A DNA stretch of 64,000 bases from assembly GCA_000004985.1 (NCBI GenBank), contig GG738853.1. One strand, given 5' to 3'. The stretch comes from Naegleria gruberi (lineage: Eukaryota). This document shows positions 1 to 64,000 of this stretch, in pieces (position 1 is the first letter of the stretch; the number at the start of each line of letters is the position of its first letter). Under the pieces are notes generated by a model. That model did not search any database. It saw only the letters and a list, made by a program, of their open reading frames with translations, and was not told where the DNA came from. A program made the position numbers and the translations under genes.

Positions 1-1348
1 NNNNNNNNNNNNNNNNNNNNNNNNNNNNNNNNNNNNNNNNNNNNNNNNNNNNNNNNNNNNNNNNNNNNNNNNNNNNNNNNNNNNNNNNNNNNNNNNNNNN
101 NNNNNNNNNNNNNNNNNNNNNNNNNNNNNNNNNNNNNNNNNNNNNNNNNNNNNNNNNNNNNNNNNNNNNNNNNNNNNNNNNNNNNNNNNNNNNNNNNNNN
201 NNNNNNNNNNNNNNNNNNNNNNNNNNNNNNNNNNNNNNNNNNNNNNNNNNNNNNNNNNNNNNNNNNNNNNNNNNNNNNNNNNNNNNNNNNNNNNNNNNNN
301 NNNNNNNNNNNNNNNNNNNNNNNNNNNNNNNNNNNNNNNNNNNNNNNNNNNNNNNNNNNNNNNNNNNNNNNNNNNNNNNNNNNNNNNNNNNNNNNNNNNN
401 NNNNNNNNNNNNNNNNNNNNNNNNNNNNNNNNNNNNNNNNNNNNNNNNNNNNNNNNNNNNNNNNNNNNNNNNNNNNNNNNNNNNNNNNNNNNNNNNNNNN
501 NNNNNNNNNNNNNNNNNNNNNNNNNNNNNNNNNNNNNNNNNNNNNNNNNNNNNNNNNNNNNNNNNNNNNNNNNNNNNNNNNNNNNNNNNNNNNNNNNNNN
601 NNNNNNNNNNNNNNNNNNNNNNNNNNNNNNNNNNNNNNNNNNNNNNNNNNNNNNNNNNNNNNNNNNNNNNNNNNNNNNNNNNNNNNNNNNNNNNNNNNNN
701 NNNNNNNNNNNNNNNNNNNNNNNNNNNNNNNNNNNNNNNNNNNNNNNNNNNNNNNNNNNNNNNNNNNNNNNNNNNNNNNNNNNNNNNNNNNNNNNNNNNN
801 NNNNNNNNNNNNNNNNNNNNNNNNNNNNNNNNNNNNNNNNNNNNNNNNNNNNNNNNNNNNNNNNNNNNNNNNNNNNNNNNNNNNNNNNNNNNNNNNNNNN
901 NNNNNNNNNNNNNNNNNNNNNNNNNNNNNNNNNNNNNNNNNNNNNNNNNNNNNNNNNNNNNNNNNNNNNNNNNNNNNNNNNNNNNNNNNNNNNNNNNNNN
1001 NNNNNNNNNNNNNNNNNNNNNNNNNNNNNNNNNNNNNNNNNNNNNNNNNNNNNNNNNNNNNNNNNNNNNNNNNNNNNNNNNNNNNNNNNNNNNNNNNNNN
1101 NNNNNNNNNNNNNNNNNNNNNNNNNNNNNNNNNNNNNNNNNNNNNNNNNNNNNNNNNNNNNNNNNNNNNNNNNNNNNNNNNNNNNNNNNNNNNNNNNNNN
1201 NNNNNNNNNNNNNNNNNNNNNNNNNNNNNNNNNNNNNNNNNNNNNNNNNNNNNNNNNNNNNNNNNNNNNNNNNNNNNNNNNNNNNNNNNNNNNNNNNNNN
1301 NNNNNNNNNNNNNNNNNNNNNNNNNNNNNNNNNNNNNNNNNNNNNNNN
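1..1348. other. Assembly gap (run of N)
   Basis: 1348 consecutive n characters. Real sequence starts at 1349. Confidence 0.99.
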
Positions 1349-1473
1349 AAGATTTGTATCTTCTATTGAATATCACAATTACTGTATCTGAAGATTTGAG
1401 ATAAATCCCAGTATCATTTGAATTCCAGGCATCGGTTGGCATGTCCACAAGTTTCAATTTGAAGAATGCGTCC

Positions 1474-2847
1474 TCATTCGTATTGTGTATTCCTAATAGA
1501 TGCATCACTTGAAAAGTTTTTCCCATAAATTGAGATGTAATCCTCAGGAAATTGATTTTTTCTAAAAGTTTGTAAAATGCATGGATGAACAGCTCGTTCC
1601 GAACATCCAACAATGGTCATTCTACATGTCTGAAGAGTTTCCTCACTCTGAATTCCTTGTAGCAATTGGTGTTTGTAAGTGTCATTGTCAAAATAATGTT
1701 GATTATCAGAATTTTCTGATGGACTCAATGTGAGATTCCTTAAAGAGTGATGTTTCAATAAGTTTTTCAGGGAATTCTTCTTTTTCAATGATGTATTATA
1801 TTGGGATGGATCGTAAAATTCATGAATATGCACATGTTCCAATGAAAATGGTTTAATTTCTCTCAAAAATTCCGAACAAATTGAAATGACACACTTCCTT
1901 ATCGAATAATCTTCTCCCAACTCGAAGAAACCCTCATAATCACTTCCAACAATAGATTCAACAACTGTTGGGACATTCACATCACCAGCAACTGCTGTAT
2001 TATTCCTATAATTTGGAGGTATCGAATTTACCTTATTCGACAAACTATTCGAATGTTTTACAATTAATTCCTCACTTAAAATTCCCTCAAAATATTGAAT
2101 CCTCCTCCTCACTCTCACAATAAACTCCTGTAAAACTCCTTGCATGATAAGAGCTTGATGTTGAACTGAATTTAAACCTTTCGAATTTCGATTATTCATT
2201 TCCAATATTCTCCTATTCGTTAGTTGATTAAGGAAGGGTATCGTATTTTGTAATTGGTGCCTCCACATACTATCATTAGGTTCAATTATATGAAAAATGT
2301 AGGATTGAAAAAGTTTGCAACTCGATGAAAATTGAAGAATGTCTGGAAGGCAAAGAAATGGAAAAATTAAATCGAATATTAATTCGAAAGGGAGTTGTTT
2401 GAAAGTCTTGTGGTTGATTTCTAGGGAGGATTGAATGTAGAGGTGAGAAATGGGCCGTTTCGTATTTGATGATGAAGTGTTGGTAGAACTATTCGAATCG
2501 GAAGAACGAAAGTCATGTTCATGATTGTTTTGAGGAGTTGGTGCAGAGAAAGCCTTGAATTTAGTTAGATGATTAGTTCGGACACATTTAATATCATCAC
2601 CATGGTCTTCATCAGTTTCCAATATTATATCTGAAAGTGGTTGAATTTGTTTCTTGAAAATGTTTCTTTCGGCTGTTTTACTAACGGTCTGCAAGATTTT
2701 GTTATCTGTTTTAATCGCTGATGATGTTGATGGTTCAGACAATTTACCATTGACCTTTCGAATAGGAAGTTGTGTCATTTTGTTCGAAAAGTTTATTGGT
2801 GATTTGTCCATTTGCATCTCGTATTGACAGCTGTTATAATTTCTCAA
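1474..2847 (-). CDS. F-box-like domain protein (hypothetical)
   Basis: 457-aa ORF. The segment LPFELIFDLIFPFLCLPDILQFSSSCKLFQ fits the F-box consensus (LP.E.L..I...L....L......VCK.W). N-terminal Ser/Asn-rich low-complexity region. Transcribed divergently from the gene starting at 2990. Confidence 0.5.
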   Translation of the reverse strand: MRNYNSCQYEMQMDKSPINFSNKMTQLPIRKVNGKLSEPSTSSAIKTDNKILQTVSKTAERNIFKKQIQPLSDIILETDEDHGDDIKCVRTNHLTKFKAFSAPTPQNNHEHDFRSSDSNSSTNTSSSNTKRPISHLYIQSSLEINHKTFKQLPFELIFDLIFPFLCLPDILQFSSSCKLFQSYIFHIIEPNDSMWRHQLQNTIPFLNQLTNRRILEMNNRNSKGLNSVQHQALIMQGVLQEFIVRVRRRIQYFEGILSEELIVKHSNSLSNKVNSIPPNYRNNTAVAGDVNVPTVVESIVGSDYEGFFELGEDYSIRKCVISICSEFLREIKPFSLEHVHIHEFYDPSQYNTSLKKKNSLKNLLKHHSLRNLTLSPSENSDNQHYFDNDTYKHQLLQGIQSEETLQTCRMTIVGCSERAVHPCILQTFRKNQFPEDYISIYGKNFSSDASIRNTQYE

Positions 2848-2989
2848 ATTGTCATCTCCAACACTTTCTATTCGAAATGCCTCAACACTTTCACATCCTA
2901 AACTTTTTGTAAACTTTCTTCTTTACAAAATAATATTATTGAATGAAATACAAAAATCAAATTTCTCAATAATAATAATACAAAAAAAA

Positions 2990-5116
2990 ATGCAAAACTC
3001 AAACACAGGCGACACCACATCAACCTCTCATACAACGCTGCCGCAGCCACCATCAAAAAATTCGGAATTTTCCTTCCTCACCAATTCCGATGGTTATTCA
3101 TCAATAGAAGATGAAGAACAATTTTCCAAATTAAAACCAAAACGATATGGTGGAGAGTTGGATGAGGGACATGCCTTTTACTTCTCCGATATGATTGATA
3201 TTATGTCGAAGGAGAAGGATTTGAATAGAAAGTTTTATCGGATGAGAGTTTTGTTGCACGGGAGTAGGGAGAAGAAGGAACGACCATTGTTTCAGCATGA
3301 ATCTGATGTGGTATTGTCGTGGACTTCATCATTGAGGGCTTCGGAGGTGATGTATCGATCAGTGCAAGCTTTTGGCACTGGATTGGAACGTGATTTGCAG
3401 AAATTGGTTGAGTTTGGACTTGTGAATCACTTGTTGATATTTATTACACATGGATATAGATTTAGATTTTGGGATGAGGGAGCTCCTACGAGAGATGATG
3501 TTTCAGTAGATCATTTCCTATATGAACCACGCAATTTTCAAGATATGTCGCTTCACTATCCAATGTATGCTGCAGAAACATTATTGTTAATTCTTAAACA
3601 CTCGGACTGGAATACCTTTTTGGCAATTATGGAACGATACTTTTCTAGTAAGCAAAATGGACCTAGAAGTAGTAAATTAATTAATGATGGAAAGCACACC
3701 ATTATGAATGGTGTCGGTGTATTTTACAAATCATTGAAATATGGATTGGCAGGAATGAAGGAAACTATACTCGTCATTCTCAAAACCATTCACACTCGAT
3801 GCAAAACATTCCAAAAGAATATACTCTACAATACTAAATTCCCACTCATTGAAGCATTGTTTGAATGCATCGATTCTCTGACGCCAGAGAATCTCTGCAA
3901 AGAACTCAGCACTCTTCCAGGTGAAGCTCAAAAGAGGCATTTTGGTAACAGGTTTGACCCTACTACAGAAAGTGGAAAAATTGTAATAGGGTATTGGACA
4001 GAAAATGTTAGAGATTCAATTGTTGATGTTATTGGAATCTTTTTAAATGAAGCCAAGAAAAATGGCAATAGAAAAATGTATTTGGATCCAAAGTATGTCT
4101 TTCCGTGGACTGAGGAAGAAATCAAGGTCAAGCCAGACAGAGCAAACTATAACAAAATATTGCACCGAATGACAGATCTGATTTATCAAAAGCCACTCAC
4201 TGAATTGAAAGTGATACAATATCATTATTGGTTACCTGGAATGTTTTCAAACATGCTATTTGAGAAGGAAGTTTGTGACAGCTCTAATTCCTTGGAACAA
4301 GTGATTGACATTGATTATCAATTATTGGACTTTATTTCAGGAGAGGATGAAATGTTGGACAAGTTGTTTGGCTTTATGAAGAGATTGTATCATGATCCAA
4401 TGTACAAATTGTCAAACTTTCTCGAGTCAACACGTCGCTTTTTGATTGCTCACGATGGAACTGATCATCCATTCGAAATTACACATAATAAGTTCAGACA
4501 TTTGATGGAAATGATAGAGTTATCAATGGTGGATTTACTTTCTTGGATTACATGCAATTCTTTAACAGCTTACAAATGTGTACAATATGATAATCACATT
4601 CTAATGGAGGATTTTCTTAAGCAAGATAACAACTTTACGGAATATTTAAATATGGATGTATTTTCAAAACCTGCTCTTTCATTCCATTCAATACTAGATG
4701 AAACAGAAGGCTACTATTCTATGGGAAGGAATACATGCATTCTCTCCATCATACACAACATGTTCATTGCCGCTCCTGAGCATGCCAATAGGCTGCCGGA
4801 TATACATAACTTGCTGCTTAAAGGTGTAATCGAAAATAAGGATCTGATTAATACTTGTTTTGTGAGTGGCATTAAGAATTATCAAATTGGATTACATGCT
4901 TATATAAGTTTATTTAGAGTGTTTGGAGAGTTAATGGAAGAGTTTGTTGGAAAGGCACAAGTCGATCAACAAAGAGCCATACTTTCTAGTAACATTGGTG
5001 AAATGTGTTTGAGAATTGATAAACATGATCTTGCCGAAAAGTATCTGAAATACTCCCTCAAATATGATCCAAATAACGAAAAGACAAAGAGAAGACTTGA
5101 TAGAGTAAAGAAATAA
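2990..5116 (+). CDS. Hypothetical protein, TPR-like C-terminus
   Basis: The long ORF 2849..5116 has its first plausible ATG at 2990, in an A-rich context (caaaaaaaaATGcaa). ORF-track residues before it are unlikely to be coding. The C-terminus (KYLKYSLKYDPNNEK) is TPR-like. No confident family assignment. Confidence 0.45.
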   Translation: MQNSNTGDTTSTSHTTLPQPPSKNSEFSFLTNSDGYSSIEDEEQFSKLKPKRYGGELDEGHAFYFSDMIDIMSKEKDLNRKFYRMRVLLHGSREKKERPLFQHESDVVLSWTSSLRASEVMYRSVQAFGTGLERDLQKLVEFGLVNHLLIFITHGYRFRFWDEGAPTRDDVSVDHFLYEPRNFQDMSLHYPMYAAETLLLILKHSDWNTFLAIMERYFSSKQNGPRSSKLINDGKHTIMNGVGVFYKSLKYGLAGMKETILVILKTIHTRCKTFQKNILYNTKFPLIEALFECIDSLTPENLCKELSTLPGEAQKRHFGNRFDPTTESGKIVIGYWTENVRDSIVDVIGIFLNEAKKNGNRKMYLDPKYVFPWTEEEIKVKPDRANYNKILHRMTDLIYQKPLTELKVIQYHYWLPGMFSNMLFEKEVCDSSNSLEQVIDIDYQLLDFISGEDEMLDKLFGFMKRLYHDPMYKLSNFLESTRRFLIAHDGTDHPFEITHNKFRHLMEMIELSMVDLLSWITCNSLTAYKCVQYDNHILMEDFLKQDNNFTEYLNMDVFSKPALSFHSILDETEGYYSMGRNTCILSIIHNMFIAAPEHANRLPDIHNLLLKGVIENKDLINTCFVSGIKNYQIGLHAYISLFRVFGELMEEFVGKAQVDQQRAILSSNIGEMCLRIDKHDLAEKYLKYSLKYDPNNEKTKRRLDRVKK

Positions 5117-5227
5117 AATGAAATGTGTATAATGTTCACAATAAATTCATAGCTGCCATCTATCGTACTTCAAAAGCTGTAAAGGAAAGAAATAAAACTG
5201 TAATGTCTTCCTTCTAATAAAAACTAT

Positions 5228-6496
5228 TTAATGCCAAGATTGATTTAAAATCATAAGCAACAAATCTTGATAATTCCAACCAATTTCTCTAGCAGCAATT
5301 GCAGATAAACTGTCTTGATTGTCTCTATTATCTCTTCCAGGTCCTGTCATGTTTGGTTTCATATTCAAATCAAACATTTTAAACTCAACAGAGTCTGAAG
5401 TTTGGTGAGATCGACAGTCAATTCTAATTGGAGCCTTAGCTTGAACAAGCTCAGCAGCTTTTTCACATGCTTTAATTATCTTTTGGATGGCTTCATCTGA
5501 ATCAAAATCCTTCAATACTACACTATTATTTACAACTGCCACAATACCATTGTATGGAGCAACACCATTTTGATGGTTGAATCTTTTTACAGGTGGAAGA
5601 GCCCAATGATTTGAAAATTCCATTTCTTGAATATCGTACATTATATAATTTCCTGGTGGCATGACAGTCAGTGTCAATTCATCACCATTTAAAAATTCCT
5701 CAACTATAAAATAATAGCCATATTTTGGAACTGGTTTGTTATTCACTTGAATGGTTTGGTTGATTAATTGAGTTGACTTTTCTACAAAACTGTCAAAATT
5801 ATCAACCTTTTCAACTCCTTCACTTCCTCTTCCTCTCACAGGTTTAATAATGAGTGGAAATTCAATACCGTTCTCCCTCAAAGATTCCTCAGATAATTCC
5901 TCCAAAATTTTAATACCTTCCTTATAAAATCCAAGTAATTTCATTTCTTCCAACTTTTCCCTCGTAGAGACAATCAATGAATTAGCAACTGGTAAATTCT
6001 CCTTCTTTAACATTTGATTCGTATCAAACTTGTCATCAAATTGTTGAACCAACTTTGGATGTTGTCCAACAAATTCCACTCCTCTCAAATCCAAACCACA
6101 CCACTCACTCACTTCACATTGACTCTCCACTTGTTTCTGTTGAGCTCTGATCAAATCATGCAACGGATGCTCCTCAAACAATACAGTATTTGCCCAAATC
6201 ACCTTTGCACCCTTCTTCAAACACTCCTCAATACCTTCCTTTGAATCGGGAAAAACCCACTCCAAATCATCCCACAATTTAGCATCATCCACACTCATCA
6301 TCCTAATCAACATATCATGAAGATGCAACATGCCTCTTTGTGGTGTTACAATGGTTCGATTTGCCGCCAATAAATTAAAGGCAATATCAGCGCCCGAATC
6401 CTTGTACCCACCTGGTTTGCACGGCTTGAGAATACCATCAATGGTCGGAGGTTGAATGGCTTGATAGAGAATGGCAATGGGTTGATGTCTTTTCAT
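5228..6496 (-). CDS. ATP-grasp enzyme, D-alanine--D-alanine ligase-like
   Basis: 422 aa. PLIIKPVRGRGSEGV, YFIVEEFLNGDELTLTVM and RIDCR align with Ddl PVIVKPSREGSSVGM, EVLIEKWLSGPEFTVAIL and RIDVM. N-terminal IAILYQA resembles the Ddl start. A-rich ATG context on the minus strand. Confidence 0.55.
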   Translation of the reverse strand: MKRHQPIAILYQAIQPPTIDGILKPCKPGGYKDSGADIAFNLLAANRTIVTPQRGMLHLHDMLIRMMSVDDAKLWDDLEWVFPDSKEGIEECLKKGAKVIWANTVLFEEHPLHDLIRAQQKQVESQCEVSEWCGLDLRGVEFVGQHPKLVQQFDDKFDTNQMLKKENLPVANSLIVSTREKLEEMKLLGFYKEGIKILEELSEESLRENGIEFPLIIKPVRGRGSEGVEKVDNFDSFVEKSTQLINQTIQVNNKPVPKYGYYFIVEEFLNGDELTLTVMPPGNYIMYDIQEMEFSNHWALPPVKRFNHQNGVAPYNGIVAVVNNSVVLKDFDSDEAIQKIIKACEKAAELVQAKAPIRIDCRSHQTSDSVEFKMFDLNMKPNMTGPGRDNRDNQDSLSAIAAREIGWNYQDLLLMILNQSWH

Positions 6497-7113
6497 TTTT
6501 TTTTAAAAAGAAATAAAAATTTGAAAAAGTTATTTTGCAATTGGAAACAATTGAATTATTGGAATCAATACGAAAGATATGGTTTCGAATTTCGAAGAAT
6601 AAATTGGATAAAGAAGTTATTCGAAAGGTAAGTGATATTAAGTTGAATGGTGTAATTGATGTTTGTAAAATTGTTTTTTGTAACTTGGGTTCGATTTAAC
6701 GGTTATCTTTATGACAAGCAAATACCGCCAGTCAAATGTCAAACACTACCATTAAAAAAAATGAGGCCTCATGCCGTGGCCTCTTCATCGAGTCTCTCCA
6801 CACGACCTATGGTTAGAAAGATAGTTTCCGATATTGAAAACTTTCTCATCGAAGGTTTGTGTTTTAAAATTCACAAGAAAATTAATTTTCCCGCTTCTTT
6901 TTGAAATCTTTGAAAAAACGGAAAAAAATTTGAAAAAACCAAAAATCTTCATCATTTGTTTTTATTCATTTAAATAATTATTATTATTATATTACTATAA
7001 CAACAAAATGTCGGAATTTTGCTGGAAATACTCTCGGAATGGATCATATAATCGAATGAAAATTTTGGAAAATTCATGATGATATCAAAATAGTTGAGAA
7101 AAGTAAAGACCAA

Positions 7114-10100
7114 GTGATTCCGGTCATTCCCATCACAGCCTCCTACTATCGAGATAAGGTTTCCTACTTTAAAGAACAATTGAGAAAGCAGAGATTGTAT
7201 TCCAATCAGACAGCCACTCTCCTTCCTTCAGCTAGTAATTTTGCAGATGATTCATCCTCATCCTTCCAACAACAACAACATTCAACAACTACCTCTCCCT
7301 TCAATCCATCAACAAAGAGATTTATAGGAGGGAATGCATCACCGAATAATGGACCAGTTACCATCACAAAGAAAGGAACTGATAATTCTGTAAATAGTGA
7401 TTTGGATTATTTCGATGATAAGTGGAGTCTCTACAGAGAGTACATTACTCTCCAGAAACAAATTGAGGAAGTTCAACAGGATTCGGATTTGAATTATATT
7501 GAAATGAGAAGGAGAGTCGATTTGGCTCAAGTTTTCAGAGAACATGGAGAATTTTCTGAAGCTTTTATTCAATTAGAACTTGTGGAACAGTCGGCTCAAC
7601 AGAAGGCAGAGAGTGGTGAATTTGATCCAAAAGTTGAGTTGTTACATGCCAAATGTCTGTTTTTACTTTCAATTGTTTTGAAACAAAAGAATAGATCAGA
7701 TGATGCAACAGAATATTTGGAATCTTCAAAGGAAAGAACTGATTACTTGCTCAAAGTAATTTCTCCAGCAAATACTCACAAGGATCAGTGTACTAATTTT
7801 GTTTTCAAATCGGCTCGTTTACTGCTCTCTGAAATTTCCCTGTACAGCTCTGAGGATTTAATTTCACAACAACAAAAGAACTTTCAAGCCCTTCCATTGG
7901 GTCAAAAACTCACCATCAATGAAGAAGCAAATATTGAAAAGATTTTGAGTGAATATCTCATACCTGGCTTGCAGAATGTGAAAATTGTGAGTGGCTCCCA
8001 GAAGGTTACAGTTTCCAATTTGGAAGTTTTCAGAAATTTGTGTTACTACTCTGCTGTTTGTATGATGATGTTGAGGGAAAACAAACTTTCCAAACAGTTA
8101 CTCTCTGTCGCAGAGAATACCTCTCCACTCAAATCAAATGGAAAGAATCACAATAGAAGTGATAGTGACATTTATCTGGAAGCCAATGTGGAAATTGATA
8201 AGAAAATTACTAAACTAGCCATCGATATCAAAATTGCAGAGGAAAAGATGGAAAAGGAAAAGCAAGCATCAACCTCTCAAAAGCACACCTCAAAGAATCA
8301 CAAATTTAAGGATGATAGTGATGAAAGCGACGATGATGCTTGGGATGATTTTGTGCCAACAGGAGCTCTCTCTGGCTTGGCTAAACTAATTCTAGGAGAT
8401 AACAGTGAAGAGGAAGACGCAGATGAAGATCCAATCAGTACTGACATCTTCCCTTCCAAATACAGACTTTTCAAGTCTAGAATTTATAAGGAGGAAGACG
8501 ACAAGTTACCTCAATGTATTTTAACAGACTCGCTGGTGAATCCAATTGGAGTGTCTCCCATGTCACCAGCTTGCAGTAATACATTTAGTAATAGAGAGGA
8601 ATTTAAAAAGTGGATACAACTCTTGAATGCAATTCCAACCAATCCAAATCCTTACACACAAAACATTCCAGTAACAATTTTCGGATATAGTCTTAATGAT
8701 CGATTGCAAATGAATGGTAATCAATTGTGCAGTCTCTACGATAAGCTGATACAGAGCGAGGCATTTACCTCAAAATGGATCAAAGTGTATTTTGAGCTGT
8801 GCACTCGGTTGTACAATGTCAGCTCGATGGAAATGATGATTTCACAACAACAAACAGAAGTTTCTCAACAGGCTCTCTCACTCCAACAAAAATGTGCACA
8901 AATGCTGTTGAACTATTTCAACTTGTTAAAGCAACACAAAACCAAGCATTCTTCAATGTCTTCATCTATTATTTCTGCATCCATGTCTAATATAGATTCG
9001 AATCCAGATATCATGAGCAAATTGAATGATATTTCAGACAAGTTGGTCGAAAAGAAAGCCTTCCTTTTCACAGTAAGTATGGAAATGTTTGCCATTGCAG
9101 GTAGACTCTTCCATCCAGAAGAAGAGGAAATTGGATTTATTGTAGGTGTGTTGAAGGAATGGTTTGGTTCTCAGATAATGTACATTCAATTGGCCAAACT
9201 TCAAGCAACCATCCGATTCCACATGAGATTATTCCGATATGATTGCATGATGCCAATGAAGGAAGAAATTAGAAAAGTCTACGATGAATTACTTAATTTA
9301 TTCGATAATATTGAATCTGCTGAATCATTACCAACTGCCGAGAGTCCACAACCTAATGCTGTCAACCACAGATCATCTGCAAGAAATAATCAAGCTTACA
9401 GTATTGAAAAGCACTATTCTCCAAATCTTTCCACAGTTGCTGCCAAGGTCATTATTCTGTTCCACAGATATCACAACTTTTGGATCACATCTCTGAGAAG
9501 AGGTTCTGCAGATGATGAATGGGCCTACATGCCAGAGCTACCAAAGCACAAACTCTTATCAGATAAGGAAAGATTTTCACTCCTCCTAAGAAAGTATTAT
9601 CCAAAGATTCCTCTCTGTCATACGAAAGCAGAAGTTGCCTATACTGTTGGAAGTTACTGGTTGAGACAACCTAAATCTAAGGATGATAGACAATTGGCAG
9701 AGTGTGTTCTCTTTGAATGTATATATCTGTATTATAAGTTGAGTCAGAGCGTTCAATCTTTTGGTTTTTCATTCATGATTACCAATGATGCTCTAAAGGC
9801 ATTGAAGAAATTTTCAGAGGTTCTCTATGCCAATGACAAGTACGAGTACTCCTCCCTGTGCTATGAAGTCTATGTGAACAATTACAAATTGTTGAGAGGA
9901 CGACACGATTATCAGTTCATTGACGATCTCACATCCGTAACAACGAAACACAATGACTACAAGCACTCTGTCAAGTATTATGAAATTCTCTACGAAAAGG
10001 CAAAGGAAGAAAAGAAGATTCCACAAATTGCCAGACTATCAACAAAATTGGCCAATCTTTATATGGAAAAGGGTGAAGTATTGGAAGCAGAGAGAATTAA

Positions 10101-13100
10101 ATTGGAATCGATTGACTATGCCAAGAGATATGGTACATTGATGGACTATAAGACGGATCTTGAAATTGAGCTGGGCACCTTACTGTTGCAGGGAGGTAAA
10201 TTTGAGAAGTGTATTGCTGTACTTTATAGTGTAGCACAAGAACAGGCCAACAAGAGACACATTGTCTATGAAATTCTATCGAGAGCCTACCTCAAGAAAC
10301 GTTGGTTTGCCGAGTGTGAAGATTCTCTCACAGAAATAGCCAATGTATTGGTAAACTTTTATATTCAATTGAACCAACAACAAGAAATGAGAATTTTGGA
10401 AACTGTGAGCAAGTACTACTTTAAACGTAGCATGTTTGGATATGCACTCGAGTGTGTAAATATTGCCCTCTATAGATGTTCAGGAACATTTGCTGTTCTT
10501 GCCAATCTATTCAAGCTTAAGGGAAAGATTCTGAAATCAATTTGTCAGTACAGCACTCGTCTCTCCTTCCCATGTTCTATTAGTGAATCTACGGAGGAAG
10601 AATTACATCAGCTTGTCACCCAAATAGAACAAACTCCTTCCAATAGAAATAATCTCTATGAAGGTATCAATGAAAATGATTGTTCCTTTGTTTTCAGCAA
10701 GAGGCCAACTTACTACTGCGTTGCACAACTGTTACAGGATTGCATCGACTGTTTCACAAAAGCTGCTGGATACTATGAAGCTTGTTCAAATCAAATTGGA
10801 GAGGCCAAGGTTAATTTGCTAATTTCTGAAACTCTACTTGATTATTTGTTTGTTCCTGTTGCTCTTCTTGGAAAGGATCCAGAGCCATATATCAAGCTCA
10901 AAGAACAGAGTGAGGAAAATAGAAAGAAGAATGCTGATCCTCAACACAGCCAATTCAAACCTATTACACCATTGGACTATCTCGATTTGAATCACATATT
11001 TGCAAACTATATTGAAGCTGCATTGGAAACTTCAGTGGCTGCATGTGATGTCTTTTTGTGCATGAATTCGTATATCACTTCTGCCGAGTGTAAATATTTG
11101 CAAGGCAAAATTTCAAGTGCCAAGAGTTTTTGGTGTGAATGTAGAGATGTTCTTTTCACTCTTTTCATTGATAGTGACTCACATGTGATATTGTCATCTG
11201 GTACTCCACTTGGTGTTATTGAAAAGCTCATGATTATTGTAAAGAGAATGGTTCGTCTCTTGTTCTGCTTTGAACCTGAATTTGTCAATCAACATTTAGG
11301 AATTTTTGATGTATACTATGTAATTGATATTCAATATGAACAGGCAGCTAAAAGATTGCCAACATTTGATGCTGAAAGTGAATACGTCGATAAGGATCAG
11401 CAACATCCATTATCCCTCGAGTATTATAACAATTACTTCTACTCAAATTTGGATAAGATTATTGGAAATAATAAGCAATTATCAGAGGCAGATAAGCAAC
11501 TTCTCATCAAGAACAAACTCTTTGAAATTTTACAAAAGAGAGTGACTGCCACTTCTTCAACCTATTTAACACCTTCACTACCTTCTTCCTTCTCTTCTTC
11601 ATCTCTGAGTACATTGACTACACTTAGAAAGGGTACTCTAAAGAAGTCAGCCTCCATTTCATCCAGCTCAAGTAATGATAAATCAAGCGAAGGATCATTG
11701 GGAAGTGCCACAATTTCACAATTCCTAGATGTTCCAACAACAACACACAAGAAGAGCTCACCATCAGAATTTATCAAACCAAACATGACTCAACTCAAGC
11801 AAAAGATTTTGGAAAGAGTTTTCGGATGTATCTTGACTATGAAGCAAGACAGTAAAAAGTATTCGAATGAAATTCACGACAGACTTAAGGCCAGAAATCA
11901 AGAATGTATGAGAAGATTGTACAATTTAATGAATGCCATCAGAGAGAGTGGAATTTCTATCTCCAAACACAAGAAGGGTAAGAAAGGTGCCTCTACCATT
12001 AATTTCTCAAATGAAGCTCCTTTGAGTCCACTCTTTGCAAAATCTCCACATATTGTCTCGCCAAAACAACGTGAAAGATCCATGTCTGTTGATGCTGGAA
12101 ACACTGGAGGTACTCTGATGACAATGGACTTGCTTCCAGGAGATGTAGAATTGATGGAAATGCTTATCAGAACTGTAAATCTCCAAAAGGGAACAAAATT
12201 GAAAGGAACCATTCAACAAACTATGAATATTCACCTCATCTTGGAAAGAAACATTGCAAGGTATACATCCATTTCACCAGATATTAATTGCCTTGAGGAA
12301 AATTTCAAACTCGTCCAAAAGATGAAACTGTTGGACCAATTGGTCTATGTCTTTTATATTGACAGTGTTTTGATTTTCTACATTCCTAAAGAAGGTAGAA
12401 AGGTTGTCATACCTTTTGGTGGAAGAGATCACGCAATATTGGATGATAAAATTAGAAATGTTATCGATCTCAATGAAAGCCCGGCTACTCCAAGACGAGG
12501 TCAAAACGATTCTGTGGAATTCCTCTCCAATAAGGTATCCAATTGGAGTACAAAAGATTTAGGAAAGGACTTGACTCTCATTGACGATTACTTACTCACT
12601 TTGATAACCAGGAGTGCTCGAGAAAAGAAAACTAAAAAGTTTACTCACGAAGATATTGTCAAGGGATTGAGCAAGGTTCTGAATGCCCAATCAGTATTCT
12701 CATACAAGCCAGACCTTGCTAAATACGAAGAATTCAAAAAGAGTATTTCACTGCTGAACTTTTCCTTCAAACAATTATACACTCAAAAAACAGGAACAAT
12801 CTCAGGTACTTTATCATCAACATTTGGTCGTAAAAAATCTATTGGCTCAATACCAAAACTCGATCAATTACCAACCTTTGATGATCATATTATTCTTCTC
12901 TGTAATAGTTTCCTGAATGTAATACCTTGGGAGCTTCTGTTTGAAGTTAGCTTGACGAGAGTGAATGCTATTCAGTACTTTATTGGAAGAATCAAGAAGA
13001 AGAAATCCAGTGAAGCCAAGATTAGTAGATTCATTGCTTTCTACTCTGAAGATGAAGCCAAATTCATTTTGCCTGCAGAACAAGAAAGAAAGGAATGGAT

Positions 13101-13779
13101 TTTCGAAGATATTCAATGTAAGCTCAACTTTAGAAGATCAAAAACTGCTGGAAGAATTCACAAAGATTTACAAGATATTCCGTTCCACACACCAATCATT
13201 AAGAATGGAAAGAAACCAACCAAGAGTAGCTACAAGAAAAAGTATGAATTTGTTTCATTTATTGAACTTTCCTCGATTGTCAATGCCCAAAACTCAAATC
13301 TGATACGTACCCTCCAAGAAAAGGTTGGCAAAGATGAATTCCCAGTCTTCCTTTTCACATGGTCCGATTTGGCAAACCTCTCCAATATTATTCACTTCAT
13401 CTTTTTGTACATTCCTGATTGCTCTCTGTTATTTGTTCCAGAAATGGATATGAAGAAGTGTGTGAAATATCTCATGATGTTATTGGAAACCTACTTGCCC
13501 CAATTATGCTCATCATCTCCAAAAACTCTCAGTGTTCCAATGATGAATGGTGGTGACAGTACTACACCATCAACACCAAATGGTGAATCAACCAATTCAT
13601 CATCCATTCCACCAGAAAGAAGAAACCTTCACAAATTCTTACTCTTTGCCACCAAACTTCTGAAGGATGAATTCGAAATCCCAACAGCTCTCTTCTTCCC
13701 TCCATCTCTCTATACCAAACCAACTAAAAAGAAACCAAGTGCTTCTTCCTCCTTCTTTGATGTTTCTCCGAGAAGGTAA
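7114..13779 (+). CDS. Giant (about 2,221 aa) helical/TPR-like repeat protein, possible separase-like C-terminus
   Basis: Uninterrupted 6.6-kb ORF. A C-terminal region carries the ILLCNSFLNVIPWELL motif, reminiscent of the separase (peptidase C50) PWE motif, and FLY..PDCS where separases have the His/Cys dyad. The His is not evident. The ORF-track start is GTG. The nearest good ATG (7008, A-rich context) is in another frame. The first in-frame ATG is near 7504. The start is unresolved. Confidence 0.5.
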   Translation: MIPVIPITASYYRDKVSYFKEQLRKQRLYSNQTATLLPSASNFADDSSSSFQQQQHSTTTSPFNPSTKRFIGGNASPNNGPVTITKKGTDNSVNSDLDYFDDKWSLYREYITLQKQIEEVQQDSDLNYIEMRRRVDLAQVFREHGEFSEAFIQLELVEQSAQQKAESGEFDPKVELLHAKCLFLLSIVLKQKNRSDDATEYLESSKERTDYLLKVISPANTHKDQCTNFVFKSARLLLSEISLYSSEDLISQQQKNFQALPLGQKLTINEEANIEKILSEYLIPGLQNVKIVSGSQKVTVSNLEVFRNLCYYSAVCMMMLRENKLSKQLLSVAENTSPLKSNGKNHNRSDSDIYLEANVEIDKKITKLAIDIKIAEEKMEKEKQASTSQKHTSKNHKFKDDSDESDDDAWDDFVPTGALSGLAKLILGDNSEEEDADEDPISTDIFPSKYRLFKSRIYKEEDDKLPQCILTDSLVNPIGVSPMSPACSNTFSNREEFKKWIQLLNAIPTNPNPYTQNIPVTIFGYSLNDRLQMNGNQLCSLYDKLIQSEAFTSKWIKVYFELCTRLYNVSSMEMMISQQQTEVSQQALSLQQKCAQMLLNYFNLLKQHKTKHSSMSSSIISASMSNIDSNPDIMSKLNDISDKLVEKKAFLFTVSMEMFAIAGRLFHPEEEEIGFIVGVLKEWFGSQIMYIQLAKLQATIRFHMRLFRYDCMMPMKEEIRKVYDELLNLFDNIESAESLPTAESPQPNAVNHRSSARNNQAYSIEKHYSPNLSTVAAKVIILFHRYHNFWITSLRRGSADDEWAYMPELPKHKLLSDKERFSLLLRKYYPKIPLCHTKAEVAYTVGSYWLRQPKSKDDRQLAECVLFECIYLYYKLSQSVQSFGFSFMITNDALKALKKFSEVLYANDKYEYSSLCYEVYVNNYKLLRGRHDYQFIDDLTSVTTKHNDYKHSVKYYEILYEKAKEEKKIPQIARLSTKLANLYMEKGEVLEAERIKLESIDYAKRYGTLMDYKTDLEIELGTLLLQGGKFEKCIAVLYSVAQEQANKRHIVYEILSRAYLKKRWFAECEDSLTEIANVLVNFYIQLNQQQEMRILETVSKYYFKRSMFGYALECVNIALYRCSGTFAVLANLFKLKGKILKSICQYSTRLSFPCSISESTEEELHQLVTQIEQTPSNRNNLYEGINENDCSFVFSKRPTYYCVAQLLQDCIDCFTKAAGYYEACSNQIGEAKVNLLISETLLDYLFVPVALLGKDPEPYIKLKEQSEENRKKNADPQHSQFKPITPLDYLDLNHIFANYIEAALETSVAACDVFLCMNSYITSAECKYLQGKISSAKSFWCECRDVLFTLFIDSDSHVILSSGTPLGVIEKLMIIVKRMVRLLFCFEPEFVNQHLGIFDVYYVIDIQYEQAAKRLPTFDAESEYVDKDQQHPLSLEYYNNYFYSNLDKIIGNNKQLSEADKQLLIKNKLFEILQKRVTATSSTYLTPSLPSSFSSSSLSTLTTLRKGTLKKSASISSSSSNDKSSEGSLGSATISQFLDVPTTTHKKSSPSEFIKPNMTQLKQKILERVFGCILTMKQDSKKYSNEIHDRLKARNQECMRRLYNLMNAIRESGISISKHKKGKKGASTINFSNEAPLSPLFAKSPHIVSPKQRERSMSVDAGNTGGTLMTMDLLPGDVELMEMLIRTVNLQKGTKLKGTIQQTMNIHLILERNIARYTSISPDINCLEENFKLVQKMKLLDQLVYVFYIDSVLIFYIPKEGRKVVIPFGGRDHAILDDKIRNVIDLNESPATPRRGQNDSVEFLSNKVSNWSTKDLGKDLTLIDDYLLTLITRSAREKKTKKFTHEDIVKGLSKVLNAQSVFSYKPDLAKYEEFKKSISLLNFSFKQLYTQKTGTISGTLSSTFGRKKSIGSIPKLDQLPTFDDHIILLCNSFLNVIPWELLFEVSLTRVNAIQYFIGRIKKKKSSEAKISRFIAFYSEDEAKFILPAEQERKEWIFEDIQCKLNFRRSKTAGRIHKDLQDIPFHTPIIKNGKKPTKSSYKKKYEFVSFIELSSIVNAQNSNLIRTLQEKVGKDEFPVFLFTWSDLANLSNIIHFIFLYIPDCSLLFVPEMDMKKCVKYLMMLLETYLPQLCSSSPKTLSVPMMNGGDSTTPSTPNGESTNSSSIPPERRNLHKFLLFATKLLKDEFEIPTALFFPPSLYTKPTKKKPSASSSFFDVSPRR

Positions 13780-13973
13780 AAATACATTCACATTTCAATG
13801 AATCTTTGCATTTTCATTTTGGTACTTTCCACATACATGCTTTTCAATCAATTATCATTATTTCACCATTTTCACCCATATCAATTTGATTGGTATTCAA
13901 TAAATCTTTGTATTCGATTCCATCATGGATTGCGCCAAAATTGATTTGATGATGAAACCTTAATCAAAAAAAA

Positions 13974-16900
13974 ATGCTCAAACATCATACCAGGCGATTT
14001 ATTCTCTCTCGTTGCTCAACGACGGAGAAGATGAATTTGTTATTTAAAATTAGCAATAGTAGTAGTGGATCTTTGTCATCTTGCTGTTCCGTATCATCTG
14101 ATGTGATGAAAAAGTTTAATCATGATGGAAAGTTGTCGGAAAGAACAAGTGGAATGATGAATTTTAGTACAATGCTGTCGAGTCAATTGGCCAAATCGAT
14201 TGAACAACAATATCAAAAAAAGACTCCTATTGAACATGTTTTGGAAAGACCGGATACCTATGTAGGAAGTACGGAGAGGATGAAAAAGAAGTTATTCTGC
14301 TTGGATTCTGTTAATAATATCAAATTGAAGGAAGTTGATTTTATACCTGCATTGTATAGAATTATTGATGAAATTTTGGTCAATGCTGTGGATAACCATC
14401 ATAGAAAAGGAACACATACTAATGAACTGAGAGTCACAATTGATGAAGCAAAAAATTGGATTCACATCCGAAATAATGGCAAGTCAGTTCCAGTGGAAAT
14501 GCACAAGATTGAGAAAATTTACGTCCCTGAATTGGTATTTGGTAACTTGTTGACTGGTTCTAATTTTGATGACAATGAAGTTAAATTCACAGGAGGTAGA
14601 AATGGATACGGAGCAAAATTAGCAAATATTTTCAGTACAGATTTTACTATTGAAATTATGGATCACAAAGGTACACACTATATTCAAAATTGGAAGAAGA
14701 ATATGAGTCAAATTTCAACACCTACCATTGTGGAAAACAAACAAAAAACAGAACCATACATTCAAGTTTCATTCCATCCTGATTTTAAGAAATTCCAAAG
14801 TACTGGACTAAACAAGGAATTGAACATGATCGATTTACTCAAGAGAAGAATTTATGATCTTTCAGCTTGTAATCCAAAGTTGAATGTTTATCTGAATGAC
14901 AAGAAAGTTGAAGTTGATAATTTCAAAGAATATGTGAAATTATTCTATCAAAATAACAGCTCTGGAGAGCATCCAGAAAAGATGTTTGTTCACAAGCATA
15001 TTTGTGATGGATGGGAAATTGCCATAGGAGCATCAGTTGGAGAGGAATTTAATCAAATTAGTTTTGTAAATAGTATTGCCACAGTTCAAGGAGGATCTCA
15101 TGTGAATTTTGTTCTCAACCAACTTTCCACAAAAATCAGCGAATATATTGCCAAGACTTATACAGACCTCCAATTAACAATCTCCCCATATATGGTTAGA
15201 AATCATATCACTCTATTTATTAATTCTCTTATTGAAAATCCTACTTTTGACAGTCAAACTAAGGAAACCCTGACAACCAAGTCTATTTCATTTGCCCAAA
15301 AAGTGGTCATTTCCAATGATTTAATCAACAGTATTGCTAATCATACCCCAATAATTGACAATATTATTGCCTTTGCAAATTATAAGCAATCATCAGCTAG
15401 TTCTAAAAAGTTCAAGAAGAGAGAATCAAAATTATTGATTCCAAAATTGGATGATGCCAACTTGGCCGGAACTAATAGATCTATGGAATGTGTCTTGATT
15501 CTTACAGAAGGTGATTCTGCCAAAGCATTGGCTATTTCTGGTCTCTCTGTTGTTGGAAGAGATAGATTTGGAGTCTTTCCACTCAAAGGTAAATTATTGA
15601 ATGTGAGAGAAGCATCTGCTGACCAAATTAGAGATAATCAGGAAATTCAAAACCTCAAAAAGATTCTTGGTCTCGATGACGTTTCCAAAACTGATTCTTT
15701 CGAAGAATTGACCAAAAGATTGAGATATGGTAAAGTCATGCTAATGTGTGATCAAGATCACGATGGTTCCCACATTAAGGGTTTGCTACTCAATATGATT
15801 CACTTCTTTTATCCTGAATTGTTGAGAAATAATTTTGTGGATGAATTCATTACACCAATCATTAAGGTATCAAAAGGATCTGATGTTAAAAGCTTCTTCT
15901 CCATTCCTGAATTCCAAAATTGGTGGACCAAAGTGCCAGAAAATGAAAAGAATAGATGGAATCAAAAGTATTACAAGGGTCTGGGTACCAATTCTTCAAA
16001 GGAAGCCAAAGATTACTTCTCCAATCTGAAACGACACGTCATTGCACTGCAATATGATGACGATAGTGAACCTAATATTGAATTGGCCTTCTCCAAAGAT
16101 TTGGCAAATGCCAGAAAGTCATGGGTAGCTTCTCTTAAGGATGGAACTTTCCTCGATACAACAAATGGCAAGGTGACCATAACTGACTTTATTAATAATG
16201 AACTTATTCTCTTCTCGAATCAAAACAATATCAGATCTATTCCATCTATTGTGGATGGACTCAAACCAAGTCAACGTAAGATTCTCTTTGCTTGTCTCAA
16301 GAGAGATCTCAAAGATGAAATCAAGGTAGCTCAATTGGCTGGTTATGTCAGCGAGCACAGTGCCTATCATCATGGTGAACAATCTCTGTACGGAACCATT
16401 ACAAGCATGGCCCAAGACTTTGTTGGAGCCAATAATATTCCATTACTGTATCCAAGTGGTCAGTTTGGTACTCGTCTACAAGGCGGTGATGATGCTGCCA
16501 GTGCCAGATATATCTATACTAGATTGAACAAGCTTACACGATTGATTTTCCTCAAGGAAGATGATCAAATTTTGGACTATCAAGAAGAGGATGGTATGAT
16601 TATTGAACCAAAGTTTTATCTTCCAATTATTCCAATGTTGCTTGTCAATGGAGCAGAAGGTATGGGAACTGGTTGGTCTACATCTATTCCATCTTTTAAT
16701 CCAATTGATTTGATTGATTCTTTGAATATTCTTCTTGATAGTAATGCAGAAAATATTGGAAATGTGAAATTACCATCACTTGATATGTGGGCCAGAGGAT
16801 TCAAGGGTAAAATTGAAATGAATGATTCTGGAAAGTTTATCTCCAAAGGTATTTTCAAAATGAAATCTAGAGGTGATTCAATTGAATTTGACATTTCAGA

Positions 16901-17579
16901 ACTTCCAATTGGTGAATGGACAGAAAATTATAAATCACACCTCCAATCGTTGGTAAAGAAGGGTTTAATCAAATCCAAGATTACTGAAAGAAATACTGAA
17001 AATAGTGTAGGATTTACAATTGCAATCAATGATCCTGATGAATTCTCTGAATCACAATTGAAAAAGTTGAAATTAGAGAAATCCTTCTCTCTTTCCAATA
17101 TGACTGTATTCTCTGAAAATTTCGATATTATTCAATTCAGCAATGTGAATGATATTATCAAACAATTCTACTTGGTCCGATTGTCCTACTATCATCAAAG
17201 AAAGAGCCACTTGATGAAACAATTGGAAAAACAAATTAGAATATTATCCAACAAGGTTAAATTCTTGAATTTTATCACTTCCAATGAATCCAATTTGAAT
17301 ACTTTCATCAAGACAAAGAAGGAAAATATTCCTAGCTTCCTCACCAATGTAGTTGGCATTGTGGTTGATCCAACAACAATAGAACAATCCTTCAATTACC
17401 TCACCGATATGAACATTCTCAGCTTGACTCACGAACACAAGGATAGAATTAACAAACAATTAGAGTCTGCCCAACAAGAATTGCAACAAGTCAGCTCCGA
17501 TGATCCAAAGCTAATGTGGAAGAGAGATTTGAAGAGGTTGAGAGATGAACTGACCAAGAGTGAAAACTGGGTCGTTTAA
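13974..17579 (+). CDS. TOP2: DNA topoisomerase II (type IIA), probably organellar/mitochondrial isoform
   Basis: 1,201 aa. GHKL ATPase motifs (EILVNAVDN, GGRNGYGAKLANIFS), TOPRIM region (LTEGDSAKA), active-site region AASARYIYTRL with the catalytic Tyr. The basic/hydroxylated N-terminus (MLKHHTRRFILSRCSTT) looks like a mitochondrial presequence. The C-terminal tail is short compared with nuclear Top2. Confidence 0.9.
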   Translation: MLKHHTRRFILSRCSTTEKMNLLFKISNSSSGSLSSCCSVSSDVMKKFNHDGKLSERTSGMMNFSTMLSSQLAKSIEQQYQKKTPIEHVLERPDTYVGSTERMKKKLFCLDSVNNIKLKEVDFIPALYRIIDEILVNAVDNHHRKGTHTNELRVTIDEAKNWIHIRNNGKSVPVEMHKIEKIYVPELVFGNLLTGSNFDDNEVKFTGGRNGYGAKLANIFSTDFTIEIMDHKGTHYIQNWKKNMSQISTPTIVENKQKTEPYIQVSFHPDFKKFQSTGLNKELNMIDLLKRRIYDLSACNPKLNVYLNDKKVEVDNFKEYVKLFYQNNSSGEHPEKMFVHKHICDGWEIAIGASVGEEFNQISFVNSIATVQGGSHVNFVLNQLSTKISEYIAKTYTDLQLTISPYMVRNHITLFINSLIENPTFDSQTKETLTTKSISFAQKVVISNDLINSIANHTPIIDNIIAFANYKQSSASSKKFKKRESKLLIPKLDDANLAGTNRSMECVLILTEGDSAKALAISGLSVVGRDRFGVFPLKGKLLNVREASADQIRDNQEIQNLKKILGLDDVSKTDSFEELTKRLRYGKVMLMCDQDHDGSHIKGLLLNMIHFFYPELLRNNFVDEFITPIIKVSKGSDVKSFFSIPEFQNWWTKVPENEKNRWNQKYYKGLGTNSSKEAKDYFSNLKRHVIALQYDDDSEPNIELAFSKDLANARKSWVASLKDGTFLDTTNGKVTITDFINNELILFSNQNNIRSIPSIVDGLKPSQRKILFACLKRDLKDEIKVAQLAGYVSEHSAYHHGEQSLYGTITSMAQDFVGANNIPLLYPSGQFGTRLQGGDDAASARYIYTRLNKLTRLIFLKEDDQILDYQEEDGMIIEPKFYLPIIPMLLVNGAEGMGTGWSTSIPSFNPIDLIDSLNILLDSNAENIGNVKLPSLDMWARGFKGKIEMNDSGKFISKGIFKMKSRGDSIEFDISELPIGEWTENYKSHLQSLVKKGLIKSKITERNTENSVGFTIAINDPDEFSESQLKKLKLEKSFSLSNMTVFSENFDIIQFSNVNDIIKQFYLVRLSYYHQRKSHLMKQLEKQIRILSNKVKFLNFITSNESNLNTFIKTKKENIPSFLTNVVGIVVDPTTIEQSFNYLTDMNILSLTHEHKDRINKQLESAQQELQQVSSDDPKLMWKRDLKRLRDELTKSENWVV

Positions 17580-17914
17580 ATTTTGTTAATAAATTAAATT
17601 ACTTTAAATCCAATTGTAATAATATTAACTGAGAAGAAGAATCAACAGTTGATGTGAAAGACAAAAGATTTGTTTCATCTTAATGATTCCATTTTTTTAA
17701 TTAACTTTCTTCATCAATTCGAATATCACATGTAAGCCAATACTAATATTAATTAATTTTCGAAATTTAATGGTTTTATTTTGAAACTAGGTTGTGTACT
17801 AGATTTAGATTTACAAATTTGTACAAAATTTGGTATTTTAGGGGGTTGTGTGGAAGTGTGTTAAATAATTTAGGTTAGTTGTTGGGATTTGGAGGAGTAT
17901 GTAGATCAAGCCAT

Positions 17915-18832
17915 TTACTTCTTGGTCTTCTTCTTCTTTGATTCGGTTTCTTCCTTATCTTCCTTTTCCTTTTCTTCTTCTTCCTTATCTTCCTTTTCTT
18001 CACCTTCCTTTTCATCAGCCTTTCTCTTCTTACCACCCTTCTTCTTCTTATGTCTTTGACCTGGCTTCAATGGTTTAGTAGTAGTTTCATCACCAGCCAA
18101 GAACTTGAGAATTCTCTTACACATAATCTTCTTGCTACCAGTCTTCTTCAAACCATTTTGCTTGGCAAATTCGACGAGTTCTTCAGCATAGAATTGATAC
18201 AAATCTTCAAAAGTGATACCTTCCTTGATCTTGGTAATATCATTCTTTTCTCTTTCTTCCTTTTCTGGAGTATTAGCTTCAAGGTAATGTGGATATGATT
18301 GACCGATAATTCTATTAACACAAGCCTTCTTGGTACCAGACTTTGAGATCTTCAAAGCATCACAGACATCATTGATGAATTCCTTAGCCATAGCAGTGAA
18401 ACCGAGCTTCAAACCAGTGATCAAGAGTTCTTCCATAACAGCATCAGCCTTTTCTTCCTTTGATGAATCTTCTTCCATACCCAAAGCAGCTAAGAATTTA
18501 GTCAACAATTCAAGAGAACATTCTTGGAAGTATTTAGCCTTATCCTTTTGCTTGGAAAAGTGAGACTTGAATGACTTGGCCAACTTTTGCTTAGATTCAG
18601 ATTCAACCTTCTTGTCCATTTCTTCCAAAGCCATCTTCAAAGCGTCCTTTTCCAATTCCTTGATGAAGGTGGATTCACCCTTCTTTTGAGCATGTTCGAG
18701 AATGGCTTCAACAGCGACCTTCTTGTTGGTCTTCTTTCCCTTGATGTCGTTACCATCCATATATTCCTTGAGGAGATTGAGTGGAATTTCTTCGAGGAGA
18801 GTTTCAATTTCTTTTGGTTCAGAGTCAGACAT
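17915..18832 (-). CDS. Nuclear protein with three SAP-like motifs and a Lys/Glu-rich tail
   Basis: 305 aa. Repeated helix-turn-helix-like segments (e.g. YQFYAEELVEFAKQNGLKKTGSKKIMCKRILKFL) fit the SAP motif L..L.V.EL...L...GL...G.K..L..RL. The C-terminus is KKKKGGKKRKADEKEGEEKEDKEEEE. Start ATG in an A-rich context (minus strand). Confidence 0.4.
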   Translation of the reverse strand: MSDSEPKEIETLLEEIPLNLLKEYMDGNDIKGKKTNKKVAVEAILEHAQKKGESTFIKELEKDALKMALEEMDKKVESESKQKLAKSFKSHFSKQKDKAKYFQECSLELLTKFLAALGMEEDSSKEEKADAVMEELLITGLKLGFTAMAKEFINDVCDALKISKSGTKKACVNRIIGQSYPHYLEANTPEKEEREKNDITKIKEGITFEDLYQFYAEELVEFAKQNGLKKTGSKKIMCKRILKFLAGDETTTKPLKPGQRHKKKKGGKKRKADEKEGEEKEDKEEEEKEKEDKEETESKKKKTKK

Positions 18833-19713
18833 TTTTGATTGTTGATTTTGTGTTTTTTTTTGTTGTGATTTTAAAAAAGTTCTGAAGAGTTTTATATCAA
18901 AAAGCGGAACAAGGAGCTTGCTGTACTTTGCAAGCGTAACCGAATAAATAACGGTATTTCATGATAAATTTGTACTTTCCCAGCCGTTACGCTTCATTTT
19001 ATCCAGAGTGCAGAGGAAGAAGCAAAGAGAACCAATCAATGCATTGTTAAATTGGCGGGCAAAATATTTGTAACGGTTTTGAGAAAGTCAACTTGAGTGC
19101 AGCTAAGCGGATTGGTAGAAATTTTTTATGGACTTTACAATAAAGATGTAATTTTTCAGAATAGGTAAAGAGACAGAACCAAGTAATAGGATCATCATCA
19201 AGATGTTTGTTAGTATGGCAAATGTTGTTTTTCTTGATCAACGTTTGTTTGTTGCTGTGGAGAATTTTATCAAAGTTTAATCATCACGAATTTTATTGTG
19301 CAATATTTGTTTATTTATTTCTTCTGTGATGACTTTTATACAACAGCCACTAAACACTCATCATTACATACCTCTATACTATCTATTTATTGATCGCTTG
19401 TGATGATTGGTATTCTATTCATCCAACTATAAATTCCATCTTTAAAATGTAGGTGATGATGAAGCCTTTCCGCTGCCAGCAAAAGCAGAGAAAGAAACCG
19501 TAGATTATTCTGGAGCGGAATTGATGATTAGAAGGAAAAAGAAAGTTATGGATTCATCGCATATGATTATTAGCTGCATTCGCAATGATATATTGTTGGT
19601 TGTATGATGTGTTTTGAAAAGGAATCAATTCATGTTAATTCTGTAGATATTTATTGCATATTACGAAATTCTTATTTGACTAATCAGATAGAAGGCAATG
19701 TATTTGATTTATA

Positions 19714-21192
19714 TTAATGACAAACTCTTGGCTGAAAACTTGATAAGTTTCTACAGTCAAATGTCTTTACGTTTGTGTTCATCATAAAAATCGAGCTCTT
19801 TAACAAGGTATCACCAGCATCAGTAAAGTCATTGTAGGAAAGATCCAATGTCTTTAGAGCTGGGAAGGACAATTTGGCAAATGCTTTGATTCCAACATCT
19901 CCAATTAAATTTAAGCCAATCTCGAGAACTTCTAATCTAAAAAGATTTGAGCCTGTTTCATCATTTTCACTGGCGAGTCCTAATAACCCAGTGTCACAAA
20001 TTGCTGGCTTATTGGCATGTAAATTCAATCTTCTTAAATTTTGCAAATATTCTGATTGACCCAAAGCACAGGCACCTTCTGGTCCAATGACATTGTTTTG
20101 CAAGCCAAGAGAGGTCAAGTTTTTGATGAATGGATTATTGGCAAGAGTTTTGGCTCCAGCTTGATCAATTCCACATGAACCAAGTTTGAGAGATTTGATA
20201 TGTTTCAATATTTCACTTCCAACTAGGGCATTTCCTGCAGTGGAACCAATTTCATTTGAAGAAATATCCAATTTGGTCAAATTCTTTACATATTCAGTAT
20301 TAACTAGAGCTAGAGCACCTTCCTCTCCAATATAATTATATTCTACATTCAAAAGTTGTAAATCAGCCATATTTGGTGAATTTGCAATAGCAATCAATCC
20401 TTCATTTCCAATTCTTCCAGAGAATATTTCCAATTTTTTCAATTTGAATGCATTAACAATAGCTTTGGCTCCTTCGGCACCTATCTCACAATAACCCAGG
20501 TTAAGTTCTGTTAGATTTTTCATATTTGGACTGGAGCAAATGGATAATACACCTTCACTTGAGAAATTATTTGCATATACATCCAAAACTTTCAATTGTT
20601 TCAAATTCTCTGATTGGGCAATTAACATGAGTCCTTTATCTTTGATGCTATTTCCTCTTGCTTTCAAAACCTCTAAACTTGGTAAAGAGGATGAAATAAT
20701 TGACATGCTCTTATCATCTAGCTGATTGTAATTAATATTGAGCTCTTTCAATTTTGCAGAATATAATCCAGTAGTAATTCCACTAATATCACCTCCTTTC
20801 AATTGTGAATTATTAATGGTAATGGACTGTATAAAGCAATATTTCAACATGCCATTCGAAGTTTTGGATTTTAAATCTTTGGTAGAGGAAGCCCAAATTT
20901 GTGTCTTCAAACCACAAAACTGCAAAATAATAACTCGCCACTGCCGACACACTTTTGAATAACTTTTGATAAAGTCTTGAAACTCAGCTTCGGAATTGAT
21001 GAAGGAAAATATATGGAGACAAATATCGTTGGAAAATTTGTCATTCGTTGATACGGCCAAGTCTGATAAATCGGTGTGAGCGAGTTCTCTAGTTTGTTGT
21101 GATCCCATTTTTTTGAGGTTCTTTGTTATTGGCTTCAGATGATTGACATTTTGTAATCTTATACCAAGTTCGAAAAAAAGAACAAAATTCAT
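19714..21192 (-). CDS. F-box/LRR protein (RNI-like leucine-rich repeats)
   Basis: N-terminal DICLHIFSFINSEAEF..VCRQWRVII is F-box-like. It is followed by more than 12 RNI-type repeats of 24-28 aa (LNLGYCEIGAEGAKAIVN, LNVEYNYIGEEGALALVN). The real start is probably the internal Met (MGSQQTRELAH, about 21109). Confidence 0.7.
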   Translation of the reverse strand: MNFVLFFELGIRLQNVNHLKPITKNLKKMGSQQTRELAHTDLSDLAVSTNDKFSNDICLHIFSFINSEAEFQDFIKSYSKVCRQWRVIILQFCGLKTQIWASSTKDLKSKTSNGMLKYCFIQSITINNSQLKGGDISGITTGLYSAKLKELNINYNQLDDKSMSIISSSLPSLEVLKARGNSIKDKGLMLIAQSENLKQLKVLDVYANNFSSEGVLSICSSPNMKNLTELNLGYCEIGAEGAKAIVNAFKLKKLEIFSGRIGNEGLIAIANSPNMADLQLLNVEYNYIGEEGALALVNTEYVKNLTKLDISSNEIGSTAGNALVGSEILKHIKSLKLGSCGIDQAGAKTLANNPFIKNLTSLGLQNNVIGPEGACALGQSEYLQNLRRLNLHANKPAICDTGLLGLASENDETGSNLFRLEVLEIGLNLIGDVGIKAFAKLSFPALKTLDLSYNDFTDAGDTLLKSSIFMMNTNVKTFDCRNLSSFQPRVCH

Positions 21193-21282
21193 CAGGACTT
21201 ATTGAGCAAGACAACAAAAACAAAACACATCCTTGCCAAACAGCTGAATACTGATATGGTTAAATATTTAAGATAAATGTAA

Positions 21283-21354
21283 GGGACCATGGTCTAGTGG
21301 TATGATTCTCGCTTTGGGTGCGAGAGGCCGTGGGTTCGATTCCCACTGGTCCCC
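21283..21354 (+). tRNA. tRNA-Pro(TGG): tRNA-Pro (anticodon TGG)
   Basis: 72 nt. Acceptor GGGACCA/TGGTCCC. Anticodon arm CTCGC-TTTGGGT-GCGAG. T-arm GTGGGTTCGATTCCCAC. Its core is near-identical to the metazoan tRNA-Pro(TGG) as recalled from memory. Confidence 0.9.
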
Positions 21355-21807
21355 TTTCCTTTTAGTTGTTTTCCTCAAATTGTTTTTAAAGTGTTAAACA
21401 TATGTATGAATTGGTATTATTTTAATCTTTATTTAATTTGAACGACTACCTCAAAAACAAGACGCCATTTCATATGAAGCATGTTTGCTCCAATTACTCG
21501 TAACATCATAGATATTCATTGCTGCTACCAATTCGTCTTCATACAGAAATCCTGAACAAGAGAAGCATGCTCGTGGTGATTATCGTGATGCAGAGAATAA
21601 CAATGAATGGTTGTTTTGTCTCAATCTTTTTTGGTTTTTTTGAAATGAGTGGACATTTTAGGTCAGTGTTATCTTAATTGATTATCTTTATGGAACCTTG
21701 ATAGAATTGAACCAAAATTTCACCATAGAAACTATACATTCTATGAACAATAAGTATATGAGAATGATCATCATATCAAAACGATTAAGGGAGAAAGAGA
21801 CAAAATT

Positions 21808-21888
21808 TGCAGAAGGTGGGATTTGAACCCACGAAGCTTGCGCAGTAGAACTTGAGTCTACCCCCTTTGACCACTCGGGAACCCCTGC
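21808..21888 (-). tRNA. tRNA-Leu(CAA): tRNA-Leu (anticodon CAA), class II with long variable arm
   Basis: Reverse complement reads GCAGGGGTTCCCGAGTGGTCAAAGGGGGTAGACTCAAGTTCTACTGCGCAAGCTTCGTGGGTTCAAATCCCACCTTCTGCA. Anticodon loop CTCAAGT, long variable arm TGCGCAAGCTTCG, T-arm GTGGGTTCAAATCCCAC. The acceptor stem has two G-U pairs. Confidence 0.85.
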
Positions 21889-22591
21889 TTCACATTTAGA
21901 ATAACAACTGGTTTTTCACATTGAAATAGACTAAAAACTCATTTATCTTATTTTTTCTAATTAGAAAGGTTTTCAGTGCCTTCAACTGGAAACATGCTTC
22001 GCTGTAGGTTTCCTCGTTCATAGATGATTGCTGCATTCCTTACCAGCCATGGTTTGTGAATGGGGGATTTGTGAACATGCAGATTGGTACCTTAAACTTT
22101 TTATTAATTAATAGAAAAATCACGCCTTTTAGGCAAAATGAAAGATTCCAACCTTTTATAATCACTATTAACATTCTGTAGATTGTGTAGAGAGCATGAT
22201 AATTCAACATTTAGTTATCTTCATGCACTGTATTGGAGTATTAAAGAATAACTTACTGAACCAACAATCAATAGATTCGTTACTCACTGCTCATACATAA
22301 AGACTGTAGCAAGATTGTCACCATATTCCTAGCAGGCTTCCTGTCCATTAAAACTAAAAGAATATCAACAACTACTGTTTTCAAAATGATATTGGTTCAG
22401 ATTATCGTTTCCTTATTCAATATTAAGTTTTTCTTAAAATTGCTACTTCCAAATCATGCTACATGCCTCTTTTCGATTAAGCCAGTACTATTTCTTATTA
22501 AGCCACTCAACCAAATGCAACCTTTTAACCATTTGGTTTATCAATCATGATTTATTTGTTATTAAAATGCTTATTTTCTTAGTGATGTCAA

Positions 22592-23400
22592 TTATTTCAT
22601 TTCACTTATGTATTTAACTCCTTCATCACCACTTTGACTGTAACCAATATCAAGTGATGTTAATTGCTTCATTTTGCTAATGTATTTGTATCCTTCACCA
22701 CTAATTTCATTGGCAGAAATATCAAGTGATGTTAATTGTTTCATTTCACTTATGTATTTGGCTCCTTTATCACCAATTTGATTATTAGCAATATCGAGTG
22801 ATGTTAATTGTTTCATTTCACTTATGAATTTAACTCCTTCATCACCACTTTGATTGCTACCAATATTAAGTGATGTTAACTGTTTCATTTCACTTATGTA
22901 TTTAGCTCCTTCACCACTAATTTCATTGGCAGAAATATCAAGTGATGTTAATTGTTTCATTTCACTTATGTATTTGGCTCCTTCATCACCAATTTGGATT
23001 ATCACCAATATCGAGTGAGGTTAATTGTTTCATTTCACTTATGTATTTAACTCCTTTATCACCAATTTCATTGTAACCAATATTAAGCGATATCAATTGT
23101 TTCATTTCACTTATATATTTGGCTTCTTCATCACTAATTCGATTTACACCAATATTAAGTGATGTTAATTGTTTCATTTCACTTAGGTATTTGACACCTT
23201 CATTGCTAATTTCATTGTCATAAATATTGAGTGATGTTAATTGTTTCATTTCACTTATGTATTTGGCTCCTTTATCACCAATTTCATTTTCAGAAATGTT
23301 AAGTGATAGTAATTGTTTCATTTCACTTATATATTTAACTCCTTCTACACAAATTTGATTATTAGTAATATTGAGTGATGTTAATTGTTTCATTTCACTT
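22592..23400. repeat. Tandem array of about 11 near-identical 72-bp units (one LRR each)
   Basis: Unit tgtttcatttcacttatgtatttggctcct(t/c)(t/c)atcaccaatttgattattagcaatatcgagtgatgttaat, repeated head-to-tail with a few substitutions per copy. Confidence 0.85.
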
Positions 23401-23777
23401 ATAAATTTGGTCTGGTTGGTTTTTACTAAAGAGGCAAGCAACCAACGATAAACTTTAACCTTAACAATACTATTCAGGAATTGACTTTTCATGAATAATT
23501 CAACTCGTTTCTCTGTAAATTTTTTTTTAAATTGAATACCAAGTTTTGAGCGTTCCTTGATCACATTAAAGAATTGTTTTGAAATTAAAGAACAATTATT
23601 TAAAATAAACCACGAATCATCAAGCATGGAAATTATTTCAAAACAAACATCATCTGAAAATATTTCTTGTTGAAGTTTCACACTTTTTGATTTCTCTTCC
23701 ATAATATTGTTAATGAATATTTCCTCCGAATTAATGAATTGATGATTTTCTAAATCTTGTCGATTTCGTTTTCTCAT
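22592..23777 (-). pseudogene. F-box/LRR gene (ISEMKQLTSL-type 24-aa repeats) with a +1 frameshift; pseudogene or assembly error
   Basis: ORFs 22986..23777 (F-box DDVCFEIISMLDDSWFILNNCSLISKQFF plus LRRs) and 22592..23008 (more LRRs) overlap out of frame. The repeat unit at 22961..23033 is 73 nt, not 72, with one extra base in tttgGatt compared with sister units. This causes the shift. Confidence 0.5.
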
Positions 23778-23870
23778 TTTTTTATAAATATCATAAATTT
23801 ATGTGCAGAGTAATGTTGAGCTGATGTTATGATTATTTTCTTATTCAACATTCAGTTATTAAGGAAAGAA

Positions 23871-23991
23871 ATGGCTACGGCCATATCACGATGAATGCAC
23901 CTCATCCCGTCCGATTTGAGAAGTTAAGCATCGTAGAGCCACATCAGTACTGAGGTTGGAGACAACTTGGGAACCTGTGGTGCTGTAGTCT
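23871..23991 (+). rRNA. 5S: 5S ribosomal RNA, copy 1
   Basis: ATGGCTACGGCCATATCACGATGAATGCACCTCATCCCGTCCGATTTGAGAAGTTAAGCATCGTAGAGCCACATCAGTACTGAGGTTGGAGACAACTTGGGAACCTGTGGTGCTGTAGTCT followed by a T5 Pol III terminator. Matches the eukaryotic 5S consensus (CTACGGCCATA, GAAGTTAAGCA, AGTACT, TGGGAGAC-like, GGTGCTGTAG). Helix I pairs the 5' and 3' ends. Confidence 0.93.
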
Positions 23992-24245
23992 TTTTATCTT
24001 TATGGAGAGAATATTAGTTTGTAATTTTCAGAATAACATGATGGTGTTAATATTTCCTTTATTTTTAAATATTAAGGAAATGCCCATGAAAATACCATGA
24101 TTCATGGACAAGGATTTGATCTTGTGCTCTGGTCAACGGATTTGAAGCATGACTGAAATTAGAAAAGACTTTAAGGGTAACCTGTTCATGCTTAATAATA
24201 AAAAACGAAATCAATTAATGGACATGAATGGGAAACCTGGCATTC

Positions 24246-25190
24246 TCAAAAGATGCTCTTTCTATGAATGATATTGAATCCACTCTCTTCATATTCCTCT
24301 AAGGTTATACGCATCGATGGGAAGGTTGATAATTGGGAGAAAATACTACCACCAAGCCACGCAGTGTACTTTCTATCTGGTGGTGCTATTATTCGAATGT
24401 TCATTGAAGAATGAGATAATTCCCTCAATTCATTATCCAATCGTTCTACTATTCCATTGAACAATGTCGATCCTCCTGAAAGAATAATATTCGAATACAA
24501 TTCCTTTCTAATATCTAAATCCGACTTTCTAATAGAAGTGAAAATATTTTCATGAATTCCACCAACTTCCATTCCAATAAGATTTGGTTGAAATAATATC
24601 TCACTAGTTTTGTATCTTTCACTTCCAAGTGCAATTATATTTCCATCCGGTAATTCATATGAAATTTCTGATATTGTTTCTTCCAAAAAATTACTAGCAA
24701 CACAACCAGCGAAGCCTGGACCGAGGGGAAACCCTTGACCCGGGACGAGCCAGCTGTTTTTCAATATTGATTACCCGCATTAAGCGGGAAACCCTCGCAA
24801 GAGGAACCCCATACCTCAGAGACCCAAACGATTCATTCGTTTAGGCTCGAATCGAGTTCATAATGGCAAACGGATGGATAGCCAGTAGGTGGTGCAAACC
24901 AACGAACGCTTAATTAAATATATAATCCCATATCTTTTCCATGTGATCAAAGTCAGTAATCAAACCACGATCAATTGGATATTTGAAAACATTCACACCT
25001 CTCCTTCCCAATGCAATATCTCCAACGAATGTGTCAATGGAGCCCATTCCAACCATGATGGTGGATACTTTTTGTCATCCAGTAACTGTGGGAAAGACCA
25101 CACATGGAGCATCATCAATAAAACCAGCTTTCATGAGAGAGGAACCATTATCAATGATGAGAGGTGGATGTTCAGACATTTTTTTTTTGT
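24246..25190 (-). pseudogene. Actin pseudogene (nonsense mutation, internal deletion/insertion)
   Basis: The minus strand 25190..24913 encodes the actin N-terminus (MSEHPPLIIDNGSSLMKAGFIDDAPCVVFPTVTG*QKVSTIMVGMGSIDTFVGDIALGRRGVNVFKYPIDRGLITDFDHMEKIWDYIFN). An in-frame TGA (plus 25063-25065) sits where actin has Arg in VGRPRH (CGA->TGA), and the fragment then hits TAA. 24703..24246 encodes actin residues about 225-375 (YELPDGN..GGSTLFNGIVERL..IIAPPDRKYTAWLGGSIFSQLSTF..HRKSIF*). About 130 central residues are missing and replaced by a non-actin GC-rich segment. Confidence 0.8.
24704..24912 (+). other. GC-rich, hairpin-dense ~210-bp element replacing the middle of the actin pseudogene (candidate structured ncRNA or mobile-element remnant)
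   Basis: Local GC content is far above surroundings. Plus-strand hairpins: CCAG-cgaagc-CTGG, AGGG-GAAA-CCCT, CCCGC-attaa-GCGGG, CCTC-GCAA-GAGG (GNRA loops), AAACGA-ttcat-TCGTTT, CTCG-aat-CGAG. GAGTTCATAATGGCAAACGGATGG loosely resembles the RNase P/MRP CR-V region. Identity unknown. Confidence 0.35.
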
Positions 25191-25301
25191 AAACTTAGTG
25201 TTATATGGTTGGTTCATGCAACAACATGGTGAGTTAAGGGCGAACAAATACTGACAACAAAACCTAATTAAAACCTTGAAGCTGACTGATGTAAAAGGAA
25301 A

Positions 25302-25374
25302 CGCCCACCGTGGGGGTCGAACCCACGACCACAAGGTTAAGAGCCTTGCGCTCTACCGACTGAGCTAGACGGGC
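25302..25374 (-). tRNA. tRNA-Lys(CTT): tRNA-Lys (anticodon CTT)
   Basis: Reverse complement GCCCGTCTAGCTCAGTCGGTAGAGCGCAAGGCTCTTAACCTTGTGGTCGTGGGTTCGACCCCCACGGTGGGCG. Anticodon loop CTCTTAA. Near-identical to the eukaryotic tRNA-Lys(CTT) as recalled from memory. Confidence 0.9.
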
Positions 25375-25445
25375 TACATTGCTTAATAAATCGTTTCCTT
25401 AATAACGATTTCTATGGTAAAATTCAAGTTTACTATTGATTAATT

Positions 25446-26932
25446 TCAATGTTCTGCGATTCTACAATAATCAGATTTTGATACATCAACTGCAATTCCT
25501 ATTTTGTTGAATTCCTCTTCAATTTGTTGAATCACGATATCCCTATTCGGATTATTTTCAAGTTGAATATTATTATATCTCAAATCAACAAATTCTAACA
25601 ATGTGAATTCTTTTCTCTGTAATTGGATTTGCTCTGCAATAAATAGTGCATCATTTTCTGTTGTTGAACCTGATAATGATAAATCCAATACGCGAACTCT
25701 TTTTGCAATATTTGATTTCATAATAAGTGGTAAGAGTTGCGGAATATTATAAGTATTTCTCAGACCAAAATATTCTAATGTTGGATACTTTCCATTCTCT
25801 GATTCTGAAAGCAGTTCTGTTAAATTTTTTTCTGTAATATCATTTGTAATGTGACAGGTCGATCATTTTACTTCTTATTTGACAGGGTGACCCTAACCAT
25901 AATTCTAAATGTTTCAATTGTGGGAATGAGCAGTTAAGAATTGATTGTAACATGGAATTTTCCATTGCTCCTGTTCTTATAATTAATACTTTCAAGTTGT
26001 TCAATTTAACTGGCTCTTGAAAATCACAATATCCAGCTAGATAGAGAAATTTAAGATTTTTGAAATATTTTAGTATTGAGATAGAAGTATAACAGGAATT
26101 TCGTACATAATCATTGGTTGACTTGGTATTTTCTACATAAAATTTTTTCAAACTTGAAAGAAGAAGAATAAACTAACCTCGTATGGAAATAATATTATCC
26201 AACTCAATTGGTTCGTAAGCTTCCTGTTGTTCTATTATATAATTATTAAACGATTCATGAAAGTAATTAGAACTTGGATAGCTCAACGATAATTCTTCAA
26301 AAGTTTTCAATTTTTCAATAATGTCCTGTGTTTCCTTGACCAATTCAACTGCTGGTCTCATTTTCCCATCTCCTAGTTGTGCACTTTTCAATTCATTTTT
26401 AAAGAATTTTAATATATCCAATCTGTCTTTGATAATCTTTTTGATAATATTCAACAGTACTTGTTTTTCATTCTTAATACTAGTGCTGCGTTGATTCATT
26501 TTCTTAATTGATTCTTGCCACTTTTTTCTAATGCATTCCAATTTTTCATCTGTCATTCTCCCAGATTGCAAAAGCATTCTCACAATTACTGGATAACTCA
26601 TTATTTGCTGAACTGAAAGATACACAATTAAATAGTACTGGTAGTTGCACTGATGATAATGCAATTCTCTTATTAATAAATAAATCGTTATACATATTAA
26701 TAAAAAGAAATCTATTATTTGCAATCTTTCCATAATATTCCTTATTCAATAATAAACAACTTGTAATTGTTTTGTAATCCAAATACTGAAAAACAATATA
26801 ACAAATAATATCGGAGGAGAGATTTTTAAATGAAATGTTTGTAGGAGAGAGGAGAGCAAAATCGGGACAATTCTCGCTCCAATCATCACCACGATCAAAC
26901 GTATCATTGTGCTGATGATGGTGATTAAACAT
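25446..26932 (-). CDS. F-box/LRR protein, multi-exon (at least 4 short introns)
   Basis: Exon 1 26932..~26651 encodes the F-box DIICYIVFQYLDYKTITSCLLLNKEYYGKI. ORFs 26546..26932, 26173..26733, 25840..26151 and 25446..25721 join in frame by splicing. Minus-strand introns: about 26608..26650 (GTGCAA..TTCAG, 43 nt), 26133..26177 (GTTAGT..TATGTAG, 45 nt), 25832..25871 (GTAAAA..TTACAG, 40 nt). This gives ..SPCQIRKKNLTELL..YFGLRNT..KRVRVLDLSLSG.. (FBXL-type LRRs). Confidence 0.6.
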
Positions 26933-27071
26933 TTTTTTTGATTTTTGTAAAATTTGCTGAATTGGATTTCATAGCCTTAGAAACTCAAGTGTTGGTCATG
27001 TGAGCATCTAAGGTTTCAATTGGTTTTTAGAACTTGGAATTGGGCTGATATTTCACATTTTGAGGTAATGA

Positions 27072-27192
27072 ATGGCTACGGCCATATCACGATGAATGCA
27101 CCTCATCCCGTCCGATTTGAGAAGTTAAGCATCGTCGAGCCACATCAGTACTGAGGTTGGAGACAACTTGGGAACCTGTGGTGCTGTAGTCT
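27072..27192 (+). rRNA. 5S: 5S ribosomal RNA, copy 2
   Basis: Identical to copy 1 except one substitution (ATCGTCGAGCC versus ATCGTAGAGCC). Followed by the same CTTTTTATCTTTAT tail. Confidence 0.93.
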
Positions 27193-27376
27193 TTTTATCT
27201 TTATCTTTTGTTGACCGATTTCCATCTCAGCACTTTCAATATTTCCTTCCTCAATCCTTTGTAATGCTTGGGTTTTGTGGGTTTGAGCTTTCAAAGTCAA
27301 TTTTGTAATCGCACTTAAAGTTCACAAATGTTTTGAATGTTGAAGTTTGACAACACACAAAGCCAAGTACTAAAAA

Positions 27377-28819
27377 ATGCATATACTTTCCCTCTCGTTG
27401 GATATTTGGCAATTTTGTATTTTTGAATATTGGCTTGGTCCCATTAGTGAAGTGAAATTAGATTCGAATGAAAATATTCTAAAATTTAAACATTTTTTTT
27501 ATCCAAAAATAGTGAATGGTTTGGATTTGGAAACAATTAGAGCAGTTCATAAATTGTGTCATGTTACTAGTAAAAAATCTAGTCACTTATTCATGATTGA
27601 AATGCACGATTTTTGGAAAAAAGTTTCAAATGTATTAGAAATGGTCGTTTATTGGAAACGATATCAAACTTTTGAGGGATTTTCCTTAGCAGTTGGAGAC
27701 ATTACTGTTGATGAGTCAGTTGCCCAAGTTAAAATGCAAAAGCTCATTGAGGCAACTGAAATGAATTCCAACAGAGAATATAACCAAATTATTGACCCTT
27801 CCATGTGTGAAAAAAATTCCTACTACTTTGGTGTGGACTTGGATCTCATACCGAATGATTTTACTGACGGAGAAGTGAACACGTTATTTGAGGAAAGAGT
27901 TCAGAAATTAATGGTATCTGAATCTAAATTTGAAAAGATAAGAGCCATCACTCAATTGGAACCATACGACTTGTTTTTACATAAGGCATTGATCTTGGCG
28001 CTTGATATGGTTTCTTACTTTGATAGTGAGAGACACATGAGTTACAGTACTTATAATTGCTATGACACATTTGAAAAGTGTTGTCTCATTTCGAAAGGTT
28101 TATTTACGAGAAACATGTCGGATCGTTCTCTTGGTCTATTAATTGACTTGGAGAATGAAAGGGAGGAAACTGTGAATCTCTTTGAAAAATTAGAGCCGAT
28201 TTATGTGGCCATTTCAATTCATATCACTCCAGATCATTATCAACACTTTACAGCACCCAAACATGCTCAATTTTTATGTCTTGCTTTTGCACACTTTTTG
28301 AATGAAACACCATGTCCCTATGAAAATTTCCTTGAAGGTCAGGAATTTCCAAATGTTCGTGATTTAACCATCAAGATGCCACCAATTGAAAATAACTATT
28401 ATTTCAAAATTGACACCAAGCAAGTGGAGAAGAACATTCTTTCCTCAATAACGAGGAAGAGATTTCCAAAGTTATTAAGAATTTCAATACAAGGATGTTC
28501 CAGAATAGATAATCTTTTAGAATTGGAAATATTTTCAGAGTTGATGTATGTGGAAATTATTCCACAGAAAATGGGAGACGATTACAATTATATTCTCAAT
28601 TGGTCTGAAAGAAGAGTTCACAATTTTATTAATCATCAATTTATTGAGAAGGATTCTTCATTGATTCACCAATTGGTTGTCCATGCAAATATTGTTAGGA
28701 ATAGTGCTGATGCCAATTATGACAGCATTAAGGAATTTTATGACATGAGTAGAGGAAAATTTGTGCCGTGCATTTCACGTTCCTCAATTAATGAATATTA
28801 TGATAGATGTTATGAATAA
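27377..28819 (+). CDS. Hypothetical protein (480 aa)
   Basis: Long ORF with A-rich start context (ctaaaaaATGcat). No recognisable catalytic motif. C-terminal region weakly LRR-like (LRISIQGCSRIDNLLELEIFSEL). Confidence 0.4.
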   Translation: MHILSLSLDIWQFCIFEYWLGPISEVKLDSNENILKFKHFFYPKIVNGLDLETIRAVHKLCHVTSKKSSHLFMIEMHDFWKKVSNVLEMVVYWKRYQTFEGFSLAVGDITVDESVAQVKMQKLIEATEMNSNREYNQIIDPSMCEKNSYYFGVDLDLIPNDFTDGEVNTLFEERVQKLMVSESKFEKIRAITQLEPYDLFLHKALILALDMVSYFDSERHMSYSTYNCYDTFEKCCLISKGLFTRNMSDRSLGLLIDLENEREETVNLFEKLEPIYVAISIHITPDHYQHFTAPKHAQFLCLAFAHFLNETPCPYENFLEGQEFPNVRDLTIKMPPIENNYYFKIDTKQVEKNILSSITRKRFPKLLRISIQGCSRIDNLLELEIFSELMYVEIIPQKMGDDYNYILNWSERRVHNFINHQFIEKDSSLIHQLVVHANIVRNSADANYDSIKEFYDMSRGKFVPCISRSSINEYYDRCYE

Positions 28820-28915
28820 ACATTTTGTAAACTTGGTTATTGAGCTTGAATTCTTGCTGATTTCAATCGTCAAAGGACTTTGCTTATAAAGTAGATATAA
28901 AGTATTATGATGTAT

Positions 28916-30462
28916 TTACAATTTTTGATGTTGTTGAACATGATAGAAAGTATCATGCTTTTCCTTATTGGTAGCATCAGGAGTGTGTAAAAATTCGACT
29001 AATCTTTTAGATTTAGCTTGTACCTTATAAGCTCTCTTCACCATTTCTGGTTCAAAGATTTTCAATAGAGATGCAAAGTTCAAATCTCCATTGCTTAATA
29101 ATTGTTCCTCCATTAATTCGACCAATAATTGCACATCATTGAGGGCATTGTTCATTCCTTGTCCTTTGAAAGGTGCCATAGCGTGCATGGCATCACCTAA
29201 AATGGTAGTATTAGAGAATTTGGTATGTGGTAGTGTTTGCAGCTTGGTTGATTCGTGAAGAAGACCTCCTCTCATCAATTCTACAGGTGTTTGTGATAAA
29301 AAGTATGGAATTGGGTGATCCCAATGTGAAATCTTTTCCTTGGCATATTCCAATAAATTTGACTTTTCAATCAAGATATTTGTCTTGAAATGTTCCATTT
29401 CAGTGGAATCTTTTTCAAGAGGAAAGGTTAGTAGCCACATGGATTCATCCTTTGTGAATGGTTTTACAAATAATCTAGAGTGTCCATCCAATACTTGAAA
29501 AACAGTGTCCAATGTCATTTTCCTAAGCACTTCATCTCCAGTCACATTGGCAATGCCATTAATCATGGCAACTCCAGTATAGGTAGCACATCCAAATCCC
29601 TCTCCACTTCCAAATGCATTAGTTTCTTGTCCATCAGTGTCAAGTTTCATTTCTCTATTCCAACATTAAATTATCAATGTAATGACGATCAATTAAATTC
29701 TGCTAAAATCTCTTACCTTCTCACAGCAGACATTAATCCATCACATCCAAGAAGAATATCAAAATCCCTCTCCTCTCCATCCTCAAATTCAACAGTTACA
29801 ATTCCATCATGTTCTCTAAAATGTTTCAAATCCTTATTCCAATATATTTTACCATCATGTTCCAAATATTCATCCAGGAATATCCTTCTCAATTCTTGTC
29901 TTGGTAGAGGAGTATTCATTCTCCTGGTATTCTTCTTCTTAACTCCGGACATGTATTTCAATTCACCTCCCTTAATCATTGAAAAAGTGAAATTTGCACT
30001 AATGATACACTGAGCCTTCTCTCTCACCTTCTTTTCCAATCCAAGTTTCCTCAACGACTCAAATCCATTCTCTTGAATGGTGAGAGCATATCCCTGAGCC
30101 CTCGAATCAAACGAAACATCCCTCTCAAAGATTGCATGTTCAATATGAAAATCCTTCAATTTTGCATTCAATTGATTAAAAGAAACTCCTCTTTTGTATT
30201 TCCAATCAAATTCAATGGATTTAATTTAAATAATAATATTAAATATTTAACATTAAAATTCATTCCGATAAATAAATTAAATATTCGTAATGATGATGAT
30301 CGTTAAATGATGATGAAGAAAAATTGAAGATATTTACAGTGCTAAACCAGCAATTCCCGATCCAATAATTGCAATACGAATAATCTTTTTATTCGTCAAA
30401 TTGTTCATGAAGTCTGAGGAAACATCAACAGCTGATGATGATGGTTGTGGGTTCGGCAACAT
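28916..30462 (-). CDS. FAD-dependent monooxygenase (salicylate hydroxylase / zeaxanthin epoxidase-like), 3 exons
   Basis: Exon 1 (30462..30337) MLPNPQPSSSAVDVSSDFMNNLTNKKIIRIAIIGSGIAGLAL carries the Rossmann GxGxxG. Intron GTAAAT..ACAAAAG (about 30219..30336). Exon 2 ..NQLNAKLKDF..DFDILLGCDGLMSAVRR ends in the GADG..S.VR motif. Intron 29655..29716 (GTAAGA..GGAATAG, 62 nt). Exon 3 ..GDAMHAMAPFKGQGMNNALNDVQLL is the GDAAH..P..GQG.N motif. Confidence 0.8.
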
Positions 30463-30535
30463 TTTTTTACAATTTGAAATTGCACAAATTTCAACATCAA
30501 ATTGTAAAGTAATTGTAAATGGAATAATATATTAT

Positions 30536-31766
30536 TTACATTAGGAGACAGTTTTCATCCTTTCCAAGTTTCTCAATCTTCATTCTCTTGTAATAAATCT
30601 TTAAAACTTCAGTAAAAATTTGATTAATGTTAGTTCCATCTTTGGAACTACATTCGATATATCCAGAAATTAAGGGATACTTGCTGAGAAAGGATGAAAT
30701 TTCCTCAGAACTCACAGCATAGGTCCTATCGACATTCCTCAAATTTTCATACCTATTACTATTCAATTGCTGTTGCTGTTCCTGTATTCTTGGACTCACC
30801 AAAGTTTCAGTTAAGATTCGAGGTTTGTTATCAAAAGTTCTTGTTGGATGTGGAGGTCTCAAAAGTGATCCAGAATTTGGACTATTTGAAGAGGAATTGG
30901 TTTGTAAACTTCCAGTACTTGAGCTACGTTGACGAGTGTGAGATTTCTTGGTTTCGTTTTTAAGTTGTTGAATGAGGGAAGTTTCGTCTTGATCAACTAA
31001 TGAACTTTCAGAATTTGAAGTGGAAATTGATACTTGTGGTGAGCTTGGTGTTTGATTTTTGGGTATCGGATAAGGCAACTTGATACCTCCTTTGAAAACA
31101 GTCGAATATTCCTTTTCACTTTCTTCTTGTTTAATTCGTTTCTGAACTAAACTGCTATTACTAGAAATTCCTTGAGAAAGAGGTAAAAATTCAATCTTTG
31201 GATTTTCACTTGGAGTTGAAATGACAGAATTTTGTTTGACACTTATTTTTCTCTTGACATCTCTTTGAATACTTTTCAAATCATTTCCACTGACTGATTT
31301 TGAATTTTCACATTCGAAACTATCTGATTTTGTTCCTACCAGGAAAACTACCTTCTCATTTAATGGTAATCCTTTAATGGAATTTAATTGTCGAATATAT
31401 TTTACCAAATCGAGGAAACTTTGACGATCATCGAGTGCAAAACACAACAAGTAAATATCCGCAACCTTTTCGAATTGTGAATTAACATGTTCAAAATCAT
31501 CCAATCCAATCGTATCATAGAATAATAATTTAATACTGTATCCATCATATTTATCTAATAATATTCGAAACCTTTCTAATATCACAAAATTACTTACACA
31601 CCACATAACTTCCTGTATATTGCCTGGGTACATATTCTTCATTAAATTCACTCGTTCTGAATTTAATAATTAAACTCGTCTTGCCAACAGTTGAGTTTCC
31701 GACAAGACAAACAGAAACCGTTGGTGCATTCGAAAGCGAAAGATTGGACGAAGGGGTGAAACTCAT
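30536..31766 (-). CDS. Ras-superfamily small GTPase (Rho/Rac-like) with a long Ser/Gln-rich C-terminal extension
   Basis: Exon 1 (31766..31598) MSFTPSSNLSLSNAPTVSVCLVGNSTVGKTSLIIKFRTSEFNEEYVPRQYTGSYVV has the P-loop. Intron 31555..31597 (GTAAGT..TTATTAG, 43 nt). Exon 2 has YKYDGYSIKLLFYDTIGLDDFE (DTAGQE-like G3), ADIYLLCFALDDRQSF, VVFLVGTKSD (NKxD-like). A low-complexity S/Q/N tail of about 200 aa follows. Confidence 0.7.
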
Positions 31767-32113
31767 ATTTTTTTATAAATTGGAAAATAAACAATATCGA
31801 AATGCTCTGATATCCAATCGTCTTAACAGTTGATTTACTTTGGCCCACTTTAGAATAAAAATGGAAATATTTGCCTCCTCCGAGACGAAATTGTCTTTTT
31901 GCTTTACAGTAAAAATTATCAATTTTTGTAAATTATTGTAGAAATCAGTAAGAATGCATTTTATCCGAAAGATTCACAATCTTATTTGTGTACTTGATGA
32001 GTTTAGATTCAATTCGAACAGTTTTTTGCATTCCAATAGAAGATGTTACTAGGAGGATGAGGAAAAGAGGAAGAACCTGAATATTAGTAATCAATTAGTC
32101 TTCACAAAGTAAT

Positions 32114-34066
32114 TTAATTCTTTGCCACGTATGGAGCCTTATCTTTGAGTGTGTCATTAATATACAATTCAATAACGTCCTTTCCTCTCTCACCCTCAAA
32201 CTGAACATTCTTTAAGAGAGAGGTCTTTTGAGATTTGGAGATTACATAAGAGTTGTCATTTTCCTTTTCAATGTTGGGAGTGACATCTAATAGTCCAGTG
32301 GATGATTTGCTATTTTTCACTTGAAGTTTGAGTGATTTGATAGCTTTTCGTGCCTGGGAATCACATTCGATTTGGATTATTCGCTTAGCATCCACACAAC
32401 CATCCTTATGGAGTTTAAATGAATATTTGTGATCTGTTTGTTGTGGAGTTAGTTTCTTATTAATTACAGTTGGAGTTGGAGTGGTTGTGATAAAGTTCGT
32501 GATCTTAATTGGCTCTGTTTCATTATTGGGCAAGCTCTTTTCCTTAGTGCTTGGAGTTTTTCTTGGTTTGGATTTGGTGTCACTCATTGACATGGCATCC
32601 ACAGTTTTAGGGCAGCTACTGCTGGATAAATAACGTGTTTCTCCATTAATCTCATAGACCTTGCTTTTCTTTGAGTTTGAGATGGACATTCTGGAGAGAC
32701 TTTCTTCTAAATCATCGGTCATAAATAATTTAGATTCGTTAGAAGAAATTTTTGGAAGTGGGGTGTTACTTTCCAACGACGATTTGTCAAGTTTGAATTT
32801 GGTGAAATATCTCTTTCCATTCAACAACTTCAGTTCTTTCAGACATATTTCTTGTATTTCCCTTGTAGAAGGTCTACAATGGGGTTTTTTGTCCATCATT
32901 CTATTCAGAAGATCGGTGAGAGAATCTCTAGGCTTGAACTTGATAAATCCAGGAATTAATTCCCCAAGACACATTGTACTCACTGTTTTTCCAAGAGAAA
33001 AGATGTCAGTCTCATCGCTTGCAACTTCTCCTGATTCCAATAATTCTGGAGGAACATATCCATCGGTACCTGCAGCTCCAGAACTGCAAGAATCCATATT
33101 TCTGGACAATCCAAAATCTGACAAGACCACCTTGATATTCTCATATTCATCAATTTCCTCAATTAGTACATTATCCAATTTAATATCTCTGTGAACAATA
33201 TTGTTGTGGTGTAAATGTTCCAATCCATTTGCTAATTGCCAAATAACTTTCCAAATTTGAGTGAGTGTGAACTCCCTATTCCTCAATGTGCCATGTTTCA
33301 TGAATGGATATACCAACAACACTAAACCTCCTCCAGGATACATAAAAGCTTCTTTCAATTCCAACAGATGAGGATGACAAAACCTTTTCAGGGCCTCCTT
33401 CCAACCACTATTGTTTTTATCGTCAACAATCTTGAGAACCCTATCTTGACTAATTCTATACACAAATCCAAAACCACCTTTTCCAATTTTTCTAAAATTA
33501 CCAACTGGCATTTGAAGAGTTGGAATTCCCATTCTACGTATTACTGTATGAATACACCAAGCATGAAGATAATGAAAATCCTTCAAAGGTACATGAATAA
33601 CACCTTCCATGGCAACTCCATCAAGAATAGTTGGCTCAATATACTTGAACATGTCAGTTGGAAAAATAGGATATTGGCTTCCTTCTTTCAATTCATCAAA
33701 CTTCACAATACATTGGCACGACATGTTATAATATTGATCATGATGATGAAGTGATATCTGTGTCGAGGCATGTGGTGATGCAAATAAATAAACCGGTTGT
33801 GATCCTTGTGTAGGAAGCATTCCATAACCTGAATTTGGTAATACTGGTGATGAAGAAAATCCCGTAGGACTATTCAAACCTAAAGAAAAAGTATTATTAT
33901 TATGCGACAATAAATTATCAACAAAAAATTGATTTAAAGTCATGGGTTGTTGCTGTTGTGGTTGCAATTGTTGCTGGTTATTATTACTAATGAAAAAGGG
34001 AATGCCTTGCTGACGATTTGCCATTTTTTTTTTGGTGTTTGGAAATGCAAATTCCGATCCCGCCAA
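32114..34066 (-). CDS. Ser/Thr protein kinase with Q-rich N-terminus
   Basis: KIGKGGFGFVY (Gly loop), VLKIV (VAIK-like), HRDIKLDNVLIEE (catalytic loop), LSDFGLS (DFG), TDGYVPPELL (APE-like). Poly-Q NNNQQQLQPQQQQP at the N-terminus. Confidence 0.85.
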   Translation of the reverse strand: MAGSEFAFPNTKKKMANRQQGIPFFISNNNQQQLQPQQQQPMTLNQFFVDNLLSHNNNTFSLGLNSPTGFSSSPVLPNSGYGMLPTQGSQPVYLFASPHASTQISLHHHDQYYNMSCQCIVKFDELKEGSQYPIFPTDMFKYIEPTILDGVAMEGVIHVPLKDFHYLHAWCIHTVIRRMGIPTLQMPVGNFRKIGKGGFGFVYRISQDRVLKIVDDKNNSGWKEALKRFCHPHLLELKEAFMYPGGGLVLLVYPFMKHGTLRNREFTLTQIWKVIWQLANGLEHLHHNNIVHRDIKLDNVLIEEIDEYENIKVVLSDFGLSRNMDSCSSGAAGTDGYVPPELLESGEVASDETDIFSLGKTVSTMCLGELIPGFIKFKPRDSLTDLLNRMMDKKPHCRPSTREIQEICLKELKLLNGKRYFTKFKLDKSSLESNTPLPKISSNESKLFMTDDLEESLSRMSISNSKKSKVYEINGETRYLSSSSCPKTVDAMSMSDTKSKPRKTPSTKEKSLPNNETEPIKITNFITTTPTPTVINKKLTPQQTDHKYSFKLHKDGCVDAKRIIQIECDSQARKAIKSLKLQVKNSKSSTGLLDVTPNIEKENDNSYVISKSQKTSLLKNVQFEGERGKDVIELYINDTLKDKAPYVAKN

Positions 34067-34121
34067 AAATTCTAGGAATTCAACCGCCTCTTGTGCATGT
34101 AAGGAAATGGGATATTTATTA

Positions 34122-35775
34122 CTATTCCTTCTTCTTTCTTCTGACGTATTTTTTTATGAATCTTCCCATGTAGTCTAAGTGTTCAATGTAAATGTCACCC
34201 ATTTTGTTGTTTTCAATTGAATTGTTGGTGAGCTTGACGAGAAGATCATCTTGTGAGAAACCACGAGCTGGATAATTGGCAAATAAGATGCCAAATTCTG
34301 AGGCATTGGAAATGGAACAGGAAACTATCTTTTTCACTCTTCCTTCATTTTGAACTCGAATATTGTCAGATATATTTTGATTAAAATTGCAATGACTGAT
34401 GAGAGTTGACAGAGATCGATCACATATACATAATCCACTCAGTCCACATCCTAATATATCAACCTCTTTGAGTTTGTGGAGGGAAGATTCACCACTCACT
34501 CTAATACCATCGAGTTTACAACTAACAATACGAGATCTAGTGACTGTACACTGAGATCTGTCCATTAACCATATTCCCATATCTCTACATTGTGAAATTA
34601 TGGATTCCATCATGATGAGAATACTCTTATTCATCAAAATTATTCCAGATCCATATTCTGAAGAAGATATTGTTACTCCTTTCAAAGTCAACCCACCATT
34701 ATCTAATTCCAAACAACTCACAACAGGTTTTTCCTCCTCTGATGCATACTTGTAGGTATGTGTTCGCACCCTGAATGTAATATTTGAAATGACACCTCCA
34801 TTAGCTTTGTAAACTAAACAACTTTCATTTTCGTCTGCATTCTCAATGACAATATTATTGGTTGAACCCATTATTTTGGTCTTTATCCTCTCCTCCTCAA
34901 TTTTCTTCTTCATCTCAGATCCAACTGCAACTGCATTTGTATTTTTCACACGACGAGATGATGCTGTCTTTCTCAATTCAGATTCACTCATTCTTGTAAC
35001 ATCATTGGCATTGGTCATTGCGTTACTGTCCATAGATGCTGTCTTTCTCAAATCCTTTTGAGCATTGACAGAAACTGCCTCCTCTTCTCCATCATGACCC
35101 TCCTCATTGTACTGTTTTGAAAGAATTTGCTTCATGGCTTCGGTTTTTTGTTTAATTTCCAACTCTGACATGTATCCAACAAGTTGAATTGGTTTTTCAA
35201 TCCACAAATTTTCTCTATAAATTCCAGGATAAATCAAAATCTTTTCTCCTCCTCTTGCAGCATCAATGGCCGTTTGAATGCTTCCAAATATTTGACAATT
35301 TCTGTGTTGTTTTTCCAAAGGTGTTGGATCTTGAGCAGATTTTACTACCAGATGATATCCAGATTGTTCAATCAGTGCAATTAACTAAATATATTTAACA
35401 ACATTATTTTAAATATTATTCAATATTAAATGGAGATGAATTAACACATACCCATTCATTGGCATCTTGTTCCGAATTGGCTGCCAAATAATAAGTTCTC
35501 GTCTTGGTAACAATTTTTAAAGTGTGTCTCATTGAATTTGTCACTTCATTCGGATCACATCTCAAAATTGGACAACCCAAAATATTGATGGCTCCTGTGT
35601 AGTGTTTATCATCAATTGTTTTATAATACAACAGATTGGTTTTCAGTAGGATGAATATACGTGATTTCCAGTTTTTTACTTTTTCTCCGAGTTTGTTGAG
35701 TGAGCCAACTTTTAGTCCTTGTTTGAGAGCAAGTTGTGCTGGGAGACGAAAGTTACTGGCCGAGCGTGATGACAT
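34122..35775 (-). CDS. PH-domain protein with right-handed parallel beta-helix (pectin-lyase-fold/CASH-like) repeats, 2 exons
   Basis: Exon 1 (35775..35442) MSSRSASNFRLP..KVGSLNKLGEKVKNWKSRIFILLKTNLLYYKT..YYLAANSEQDANEW is PH-like. Intron 35385..35441 (GTATGT..ATTTAG, 57 nt), spliced in frame to LIALIEQSGYHLVVKSAQDPTPLEKQHRNCQIFGSIQTAIDAARGGEKILIYPGIY.. and ..NNSIENNKMGDIYIE (pbH1-like). Confidence 0.6.
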
Positions 35776-35899
35776 TTTTTTGATGTGACTTTTGATTTTT
35801 ATTGGTTTGATAGTGTTGCACAAGATGATGAATGTCCACAATTGTTCTTATTAAATCCTACTGCCGTTGTTTGTGTTCTATTGTTATTGAAATGATTTT

Positions 35900-36337
35900 T
35901 CACACGCAATTCGGCTTTGTAACTTTTGCAATCTTGTAAGAAATTAATGGCAACTGTTGTGGCCACCATTGAAACGTCATTGCTGGTGGCCAACAATGAG
36001 GTGATCCATTGTGATAATATCCTCCCCAATTCTGAGCTGGCCACACTGGAACTGTTGCCACACTAGGAATTGGTTCCAAATAAATGATTATTGGTTCCTT
36101 TTCCTCCCTTGAGGTGTCATATTCGTCAAATTCCTCTTCCTCATCTTCTTCTGGATTGTAGCTACTCATAGAATCAATACTGCATAAATCATCATCACAT
36201 GATTCCTCTCCGAAGTGCATCACTTCTTGATTGTCCTCTTCTTCTTCACTGCTTTGATAATCATAAATATCACATGAACTCTTAATAGACATTTTGTTTG
36301 TATATTTGAATTGTCTCGAGACCATCCTTGCCATCAA
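35900..36337 (-). CDS. Hypothetical acidic protein
   Basis: 145-aa ORF with Glu/Asp-rich stretches (SSEEEEDNQE, PEEDEEEEFDEYD). No homology recognised. Could be spurious. Confidence 0.25.
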   Translation of the reverse strand: MMARMVSRQFKYTNKMSIKSSCDIYDYQSSEEEEDNQEVMHFGEESCDDDLCSIDSMSSYNPEEDEEEEFDEYDTSREEKEPIIIYLEPIPSVATVPVWPAQNWGGYYHNGSPHCWPPAMTFQWWPQQLPLISYKIAKVTKPNCV

Positions 36338-36692
36338 TTAATTTAATAGATTTTGAAACATCCATCACCACAAGGAAATTACCAAGTTCCTTCATCGGAT
36401 CACTTAATAAAATTAAGATCCCATTTTTTTGATGTGATGATGATTGGATAGGTGAACCTTACTAGAGAACATCATCATCTGATTAATTCATCATCAGACA
36501 GAACAACCTCAGGAAGAGAATAACATCATCAATAAGTAAACGTGAAGCTAAAAACGTGAATTGTTTTTTTGTAAAAAAAGCAATAAATCACGGTTGTTCT
36601 TGTTTTGGAAAATCACGAATGAGTTTACAATAAAAAGACAAGAACGCAAAAATTCAAACAAATAACAATAAGTAAAAAAAGGAACAACACAA

Positions 36693-37259
36693 ATGATTGT
36701 CAGCAATTGCTCATTTCTAGGCGAACAACAAGATTTCACAACATCGATATATGAATACACAGAAAATGATTTCTTCAATTTGGACAACTTTGAATTTCCT
36801 TCTTTTGCAGCAGTTTCCAATAATGCAAATTCGAATCTTTCTAATAAATCAACTCAAGAAGAGTTAGATCCGCAAGAGCTATTTAATGATGACATTTGGA
36901 ATGAGGAAGCGTTGCAATACGAAACTCAATTTATTATGCAACCTTTCTTTCCTCTTAAATACGAAAATTATTATGGATACAATATCTGTATTAATAATGC
37001 TGAAGAATTGGATTTGATTAATTCCCAAAGATTTTTTCCTAATTTCAGAATTAATTGTTCGAGCAATATTTCAGATAAAACAAGAAGAAAACTAATTAAA
37101 AAAACCGATAGAATGAGAGATGAATTGAGACGAAACAAAGTTATTTCTCTTAAAGATATAGAATCACAAATTGTAAATATTAAATATGGTGCATCCAGCA
37201 AGAAAGAAGAAACCTCTAAATCCAATAAGAGAGGACGTCCAGGAAAATCCAATAAATAA
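36693..37259 (+). CDS. Hypothetical small protein with AT-hook-like C-terminus
   Basis: 188 aa. The C-terminus KSNKRGRPGKSNK resembles the AT-hook core RGRP. The rest is unrecognised. Confidence 0.3.
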   Translation: MIVSNCSFLGEQQDFTTSIYEYTENDFFNLDNFEFPSFAAVSNNANSNLSNKSTQEELDPQELFNDDIWNEEALQYETQFIMQPFFPLKYENYYGYNICINNAEELDLINSQRFFPNFRINCSSNISDKTRRKLIKKTDRMRDELRRNKVISLKDIESQIVNIKYGASSKKEETSKSNKRGRPGKSNK

Positions 37260-38251
37260 TTAACTATTTATTGGTGTTTAACATGACATTGAGATGCTAT
37301 TAGAAGGTATTAAAAAGTTTACCTCATGAAAATTACTTCTTTAAAGTATAGAGTTCTAATGTAAAGCAGGCTAATTATTTCAAGAACAATCAAGTTTACA
37401 AATTGTAGAAAATTGGAATAATTTCAAACTTGGGCCTTTATTTAACTTTTGTAGATGATTGTTCTTCCATTCTATTAAGAAAAATTAGAAAGAAATGGAA
37501 TGGTAAAAAGAAAAAGTACTCTTCCATGCAAAGTAATAAAGATAAAAAGAATCCACAGACAGAGATTGGCTCAAAAGGCCAAAGGATCTTTGAGCTTTAA
37601 AATATAATCAGCCTTTCTACCTTTTAGACATTGTTTTACTTGTTTAACATGAGAACAAAAATAAAACAATGTTTCAAATGTCAATTCAAAAAATAGTTGG
37701 ACAGAGGAGATCTCAGACTTGGCCTTTTACATGTTTTTAAGGTTGTAACCTATTAATTAAGTGAGCGATATCAGTGTCCATGTATGACCCCTTTGCCGAC
37801 TAGAACCAAATCATTCCAATAATTTGCAACATAAACTAATCTCAAATCCTCAGAAATATATAATCTCTACAGATGATTTGTTGAGTTTTTTAATACTGCA
37901 ACTCTTGATGTCTTGCAAATAGATATTCGAAATGACAACAAGAGACAACTAGCTGAATAAATCCATAATTATCTTTGAATAAGTTTTTGGTCTGAATAAA
38001 CCTATATTTGTATATGCTGAATCCGCATCCAAGATTATGACATTACTTGACAATGAGGAGATGATTCCAATAATCACTTTCGTATATCTAAAATACCACT
38101 GGCAACTATCATAAAAAAATCAACCAACCAACACCATCCCCATCCAACTAACTTTCCTCTAAAACACCCTCATTCCATTCACTTTTTCAACCCAATAATA
38201 ATAATTCATCCTCTCTAACATACTCCACTTTTTAACTTTCTGAAAATAACA

Positions 38252-40519
38252 ATGTTTTTATCCCGCTCTCCTTATTCTCCCTCAATTCATCGCTTGCAAA
38301 AAAAAATGTCTTTCGGAATGAACGCTTCACACCGCCGCAAATTGGGAGACGACAATGATGATGATCACACTTATTACGGCAGGGTTGAACAACAACAAAT
38401 AACAACACCACCAAAGAATAAGGCAGTCTCTGGATTTGAGTTCTCAGAGTTTAGACAGCAGAGATTGCAGAGCTTGGCTGGTTTGGATGTTGAATCGTCT
38501 CCATCATCAAATGATGAATTTGCCAATAAGGCAAGAGAGAGAGTATCTTTTAGTATTCCGAGAATGGATTTTTCAATGATGGGAGGTGACTATCAATCTT
38601 CATCATTTGGTTCACCTCCACTTTCATCGGAGAGGACAGATTCTGTCAGATCAAATTTTGGTAAAGTATTTGATGAAGATATGTTGCAATTATTGAATCC
38701 AATTGCTTCTCGGGTTCATTCCTTTGAAAATAGAAGCAGTAGGAGGAGAAGTATTAGTAATAGTTCGAAAAACAGTCCTGAGGTTATTTCAGGCATTGTA
38801 GATTGTCAAAAACTTGTACAGAATGAGACTGGGTTATCATCTTTCCTTTGGAAACAAAGTAAGGAATATTTGTATGTTTTGATACCAATGGGAGGAGATA
38901 AGGGTTTCTATAAACAGGATGAAAATATTGAACTTGATGTTCAAATCAAATCAAAGAGAATTTATGCAGCCTTCAATGAGAAGGGTTCGGATATTCCACA
39001 CGAAAAGCTTGTCGATTCAGAGTTGAGCATTGAGGTTCAAGTTGATGAATCAGGTTGGTGTATTAGAAATTCTCATTTACTGTTAGAGTTGAAAAAAAGA
39101 GATTCATCTGATGATGTTCAATTCCCTTTGCAATCGAGATTAAGAGTTAGAGAACTAGAGGAGGAAGCTGAAAATTCTTGTAAATATGTAGTAATGCCAT
39201 CAGATGCTCCACTCCACAAGGAAATGTATCAGAGTTGGTTCAGTTGTATTGAGGATGATATTGCCAATTATTACTCCAAGTTCGAAGCTATGAAGAAAGA
39301 TATGGGCATTGGAGAGATTTCAGATGAAGACATGGATGATGCTGAAGAATTGCACGATGAAGCCCTGGAACATCCAGACTTGGATGAAGCATTCAAAATT
39401 TATAAGGAAGCTGCTGATTTGGGTCACTCTCAATCAAGATTTGCCTTTGCCAATTTGTGTTTGATAGAGGAAGACAATCCATTCAAAATCAAAAGATCAG
39501 AAGCCATGGCTCTCAAATATCTAGAGATGGCATCTCTTCAAAATGGGTATGGAAAGGCAAGTTTCAAAGCTGCAATGATGTATTCAAAAGGAACTGGAGT
39601 TGAAAAGAGTTACGAAATGGCCAAGATGTATTTCATGGCTGCTACTATCCAAGAAGGTGAGCCAAAAGCAATGTTACAATTGGGAGCACTCTATGAAGAA
39701 ATAGCCAACCAGAAATCAGATGAATCAATCAAGCAAGAAAAGTTACAAAAGGCTATGGCTTGGTATAGGTTGGCCATCAACAGAGGTTTCTCAAATGCTT
39801 GCTACAGTGCCTCTCTTCTCATGCATAAAAAGAAGGATAAGAGTAAGAACTTTGAGTCATCAATGGCTTTTTTCAACTTGGGAAGAGCCTTTTCTTCGAA
39901 ACTTGATGATAATGCCTACTTGACGACAAAGGAAAAGTTAGAACCAATTGAAGATTCTGATGAATTAATTATTCCTCATTGGTCTCCAAGAAAGAGTACT
40001 GTCAAGCCAAGAAGTTCTATAAACTCTGCCAGAAACTCAATAAGTAGTGGTAGAAGAAGGACTATCGACCCTGTAGATACAATTGGTTTCAAACCATTAG
40101 AAAAGTTTAGTCTCCCAAATGAAACTCAGCTCTTGAAGAAACAAATTGAAAAGCTCCAATCTGAAAAGTTTGCACTCGAAGAAACTGTTGAAAGATTAAA
40201 ACTTGAACATGATAGACAAGTGCTCAACATGACCACAGATATTAACAACCTGAAATCAGAGTTGCAAAAGTACAAGTTTGAAGAAAAATCTAGAATTGAA
40301 GAAATGTCAAATGTTACCAAACTGAGAGAAACATTGACACAATTCCAAGAACAAGAATTAAGACTTGCCATTCACCATGCCCTCTTGAGTTTGAAATTAA
40401 GAGCAAACACCAACTTGGAATTGCCACCATTGGTTGAAAAGGCTGTAGATGAAAAGATTCCTATGGACAAGTTAGGTAGTTGGTTTCAAAGTCAGTGCGA
40501 AAATTATGAAGGAGGTTGA
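38252..40519 (+). CDS. Sel1-repeat (SLR/TPR-like) protein with C-terminal coiled coil
   Basis: Multiple Sel1-like 36-aa repeats (AFKIYKEAADLGHSQSRFAFANLCL, AMALKYLEMASLQNGYGKASFKAAMMYSKG, AKMYFMAATIQEGEPKAMLQLGALYEE, AMAWYRLAINRGFSNACYSASLL). Heptad-rich tail LLKKQIEKLQSEKFALEETVERLKLEHD. A-rich ATG context. Confidence 0.7.
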   Translation: MFLSRSPYSPSIHRLQKKMSFGMNASHRRKLGDDNDDDHTYYGRVEQQQITTPPKNKAVSGFEFSEFRQQRLQSLAGLDVESSPSSNDEFANKARERVSFSIPRMDFSMMGGDYQSSSFGSPPLSSERTDSVRSNFGKVFDEDMLQLLNPIASRVHSFENRSSRRRSISNSSKNSPEVISGIVDCQKLVQNETGLSSFLWKQSKEYLYVLIPMGGDKGFYKQDENIELDVQIKSKRIYAAFNEKGSDIPHEKLVDSELSIEVQVDESGWCIRNSHLLLELKKRDSSDDVQFPLQSRLRVRELEEEAENSCKYVVMPSDAPLHKEMYQSWFSCIEDDIANYYSKFEAMKKDMGIGEISDEDMDDAEELHDEALEHPDLDEAFKIYKEAADLGHSQSRFAFANLCLIEEDNPFKIKRSEAMALKYLEMASLQNGYGKASFKAAMMYSKGTGVEKSYEMAKMYFMAATIQEGEPKAMLQLGALYEEIANQKSDESIKQEKLQKAMAWYRLAINRGFSNACYSASLLMHKKKDKSKNFESSMAFFNLGRAFSSKLDDNAYLTTKEKLEPIEDSDELIIPHWSPRKSTVKPRSSINSARNSISSGRRRTIDPVDTIGFKPLEKFSLPNETQLLKKQIEKLQSEKFALEETVERLKLEHDRQVLNMTTDINNLKSELQKYKFEEKSRIEEMSNVTKLRETLTQFQEQELRLAIHHALLSLKLRANTNLELPPLVEKAVDEKIPMDKLGSWFQSQCENYEGG

Positions 40520-40671
40520 TCGTTCTCCTACTATAATATTCACTTCTCTATCTAAATTATCAATATTTACGGGAGCTGTGATGATGAAGGAAGTTGTAAA
40601 TGAAACCAATCGAATATTCTTTGACTCGAAAAAACAATGAAAATTTCTCTAAGTAAACCCAAACAAAAGAT

Positions 40672-43536
40672 TTAATAATTATTAGTTCTCTTCTTTTGTT
40701 GATTGGAATTTGATTGAAAATTTTTCTTTCCACTATTGTTACCATTAGGGGTATTTTGAGGAACTGAGCCATGTCTTGGTTTTGAGAAAGACCCTTCATC
40801 ATAAGAATTTTTAGGCGAATACTCCTTATTGGTATTAGTAGGGATTTGCTTTGGTGGTGAACCAAAGTTGGCCCCTTTTCCATTACTAGATTTTGGTGAG
40901 CCTTGGTAATCAGATGACACACCAGAATTATTCTTCTTTGAATAGTAAGGATTGAATCCAGTGCTAGAGGCACTATCGTCATCCAAATCACTTGGAAAGA
41001 ATGGATTCCAATTATCATCTGAACTTTCTCCTTCGATGTCTGTAGATCTTCCCTTTCTACTATGTTTTCCTCCATTTGGTGAGTTTTTGTATCCCTTGTT
41101 TGATTTTGTGTTATTGTTGCTCGTATTGACATGAATGTTACCATTACCAGTGTTTCCGTTATTGTTGTTATTTTGGTGGTAAGGATTATTCTTATTTGGA
41201 TGTCCTCCAGAAGAATTGTTTCTTACACCTCCATTATTGGAATTCCACGATGATGGAGTACCATTATTATTGTGATATTTAGCATTGGAGAATGAGCGAG
41301 GTCTTTCTCTGGAGAAGGTAATGTTTGGAGGATTTGCATTGTTATTTCCATCCTCCAATGTCATTTCACCCATAGCAAAACTCAAATTATCAACATTATT
41401 ACTATTAGTGTGGTGGTGATGATGATGATGATGATATGGATTCTTTCCTGAGAGTGTGCTGCTTCTACCTCTTGATCCACTTGGAGTTCCAGCAGCTGAT
41501 GGAGTTGTTCCAAGAAGAGAAGAACTGTATGCTCCAGGAGAGGCTCCCAAATTACTTCCACTCGGTGATGCTTGATACATGCCATTATAAAATTGAGGTG
41601 GATAATTGTGAACACCTGGACTAACTCCAAATGTCATGTTGGCATTTGATCCAAAAGATGATCCGTAGGTAAAACTTCCAACACTACTTCCATAACTTCC
41701 TACAGGCATTTGATTGTTGTGAGAATTGCTGATTGGAATACCAGGTTTAAGATATGGACTTGTGCCCAGAGGAATCTGTTGATCAAAAGAGCCAACATAT
41801 GAGGATTGTTTTGGATAAACATTATTATTGGCAACAGGTGATATTCCCAAAAGAGAAGATCCCCCCATATAATTGCCTGCAACAGGAGAAAGTCCAAACG
41901 GTAAGAAGGATTGATTTGGTGTAGAACCATAGTATTGAGGATTTGCATACGGTTGTTGTTGTTGCTGTCCTTGTTGAGGAGCAAATCTCTCAGCATGCAA
42001 TTGTTGAAGATTTTGAATGTGAGCTAAATATTGAGATGTTTGTGGAGGAATGAAAGGTTCAACAAAGTCTTTTCCTGTAACAAATGGATGCAATTTAGCT
42101 TGGTCAGGTGTCCATCGCTTGTAAGGATCCAACTGCAGTAAACCATTAAGAAAATCAATAAAAGATGCTCTAGTTCTCATTTCCTTCTCATCAACCTTGG
42201 AAATATCTCCATAATGTTTCACAAGATCAGGAAGTTTTGTATAGTTGAAATATCTTTTCCATTCCATAGGAGCTTGATTAGGATTTTCTGCCAAAAATTG
42301 TCTTTCAGTCTTCAATTCATACATGCTAGGAGTGCCATCTTGATGAAGTGGTAAATCTGGATCATTAGGATTCATTCTATTGGGAGGAAGTATTTTGAAA
42401 TATTTGGCCGAGTATTTTCCATATTCGATCATGTATGGTGGTGGAATACCAAACATTTCAATCATTCTACCAACTTGATTGTACTGGCTTACACCAGGAA
42501 GTAATGGTAATCCTAGAAATAGTTCAGCACAAATGCATCCAAGAGACCACATGTCAATAGCCTTATTGTATCTTAGTCCGAAAATAACCTCTGGAGCTCT
42601 ATAAAATCTTGATTGAATGTAAAATGGTCCTATTTCATTTTCATGACATGCAGAACCAAAATCTATCAATCTTACTAGATCTTTAGGATGAGAAAGATCT
42701 GTCAGCAGAATATTTTCTGGTTTCAAATCACAATGGATTATATTGGCCTCTGACAAGATGCATAAAGCATCCAGTAATTGTGATAAAAAGACCGATAAAA
42801 CATTCAAAGAAAGGCCTTTGAATCTGTTTTGTTTGATTAACTCGAAAAGATTCATTCCTAATATTTCAATCACAATACATAGATGGTTTTGGTGATTGAA
42901 TTCTCCTAATTTTGTAATGATATGATGAGACCCATTGGAGCCATACTTTGCCAGCTCATCAAGAATAGCAATTTCAATACGTGCTTGTCTCAAATAAGAT
43001 GGTTTGTTCTTTACCACTTTGACAGCAACAATTTGCTTTGATGTCAAGTCCTCACATTTGACAACTTGTCCAAAAGTACCTTGCCCAAGCATTTCCTTAA
43101 CGTAGTAACGTTCTCCAAGTATTGAACCAGCATAAATGATCAAATTGCCATCTGCATTATCAAGTCCGCCATTATGAACCCCTATTGAAGGATCTGTCAA
43201 TGGTTGCTTTCTGTTAAAGTCTTTGTGAAGAGCAAGACCAATGGTCATTAACTTGAGTGCACTTTGAGAAGAGTAGTATTTGGTAAAAGGGTTTTCTTGT
43301 GTTGAATTATTTCCTTGATTGTTGTTGTTGTTTTGATGGGCTTCATTGTTTGCAGTAGAGGTAGTAAGAGAGGCTTGATTGGTTAATGGGATGTTGTTGT
43401 TGGATCTTGAAAAAGTAGTAAAAGCTGATCTGGATGAAGGAAAGGCAAAGGTAGTATTCTTGGAAGGAGAGTTGGACATTAGATCAGTAGTAGAGTTTGT
43501 GTTGGTAGTATTGTTTGAAGGACTCGAGGAAAGCAT
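40672..43536 (-). CDS. DYRK-family dual-specificity protein kinase (YAK1-like), low-complexity tails
   Basis: YYVKEMLGQGTFGQVVKC, AVKVVKN, IIHCDLKPENILL, IDFGSAC, YIQSRFYRAPEVIFGLRY (DYRK activation-loop YxY with the RAPE motif), DMWSLGCI. Flanked by N/Q/S-rich regions and a His9 tract. Confidence 0.85.
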   Translation of the reverse strand: MLSSSPSNNTTNTNSTTDLMSNSPSKNTTFAFPSSRSAFTTFSRSNNNIPLTNQASLTTSTANNEAHQNNNNNQGNNSTQENPFTKYYSSQSALKLMTIGLALHKDFNRKQPLTDPSIGVHNGGLDNADGNLIIYAGSILGERYYVKEMLGQGTFGQVVKCEDLTSKQIVAVKVVKNKPSYLRQARIEIAILDELAKYGSNGSHHIITKLGEFNHQNHLCIVIEILGMNLFELIKQNRFKGLSLNVLSVFLSQLLDALCILSEANIIHCDLKPENILLTDLSHPKDLVRLIDFGSACHENEIGPFYIQSRFYRAPEVIFGLRYNKAIDMWSLGCICAELFLGLPLLPGVSQYNQVGRMIEMFGIPPPYMIEYGKYSAKYFKILPPNRMNPNDPDLPLHQDGTPSMYELKTERQFLAENPNQAPMEWKRYFNYTKLPDLVKHYGDISKVDEKEMRTRASFIDFLNGLLQLDPYKRWTPDQAKLHPFVTGKDFVEPFIPPQTSQYLAHIQNLQQLHAERFAPQQGQQQQQPYANPQYYGSTPNQSFLPFGLSPVAGNYMGGSSLLGISPVANNNVYPKQSSYVGSFDQQIPLGTSPYLKPGIPISNSHNNQMPVGSYGSSVGSFTYGSSFGSNANMTFGVSPGVHNYPPQFYNGMYQASPSGSNLGASPGAYSSSLLGTTPSAAGTPSGSRGRSSTLSGKNPYHHHHHHHHTNSNNVDNLSFAMGEMTLEDGNNNANPPNITFSRERPRSFSNAKYHNNNGTPSSWNSNNGGVRNNSSGGHPNKNNPYHQNNNNNGNTGNGNIHVNTSNNNTKSNKGYKNSPNGGKHSRKGRSTDIEGESSDDNWNPFFPSDLDDDSASSTGFNPYYSKKNNSGVSSDYQGSPKSSNGKGANFGSPPKQIPTNTNKEYSPKNSYDEGSFSKPRHGSVPQNTPNGNNSGKKNFQSNSNQQKKRTNNY

Positions 43537-44721
43537 GGTTGTTTAAAGGAATACGAAGGAAAAGGAGTGGTTTTAGAAAACTTGTGCTTTAAACGCTTGA
43601 AAATTGATGATGATCGAGAATGGAGTAGTGGAGGGTTAACAAAATTTTAGATATTGATGGATATCTAATACAAATATTATCTGCTGTTCAATATAAATTA
43701 AAGAGAGTGGTATGTTTTTGTTGATATATGCCGATAATCCCAGTACTGTGGTGCTGTCTCGTCGTCCAGTAGTAGTACTGTGATGATGATGATTACGGTG
43801 GAAAAAGGGAAAGGAAAAAAACAACAACTTGAATGATATATTAGCAAACGGAAAATGTCCAAGTTGAATTGTTGTTGAGCAATAGCCAATGTTGAGCAAG
43901 TAAGTAGTAGTAGTAGATGTGTATATGTTTTGAGAAGAACAACTACAATAACCCACTCTTCAATTAGCCAATAGAGGTAGAAGAAGATTTTGCGAGAGGT
44001 GAGGTGAACGGGAAAGTTTTAAATTTTTTTTAATAATAGAAATCATCATTTGTTTTTCCCTCCAAATTTTCTGAATGTGGAAGTGCTTGGTTGTTTACAG
44101 AGATGGGAAAAAATTGTGCCACTCACATTTGTGGTGTGATTTGAGCGCTAGTATTGAAATAAGGATATTGTTTGCTATTTTACTGCAAAGATTTTTGTTC
44201 TTATTAATTCTATTCTCATCTCTCTCTTATTATTGTTGGTATTTAATAATGGACAGTATAGGTGGCCAAAGTAATTGTGTCTGAGGAGAGTGAACAGGTA
44301 GTTATCTGTTCCTTGTTATTAAACAAGTCATTAATCATTGGCTGGAAAGGATGACTTGTGTGAAATATTGAAAATATTAGGATGAGACCTAATAAGGTTG
44401 TGTGGAAAGTTAGTTTGTGAGGACTGTAGATGGTGGTTGTTGCATCAACACATCAACAGAATTGTGCTTTCCATAGGCTGCTTGAAAGTCCTTTTTGCAT
44501 TTGTCAATAATAATTTGGAGATCCAATCGAAAGGGAAGAAAGCAATTGAACGCGTTATGCATCAAATTGGATCCACTCAACTGTTTACAAAACGTAACGG
44601 TTGCGACTTGTTTGTCATAGTTGCTGTGACGGAGCACTTAAAAATGCCAAGGCTCAAAAACCAATCTAAAAAAAAGTAACAACAACAAACACTAGGATTA
44701 TCAATCTAAAATACAACAGAA

Positions 44722-45219
44722 ATGACTGAATCAGCTCCAGCCCAAAACGTCGAAACCAAGAAGACTGCCACAAAGAAAGATAAGAAGGACAAGGCCAAGC
44801 CAGTTTCTAGATCAAGCAAGGCCGGTTTGCAATTCCCAGTTGGTAGAATCCATCGTCACTTGAAGCAACGTGTTCACTCAGGATCAAGAGTTTCTGCTAC
44901 TTCATCTGTCTACGTTGCTGCTATTCTTGAATATTTGTGTGCTGAAGTCCTCGAATTGGCTGGTAATGCCTCAAAGGATTTGAAGGTCAAGAGAATTACT
45001 CCAAGACATTTGCAATTGGCCATTAGAGGTGACGAAGAATTGGACAAGTTGATTAAGGGTACTATTGCCGGAGGTGGTGTTATTCCACACATTCACAAGT
45101 CTTTGATTAATGCTGGTGTTACCAAGCCAGCCACAAAGGCTTCTTCTAAGGCTTCATCATCAACTCCTGCTGCCGAAAGCAAGGAAGCTGCTGAACCAGT
45201 TCAATCCCAAGATTATTAA
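44722..45219 (+). CDS. H2AX: Histone H2A.X
   Basis: Histone-fold core [67 protein letters not shown]-terminal SQDY matches the SQ[E/D][Y/F] motif of H2A.X. Extended Lys-rich N- and C-tails. Confidence 0.9.
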
Positions 45220-45557
45220 TCTACTCCCATAACACATCTTTCAAATAACATCAACAACAAAACCAACCTAGATATGAATTACCACTAATTCCTTTTTGCC
45301 CTGTATATATAAAACAGTCCACGAGACAATAAAACTCTAAATTAAATATTTATGATTAAATGTGAATAGTTTTCTTCTTTCGATTACTGCTACATGAATA
45401 AGTACTTTTTGATTCGATAGCATCCTATCCCAATGTCATCAAAGTCATTTGAAGACATTATTACAGTTGATTTTCAAGATTAAAAAAATCCTACACATTG
45501 AAATAGTTGTTGCATTGCAGGAAATATTGGAAACAATATGAAAAGTAGTTGATAATT

Positions 45558-46670
45558 TTAGAGTTTACTAACAGTTGTTGCAGCAGCATCATCTTGTTCA
45601 TCACTATTAGCTTGTGGATTCAACTCCATAATTTCAAAATCAAATCTATACTCATATCCGAGCTTATCGTAAATAGGAAGACCATCAAGAGAGGCTTGAA
45701 TAACAATGTATTCATACTTGTCCTTTCTGGTCTTGGCCAATTCAAGCATGGCAATCATCATGACAGTGGCAAATCCCTTTCCTCTATACTTTGGTTTAGT
45801 ACACAAATTACTTCCATAGCAAGTTCTTGGTCCAAAGAAGACTTGTCCAGTGGTTGCAATCTCATTGGTAGCCAAATCCTTGATACAAATCCATGAGAAT
45901 TCATCAGAGTGGAGAGGATAGGTATTATTCATTACTTCAGCAGTCAGTGGACCAGATTTAAAGTCAGTAAAGGTCTCTTGCATACAATCAATGACTTGAA
46001 TTAATTCTTCACGAGTCTCTACAATTTTCATCACAAAATCATTACCCAATTGACATACAACATTCTCACCATTGCTGATTTGGAAAGGTTGGAGTATTCC
46101 CTTATATCCCATAGTATTCTGCATCATTTCCTTCTTACTCTTCATGTAGGAAGTTTCCTCTTCACGTAAATAATAGATCATTCCATGATAGACACTATAA
46201 TCGGTAACATATTGTCCAAGTCTTTCATAGAGAGGTTGATATTTGGTGAGTCTACCTTCGGAATCTAACAAACCCTCCTGAACCATCTTTTCAGTTTGTT
46301 GTTCAACTCTTCCATTCTCAACTAACAAGGTTTTACATTTGGTATCGGGCAGGAAGAGGTAAACCAATGAACGTTTAGCTTGTTTTTCAACAAGGTCAAT
46401 CAATTCAAAATTAGTAATATCATCCCTGCAGGTGTAAGTTGGATTTGGCTCATCCAATTCCTCATATCCAGGTTTAATGCAATTGATGGACTCTTTTTCT
46501 GTTTCTTGTAAATCGGAGAGAGTAGGAATGGCTCTTACCATAATTTGATTCATTTCAAAAATTGAATAGCTAATATCGGCATTCTCCTGTTCTAATTTCT
46601 TCTGTTGTTGGTTAATGATGCTATTAAGAGAATAAGTAGTGTTGGTGGTACATGATGTTGTTTCACTCAT
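45558..46670 (-). CDS. GNAT-family N-acetyltransferase domain protein
   Basis: The C-terminal region KPKYRGKGFATVMMIAMLELAKT..YEYIVIQASLDGLPIYDKLGYE fits GNAT motif A (R/Q-x-x-G-x-G/A) and motif B. The N-terminal about 230 aa are unassigned. Confidence 0.6.
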   Translation of the reverse strand: MSETTSCTTNTTYSLNSIINQQQKKLEQENADISYSIFEMNQIMVRAIPTLSDLQETEKESINCIKPGYEELDEPNPTYTCRDDITNFELIDLVEKQAKRSLVYLFLPDTKCKTLLVENGRVEQQTEKMVQEGLLDSEGRLTKYQPLYERLGQYVTDYSVYHGMIYYLREEETSYMKSKKEMMQNTMGYKGILQPFQISNGENVVCQLGNDFVMKIVETREELIQVIDCMQETFTDFKSGPLTAEVMNNTYPLHSDEFSWICIKDLATNEIATTGQVFFGPRTCYGSNLCTKPKYRGKGFATVMMIAMLELAKTRKDKYEYIVIQASLDGLPIYDKLGYEYRFDFEIMELNPQANSDEQDDAAATTVSKL

Positions 46671-47159
46671 TTTTTGATTCTCAGCTGAATTATTGGATGG
46701 TGGATAATATGCAACTTGTGAAATACGGTGAGTGTTGTGTGAAAAAAGTGTCCGATAATTAGAGAGATTGAATAGGTTGTGTGAATAATATTTGTTTTCT
46801 CAGTGAGTGGTGATGCTTCACAAAGATGACAAAATTGTTGAGATGGTTGCTGTTTGGGTATTGAGTATGGATGATAGTAGGTGGATTGGGATTGGAAATT
46901 AGGATGTCGTTTTGATGTTATTGGAAGAGTTTGCTTTCTGGGATAATTGAAAATGTTCCGAACATGTTGTTGAAGAATCCAGAATAAATTTGCTTACAAT
47001 AAACTTGTTTTCAGTCATCTACAGATATTCACTTAACATTTCTGTATTGAGGAAGATTGAATTATTGTGTACATGATCATCCATAAACATTCGAATAGTT
47101 TGCACTTCTTTTATCAATTTCAATAATAATATATTAATAATTTTATTTAATTAAAAAAA

Positions 47160-48578
47160 ATGATTGAAGTTGAACCAATGAAACCCGTTCGCATTATTTG
47201 TGAACTCAAGGCTACACCAAATGATGCTGTTGATGATGATCAGAACAATAACACAGAGCAGAAAAATCCAAAGGATGAATTTGGTTATCCAAAGACAAGC
47301 CTTGAATATATTACAAAATATTATCAAGATCATCCGGAGGAGAGCAGCAATCCAGAGAATTTTGCAATTATTGTCGGATCCGATAATTATGATGGTACTC
47401 ATGTCAAGGCGATGATATTTGATCTTGAAAAGTATAACATTAAAGATGTTATTGCTATGGAAACTACAGTAATATTTCTGGCAAAGAATGGAGTTTGCTA
47501 TTGTTTATTATATGAAGAAAGCAATTATTGGACTCATAGATTGAACAATGCTAACGAGATTAATGGAGAAATTGCATATGCAGCTACATTTTCGTTGGAA
47601 GATCCTGTAGAGAGAGTCATAGCAAGAGAAGGTGTCATGTTTATTACAAAATCAGGAAGATTGATTTATTGGAATAGGAGTGACAATTTGGAGTTTGAAC
47701 CGGCCCAGTTTGATTATGAAAAAATTGTTGACATTGCATTAGGTGATGGTCACACTTTATTCCTATCAGAAAATGGTAACTTATATGGATATGGAAGCAA
47801 TAGTAGGTTTTTATTATTGATTTAAAATTATTAATCTATTGAAATAGCTGCTGGTCAATTAGGTAATGACATCTCTCACAAATCACATCATGTAAAATTT
47901 AATATTTCACACATACCTGACCGTATTGTAAAGGTTTACGCTACCTACAATACAACTCTAGTTTTAACTGAATCAGGTCATGTATACTCATGTGGAGATA
48001 GCTCATATGGAGCTCACGGACATGCTAATTATACTGAAGGAGGAGGACTTTGCAAAATTGATTTTCCACACAGGGTTGTGGATATTTTCCCTGGTCTGTT
48101 CTTTGTGGCACTAAAAACTATTCAAGACGAGTATTATGTATTTGGCTATAACAACATGTCACAATTTGGACAGTCACATACTATTGAAGAAAGAATTAAT
48201 GGACCTCATTATTTAGATACATTCCAACAAGAAAATATAGAAAGATTGTCATGTGGAGGTTATCATTCATTAATTGTTACAAAGGATCAGAGAGTATACA
48301 TTGCTGGATGGCCAATCGCACATGATTGTTTTCCTTCCAAGGAAAAAACATATCATTTTGTCGATGTGAATGCAATTCTTGGAAGAAAAATACCACTTCC
48401 TTCATATACCGAATTATATGCCACAACTGGACTATACTATATATTGATACAATCAAAGTCAAAATCTACAAATAGGTTTAATTTCAAAAAGAGTTACAAA
48501 ATTTGTGACATTTCATTCAATTTTGAAACAAATACCATAGAACCATATCCTGCATTCATGAACGATGAATATCATTAG
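47160..48578 (+). CDS. RCC1-repeat (regulator of chromosome condensation-like) protein, 2 exons
   Basis: ORFs 47160..47825 and 48078..48578 are the same frame, joined by a 45-nt intron 47803..47847 (GTAGGT..AAATAG). RCC1-type repeats: ALGDGHTLFLSENGNLYGYGSN, AAGQLGND, VLTESGHVYSCGDSSYGAHGH, YVFGYNNMSQFGQ, LIVTKDQRVYIAGW. Confidence 0.7.
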
Positions 48579-48919
48579 AAATGTGATGAATGCTGGTCGA
48601 TGATTGTTAAGAATTTAGTGAGTGATTTTATTTACATTAGAAAGTATGAGATAGTTCTACTCTTGGGATTTAAACTTGCTCCTCCCAAAATCTGATTCCT
48701 TCCCCAATCTGAAAACATTATACGTTATGTATATTCAAGGAAAAGTTCCAAGTTTCCTAACAACTTTGGGAAAGAATGAAAATTTCTTCCAAATTACAAG
48801 ATTTTACAATAGGAATGTTGATTCTTTGGATTTACAGTTGAAAATATCATAAAGCAAGGTCAAATCTTTAGAAAATGAAGATGAAGGACAGTGAATCATA
48901 AATAAATTGAGATTTCAAT

Positions 48920-51127
48920 TTACTCAACTGTAATATTTGAAGAAACAACCTTGCCATCAACCAATTTTCTAAGTTCCATATTGTAAGGTCTCTTTGCAAG
49001 GATATTCTGAACAGTTTGTCTCAAATTTGTAAAGATTTTCCACTCATTACATGCATTATCATCTGGTAATTGGATTACAACATCAAACACTGGATCTGCC
49101 TTCAATTGAAGTCTCATCTTTTCTCCATCTCTTGATGCATTCCTATCACCCATAATCACGCTCTCAACACCTCCTAATAAATCACACAAAATTGGGTTTT
49201 TAAGAATTGATTTCATATCACCGTGAGCACTTCCACACAAAATGACACCCCTTTGGGAAATGGTTCTTGCTGTGCTTACCTCATCTTTTGTTCCAATCTC
49301 ATCAATGACAATTACTTCTGGGGTGTGATTTTGAACTGCTTGAATCATGACTTCTTGTTGTCTTCTAATGTCAGCAACTTGCATTCTTCTCGCCTTTCCT
49401 ATAGCAACATGGGGTATATCACCAAATCCTCCAATTTCACACGAAGTGTCTACAACCACAACTCTTCTCGATTCTGAAAGTGTCTTGGCAAAATCTCTGA
49501 TAAAAGTAGTCTTTCCTGCTCCTGGTTTACCTAACAACAAAATACTCTTTCCTTCTTCTATCAAATCTGAGAACACTTTAGCTCTTCCCATCACTGCTCT
49601 TCCCACTCTCAAGGTTAGTCCAATAATTTTTGCCTCTCTATTGAGCATGGCACTAATTCTGTGCAGTGATCCATCCATACCAGCTCTATTGTCAGTTCCA
49701 AATGATAGCTTGTTAACAATTTCATCAATTTCTTCCTGTTTCACAATGAAGGTTGGATTACTGTATGGTTCCTTTTTGTGGTAGAAGAATAATTCATAAG
49801 GCCTACCTTTGTCCATGGCCACTTCTATTAAATTGTTAACGTCTTCTCCTGATATGGTTGATAATTGTTCCTGAATCTTCTTTGGAAACAAATCCAAGAA
49901 ACTATAAATTTGATTGATTATTGTTACGTTAAAATCAGAGTGTTGCGTCAATATGGCGACATCTTGTTGGGCTGGCTCTTCAAGTGTTGATTTAACCTTA
50001 ATAGTCTCTTGTTTGATGGTTGGGTTTTGCAGTTGATTGTAAATTCCATTCCACAACTTTTTGACTTCTTCATCAACCATAGACAAGATTAATTTAGCTT
50101 CGTCGTTTACAGAATCAGTCATGGCTTGATACAATTGTACAAGTGTTCTAACATCTCCTGAAGCATAATTCAACATTTCTTTAGTAAATATCTTATTGCC
50201 CCAACTTCCAGTACTATGCAGCTTTTTTCCCAAATGTTTGTAACTATTTCCAGGCACCTCATACAATTCACACAGATCATTGAATGAAATATTTCTTTGA
50301 GTATCACTTATTATTTGATAGAGTATTGAAGTGTCAACAATTGATGTTACAATTATTCCAAAATCCTTAAATAATCCACATAAATCATTTTCACAATCAT
50401 GAATTACTTTCAAAATAGTTTCATCACCAAGTACTGTCTTTACAGCATTAACAATAGTTGGATCTTTAAGTTTCATATCAAATAAATATTGAACACCATG
50501 TGCTGAAATCTGAACTAGTGTCAATTTTCCATTTCTTCCCAAATTCACACCTTCACAATCAACACCAATCATCTTTGTAGAATGCTTTGACATGTTAGAT
50601 AGAAATTCATTAGCAAAACTTGGAGTATTCACCAAAACTATATCACCATTATCAACACTCTTCTCAATAGGCATTTCCTTTCCTTTACTCTTCTCAATCA
50701 ATGCATTCAATTTTGATAGAATATTCTTGATTGACTTTTTACCAAAATGTTGAAAAGCACTTGCCAATTCTAAAGCACTACATTGTTGCAATAGTTCCAT
50801 TCCACTTCCAAATGTTTTTTGGGATTTAATTTGTAGTTTTGGAATTTTAATTTGTAAAGTTAGAGTATCTGCCTTTTCATCATATCGGAACCATCCACTA
50901 CTCTCACCACTAAACATTACATCGTAGACATCTTGCCACGATGGTAAATCATCGAATTGCTTTTGATAGGGTTCATAGGAATATTGACATTCGAGAGTGC
51001 CTTCAAATTGATTACTGGTTGCTGGTTTTCCATTGGACAGGACACAAACTGCATAGGCACGGATTAGTTTATCAAGGAGAGTATGATTGTCGGTCATGTT
51101 GTTGATGTTTTTTAATTGTATGTACAA
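48920..51127 (-). CDS. Fusion protein: 3'-5' exonuclease (DEDD/RNase D-like) domain plus ycf45/SpoIIIAA-like P-loop ATPase
   Basis: Middle region IGVDCEGVNLGRNGKLTLVQIS..YLFDM..LKVIHDCENDLCGLFKDFGI..IVDTSIL has the Exo I-III motif arrangement. The C-terminus ILLLGKPGAGKTTFIRDFAKTL..RVVVVDTSCEIGGFGDIPHVAIGKARRMQV..VMIQAVQNHTPEVIVIDEIGT..GSAHG..ILKNPILCDLLGGVESV closely matches the plant/cyanobacterial ycf45-like ATPase as recalled from memory. Confidence 0.65.
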   Translation of the reverse strand: MYIQLKNINNMTDNHTLLDKLIRAYAVCVLSNGKPATSNQFEGTLECQYSYEPYQKQFDDLPSWQDVYDVMFSGESSGWFRYDEKADTLTLQIKIPKLQIKSQKTFGSGMELLQQCSALELASAFQHFGKKSIKNILSKLNALIEKSKGKEMPIEKSVDNGDIVLVNTPSFANEFLSNMSKHSTKMIGVDCEGVNLGRNGKLTLVQISAHGVQYLFDMKLKDPTIVNAVKTVLGDETILKVIHDCENDLCGLFKDFGIIVTSIVDTSILYQIISDTQRNISFNDLCELYEVPGNSYKHLGKKLHSTGSWGNKIFTKEMLNYASGDVRTLVQLYQAMTDSVNDEAKLILSMVDEEVKKLWNGIYNQLQNPTIKQETIKVKSTLEEPAQQDVAILTQHSDFNVTIINQIYSFLDLFPKKIQEQLSTISGEDVNNLIEVAMDKGRPYELFFYHKKEPYSNPTFIVKQEEIDEIVNKLSFGTDNRAGMDGSLHRISAMLNREAKIIGLTLRVGRAVMGRAKVFSDLIEEGKSILLLGKPGAGKTTFIRDFAKTLSESRRVVVVDTSCEIGGFGDIPHVAIGKARRMQVADIRRQQEVMIQAVQNHTPEVIVIDEIGTKDEVSTARTISQRGVILCGSAHGDMKSILKNPILCDLLGGVESVIMGDRNASRDGEKMRLQLKADPVFDVVIQLPDDNACNEWKIFTNLRQTVQNILAKRPYNMELRKLVDGKVVSSNITVE

Positions 51128-51407
51128 TAATTATTTGAATCGTGATGGTTGATGACTAAAGAGTTCCTCATTCCTCAGTTTAGCCCATAACTCACACACT
51201 GATACTCACAAGTGAATCCATCATCCAGGGACCAATTGATTCATTGGTTTGTTTTTTTTTAAAGTGGACAGAGCAGTTGATGCATCTTTTTATTCGGTCG
51301 CTTACTAAGGAACCAACAACGGAAGAGTCTTTCCATCCTGTTCCTTATCACAAATTTACAACTCTATTAAGGCGCGGAATTCATCTTCTTCGTCTCTTTG
51401 TTTCTCC

Positions 51408-52508
51408 ATGGTTGTAGGAAATGATGAGGAAAAGTATAAGAGTTTGATATTCAACGCTTTCTGCAAATTCTTCACTCACCATTCTTTTCAAGAATTTAAT
51501 CTTCAAGGAAGAAGGAACTCGACTTCAATTCAACAACATTCATCTTTCCTGATCAACAATTACAACAACAATCAAAAAAAATACCTCACCTTCGCACAAC
51601 CTTTTGCTTGTTCGCCATCTGGTACTATTTTTTTTCACATGGAATTTATAGAACTTTCGGATGATAATTGTTTCGAAATAATTAGTTATTTGGATAATTG
51701 GTTTGTTTTGAAAAATTGCACACTCATTTCCAAGCAATGGTATGACGTGATTCGGTATCGTGTTTCGAATCTTTCCATTTCTTTTAGAAAGAAAATGGAC
51801 GAGGAAAGAGTTTCGAATATATGGAAGAGTGAATTTTTGAATTGCATTAGCAAGGTTCATGTCGGATGTTATGTTGGAAAGAGTTTCTTATTAGCCCTCC
51901 AGAAAATGAAAAATTTAACTTGGTTGGATATTCATTCGAATCAGATTGATTCTGAAGGAGCTCGATTAATTAGTCAAATTCAACAATTGAAATATCTGGA
52001 TATTGGATGCAATCAAATTGGGACGAAAGGAGCCGAATTTATGAGTGAAATGAAACAATTAACTTGCCTAAAAGTCAATAATAATCAACTGAAAGATGAG
52101 GCAATGCAATCAATTGGTCAATTGGAAAATTTAACACATCTTAATGTGAATGGAAATGAAATTCACTCAAATGGTGTTGAACACATTGTGAATTTGAAAC
52201 AATTGACTCGACTTGAAATGAATTGTAATGAAATTAGAAATCTTAATCCTGATTCGATTAGTCAACTTTCGAATTTGACCTATCTTGATATTTACAATAA
52301 TAATACAGGAAATTCGGCTGTGCAAGCAATTACAAGTCTGAAACAATTAACTTTCCTAAATATTGGTTACAATGGAGTTACTTGGTTTGGAGCTTTCTCA
52401 TTGAGCGAAATGAAACAATTGAAAAATCTTAAAATGAAAAGCAATTCAATTGGAAACGATGGACTAGAAGCTTTAAAAAGTTTAATATTTACACAAATTG
52501 AATTGTAA
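51408..52508 (+). CDS. F-box/LRR protein (MSEMKQLT-type repeats)
   Basis: F-box DDNCFEIISYLDNWFVLKNCTLISKQWYDVI, then 24-aa repeats (LDIHSNQIDSEGARLISQIQQLKY, LDIGCNQIGTKGAEFMSEMKQLTC ..). Paralogous to the 22592..23777 gene. The true start is probably the internal Met (MEFIELSDD, about 51639). Confidence 0.7.
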   Translation: MVVGNDEEKYKSLIFNAFCKFFTHHSFQEFNLQGRRNSTSIQQHSSFLINNYNNNQKKYLTFAQPFACSPSGTIFFHMEFIELSDDNCFEIISYLDNWFVLKNCTLISKQWYDVIRYRVSNLSISFRKKMDEERVSNIWKSEFLNCISKVHVGCYVGKSFLLALQKMKNLTWLDIHSNQIDSEGARLISQIQQLKYLDIGCNQIGTKGAEFMSEMKQLTCLKVNNNQLKDEAMQSIGQLENLTHLNVNGNEIHSNGVEHIVNLKQLTRLEMNCNEIRNLNPDSISQLSNLTYLDIYNNNTGNSAVQAITSLKQLTFLNIGYNGVTWFGAFSLSEMKQLKNLKMKSNSIGNDGLEALKSLIFTQIEL

Positions 52509-52602
52509 TAATTATAAAATCAAACAAAATTGACAAGAAAAAAAGAAGAAACGTATTTGCACCTAAAATGGAAATTCTAAATTTTTAAATTTCTAAAAAA
52601 AA

Positions 52603-53637
52603 ATGCTAAAATCAATCACCACGTTTATCAAGAATAAAATTTCATATGATGATGATAATCAGCCCACTCGGAATGAAATTAAAGAAATTATTTTATTAGA
52701 AAAGAATTTAGAATTTGATTTTCTCCGATCGAATAATTCAAATGGTGATGATCAAGAAGTATCGTCATCATTAGTGAACATGAGGAATAATTCTGTTGAT
52801 AATCTATTGGAGAGTTATCTTCCCGATGAAATGATAATTCACATTTTACAATTTCTTCCAATTACTTGTTTGATAAATCTGGAACGAATTTCACAGAATT
52901 TCAGAAATTATTGGTGTCAATTACCTGAATTGTGGAAGAATCAATTGAATGGAAGGAATATAATGCCCTTCTTACCAATGAATTATGGATCAACAAGAAA
53001 ATACTACCAGAATCAGTTATATTTCGAACAGTTTTTTAAACCAAAATTGGTTAATTCATTTACAATTTTGAAAAAGAATGAAGTATCTTCAAATTTTGCC
53101 ACTCGTTGTTCTTTAATCCTGTTGGGGGATGGATTTTTACAAAAAAGATTCTTGCTACGTATCTGCTCTCTATTTAATTTATCAGCTAGTAAGGGAACAG
53201 TCAGATTTAAGGTAGATCCATATACGGATAATCATTGCATTGATATAATTACAAGTAATCCATGGGTTATCCATACTGCAAGACAGCAGCAAGCAAAAAT
53301 TGCTTGTTTTTGTTTCAATCTCAATGATTATGAATCATTTGTTCAATTTTTTAAATTTAGCTTTTTAAGTTGGAAAAAATCAAATGAACTAGAGGATGAA
53401 GTAATGGAACATTTAGAAAGGAATGAGAAATTTGTATTGATATTTGGATTTTTATCAGATAATGAGGAGGAAAAGGTTCCTCATGGAGAAATTTGTAAAT
53501 TCATTGAGGATAACTTTGGAAAATCATCAATTTCTCAATTACACTCTAACAGAGTGCAATATTTCAAAATCAATCCAGTCAGTGCTTCGATTGAGAATTT
53601 ACTATTTCCAATATTGTATGCCAGATGCTTACTCTAA
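52603..53637 (+). CDS. F-box protein with a degenerate GTPase-like C-terminal region (hypothetical)
   Basis: F-box LPDEMIIHILQFLPITCLINLERISQNFRNYW. Downstream LLGDGFLQKRFL and KIACFCFNLNDYESF vaguely recall Rho G1/G3 regions. The 3' end may splice (GTATGC.. about 37 nt) into the overlapping frame 53444..53707. Confidence 0.4.
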   Translation: MLKSITTFIKNKISYDDDNQPTRNEIKEIILLEKNLEFDFLRSNNSNGDDQEVSSSLVNMRNNSVDNLLESYLPDEMIIHILQFLPITCLINLERISQNFRNYWCQLPELWKNQLNGRNIMPFLPMNYGSTRKYYQNQLYFEQFFKPKLVNSFTILKKNEVSSNFATRCSLILLGDGFLQKRFLLRICSLFNLSASKGTVRFKVDPYTDNHCIDIITSNPWVIHTARQQQAKIACFCFNLNDYESFVQFFKFSFLSWKKSNELEDEVMEHLERNEKFVLIFGFLSDNEEEKVPHGEICKFIEDNFGKSSISQLHSNRVQYFKINPVSASIENLLFPILYARCLL

Positions 53638-54033
53638 ACATTTCACAGAGAGTACGATTCAATTTAAGGGATGGGAAAATTTCTACAATTATTATTCCTT
53701 TCTGTAGATAATTTATTAGAAAGTCTATTTGAAATAGTGAAAACCACTAATAAAAATGTCAACGAATGTGTACTTTTCAATTCGAAACTCAATTTTCTTT
53801 CAAATTCCAATCAAAAGATTTAATATTGAGCTATAAGGAAATCTGATCACGATTTCATCATATTTTATGATACTTTCTCATACGTATCCAGTTACCTATT
53901 CTTTTGTGCTTCCTGCGGAGCATTGAGTGGAAAGAAAGCTACTTGAAAAAATATCCATTTCCCAATCTGGAAAAACTACTCCGCAAACTATTTATGAAAA
54001 GAAATAACCAGTACTATTAATAATATTGAAAAA

Positions 54034-55470
54034 ATGTCTCGTTCATATGGTAAACTGTTGGTTATTAACAGTGTCTTGTCATTTCTACTTGTATTCATTT
54101 TGACAGAATTCTGTCATGCCTTGCCAAAAATCAGAGGTTTCAAACAACAATCAAATTCTATTGTAAGACCTTGGTCACAAACGTTTGGAGATTATCGTTT
54201 CTCGAACTTGGTCAATTTCACTCTATCCCATTCTGATTGGTCAACTGAACTTGGTGGCTCAATTGACGAAAACAGTGTAGCCTTTGCTTCTCTTACTAAC
54301 AACAAGGAAGGTTACCTGTACATGATAATTGACTATCCATATACCAATCTGAATTCTACCTTCATCAAATTAGATGCCACCAGTGGTAAAATTGTCCAAA
54401 CTTTAGTTAACATTATTCCACAAGATTCTCAACCAGTCATTATAGAAATTGCAGCACTTTTGGATTCGAATGGAAACTATTACGTAATTAGAAAAAGCAA
54501 AAACGATCACAATGGAGTACTTTTAATGAAAATATCAACAAGTAATTTCCAGGTGCTAACAATTTCAATTTCCACAAGTTTCTTCACTGGAATGGTCATT
54601 TCAGAAAGGAATAATTTGCTAATTGTCCATGGAAATGAATTCGTTTCTGCTTTCAATTTGGATACTTTGAAAACGGTATGGACAACCCAATTGAAAAAGG
54701 ATGATACAATCTCAGAGTCAACCATTGTCCTCGTTGAGAATGAATTCAACGATGGAATTGACATTGTGTACTGTTCTTTCAGAAGTTTCGTATTCAGAAT
54801 TAGAGCAAGAGACGGAGCTGTATTGTCAACAATGGATGTGCACGATGACAGATACTTTGTTGAGATATATCTTTTGCAAATTAGTTATAGTGGAATTCCT
54901 GGTTTAATTGGAGTTCAGTTTGGTTCATATTTCATGTCAATTGAAACAACCACACAAACTTTAGGTCCTAGAACTAAATTGGTATCATTAGAATATTGTA
55001 GTCCTCCAATGTCCACACAAATCAAGAGTGGAGAATCAGAATTCCATTTTGAAACTGTTTTTACCTGTTCCAACATTTCATCTTACATGCAATGGACATT
55101 TGGTTCCAATTATTTGTTAAATTACAAAACTCTCGCTCATCACCAGGGAAATGGAAGAATTGTAATTGAAAATCCCAAATTGAAATATGAATTGGATGTT
55201 GGAAGAGGGCAGGAATCTCATCTTCTTCCAACAAATTCATTGGATTCGTCTGGGTTGACTATTTTGGTTGGATCCAATTCTCAAGAATTTCCACAACCAT
55301 TCAAGTATGATCTTTCAAGAAATGGCATTTCAAAGGTTCAACTTTCGAATAGGAAGAGTGGTGTTTTGAATTCGAAATTTTTGACCTATACAGCAAGTAA
55401 TTCTAGAATGTATGTCTGTAACAATAATGAGAAGAAAAACTATTGCTACTCATCATTGATTCAACAATAA
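54034..55470 (+). CDS. Secreted hypothetical protein (N-terminal signal peptide, beta-rich)
   Basis: Hydrophobic N-terminus MSRSYGKLLVINSVLSFLLVFILTEFCHA, then a Ser/Thr/Asn-rich beta-strand-like sequence. No motif recognised. Confidence 0.45.
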   Translation: MSRSYGKLLVINSVLSFLLVFILTEFCHALPKIRGFKQQSNSIVRPWSQTFGDYRFSNLVNFTLSHSDWSTELGGSIDENSVAFASLTNNKEGYLYMIIDYPYTNLNSTFIKLDATSGKIVQTLVNIIPQDSQPVIIEIAALLDSNGNYYVIRKSKNDHNGVLLMKISTSNFQVLTISISTSFFTGMVISERNNLLIVHGNEFVSAFNLDTLKTVWTTQLKKDDTISESTIVLVENEFNDGIDIVYCSFRSFVFRIRARDGAVLSTMDVHDDRYFVEIYLLQISYSGIPGLIGVQFGSYFMSIETTTQTLGPRTKLVSLEYCSPPMSTQIKSGESEFHFETVFTCSNISSYMQWTFGSNYLLNYKTLAHHQGNGRIVIENPKLKYELDVGRGQESHLLPTNSLDSSGLTILVGSNSQEFPQPFKYDLSRNGISKVQLSNRKSGVLNSKFLTYTASNSRMYVCNNNEKKNYCYSSLIQQ

Positions 55471-55523
55471 ATTTGGTATTCCACACAAAAAAGAATTTAT
55501 TCGAAAGATTTTAAATAAAAAAT

Positions 55524-57020
55524 GTGTCATCTTTGAATTATTCGAAAGTAGGAGTTCATCATATTCCGAAATATATTGAGTTTCTAACTAAAAAAATGAG
55601 CAAGATTTTCAAACTCATAATAGCATGCACAACATTATTGGTGTTTAGTTTCGTTTTCTTTCGTCTACTGACCAAGTCACCAATTAATTCAGATAATAAC
55701 ATTTTCGATAGAAATTCCAATACAAAACAAGAAACACCCACCATTCCACACAAGAACAACCTACCAAGAGTCGTAATAGTCCTGGGAACAAGACCAGAGG
55801 CCATCAAATGTGCCCCACTAATCTCACACCTCAAATCAAACTATTCCTCCGAATTGGAATTGATTGTTCTAAGTACTGGCCAGCACAGTGAAATTCTGAA
55901 ACAAACATTGGCAGTATTTGATCAACATGTGGACATTGATTTGGAATTAATGGAACCCAATCAAAGTATTTCCTCATTCTTTACACTTGCTTATCAAAGG
56001 ATTAGTTTAGAATTTGAGAGACAGGGACCTATTTCTATAGTGTTGGTTCAGGGTGATACGACCACATCTCTTGCTGCTGCCCTTGCTGCCAGTTATTTAA
56101 AGATACCTGTTGGACATGTAGAAGCTGGATTGAGATCGTACGATTTCAATAGTCCATTTCCAGAAGAATTGAATTGTAAAATGATTGATTCATTTGCTAG
56201 ACTCTTGTTTGCTCCAACTGATTTCTCTAAGGCAGCTCTTGTTAGAGAAGGTATTTGTCCACAGCATGTGCATGTCACTGGTAATACTGGCATTGATTCG
56301 TTCTATTCCTTAATGTCTGTTCCACCAAAGATAATTCCAGAATTTCTGAAAAATATCAAAAGTTTTAAAGGCAGCAATGATCATGCAGCAGAAACATTGG
56401 CAATTGAGTCACATCATCGAATAGTAATTCTTGTTACAATGCACAGAAGAGAAAACATTCCACACTTTAAGGAAATGTGTAATGCCATCAAAACAATTTC
56501 CAATACATTTGGAAAGAATGTCATGATCATTCTACCTGTACATCCAAATCCCAATGCTAAGAGTGTAGTTAATGAAGTGTTGTCAGCATTGGATAACGTA
56601 CAACTCGTTGATCCAATTGCCTATGACATCTTTCCACATGTGATTAGTGAAGCTGACATTATTGTTACTGACTCTGGAGGTATTCAGGAGGAATCAGCAA
56701 GTATTGGAAAGCCAGTTATTCTCATGAGAGATACGACTGAGAGACCAGAGGGAATTTATATTGGAACTATTAAAAAGATTGGAGTCAATTATTTTCACAT
56801 TGTGAAAGCCATGACAGATGCAATTAAGGATTCACAAAATTCGAAACAAATTCTTTCGAAACACATATTTGGAGATGGGAAAGCTAGCATGAGAATTTCA
56901 AAAATTGTTCGTGATTTTGTCACCTCCAAATTACCAGATTCTATAGAATGTTCTACTCAATTCATCCAAGATTCAATTGCAGAAAGTGTTTACTCTCAAA
57001 ATTTTACCATTCGAAAGTAG
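55524..57020 (+). CDS. UDP-N-acetylglucosamine 2-epimerase (non-hydrolysing, WecB/MnaA-like), membrane-anchored
   Basis: VVIVLGTRPEAIKCAPL, VLVQGDTTTSLAAALAASYLKIPVGHVEAGLRSYD, HVTGNTGIDSF, ILVTMHRREN, ILPVHPNPN, VTDSGGIQEESASIGKPVILMRDTTERPEG, GDG all align with E. coli WecB motifs. The N-terminal hydrophobic segment KIFKLIIACTTLLVFSFVFF is a signal-anchor. The true start is probably ATG about 55596 (aaaaaaATGagc). Confidence 0.88.
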   Translation: MSSLNYSKVGVHHIPKYIEFLTKKMSKIFKLIIACTTLLVFSFVFFRLLTKSPINSDNNIFDRNSNTKQETPTIPHKNNLPRVVIVLGTRPEAIKCAPLISHLKSNYSSELELIVLSTGQHSEILKQTLAVFDQHVDIDLELMEPNQSISSFFTLAYQRISLEFERQGPISIVLVQGDTTTSLAAALAASYLKIPVGHVEAGLRSYDFNSPFPEELNCKMIDSFARLLFAPTDFSKAALVREGICPQHVHVTGNTGIDSFYSLMSVPPKIIPEFLKNIKSFKGSNDHAAETLAIESHHRIVILVTMHRRENIPHFKEMCNAIKTISNTFGKNVMIILPVHPNPNAKSVVNEVLSALDNVQLVDPIAYDIFPHVISEADIIVTDSGGIQEESASIGKPVILMRDTTERPEGIYIGTIKKIGVNYFHIVKAMTDAIKDSQNSKQILSKHIFGDGKASMRISKIVRDFVTSKLPDSIECSTQFIQDSIAESVYSQNFTIRK

Positions 57021-57220
57021 AAAGAAGGAATTATTGGAAAGATCAACAGATAACTCCCCATACAAGAGTTATTCTCATTACCAAGAACAGAACTTGAAGA
57101 GATGGATTCCCCTCTCGATCAACTCTATACTTTCTGAAAAATCAAACAAATTAGTTGAAATGAATCATGTCCATCATACATGTTTATTACAACTTTCTTT
57201 AAGATATTTGTGAAACTGAG

Positions 57221-58252
57221 TTATTCGAAAGAAAAGTCAATATCATGATAATTTCCTGCCTTTTTAAACTCAAAATAAGTTGGCATGGCCTTTCGTTTCA
57301 TGGTGAGTGCATTCCACATGGAAATTTGATTTTCCTTCTTTTTAAATCTGAAAATAATTTGATATTCTTTAGAATTGATTTGAATCTCATCTTTTCCATA
57401 AAACAATCGAATACGTTTCATATCTCTAATATCAACAACCTTTTCCAATTCTCTCTCATAATTGCCCAATTCTGCATCTGAATTAATGTTAACTTTTAAG
57501 AAGTGTTGATAAATTATCTCATTACTATTTGGTTTGAATAAAAGCAATTCACCCAATTTGGAAATTGCAATCGATCCATTCTCAATCAATTGATTCCCAA
57601 TCTCCTTACTGTTAATAATTTCAAATTCCAACCCAACCAAAAGATAATCGAACATGTACAATTCTATTGATTGCAGAAATTCAGTATTCTTCTTCACATC
57701 CTTCAGAAATGTACTCTGTTCTGAGAAAAACACAATTTTTTCAGTTAATTTCTTTAAGAGCAAATCAGTTTTCTCTTTTTGATCAGTATCCTCGAGATAT
57801 TTCTGTAAATCTCGATATAAAAGGATATATCTGGATAATCTTGAAAGGAAATAAAAATTAATCATCATTTCATTAGTAAATATCTTGTTATAAATTCCTT
57901 TCCAAACATTGCAATCAAAGGTAATGGAATTGACAATGAAAGTTTCCATAAACAAATCATTATCCAAAAATTTAGACAAGTTTCCAACACACAATTCGAA
58001 ACATGCCTCATAATTTGATGAATCCACAACAACATTCAGCCTATCGTAATATTCCTTCATCACCCAATAAATTTGATCAAGTTTTTTATATTGAAATCTC
58101 AAGTAAATTTGCTGATCCAATGTAAAACAATCCAAATTATTAGTCAACCAGAAATTAAACATTTCGGAAGTTTCTTTAAATTTGCTTATGGTTGTTTGAT
58201 CGGTTTGGATAATTTCTTGCAAGACACGACATGCTCTTTCAATGTTATTCAT
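57221..58252 (-). CDS. Hypothetical protein (343 aa)
   Basis: Long ORF with A-rich start context. No recognisable motif. Confidence 0.4.
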   Translation of the reverse strand: MNNIERACRVLQEIIQTDQTTISKFKETSEMFNFWLTNNLDCFTLDQQIYLRFQYKKLDQIYWVMKEYYDRLNVVVDSSNYEACFELCVGNLSKFLDNDLFMETFIVNSITFDCNVWKGIYNKIFTNEMMINFYFLSRLSRYILLYRDLQKYLEDTDQKEKTDLLLKKLTEKIVFFSEQSTFLKDVKKNTEFLQSIELYMFDYLLVGLEFEIINSKEIGNQLIENGSIAISKLGELLLFKPNSNEIIYQHFLKVNINSDAELGNYERELEKVVDIRDMKRIRLFYGKDEIQINSKEYQIIFRFKKKENQISMWNALTMKRKAMPTYFEFKKAGNYHDIDFSFE

Positions 58253-58925
58253 TTTTTTTTATATTTAAAGTTCTCTATTCGAAATGAGACTATTTATATT
58301 GAAAAATGTAAGGTTGCATGGTTACTGACTTGTTGTAATGATGACTCAACTTGACATTTAAAGAAAAAATATGAACAAAAGAACTTGGCTTTTTTTGTAA
58401 TTTTTGACACTTTTGATTCTAATTAGCTTCAAAATAATTCATCCATGCAACAACACATTCTATTTATTTACAATAACTTTAGTCAATCACTTACTCACAT
58501 CTACACAGATATCATTAATATCTTCATCACTTTACAATTCTCTTAAAACAAGCAAAGTATTTAAATTGTTCAATAAGGCAGAAACCGATCGAATTGTTGG
58601 CGAAGAAGAAGCTAGAAAAATAGCATTGGAGAATGGAAATCTTTATACTGTGAAATTTCCAAAGATATCGAATCTATTAAGTAACTAGTTGTTGTTACTT
58701 TGGAACTAGAAGTTTTAGCAGAATAAATTGCATGGTCAACTGCTTATCAAGACTTTGGGAATATTTTCATCTTGATTCCTTTGAAATGTTGAAAGAAACA
58801 GCAGAATTACATGAAAACAAAGAGTTGGAAGTTATCAAAAACTGAATCCTTCACACATCCATAAGTAGTCATGCCTCCGACCAAACTTCGGAGTTTCACA
58901 CCAAAAAAAAATACGCGTACACACA

Positions 58926-59714
58926 ATGCAAGCATTCATTAACATGGCCACTCTCTGGTTGGACTTATCCTTTCTCTTTGGATCCATAGCCTACACTGCA
59001 GGTTGCATTGTGTTGATACTAAAGGTTTCGTATTTTGTCGAAGGAGTTATCCTATTCATTATCGGTTCTGCTTTTTTCATGGTTGGACCAATCGGAAAAA
59101 CACTTGTGGATTTGATGAATTTGGTTCGATATTACATGTGGAAGAGGAGAAGAAGGAAATTCACACAACTTATTGATGATTATCAAAGTGTGAATAGAAA
59201 TCGCTTGGTTGACTATGAAGATTCGAATATTTGGGAAAGACCAAAAGATGTACCATCTATTGGAATGATTAGTTTGGAATTATTTAATGATTTTACTCAA
59301 TTGATTGGAGGAGTTGCATTGACTATTGGATCGAGTCTATATATGGTAAAACCAGAACCTTTATATTTAGTTTATACTGCAGTTTCGAATTGGTTAGGTG
59401 GCTCTTTATTATTCCTTTTAGTTGCATGCATTCAATTTGGAATGAAACAATATGATATTTTAAAGAACCATTCCACCAATCAAAAACTGTCATGCTCATG
59501 TTGCATTCATCATTCTTTTGACATTTCGTCCTATGTGTTCAATATCATTGCTTGTTTGCTATTCTCAATGGGTTCGACATGTTTTTATTTTGTAAATAAC
59601 AGATCTTTAGAAATTAGTGGTGAAGTAATTTGGTCGATGGGATGTGTGTCATGTGTCATGGCAATTGCATGTAGTAGAGTTGTTTGGATTGAGAATTGTT
59701 TTACAAAAGCATAA
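58926..59714 (+). CDS. Hypothetical multi-pass membrane protein
   Basis: 262 aa with 5-6 hydrophobic helices (LWLDLSFLFGSIAYTAGCIVLIL, VILFIIGSAFFMVGPIG, LIGGVALTIGSSLYMV, GGSLLFLLVACIQFG, IIACLLFSMGSTCFYFV, VIWSMGCVSCVMAIAC). Confidence 0.45.
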   Translation: MQAFINMATLWLDLSFLFGSIAYTAGCIVLILKVSYFVEGVILFIIGSAFFMVGPIGKTLVDLMNLVRYYMWKRRRRKFTQLIDDYQSVNRNRLVDYEDSNIWERPKDVPSIGMISLELFNDFTQLIGGVALTIGSSLYMVKPEPLYLVYTAVSNWLGGSLLFLLVACIQFGMKQYDILKNHSTNQKLSCSCCIHHSFDISSYVFNIIACLLFSMGSTCFYFVNNRSLEISGEVIWSMGCVSCVMAIACSRVVWIENCFTKA

Positions 59715-59861
59715 ATGCTCCTCTTCTGGAACAGATTAGTTCAAATAACATTAAAAAAAATTGATTCTTCTTTAAACAATTGTCATTTATTAGCTTGTGA
59801 TTGCCGAAACTAAACATCTGAAAATATTTCCACCAATAATAAGAAAAAAGTTTCAAAAAAA

Positions 59862-60677
59862 ATGGCGCGAACAAAACAAACCAAAAGAAAAACATGCCCA
59901 AAAACCGAAGAAGAACAAATCGAAAAGATCAAACAACGTAAAATCCTTCTTGGCCATGAAAATCGCTCATGGAAAAGAACCTCTCCTTCCTTCATTCTCT
60001 ACCCGACCGATATTTCCATCCTCACGAGTACCAACTCTGATCCGAATTCTAATCAATTATTATTATTGGGAAATAAGTTTGTAGAACATGCATGTTCTGA
60101 TTCAACTTGTCATTATGATCTTCCACGAATTAGTTGGAAAAATACTGGATTGAATACACAAGTATTTAGTGATGTTTTGGTTAACAATTATGGAATTCCA
60201 AGAAATGATTGTACGCTCATATGTGATGAAGGAGCTGGTGAAGAGTATTCAGAAATAGCAATGAATATTCTTGAAAAAGTGTTAAATAATGTTCAAGCTT
60301 ATGAAATGAATACGAAACTGATCGAATGTGAAAGAGAACAAGACGAAAGTATCAACAGCATTACCATTGAATATTCAACATGTGGATCAAAGTGTTATTA
60401 CAAATCAAATTGTGATTATGAATATGAATTTGTAGTCTTACTTGTGAGCCAGGATGAATATCTTGCATTTGGACATATTGGATGTCATGCTTTCTATTTA
60501 TTACCTGGATTGGATTATTCGAATTCAGATGGAAGTTCACCTAATGTCTGCTCTGATTCCATTGTAATATATGATGAGGAGAATGATATGTCCTATCCAA
60601 ATATTATTCCACTTTCTAAGGTTTTGCAAAAATCGAAAGAATTTTTAAGAAATGTTTTAGATAACAGATATCACTAG
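59862..60677 (+). CDS. Hypothetical Cys-rich protein with histone-H3-tail-like N-terminus
   Basis: Starts MARTKQTKRKT (histone H3 starts MARTKQTARKS), then has no histone fold. The remainder is a Cys/Tyr-containing unknown domain. Confidence 0.4.
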   Translation: MARTKQTKRKTCPKTEEEQIEKIKQRKILLGHENRSWKRTSPSFILYPTDISILTSTNSDPNSNQLLLLGNKFVEHACSDSTCHYDLPRISWKNTGLNTQVFSDVLVNNYGIPRNDCTLICDEGAGEEYSEIAMNILEKVLNNVQAYEMNTKLIECEREQDESINSITIEYSTCGSKCYYKSNCDYEYEFVVLLVSQDEYLAFGHIGCHAFYLLPGLDYSNSDGSSPNVCSDSIVIYDEENDMSYPNIIPLSKVLQKSKEFLRNVLDNRYH

Positions 60678-60800
60678 AGAGGTCACTGAGAAAACCAATG
60701 CACAACTCAGTAATATAATAATAAATTTAAAATCATTTCTATGAAAGATAGTAATAGTAGAAAATTTAAACAAACTCCCGCCTTAATTTGAGTAAAAAAA

Positions 60801-61904
60801 ATGCAAGAGCCAACAAGGGTCGGAATGGTTGATGTAAGCAATCCTGTTTCCTTCTTTACAAGATTTGCTCCTTCTTCTCAATTTTTGCGACCTAGGTATT
60901 GTAGAGATAAACCTGCTATGGAAATTGAATTATTAGAAAAATTTGGCTTTTCAAAAGTGATTGATTATAATTACATCACAAAGGATTTTGAATTATTAGA
61001 TGAATTACTAACATTAATTTTATCTGGTAATGATCGTGTTATTAAGAGTTTCGGATATTTGTTTAAGGCAATTCACAAACCACGGCAAGGTGAAATATGT
61101 GATGATTTATTCAGTATTCTTCATTTATTGAAGAAATGCACAACCGAAAGTGATTATCCAAGTAAATTGAAATGGATCAATGAGAAATTACAAAGTTATG
61201 GTCATGCAGATATCAAAAGCAAACCTTCAACATTTAAATATCACGGCATTGAGTTTAAACTTCCACCAAATTGTTTGTTAACATGTGAATCAGCTAATTT
61301 AATTGGGTTCTATAATGAGCAAGAAGAACTCAATGATGAATTGATTGCTAATTTGATAATGTTATTTCCATCAATGTTCGTTCATGCAATGACTGAAAGT
61401 GGAATTACAATACGTGAGAATTGCTTTTGTTTTCTAATAGATTCAAAAGGAAATATGAAATTAATCGTGTCCTATATGGGGTGTCTCGAGGATGAAAAAT
61501 TTTCTTTAAATCAAAATACCAAACTGTTAGATTTGAACTCTATCAAGGGCATTAGTTCAACCTATTCATATTTTGATTTGTTTTATGATAGGTTTAGAAG
61601 GAAGGGTAAATATGGAATGTTTAATCACGAACTAGTTTTCGATTCTTTTAGATGTGGATCTTTGGGCCAATACTGTGGAAATTATGAGACAATATTGAGT
61701 GAATTCTATCAATTTTTAATGAAGAGGTATGCTGAAAGGAAACCAAGGCAGAAAAAGAAATTAGAAATTAAGGAAACACCCAATAACCAAAAGAATAATT
61801 CTAATGAAAATTTGGCGGCATCCAATTTAACTAAAAAACAATTAGAAATGAAGAAGAATAGTGAAAATATTTTGAGAGATGTAACAAATTTTATTAAGAG
61901 ATGA
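60801..61904 (+). CDS. Hypothetical protein (367 aa)
   Basis: Long ORF in A-rich context. Lys-rich C-terminus. No motif recognised. Confidence 0.4.
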   Translation: MQEPTRVGMVDVSNPVSFFTRFAPSSQFLRPRYCRDKPAMEIELLEKFGFSKVIDYNYITKDFELLDELLTLILSGNDRVIKSFGYLFKAIHKPRQGEICDDLFSILHLLKKCTTESDYPSKLKWINEKLQSYGHADIKSKPSTFKYHGIEFKLPPNCLLTCESANLIGFYNEQEELNDELIANLIMLFPSMFVHAMTESGITIRENCFCFLIDSKGNMKLIVSYMGCLEDEKFSLNQNTKLLDLNSIKGISSTYSYFDLFYDRFRRKGKYGMFNHELVFDSFRCGSLGQYCGNYETILSEFYQFLMKRYAERKPRQKKKLEIKETPNNQKNNSNENLAASNLTKKQLEMKKNSENILRDVTNFIKR

Positions 61905-62035
61905 TTCGGCTTAAATTTTAAGGACTGTTCGAAGGCTAAAATTTTGGTTTGTTTCAACTAAAATACAGCACAAACTATATCAACTACAGTTTTTTAGCTT
62001 GATTTGTTGTGAAAATCTTTTTGAATGATTTACTG

Positions 62036-63379
62036 TTAAACTTGTTGTTGATATGGAATGTAATCATTTCCTCCATATGGATAAGGTTGTTGACCTTGTT
62101 GTGGTGGCAAAACAAGTCTTGGTGGTTGATACTCTGTTTGATTGAGTCCATAAACACTCTGTAACATTCCTTGTCCATATACTGAGCTATATCCAGCATT
62201 GTAGATTGGTTGTTGGGTGAATGCAATTTGTTCTGGGAATGGAGTTACAGAAATTTCCTTTACAAACAAGTGTTCTTGAGTATCACACATTCTATTGAAT
62301 ATTACTCTATAGAGTGAATTTAATCCAAACAAGGAGAATAAGAGATAACAAGGCATGGAAACAAAGAATGATGATTCTTCTGGTTTGATTTTAGCCAACA
62401 TGTTTGTTTTGAATGCTGTATCCAGAGACCAATTTTCAGAATAATCCATATAAGTATCTCTCCAACGATTTTCCATTTGAATTCTTCTTCTTGCATCATC
62501 AAGAGCTGTTTTGGTTTCCGGATTACTCATAAATGTCACTTGTTTTAATTTCAATTTCATATATTTCTTGTCAGTTCCTTCCAATCTAAAATAAATGATT
62601 AAGGTTAAATACTTGATTAAGAAAACTTACAAAAATGGTTTGGAAACATCTCTAAAATAATTATAATTGAATGCTCTAGTTTCTGAATAGGTTGTAACTC
62701 TTTCTTCATATGTTCTAGTTTTAGTATTTCCCTCACTATCAGTATAGGTTTCAATTCTTGTTTCGTAATGGTAACAAGAAACATAGAGTGAAATTGTTGG
62801 TCTAGCTCTAGTCAACTTGTCAACATTATCATAAATACTCGAAGCATCTTTGTTATTGAAAAGATACTTGGCAGTGCTACAAGTAAAAACCAGAATAATA
62901 TAGTACAAAATAGACAATCCCAATGGTACATAAACTAGTACACGTGGTAAGATTTGAACAAGTGTATTCTCATAATAATTTGGATAAACAACAATCTCAC
63001 AAATGATTTGAGAAATACTGGCAGAAACAATAAACAATACAAGAAACAAGCTCACCCCACTCGAACAACACAAATCTAGGCACGATGTATCAGTCACCCT
63101 CGATGAATAGTAGGGATCAATTTTTTGTTCTCTTATTTGTAAATTACTTGTCCGAAGAGGCTGTTGTTGTTGACCATTCCAAGCAGCAGCAGCAACATCA
63201 TAATTAGGATTGATCTCATGATGTTGTCGTTGTCGATTATTATTATCTGTTAACAAGGCTGAATTGGATGAAGGAATAATTTGTGTGTTGGAGGCTGTCT
63301 TTTTATCAGAGCCATACAGCAGAGATTGTTGCTCCGATGAGTTATAAGAGGGTGATGAACCATTACCTGTTACTACCAT
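62036..63379 (-). CDS. Two-exon membrane protein with Pro/Tyr/Gln-rich C-terminus (hypothetical)
   Basis: ORFs 62627..63379 and 62036..62584 join through a 45-nt intron 62586..62630 (GTAAGT..TTTTAG), phase 2, giving ..RDVSKPFLEGTDKKYMKLK... Two to four TM helices (LFLVLFIVSASISQIICEIVVY, VYVPLGLSILYYIILVFTC, PCYLLFSLFGLNSLY). PY-rich tail PPRLVLPPQQGQQPYPYGG. Confidence 0.55.
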
Positions 63380-64000
63380 ATATTATCGTGGTGTTGTATT
63401 TAGGTGAATTTTTTCTGTATTGTAGTTGGTTGCAGCCTCATTCAAATTTCAATATATTTGTCTGAGGTTCTACTTGAAATCCAGTATGAAATAGTAAGAA
63501 GTAACCCAACAAGTTGTGAATGGAAACTAGTTGGATGGTTTTATACAGCTATGAGCTATGGGATGGAAATAATCATTGAATATCATGTAATTATTAATAA
63601 GAAGAGAAAACATAAAGGATTGCAATTGAGAATTTATAATGTGAGTTTAAACTTTTTTGTACATCACAGATGAAGAATGACGAATCTGTCCTTACTTTCT
63701 ATAGGAGAATCTGATGATGATGAATAATAATTATTCACATGGTGATGATGCTGATAATGTGAAGAGAATAATAATAATATCGAATATCACCAAATTGTTA
63801 TTGGAAAATCAAGACACAATAATTAATTACTCTTCCCCATTGCTCTTCTCTTTCTAATCTTCATAATAATTGGCCAAACATAAACCTTTCCGATGGAAGC
63901 AACAATCAGGGAAAAAATCCAAATAAACACAATAATGATAATGATCTGTGAGACGACATCATTCTTTTGAATACATTGTGCTCGGTACAATGTTGTCTTA

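Follow-up and report, generated by a model that had tools for sequence, protein, structure and literature searches.

The stretch of DNA analysed here (64,000 nucleotides, hereafter the window) belongs to the nuclear genome of the amoeboflagellate Naegleria gruberi NEG-M (Discoba/Heterolobosea). I read the region, with a probability of about 0.8, as a normal nuclear stretch in which five separate RNA polymerase III (Pol III) units lie without any retroelement, and in which a piece of the ribosomal DNA plasmid has ended up inside an actin-like gene. An earlier note on this DNA had placed it in an amoebozoan setting; an exact protein match (XP_002680558.1) and its lineage point to Heterolobosea (Discoba) and not to Amoebozoa, so that any likening to amoebozoan rDNA units or to the TRE and DGLT elements of Dictyostelium is an analogy only. 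The window fits scaffold_9:128,001-192,000 and includes a scaffold gap at positions 1-1348, as befits a draft assembly. From the exact 3201-bp spacing of its two 5S genes and their offset, the cluster of Pol III genes very probably lies at ~149-155 kb of scaffold_9. The contig with the matched protein has 695,587 bp, less than a coordinate given for scaffold_14 (722,525), which is unexpected should JGI number its scaffolds in order of size.

Five Pol III genes and their neighbours

ARAGORN was used for the tRNAs and Rfam at gathering thresholds for 5S and tRNAs (5S_rRNA gathering score 38), and together they called the same three tRNA and two 5S genes that had been noted before, at the same coordinates. 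The tRNA genes, all called by both programs, are tRNA-Pro(TGG) at 21283-21354(+) with an Rfam score of 62.4 bits, tRNA-Leu(CAA) at 21808-21888(-) with 48.7 bits, which is 81 nt long and has a long variable arm, and tRNA-Lys(CTT) at 25302-25374(-) with 66.4 bits. The 5S genes are copy 1 at 23873-23991(+), which matches RF00001 over its full length (1-120) with 106.5 bits, and copy 2 at 27074-27192(+) with 105.4 bits. Beyond these five, neither program found a further tRNA, 5S or any Rfam family in the 64 kb, and a permissive rescan of 20500-28000 (E<=0.1) yielded zero extra calls.

Each 5S gene does have a T5 terminator of its own, as had been claimed, with TCTTTTTATCTTTAT following both copies. 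Among the tRNAs, TTTCCTTTT follows Pro and Lys and TTTT follows Leu; the 3' trailer of tRNA-Pro is TTTCCTTTTA. The five genes, which occupy narrow gaps between Pol II genes, would each be transcribed independently by RNA polymerase III. Each would form a minimal unit, in which the gene with its internal promoter is preceded by an AT-rich stretch of ~20-35 nt and followed by a terminator in the form of a short T-run.

The spacing to the neighbouring genes is tight throughout. tRNA-Pro is divergent from an LRR gene at 19714-21192(-) (Pfam LRR_6, 1.2e-37), 91 bp upstream of its ATG, and convergent with tRNA-Leu, 453 bp away. 5S copy 1 is located upstream of an LRR-repeat gene at 22592-23777(-), in divergent orientation and 95 bp from its ATG (23777); the LRR-repeat gene was identified from its ORFs, Pfam LRR matches and a 72-nt coding repeat (repeat family D1). 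A +1 frameshift, visible as a single 73-nt period near 22997 (spacing 72...73...72), breaks this gene into two ORFs that overlap. 5S copy 2 is likewise divergent from its neighbour and 141 bp upstream of its ATG (26932); that gene, at 25446-26932(-), is multi-exon and shows up as four ORF pieces with weak LRR_4 and LRR_At5g56370 matches, and its putative introns were placed at GT..AG sites read by eye. By eye only, its N-terminus also looks F-box-like. Downstream of 5S copy 2, at a distance of 185 bp, begins an ORF at 27377-28819(+) that belongs to a family almost confined to N. gruberi: a homologue search returned eight database proteins, seven from N. gruberi (this gene counted) and one from an ENA metagenome. 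The N-terminus of one of its paralogues, P0007, appears RNase H-like by eye.

The interleaved genes had been labelled as F-box genes, which could be verified only in part. The gene at 19714-21192(-) has an F-box-like N-terminus whose match (E=0.001) stays sub-threshold, at 19.2 bits where 24.3 are required, while the gene at 22592-23777(-) is an LRR gene and that at 25446-26932(-) has weak LRR matches only.

The N. gruberi genome is ~41 Mb in size. Taking 924 tDNAs (PMC2888827) and 279 5S loci over ~41 Mb as input, 0.17 Pol III genes are expected per 5.9 kb, and the probability of finding at least five is ~1e-6 per interval, with ~0.008 such intervals expected genome-wide, on the assumption of uniform placement and for an interval chosen after the fact. 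Under uniform placement, and with the interval picked post hoc, the clustering thus exceeds chance. The island itself is already catalogued and ordinary.

Dispersed 5S genes apart from the rDNA plasmid

That 5S is unlinked to rDNA was borne out by three publications (PMC3369914, PMC12482156, PMC5805870) and by the rDNA contigs. Naegleria maintains its rDNA as an extrachromosomal element in closed-circle form (CERE; Clark & Cross 1987; Maruyama & Nozaki 2007; Mullican et al. 2018) that is present at ~4000 copies per cell, and these plasmids carry 18S/5.8S/28S only (PMC12482156, PMC5805870). A contig of 14.4 kb (L004) that covers nearly all of a Naegleria-type rDNA plasmid and a second contig of 8.2 kb (L003) contain LSU, 5.8S and SSU, and neither contains a 5S or tRNA gene.

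The dispersed layout had been presented as informative for the lineage, but both loci are already listed among the 279 dispersed 5S loci that were catalogued for N. gruberi in 2012 (Feng et al., PLoS One 7:e36878, PMC3369914), as R33863 (copy 1) and R33858 (copy 2) in Table S1. There, two scaffold_9 entries, 151876 and 155077, have the 3201-bp spacing seen in the window, with an offset consistent with a window start at 128,001. Both copies are thus members of that family without any difference in kind, and share with it the lack of linkage to rDNA, the internal control region and the T-run terminator. Table 1 of the same paper scores 5S as "Located with rDNA units: N" and "tandem arrangement: Y". 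In contrast to the latter score, my re-analysis of Table S1, in which the loci fall on 117 scaffolds and the gaps between adjacent loci have a minimum of 462 bp and a median of 33.9 kb, found no tandem head-to-tail arrays in it but frequent loose pairs at distances of 1-5 kb, as with the two genes described here. Gaps of <=5 kb numbered 32, against 9.5 expected at random (maximum of 21 in 500 simulations). TFIIIA was not found in N. gruberi (PMC3369914).

The two copies differ by a single base, at position 63 (A in copy 1, C in copy 2). Repeat analysis and alignment delimit a common unit of 153 nt, at 23851-24003 and 27052-27204, outside of which the flanks are unrelated. The copies were probably not spread by duplication of larger segments, as far as the flanks tell, and the pair belongs to a published set of ~280 near-identical copies on >100 scaffolds, apart from the 18S-5.8S-28S genes of the plasmid.

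Dispersed 5S genes also occur in Schizosaccharomyces pombe, Neurospora crassa and Acanthamoeba castellanii, as single scattered units with their own promoter and terminator, as in Naegleria. Pol III genes of S. pombe need an upstream TATA element, and here AT-rich TTATTAAG-like motifs are found upstream. Naegleria differs from S. pombe in its Discoba lineage and in its higher number of 5S copies (~280), and its promoter layout is putative.

A plasmid fragment in a broken actin-like gene

Pfam and translation confirmed the existence of the actin pseudogene and the "odd insert" that had been pointed out next to the Pol III genes. An N-terminal piece at 24912-25179(-) covers Pfam Actin positions 3-84 (2.2e-15) and has an in-frame TGA at codon 35, and a C-terminal piece at 24246-24693(-) covers positions 255-408 (8e-49). 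The latter is 100% identical to P0012, which NCBI labels "predicted protein, partial". Both halves are collinear on one strand; positions 85-254 are absent and the insert takes their place. The ATG of the pseudogene (25179) lies 123 bp from tRNA-Lys, which is upstream of it, and the insert lies 391 bp from that tRNA. No intact orthologue of the actin-like gene was found in the protein database, where the next best match was 67% identical, and no "empty site" without the insert was found.

The insert (24694-24911(+), 218 bp) was traced by a metagenome scan, blastn and alignment. It is 98.6% identical over 218 nt (blastn) to the rDNA contigs L004 and L005, and its core (24709-24911, 203 nt) is 100% identical. 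It runs antisense to the actin pseudogene and has a GC content of 52%, against 33-37% in its flanks. The matching contigs carry LSU, 5.8S and SSU, with a GIR1 twin-ribozyme intron within SSU. On metagenomic Naegleria-type rDNA contigs the insert maps to about -267 to -50 relative to the 5' end of 18S, which probably corresponds to the 5' ETS or to spacer adjoining the promoter. In L001, L003 and L005 the element has an identical location, ending 50 nt upstream of the SSU 5' end; in L002 and L004 it sits 39 nt from an assembly break, which is consistent with the same place. The insert thus derives from the rDNA plasmid and not from a retroelement, matching the region directly upstream of 18S in CERE but here just 218 bp long and chromosomal. 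Nothing else in the window resembles the plasmid. The donor was probably NEG-M's own CERE (AB298288); the best matches, L004 and L005, come from environmental Naegleria, and L004 has an SSU intron for which the published length of the N. gruberi EGB rDNA (5,855 bp) seems to leave no room. Since the insert holds no rRNA-coding sequence, the rule that rRNA genes reside exclusively on the plasmid still holds. A literature search found no report of a chromosomal CERE fragment, which seems to make this one unreported, and a modest curiosity.

Origin of the insert and of the gene order

Because the insert replaces Actin positions 85-254, it looks like filler DNA captured in break repair, and it is most likely non-functional. 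The actin-like gene beside tRNA-Lys would have lost its middle third, and the gap would have been refilled by the piece from just upstream of 18S, most likely when a double-strand break was repaired by end joining and a fragment of the very abundant plasmid was captured. Alignment revealed no clear microhomology at the insert junctions. Capture during repair is to be weighed against an assembly or cloning artefact, in which a chimeric Sanger clone or a mis-join put plasmid DNA into scaffold_9; the abundance of CERE DNA, the 100% identity of the core and the draft state of the assembly speak for it. I consider this unlikely, given that the insert is short and internal, that two collinear halves of one actin-like gene flank it on the same strand, and that CERE and actin share no similarity by which an assembler could be misled. 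Where the insert departs from L004 and L005, at three sites, it does so in the plasmid-variable part, as expected of a genuine copy of NEG-M's own variant. An autonomous unit present on both plasmid and chromosomes, such as a mobile element or a gene for a small RNA, has in its favour a + strand that folds better than shuffled sequence (z = -2.7), hairpins with GAAA and GCAA tetraloops and a strongly conserved block, 86-100% identical among five plasmid contigs. It is nonetheless very improbable: the element gave no Rfam match even at E<=10, occurs once in the window, is found at a constant site just upstream of 18S in all plasmid contigs, shows covariation in only one of 59 pairs and has an internal T5 run on the + strand that would stop Pol III, and its conservation is as expected of a 5' ETS or processing region.

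The earlier note had instead suggested that the tRNA/5S island lures tRNA-targeting retrotransposons, like TRE5, TRE3 and DGLT-A in Dictyostelium, and that pseudogene and insert are their debris. Both do lie 123-680 bp from tRNA-Lys, and an RNase H-like N-terminus in P0007 would, if real, place retroelement-derived sequence somewhere in the genome. This reading is largely refuted and hardly credible, since neither the ORFs of >=150 aa in the first 57 kb nor the small intergenic ORFs beside the tRNAs have a Pfam match to reverse transcriptase, endonuclease, integrase or RNase H, no transposase domain was found in window ORFs or intergenic island ORFs, and the insert is wholly explained as plasmid sequence. 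The island contains no LTR-like or other dispersed repeats; apart from the 5S unit, only the coding sequence of LRR genes is repetitive there. The idea was drawn from amoebozoans, of which N. gruberi is not one; what it shares with the Dictyostelium case is the setting alone, tRNA genes within a protist genome that is compact and AT-rich, while the hosts are unrelated and the Naegleria tRNAs lack nearby retroelement ORFs, LTRs and repeats. As for the interleaving, 5S and a divergent F-box/LRR neighbour might form a functional or co-duplicated module, as each 5S gene has a divergent repeat-protein gene as its neighbour, with the ATG at a distance of 95-141 bp. There is very little to be said for such a module, as the proteins neighbouring the two 5S genes have no mutual similarity (E=15), DNA similarity extends beyond the 5S gene by just 22 nt on the upstream and 12 nt on the downstream side, F-box/LRR genes are common in the window, with two others (51408-52508 and 52603-53637) lacking a Pol III neighbour, and the cases number two only.

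Fragments of mitochondrial DNA become NUMTs by such capture at breaks, as known from work in yeast and plants. Like NUMTs and NUPTs, the Naegleria insert is a short piece of abundant extrachromosomal DNA that acts as non-coding filler inside a gene deletion, and like them it lacks a target-site duplication and mobile-element features. It differs in its donor, which here would be the nucleolar rDNA plasmid and not an organelle genome.

Pol III genes of the island and their flanking signals

All five Pol III genes proposed for the island (21283-27192) were recovered at the coordinates assigned to them in the earlier note. ARAGORN called tRNA-Pro(tgg) at 21283-21354 (+), tRNA-Leu(caa) at 21808-21888 (-), and tRNA-Lys(ctt) at 25302-25374 (-), which are all three of its tRNA genes in the 64-kb window, and Rfam RF00005 matched them with 62.4, 48.7, and 66.4 bits; cloverleaf and anticodon were called by these two independent methods in each case, and a T-run follows each gene. 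The 5S rRNA genes, copy 1 at 23873-23991 (+) and copy 2 at 27074-27192 (+), matched RF00001 (gathering score 38) in sequence and secondary structure over its full length (model positions 1-120/120) with 106.5 and 105.4 bits, and differ from each other by a single base (A vs C at position 63). Run on the whole 64-kb window at curated thresholds, Rfam found no family besides these three tRNA and two 5S genes, and a permissive rescan of 20500-28000 added nothing.

Each 5S gene had been credited with its own T5 terminator, and T5 is indeed present directly 3' of both copies, inside a common trailer, TTTTTATCTTTAT (23992-24003 and 27193-27204). tRNA-Pro and tRNA-Lys are followed by TTTCCTTTT, the same 10-mer in both, and tRNA-Leu by TTTT; the 3' trailers of tRNA-Pro (21355-21364) and tRNA-Lys (25292-25301) are identical, reading TTTCCTTTTA. 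Terminator contexts look conserved within each Pol III gene class. Within the 5S genes, AGTTAAGC at positions 50-57 fits, by eye, the box A consensus N(G/C)(C/T)(C/T)AANC, and box C has only an imperfect fit, GAGGTTGGAGACAAC, also by eye; as defined in PMC3369914, the ICR consists of box A, an intermediate element, and box C.

Upstream, AATG occurs inside -10 to +1 of the mature 5' end in all five genes (21273-21283, 21888-21898, 23863-23873, 25374-25384, and 27064-27074). Its background chance is 0.064 per site, and any 4-mer common to five random sites appeared in 3 of 20,000 trials, which makes AATG a candidate initiator-proximal motif on n = 5 genes only. The window contains 10 copies of TTATTAAG versus 4.3 expected, of which three (23856-23863, 25382-25389, and 25398-25405) precede a Pol III gene by at most 35 nt, and a 13-mer, GTTATTAAGGAAA, is found upstream of both 5S copy 1 and tRNA-Lys. 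Both sequences may represent the TATA-like element mentioned for N. gruberi 5S genes, for which an ICR and an upstream TATA box were reported (PMC3369914). The short upstream motifs common to the five genes could serve as a starting point for finding Pol III promoter elements genome-wide in a species in whose genome TFIIIA was not found (PMC3369914). A 12-mer, AATATTTCCTT(T/C), lies ~45-60 nt 3' of both 5S genes (~24048-24059 and ~27236-27247) in flanks that are otherwise unrelated, and may have arisen by chance. A scan for bacterial promoters and terminators showed no enrichment, which is irrelevant to a eukaryote.

A dispersed, loosely paired 5S family

The genome of N. gruberi is ~41 Mb in size. 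Given 924 tDNAs and 279 5S genes, a group of five within 5.9 kb has a Poisson P of ~1e-6 per stretch of that length, and the clustering in the island is consequently not random, though the stretch was picked post hoc. The high number of tDNAs has been on record since 2010 (PMC2888827), and the 279 putative 5S genes, located away from rDNA units, were reported by Feng et al. 2012 (PMC3369914). Table S1 of the latter study lists a scaffold_9 5S pair at 151876 and 155077 (R33863 and R33858), whose spacing of 3201 bp is exactly that of the two copies in the window, and subtracting 128,000 gives 23876 and 27077. This very probably places the window at scaffold_9:128,001-192,000, with both 5S genes already catalogued; a caveat is that the NCBI contig, at 695,587 bp, is shorter than one listed scaffold_14 coordinate, which would be odd if scaffolds were numbered by size.

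Re-analysing the Table S1 coordinates (162 adjacent gaps, loci on 117 scaffolds) gave a median gap between same-scaffold neighbours of 33.9 kb and a minimum of 462 bp, with 1 of 162 gaps below 1 kb. Gaps of at most 5 kb numbered 32, compared to 9.5 expected at random (500 simulations, maximum 21). From this distribution it follows that the 5S family is dispersed, without head-to-tail arrays, and forms ~32 loose pairs that include the two copies in the window. Table 1 of the same study scores N. gruberi 5S as "tandem arrangement: Y", at odds with its own Table S1 coordinates. Tandem arrays, whose repeat unit would measure a few hundred bp, were also rejected for the window, where the copies lie 3201 bp apart and their spacers are unrelated. 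The sequence common to the two loci amounts to 153 nt, comprising the gene, ~22 partly similar nt upstream, and 12 nt downstream; no larger segmental duplication was found around the 5S genes, as the flanks past these 153 nt and the neighbouring proteins are unrelated. Viral contigs scanned for the Naegleria 5S sequence gave no match.

Naegleria rDNA is carried on a ~14 kb circular plasmid (CERE) at ~4000 copies per cell. Linkage of 5S to 18S-5.8S-28S was rejected, since Rfam found no rRNA gene other than 5S in the window and neither 5S nor tRNA genes on L003 and L004, two metagenome contigs of Naegleria-type rDNA, and the literature agrees. The proposed dispersed arrangement unlinked to rDNA is hence borne out, and 5S does not reside only in the rDNA repeat. 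In contrast to these contigs, the rDNA palindrome of Dictyostelium does carry 5S. The amoebozoan lineage framing of the earlier note was mistaken, N. gruberi being a heterolobosean (Discoba). The island, whose Pol III units are predicted here, functions as dispersed 5S and tRNA genes do in other compact genomes, and is already known because it belongs to an arrangement published for N. gruberi in 2012, both loci included. By itself it contributes nothing new; the value of the check lies in correcting the lineage and in removing a retroelement explanation for what lies next to the tRNA genes.

A probable rDNA-plasmid fragment in an actin-like pseudogene

The actin-like gene starts at 25179 on the minus strand with an N-terminal part of 89 codons that matches Pfam Actin positions 3-84 and contains an in-frame TGA, and its C-terminal part at 24246-24693 (-) matches Pfam Actin 255-408 and is annotated at NCBI as a partial predicted protein. 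Positions 85-254 are missing, and a 218-bp segment (24694-24911, hereafter the insert) with a GC content of 52%, versus 33-37% in the flanks, takes their place. A chromosomal sequence is thus interrupted, with same-strand actin halves on both sides. A search for an intact orthologue, or "empty site", returned nothing beyond the partial protein already annotated for this locus and one paralogue with 67% identity.

Scanning metagenome contigs with one 24-mer from the insert yielded five contigs, L001-L005. Identity over the 218 nt was 98.6% for L004 and L005, followed by L002 (95%), L001 (93%), and L003 (86%), and L004 and L005 match the core of the insert (24709-24911, 203 nt) at 100%; their three differences from the insert all fall in its first 12 nt, which also vary among the plasmid contigs. 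Rfam called eukaryotic Naegleria-type rRNA genes on four of the five contigs (LSU, 5.8S, and SSU on L003 and L004, SSU on L001, and only the SSU 5' end on L005) and none on L002, so that the insert is highly identical to sequence linked to Naegleria rDNA. At 14.4 kb, L004 covers the plasmid almost entirely, with its break inside the 5' part of SSU. In L001, L003, and L005 the insert-like element stops 50 nt short of the SSU 5' end; in L002 and L004 the assembly breaks off, at the contig end, 39 nt away from the element, consistent with that position. Judged from this fixed location, the insert corresponds to the stretch upstream of 18S from ~-267 to -50, placed in + orientation in the window and antisense to actin. 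GIR1 branching ribozymes (202 bits) were seen inside SSU on L004 (14046-14242) and L001 (1326-1534), marking twin-ribozyme group I introns, and the SSU of L003 is intron-less.

The ~270 nt directly upstream of 18S are strongly conserved (86-100%) in the five Naegleria-type contigs (for example L005 737-1003 and L003 7935-8195); CERE papers describe non-rDNA sequence as highly variable between species. The insert/plasmid block folds with z = -2.7 and GNRA-type hairpins, and in the consensus fold of the plasmid element 1 of 59 pairs is compensatory, the variation being too low to judge structure. The conserved block may be a 5' ETS or processing element, and its good fold and high conservation are consistent with a 5' ETS region that functions on the plasmid.

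The earlier note had suggested that tRNA-targeting, TRE/DGLT-like retroelements lay behind the pseudogene and the insert. This explanation was rejected, as the island holds neither coding remnants nor repeats of such elements and the insert is rDNA-plasmid sequence: Pfam found no reverse transcriptase, RNase H, integrase, or transposase domains in ORFs of at least 150 aa from the first 57 kb, nor retroelement domains in small intergenic ORFs around the tRNAs, and the island has no LTR-like or dispersed repeats besides the 5S unit and LRR coding repeats. A bacterial or viral origin was likewise rejected, with no BLAST match to bacterial plasmids and phages and no exact 24-mers shared with bacterial or archaeal genomes or viral contigs. 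That the segment is an independent RNA gene or mobile element of another kind is unlikely because its counterpart has a fixed position on the plasmid, the window holds a single copy, and family matches are absent (at E<=10, Rfam gave only noise, and this outside the insert). An artefact of assembly, by which plasmid sequence would have been joined to the chromosome, is also unlikely because both flanks are collinear halves of one gene. No other plasmid-like stretches were found in the window.

Most likely, the insert is an inert, plasmid-derived sequence. In the simplest reading, a double-strand break would have occurred in the actin-like gene, ~500 bp of the gene would have been lost, and end joining would have captured a piece of the rDNA plasmid, which is very abundant, as filler, analogous to the way NUMTs form. 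The insert has no target-site duplication, and microhomology is not obvious either. A further proposal, which I consider a long shot, is that the insert is a genuine germline transfer from CERE to chromosome and that its location within a dense Pol III cluster, with a tRNA gene 391 bp away, is not coincidental; heavily transcribed Pol III genes would then act as breakage sites capturing abundant nucleolar DNA. If such germline transfer were true, plasmid-chromosome exchange would occur in a genus described as strictly extrachromosomal for rDNA. A bolder variant has the fragment copied from excised 5' ETS RNA. On its left the insert begins where conservation among the plasmid contigs turns strong, and on its right it stops 50 nt short of the 18S gene.

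Filler capture, like any reading in which the insert is real, would place plasmid DNA inside a chromosome and make the insert a small "molecular fossil" of CERE entry, which would bear on the origin and upkeep of the plasmid-only rDNA state. The rule that rRNA genes are plasmid-only nevertheless stands because the insert contains no rRNA-coding sequence. Literature searches found no earlier report of a chromosomal CERE fragment, and as far as they go the observation is an unreported, modest, and checkable curiosity. A chromosomal copy would matter for qPCR or metagenomic assays that treat the 18S-upstream sequence as plasmid-specific.

Protein genes around the island

Interleaving of the Pol III genes with F-box genes, as described initially, holds in part: LRR genes do lie beside 5S, and the F-box label is weak. 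The gene at 19714-21192 has strong LRRs and an F-box-like match below threshold, and the gene at 25446-26932 has weak LRR matches only. Each 5S gene sits upstream of a divergently transcribed repeat-protein gene, at a distance of 95-141 bp from its start. The interleaving is best explained by the abundance of F-box/LRR genes, because the two 5S-neighbour proteins show no similarity to each other (E=15) and no Pol III gene adjoins the other F-box/LRR genes of the window, at 51408-52508 and 52603-53637.

The LRR gene at 22592-23777 (-) is built from 72-nt (24-codon) repeats, SEMKQLTSL..., and carries a +1 frameshift in one of them, where a single 73-nt period near 22997 results in two overlapping ORFs; it is either a frameshifted pseudogene or the product of a sequencing error. 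A related LRR gene is the one at 51408-52508 (+). The ORF at 27377-28819 (+), which adjoins 5S copy 2, belongs to a family almost confined to N. gruberi, with 7 of 8 database proteins from this species (this gene included) and 1 of 8 from an ENA metagenome; the homologue search found none in another named Naegleria species, and the related metagenomic contig L006 carries no Pol III genes. The window starts with a scaffold gap, a run of N at 1-1348, and the ORF at 17915-18832 (-) matches XP_002680558.1 of N. gruberi NEG-M exactly from end to end. By eye, the N-terminus of the family of ORF 27377-28819, EIWQxCIFEYWLGP, has an F-box-like appearance, and one paralogue (P0007) has an N-terminal extension of RNase H-like appearance.

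Follow-up and report, generated by a model that had tools for sequence, protein, structure and literature searches.

The window, a 64,000-nucleotide stretch of nuclear DNA from Naegleria gruberi NEG-M, carries an uninterrupted open reading frame at 48920..51127 on the minus strand (735 amino acids when counted from a TTG codon). The coding sequence likely starts at the ATG at position 51097, because this is the first ATG downstream of an in-frame TAA and corresponds, in the alignment, to Met1 of the Naegleria lovaniensis orthologue. From this start, a single exon (48920..51097) encodes an exonuclease-ATPase fusion protein of 725 amino acids followed by a TAA stop codon; all features of the protein described below lie on the same strand. 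Not one stop codon falls between the two halves, as an earlier note on this DNA had stated in placing both domains in one uninterrupted frame, and the N. lovaniensis orthologue (P0001) is collinear with the N. gruberi coding sequence over its full length (E 1.5e-250). The GC content of the gene is the same as that of its flanks, and thus nothing points to recent transfer or contamination. The genes flanking the fusion are exact matches to N. gruberi records. We also searched viral contigs for the fusion and found none, and therefore the idea of a giant-virus origin was dropped. Two plus-strand ORFs inside the gene, at 49223-49477 and 49347-49784, were set aside as mechanical antisense ORFs.

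An exact record of the window protein was not found in the protein collection, and therefore a correct gene model for this N. gruberi locus is apparently missing from the annotation. A second N. gruberi copy (P0007), which is 90% identical, is annotated only as a 282-amino-acid partial protein that consists of the ATPase core alone. This fragment is the only N. gruberi protein model of the fusion's ATPase type.

The first of the two domains is a predicted DEDDy 3'-5' exonuclease (amino acids 155-330; 50108..50635). In a Pfam scan, coding-sequence residues 155-330 match PF01612 with 96.6 bits against a curated cutoff of 23.6 (E about 1.9e-27), and an RNase H-like alpha/beta fold is supported by a structure model with pLDDT above 90 and by Foldseek matches to known exonucleases. 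These results bear out the DEDD exonuclease domain that had been proposed for this region. The Exo I motif is DCE (D180 and E182; 50552..50560), Exo II is HDCEND (H233 and D238; 50384..50401), and Exo III is YASGD (Y311 and D315; 50153..50167), which pairs with the YAAGD of Drosophila Egalitarian (Egl). Positions D180/E182, D238, and Y311/D315 align with the catalytic positions of Egl, such that the Exo I DxE, the Exo II D, and the Exo III Yx3D are all complete. Among 50 family members, the DEDDy residues are each retained in 43-47 sequences (D180 in 44, E182 in 47, D238 in 44, Y311 in 45, and D315 in 43), and H233 is present in 50/50. The N. gruberi protein has the complete DEDDy set, as do about 88% of these diverse members, and about 10% have lost at least one residue.

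Egl is also the top PDB sequence match of the exonuclease half (phmmer E 5.7e-27) and accounts for its top Foldseek matches. Other structural matches include Rrp6, NrnC (TMt 0.72-0.75), and Trypanosoma brucei RNase D (TMt 0.53-0.59, rmsd about 3 Å). A profile of the family matches Egl with E 8.6e-46, significant within the EXO core only, and scores Egl, T. brucei RNase D, Rrp6, EXD1, and RNase D far higher than WRN and EXD2. The DEDDy domains of WRN (E 1e-10), EXD2, and the Pol I family are nevertheless matched by this profile as well. The RNase D model TIGR01388 is reached with 48 bits, below its cutoff of 299, and no HRDC domain was found among the best 25 (all E <= 0.03) of 36 Pfam matches with E <= 1. 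Judged from its sequence, the exonuclease half is a member of the DEDDy superfamily (RNase D/Rrp6/Egl group) and is predicted to have 3'-5' exonuclease activity.

The second domain is an ATPase module of the Ycf45/SpoIIIAA type, in agreement with the earlier assignment. Its N-terminal subdomain (amino acids 391-503; 49589..49927; pLDDT above 90) begins at the position where the alignment with bacterial and unfused relatives begins, amino acid 391, and includes H479, R480, and R497, which are invariant in the 50 aligned members. This subdomain is followed by the P-loop ATPase core (amino acids 504-660; 49118..49588). PF19568 (Spore_III_AA/Ycf45) is matched at amino acids 490-641 with 48.6 bits against a curated cutoff of 27 (E 8e-13), and thus both halves of the protein score above curated Pfam cutoffs. 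The core also matches TIGR02858 (E 1.1e-20), but the 74.1 bits obtained are below the equivalog cutoff of 281.3, which indicates that the fusion ATPase is not a SpoIIIAA orthologue.

Four motifs mark the core. Walker A is GKPGAGKTT (49505..49531), with G526, G528, and T530 present in 50/50 family members and K529 in 49/50. An Asp-box-like motif, VVVVDTSCEIGG (49427..49462), contains D550 and E554, both found in 50/50. Walker B is VIVIDE (49298..49315), in which D599 and E600 are each retained in 49/50, and a His-box-like motif, GSAHG (49220..49234), carries H625 in 48/50. Given that the DEDDy residues are kept in 43-47 and these ATPase motif residues in 48-50 of the 50 members, both predicted activities are apparently under selection.

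The earlier note had described the match to Ycf45 as nearly residue-for-residue in the Walker A to GGVE region. The family match is indeed strong, but this description was overstated, because identity to a cyanobacterial relative from Calothrix is 62% (78/126) between Walker A and GGVES and falls to 48.5% when the entire ATPase module is compared. Relatives outside the cyanobacteria, Chloroflexota among them, are equally similar (63% in the core). A homology search with the ATPase module alone yielded 6753 relatives at E <= 1e-10. The gene neighborhoods of three bacterial relatives share no conserved arrangement, nor do they point consistently to any function. One bacterial relative is followed after 25 nt by a beta-CASP/RMMBL ribonuclease-type gene, which we rejected as evidence, and one lies in a run of genes that includes thymidylate kinase and guanylate kinase, with PriA about 2.7 kb downstream of the relative.

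Foldseek matches of the ATPase module include PINA, DotB, PilU, GspE, FlaI, and CpaF, with 330-350 aligned columns and E values from 1e-9 to 3e-12. In the model, the module has the two-subdomain fold of the PilT/VirB11 class, consisting of an N-domain and a RecA-like core. Although the structure prediction is of a monomer, the modeled fold resembles that of hexameric PilT/VirB11-class motors, and we predict from it that the module assembles into a ring and hydrolyzes ATP.

The remaining regions are more variable or lack a family match. The N-terminal region (amino acids 1-150; 50648..51097) is lineage-specific and poorly modeled, with pLDDT about 40-60. It is predicted to be partly helical, similarity is detectable only to N. 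lovaniensis (phmmer 1e-16), and a Pfam scan of the N-terminal 160 amino acids gave zero matches even at E values up to 10. Between the two domains, the model places a long helix (amino acids 331-357, helical at 334-357) and a variable disordered linker (amino acids 358-390, pLDDT below 50 at 361-381), which together occupy 49928..50107; the linker differs in length among orthologues. The C-terminal subdomain (amino acids 661-725; 48923..49117) is beta-rich, with strands spanning 661-724 and pLDDT about 90 or above, and has no match in a Pfam scan. Bacterial relatives run on at this point into PTPase-like and R3H domains, the latter being a single-stranded nucleic-acid-binding domain. The structure model is confident for both principal domains, and the geometry between them is uncertain (pTM 0.56).

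The fusion is not peculiar to Naegleria and, contrary to the earlier note, is not unusual. At least 57 of the best 150 cluster representatives (50%-identity clusters) have the exonuclease followed by the ATPase. Relatives were gathered by an ATPase-only homology search and an exhaustive profile search; a full-length word-indexed search gave four matches. A word-indexed search with the exonuclease alone gave one match and was uninformative. The same domain order is present in N. lovaniensis, Synchytrium microbalum, Amoeba proteus, Didymoeca costata, Rhodelphis marinus, and one TSA transcript, and thus the named members span Discoba, Amoebozoa, chytrid fungi, choanoflagellates, and Rhodelphis. 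The fusion ORFs of A. proteus, D. costata, and the TSA entry derive from assembled transcripts, and several of these two-domain ORFs are complete. Both outcomes that the earlier note named as counting against the fusion, separate genes in transcript data and a scan without support for the exonuclease fold, were therefore checked, and both checks speak for the fusion. In one organism the same fusion is broken only by a 41-nt GT..AG intron within the P-loop codons.

Among the 50 aligned members, PF19568 is detected in 50/50 and PF01612 in 49/50. A neighbor-joining tree of the ATPase domain, computed without support values and rooted on a bacterial outgroup because midpoint rooting was uninformative, places all fusion ATPase domains in one clade from which the R3H-type (bacterial and plastid) proteins are absent. 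We define the family by the presence of PF01612 followed by PF19568 in one polypeptide whose ATPase falls in this R3H-free eukaryotic clade, and the N. gruberi protein has these features. Some relatives carry additional N-terminal modules, namely LOTUS, CCCH, NPM1-C, or WH_Egal, although the WH_Egal match in Rhodelphis is borderline. The LOTUS, CCCH, and NPM1-C domains are RNA/RNP-associated. An N. gruberi paralogue (P0073) was considered as a possible carrier of a degenerate exonuclease remnant on the basis of a weak BLAST segment, but profile comparison shows an ATPase module only, and this idea was rejected.

These findings place the fusion in a widespread, catalogued, but unstudied eukaryotic family that is distributed across at least four supergroups. 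Our literature searches found no paper describing the pairing of an exonuclease with a Ycf45-type ATPase, in accord with the earlier impression that this pairing is absent among characterized proteins, and the architecture is also absent from a survey paper on OST-HTH/LOTUS domains. The exonuclease and ATPase halves almost certainly constitute a real, conserved, single protein.

We propose that the ATPase modules assemble into a ring, which would spend ATP on binding, remodeling, or threading a single-stranded nucleic acid; the probable substrate is RNA, or possibly ssDNA. The ring would pass the 3' end to the tethered exonuclease domains, leading to trimming or degradation. In evolutionary terms, a eukaryotic lineage may have lost the R3H tail and gained the exonuclease, with RNA-binding modules added in some species. 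A coupled ring motor and active exonuclease acting on RNA, for which we infer the oligomeric state, the substrate, and the coupling, has in our view an even chance of being correct. It should be kept in mind that SpoIIIAA and most PilT/VirB11-class ATPases power secretion or pilus dynamics rather than nucleic-acid processing.

Another possibility is that the protein serves as an RNA-binding adaptor or remodeler, wherein the exonuclease fold would mainly recognize RNA, as in Egl and EXD1, and RNPs would be remodeled or transported by the ATPase with their RNA left undegraded. Egl is by far the nearest solved relative of the exonuclease half. Its exonuclease domain binds RNA around the active site, and its DEDDy residues are conserved but dispensable for known Egl function (bioRxiv 10.1101/2025.08.03.668247). 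Thus, conservation of the motif is not proof of catalysis. The LOTUS and WH_Egal domains of some relatives, which are typical of RNP-organizing proteins, and the loss of DEDDy residues in about one-tenth of family members are also consistent with an adaptor. However, retention of the full DEDDy set in N. gruberi and in the great majority of members would be difficult to account for if no family member were catalytic, and the Egl-specific regions (WH_Egal, the BicD-binding N-terminus, and the LC8 motif) were not detected in the N. gruberi protein. We consider such an adaptor unlikely.

A role in DNA repair or recombination would have a PINA-like motor act on ssDNA or branched DNA while the exonuclease resects or proofreads 3' ends in the manner of WRN or EXD2. 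PINA (PMC6061704) is the best-scoring structural match of the ATPase module, the family profile also picks up the WRN, EXD2, and Pol I family DEDDy domains, R3H domains bind ssDNA in addition to RNA, and one bacterial relative resides near the thymidylate kinase, guanylate kinase, and PriA genes mentioned above. Set against these points, the nearest relatives of the exonuclease (Egl, T. brucei RNase D, Rrp6, EXD1, and RNase D) are all RNA-directed, and the LOTUS, CCCH, and NPM1-C modules of relatives are associated with RNA or RNPs. We regard a DNA-repair or recombination factor as quite improbable.

The earlier note had suggested an organellar, perhaps mitochondrial, nucleic-acid processing factor, and on this reading the gene would go back to ycf45 of cyanobacteria or plastids. 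In many algae the ATPase family is encoded in the plastid, a YCF45 gene of N. gruberi has been grouped with genes of cyanobacterial ancestry (PMC3087521), and the similarity to the Calothrix protein in the ATPase core might be taken in the same direction. However, similarity to the Chloroflexota relatives is just as high as to the cyanobacterial ones, and the fusion clade lacks any R3H-type sequence and the PTPase-like/R3H tail. Furthermore, in the N. gruberi protein and in eight fusion relatives that are named or full-length, acidic residues appear as early as the first 2-8 positions, and the N-termini contain few arginines and have a net charge near zero to slightly positive. Folded RNA-binding modules occupy the N-terminus of some relatives, and the N-terminus of the N. 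gruberi protein, similar only to the N. lovaniensis one and predicted to be partly helical, does not look like a cleavable presequence. On these sequence grounds nothing supports a mitochondrial role, an organellar factor appears very improbable, and we infer that the fusion protein is cytosolic or nuclear. Finally, that two adjacent genes are read as one ORF by chance, or that the assembly is chimeric, might be suspected from the missing protein record and the partial P0007 model, but is effectively refuted by the continuous architecture in N. lovaniensis, Synchytrium, transcript ORFs, and dozens of metagenomic representatives, by the exact N. gruberi matches of the flanking genes, and by the uniform GC content.

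Ycf45 is a conserved ATPase of plastids, cyanobacteria, and other bacteria that is functionally an orphan and is listed as a “hypothetical protein,” and the conserved DEDDy site in Egl-type domains is likewise unexplained. A fusion that four or more eukaryotic supergroups have retained, and in which the two active sites are both conserved, provides a “Rosetta stone” link between them, from which we predict an action of Ycf45-type ATPases on the 3' ends of nucleic acids. The family also offers a testable protein in tractable organisms, including Naegleria, chytrids, and choanoflagellates.

More speculatively, the coupled motor and exonuclease may be an ancient eukaryotic machine for RNA 3'-end processing or decay, perhaps as old as LECA, in which a hexameric Ycf45-type ring feeds six tethered Egl-type exonucleases. 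We hold this extended version to be doubtful as a whole. If it were true, animal Egl would have arisen within the family through loss of the ATPase (choanoflagellates retain the fusion), and the long-orphan Ycf45/R3H ATPases that cyanobacteria, plastids, and many bacteria carry would gain their first functional handle as nucleic-acid motors.

Several known systems share parts of this architecture. Egl and its EXD1 relatives resemble the exonuclease half, and Egl likewise keeps a complete DEDDy set. Unlike the fusion, Egl has no ATPase; it carries a BicD-binding N-terminus and an LC8 motif, and it functions as an mRNA-dynein adaptor. Ycf45 proteins (cyanobacterial slr0692, plastid ycf45) and bacterial R3H AAA ATPases are about 48-53% identical to the fusion over the ~330-amino-acid ATPase module and 60-63% identical from Walker A to GGVES, with the N-subdomain, the P-loop core, and the invariant motifs in common. 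In contrast to the fusion, the bacterial and plastid proteins lack an exonuclease and carry PF25516 (PTPase-like) and an R3H tail (PF01424), which is missing from the N. gruberi protein and from the entire fusion clade. Bacillus SpoIIIAA, the ATPase of the sporulation A-Q channel, also belongs to the PF19568 family, but it operates in a spoIIIA operon and secretion context that has no counterpart in the eukaryote N. gruberi.

A DEDD 3'-5' exonuclease paired with an NTP-driven nucleic-acid motor is likewise found in WRN and in Rrp6/exosome with Mtr4. However, the WRN motor is an SF2 RecQ helicase rather than a ring ATPase of the PilT/SpoIIIAA class, and Rrp6 and RNase D have HRDC domains, which are missing among the best 25 Pfam matches of the N. 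gruberi fusion. Among nucleic-acid-acting proteins, the best structural match of the ATPase module is archaeal PINA (PDB 5f4h; Foldseek E 3e-12, ~11% sequence identity), a hexameric PilT-class DNA helicase and branch-migration ATPase (PMC6061704). PINA differs in having a PIN-like rather than a DEDDy N-domain and a KH tail, and in working on Holliday junctions with Hjc and Hjm. Nevertheless, its overall logic is like that of the fusion: a nuclease-fold domain at the N-terminus is combined with a ring ATPase and a module that binds single strands (PMC6061704).

The exonuclease-ATPase fusion is real. An uninterrupted open reading frame on the minus strand at positions 48920..51127 (735 codons if a TTG is taken as the first) encodes both domains, as the earlier note had read it. 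We place the start of the coding sequence at position 51097, because this is the first ATG past an in-frame TAA and because it aligns with Met1 of the Naegleria lovaniensis orthologue. The resulting CDS (48920..51097, minus strand) specifies a protein of 725 aa. Residues 155-330 match the 3'-5' exonuclease family PF01612 (Pfam, 96.6 bits against a cutoff of 23.6, E 1.9e-27), and residues 490-641 match PF19568 (Spore_III_AA; 48.6 bits against a cutoff of 27). The DEDDy residue set is complete, with Exo I (D180-C-E182), Exo II (H233DCEND238), and Exo III (Y311ASGD315) in the first half, while the second half carries Walker A (GKPGAGKTT), an Asp-box-like motif (VVVVDTSCEIGG), Walker B (VIVIDE), and a His-box-like motif (GSAHG). 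All of the sequence, motif, and fold features tested for the DEDDy exonuclease superfamily and for the PF19568 ATPase family are present.

Given these Pfam and NCBIfam matches and the complete motifs, both domain calls made previously are correct. However, the NCBIfam model TIGR02858 matches the ATPase half (E 1.1e-20) with 74 bits, far under its equivalog cutoff of 281, and thus the protein is a member of the PF19568 family but no SpoIIIAA orthologue. Moreover, the description of a nearly residue-for-residue match to ycf45 went too far. A Calothrix relative shares 62% identity (78/126) between Walker A and GGVES and 48.5% across the entire module, and a Chloroflexota relative is as close (63% in the core, 52.6% overall).

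The window is nuclear DNA of N. gruberi NEG-M, wherein the ORFs at 45558-46670 and 54034-55470 are identical to XP_002680568 and XP_002680418, both from a 695,587-bp scaffold. Comparison of GC content among the whole CDS (35.2%), its halves (33.1% and 37.0%), and its flanks (35.3% and 32.4%) gave no compositional trace of contamination or recent transfer. The 11% GC of the first composition bin is due to an assembly gap (a run of N) at 1-1348. An exact protein record for 48920-51097 (minus strand) was not found in a 15-billion-sequence collection that records the flanking genes exactly, and the fusion gene may be missing from or mis-modelled in the NEG-M annotation. Judging from translations only, 47160-48578 (plus strand) looks like an RCC1-repeat gene in two ORFs, probably because an intron or a frameshift interrupts it somewhere from 47825 to 48078, and 51408-52508 (plus strand) resembles a leucine-rich-repeat/F-box-like gene.

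The same fusion occurs in related taxa and across eukaryotes. N. lovaniensis carries a collinear 778-aa protein with both domains (E 1.5e-250, 54-59% identity). A metagenomic, heterolobosean-like relative (P0002) is apparently truncated at Walker A, where a 41-nt GT..AG intron (L005:2199-2239) lies within the P-loop codons; the ATPase resumes in frame past this intron, which explains why a prokaryotic gene caller reports two genes at the locus. A more distant 871-aa relative, recurrent on single-gene contigs of about 3 kb in at least four samples, adds a CCCH zinc finger to the exonuclease and ATPase. The best metagenomic relative resides on a 75-kb contig with plainly eukaryotic neighbours (RhoGAP, coronin/villin-like, MIF4G, and F-box), and no relatives were found among the viral contigs scanned. 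Other members come from the chytrid fungus Synchytrium microbalum (XP_031025123), Amoeba proteus (two Trinity isoforms), the choanoflagellate Didymoeca costata (a complete ORF on a transcript), Rhodelphis marinus, and TSA entry GILJ01009407. Such complete transcript-derived ORFs support a single mRNA for the orthologues, this evidence covering species other than N. gruberi itself.

When 1.84 billion cluster representatives were searched exhaustively with a profile, 13,271 relatives emerged, and at least 57 of the best 150 carry the exonuclease followed by the ATPase. The fusion is therefore less unusual than was first proposed, and is not unique to the window. Also among the top matches, through its ATPase module (530 bits), is a 1753-aa protein of Chlamydomonas schloesseri (KAG2447382), which was not picked up as a fusion with an exonuclease and has about 1,400 residues outside that module.

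In an alignment of 50 fusion proteins, PF19568 is detected in all 50 and PF01612 in 49. The DEDDy residues are retained in 43-47 of these proteins, and G526, G528, K529, T530, D550, E554, D599, E600, and H625 in 48-50, as are the arginines R480, R497, R571, and R616. This retention suggests that both active sites are under purifying selection. A neighbor-joining tree of 260 ATPase modules (298 trimmed columns, bacterial root) places all 55 fusion proteins within one clade of 79 sequences that includes no Ycf45-like ATPases of the R3H type. Each of the remaining 24 members is a fragment, carries an exonuclease so diverged that the phmmer test misses it, or is a true eukaryotic paralogue without the fusion. 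A single origin of the fusion proteins is likely, although it is not proven by this tree, which lacks support values.

Bacterial relatives, from Chloroflexota, cyanobacteria, Margulisbacteria, Fimbriimonadaceae, and others, carry the ATPase followed by PF25516 (PTPase-like) and R3H domains, a tail that Pfam does not detect in the N. gruberi protein. The gene neighbourhoods of three of them are not conserved and offer no firm clue to function. At the Fimbriimonadaceae locus (L007:6630-8015), a beta-CASP/RMMBL gene (metallo-beta-lactamase fold, RNase J/CPSF-like) begins 25 nt beyond the R3H-type ATPase gene, a pairing absent from the other two loci.

N. gruberi has other Ycf45-like genes. One unfused paralogue (508 aa, 45% identity, on a 394.7-kb scaffold) comprises the ATPase module only, after a 165-aa N-terminus without a recognisable domain. 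For a second copy, which shares 90% identity with residues 373-649 of the fusion protein, the annotation has no more than a partial model of 282 aa on another scaffold (1.0 Mb), and the 90%-identity cluster of this model has a second member. The ATPase half was thus previously known in this species, as a ycf45-like ATPase of Naegleria was noted by Maruyama et al.; no mention of the exonuclease fusion was found in the literature.

An AlphaFold2 model built on the 50-sequence alignment has a mean pLDDT of 82.7, with values above 90 in the exonuclease (about 150-357) as well as in the ATPase module (about 391-725). It defines the first 150 residues and the linker at 361-381 poorly, and the pTM of 0.56 makes the relative arrangement of the two domains uncertain. 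Foldseek searches of the PDB rank Drosophila Egalitarian (Egl) first for the exonuclease (E 2.6e-15), followed by Trypanosoma brucei RNase D, Rrp6, and NrnC. The family profile likewise matches Egl best among solved structures (E 8.6e-46), with weaker matches to T. brucei RNase D (4e-32), Rrp6 (~1e-26), and EXD1 (7.5e-23), and weaker still to Escherichia coli RNase D (4e-20), WRN (1e-10), and EXD2 (4e-10). By sequence, this profile finds no solved structure for the ATPase half. By fold, the module matches PINA, a hexameric helicase of archaea (5f4h, E 3e-12), as well as DotB, PilU, GspE, FlaI, and CpaF, which are hexameric traffic ATPases.

Several indirect lines point to a nucleic acid, most likely RNA, as the target. 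These include the R3H single-strand-binding tail of bacterial relatives; LOTUS/OST-HTH, CCCH, NPM1-C, and (borderline) WH_Egal modules on eukaryotic relatives; the RNA-directed nearest exonuclease relatives; RNA binding by Egl around its DEDDy site (bioRxiv 10.1101/2025.08.03.668247); and PINA, a ring helicase that bears a nuclease-fold domain at its N-terminus and a KH tail (PMC6061704). We give roughly even chances to a mechanism in which the ATPase modules would form a ring, thread or remodel a single-stranded nucleic acid, and hand 3' ends to the tethered exonuclease. Because the catalytic residues of Egl are dispensable (bioRxiv 10.1101/2025.08.03.668247), the protein could instead be a non-catalytic, Egl-like RNA adaptor or remodeller, which we consider unlikely. 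A role in DNA repair resembling that of PINA or WRN seems rather unlikely. The organellar, perhaps mitochondrial, factor proposed in the earlier note is a weak idea on heuristic grounds and quite improbable, since the N. gruberi protein and the eight other fusions checked have N-termini that contain few arginines and, within the first 2-8 positions, acidic residues, relatives bear folded RNA-binding modules there, and the N. gruberi N-terminus resembles its N. lovaniensis counterpart and is partly helical by prediction.

Public databases already list proteins of this architecture, labelled "hypothetical" or "AAA+ ATPase domain-containing". Given also the published Naegleria ATPase, the fusion is not confined to the window, and its sequence is not new. 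No description or characterisation of the family as such appears to exist, and literature searches for a protein with both domains came back empty, in agreement with the initial impression. The family joins two modules that are both orphans in terms of function, and it does so in a large part of eukaryotic diversity. Ycf45 (slr0692) is still a "hypothetical protein" in a 2026 paper. We speculate, with considerable doubt, that these fusions represent an ancient eukaryotic RNA-processing machine from which Egl was derived; if true, this would reveal the function of Ycf45.

The protein differs from each of its known relatives. Judged by the best 25 of its 36 Pfam matches, it lacks the HRDC domain of RNase D and Rrp6 proper. 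It also lacks the Egl-specific regions, scores below the SpoIIIAA equivalog cutoff, and, unlike canonical Ycf45 with its PTPase-like and R3H tail, is tailless and belongs to a separate clade. Based on the predicted fold, PINA is the best nucleic-acid-acting structural analogue of its motor. Although this motor family has not previously been studied in such a role, we infer a likeness to the motor-plus-nuclease machines WRN, PINA with its partners, and Rrp6/exosome with Mtr4.
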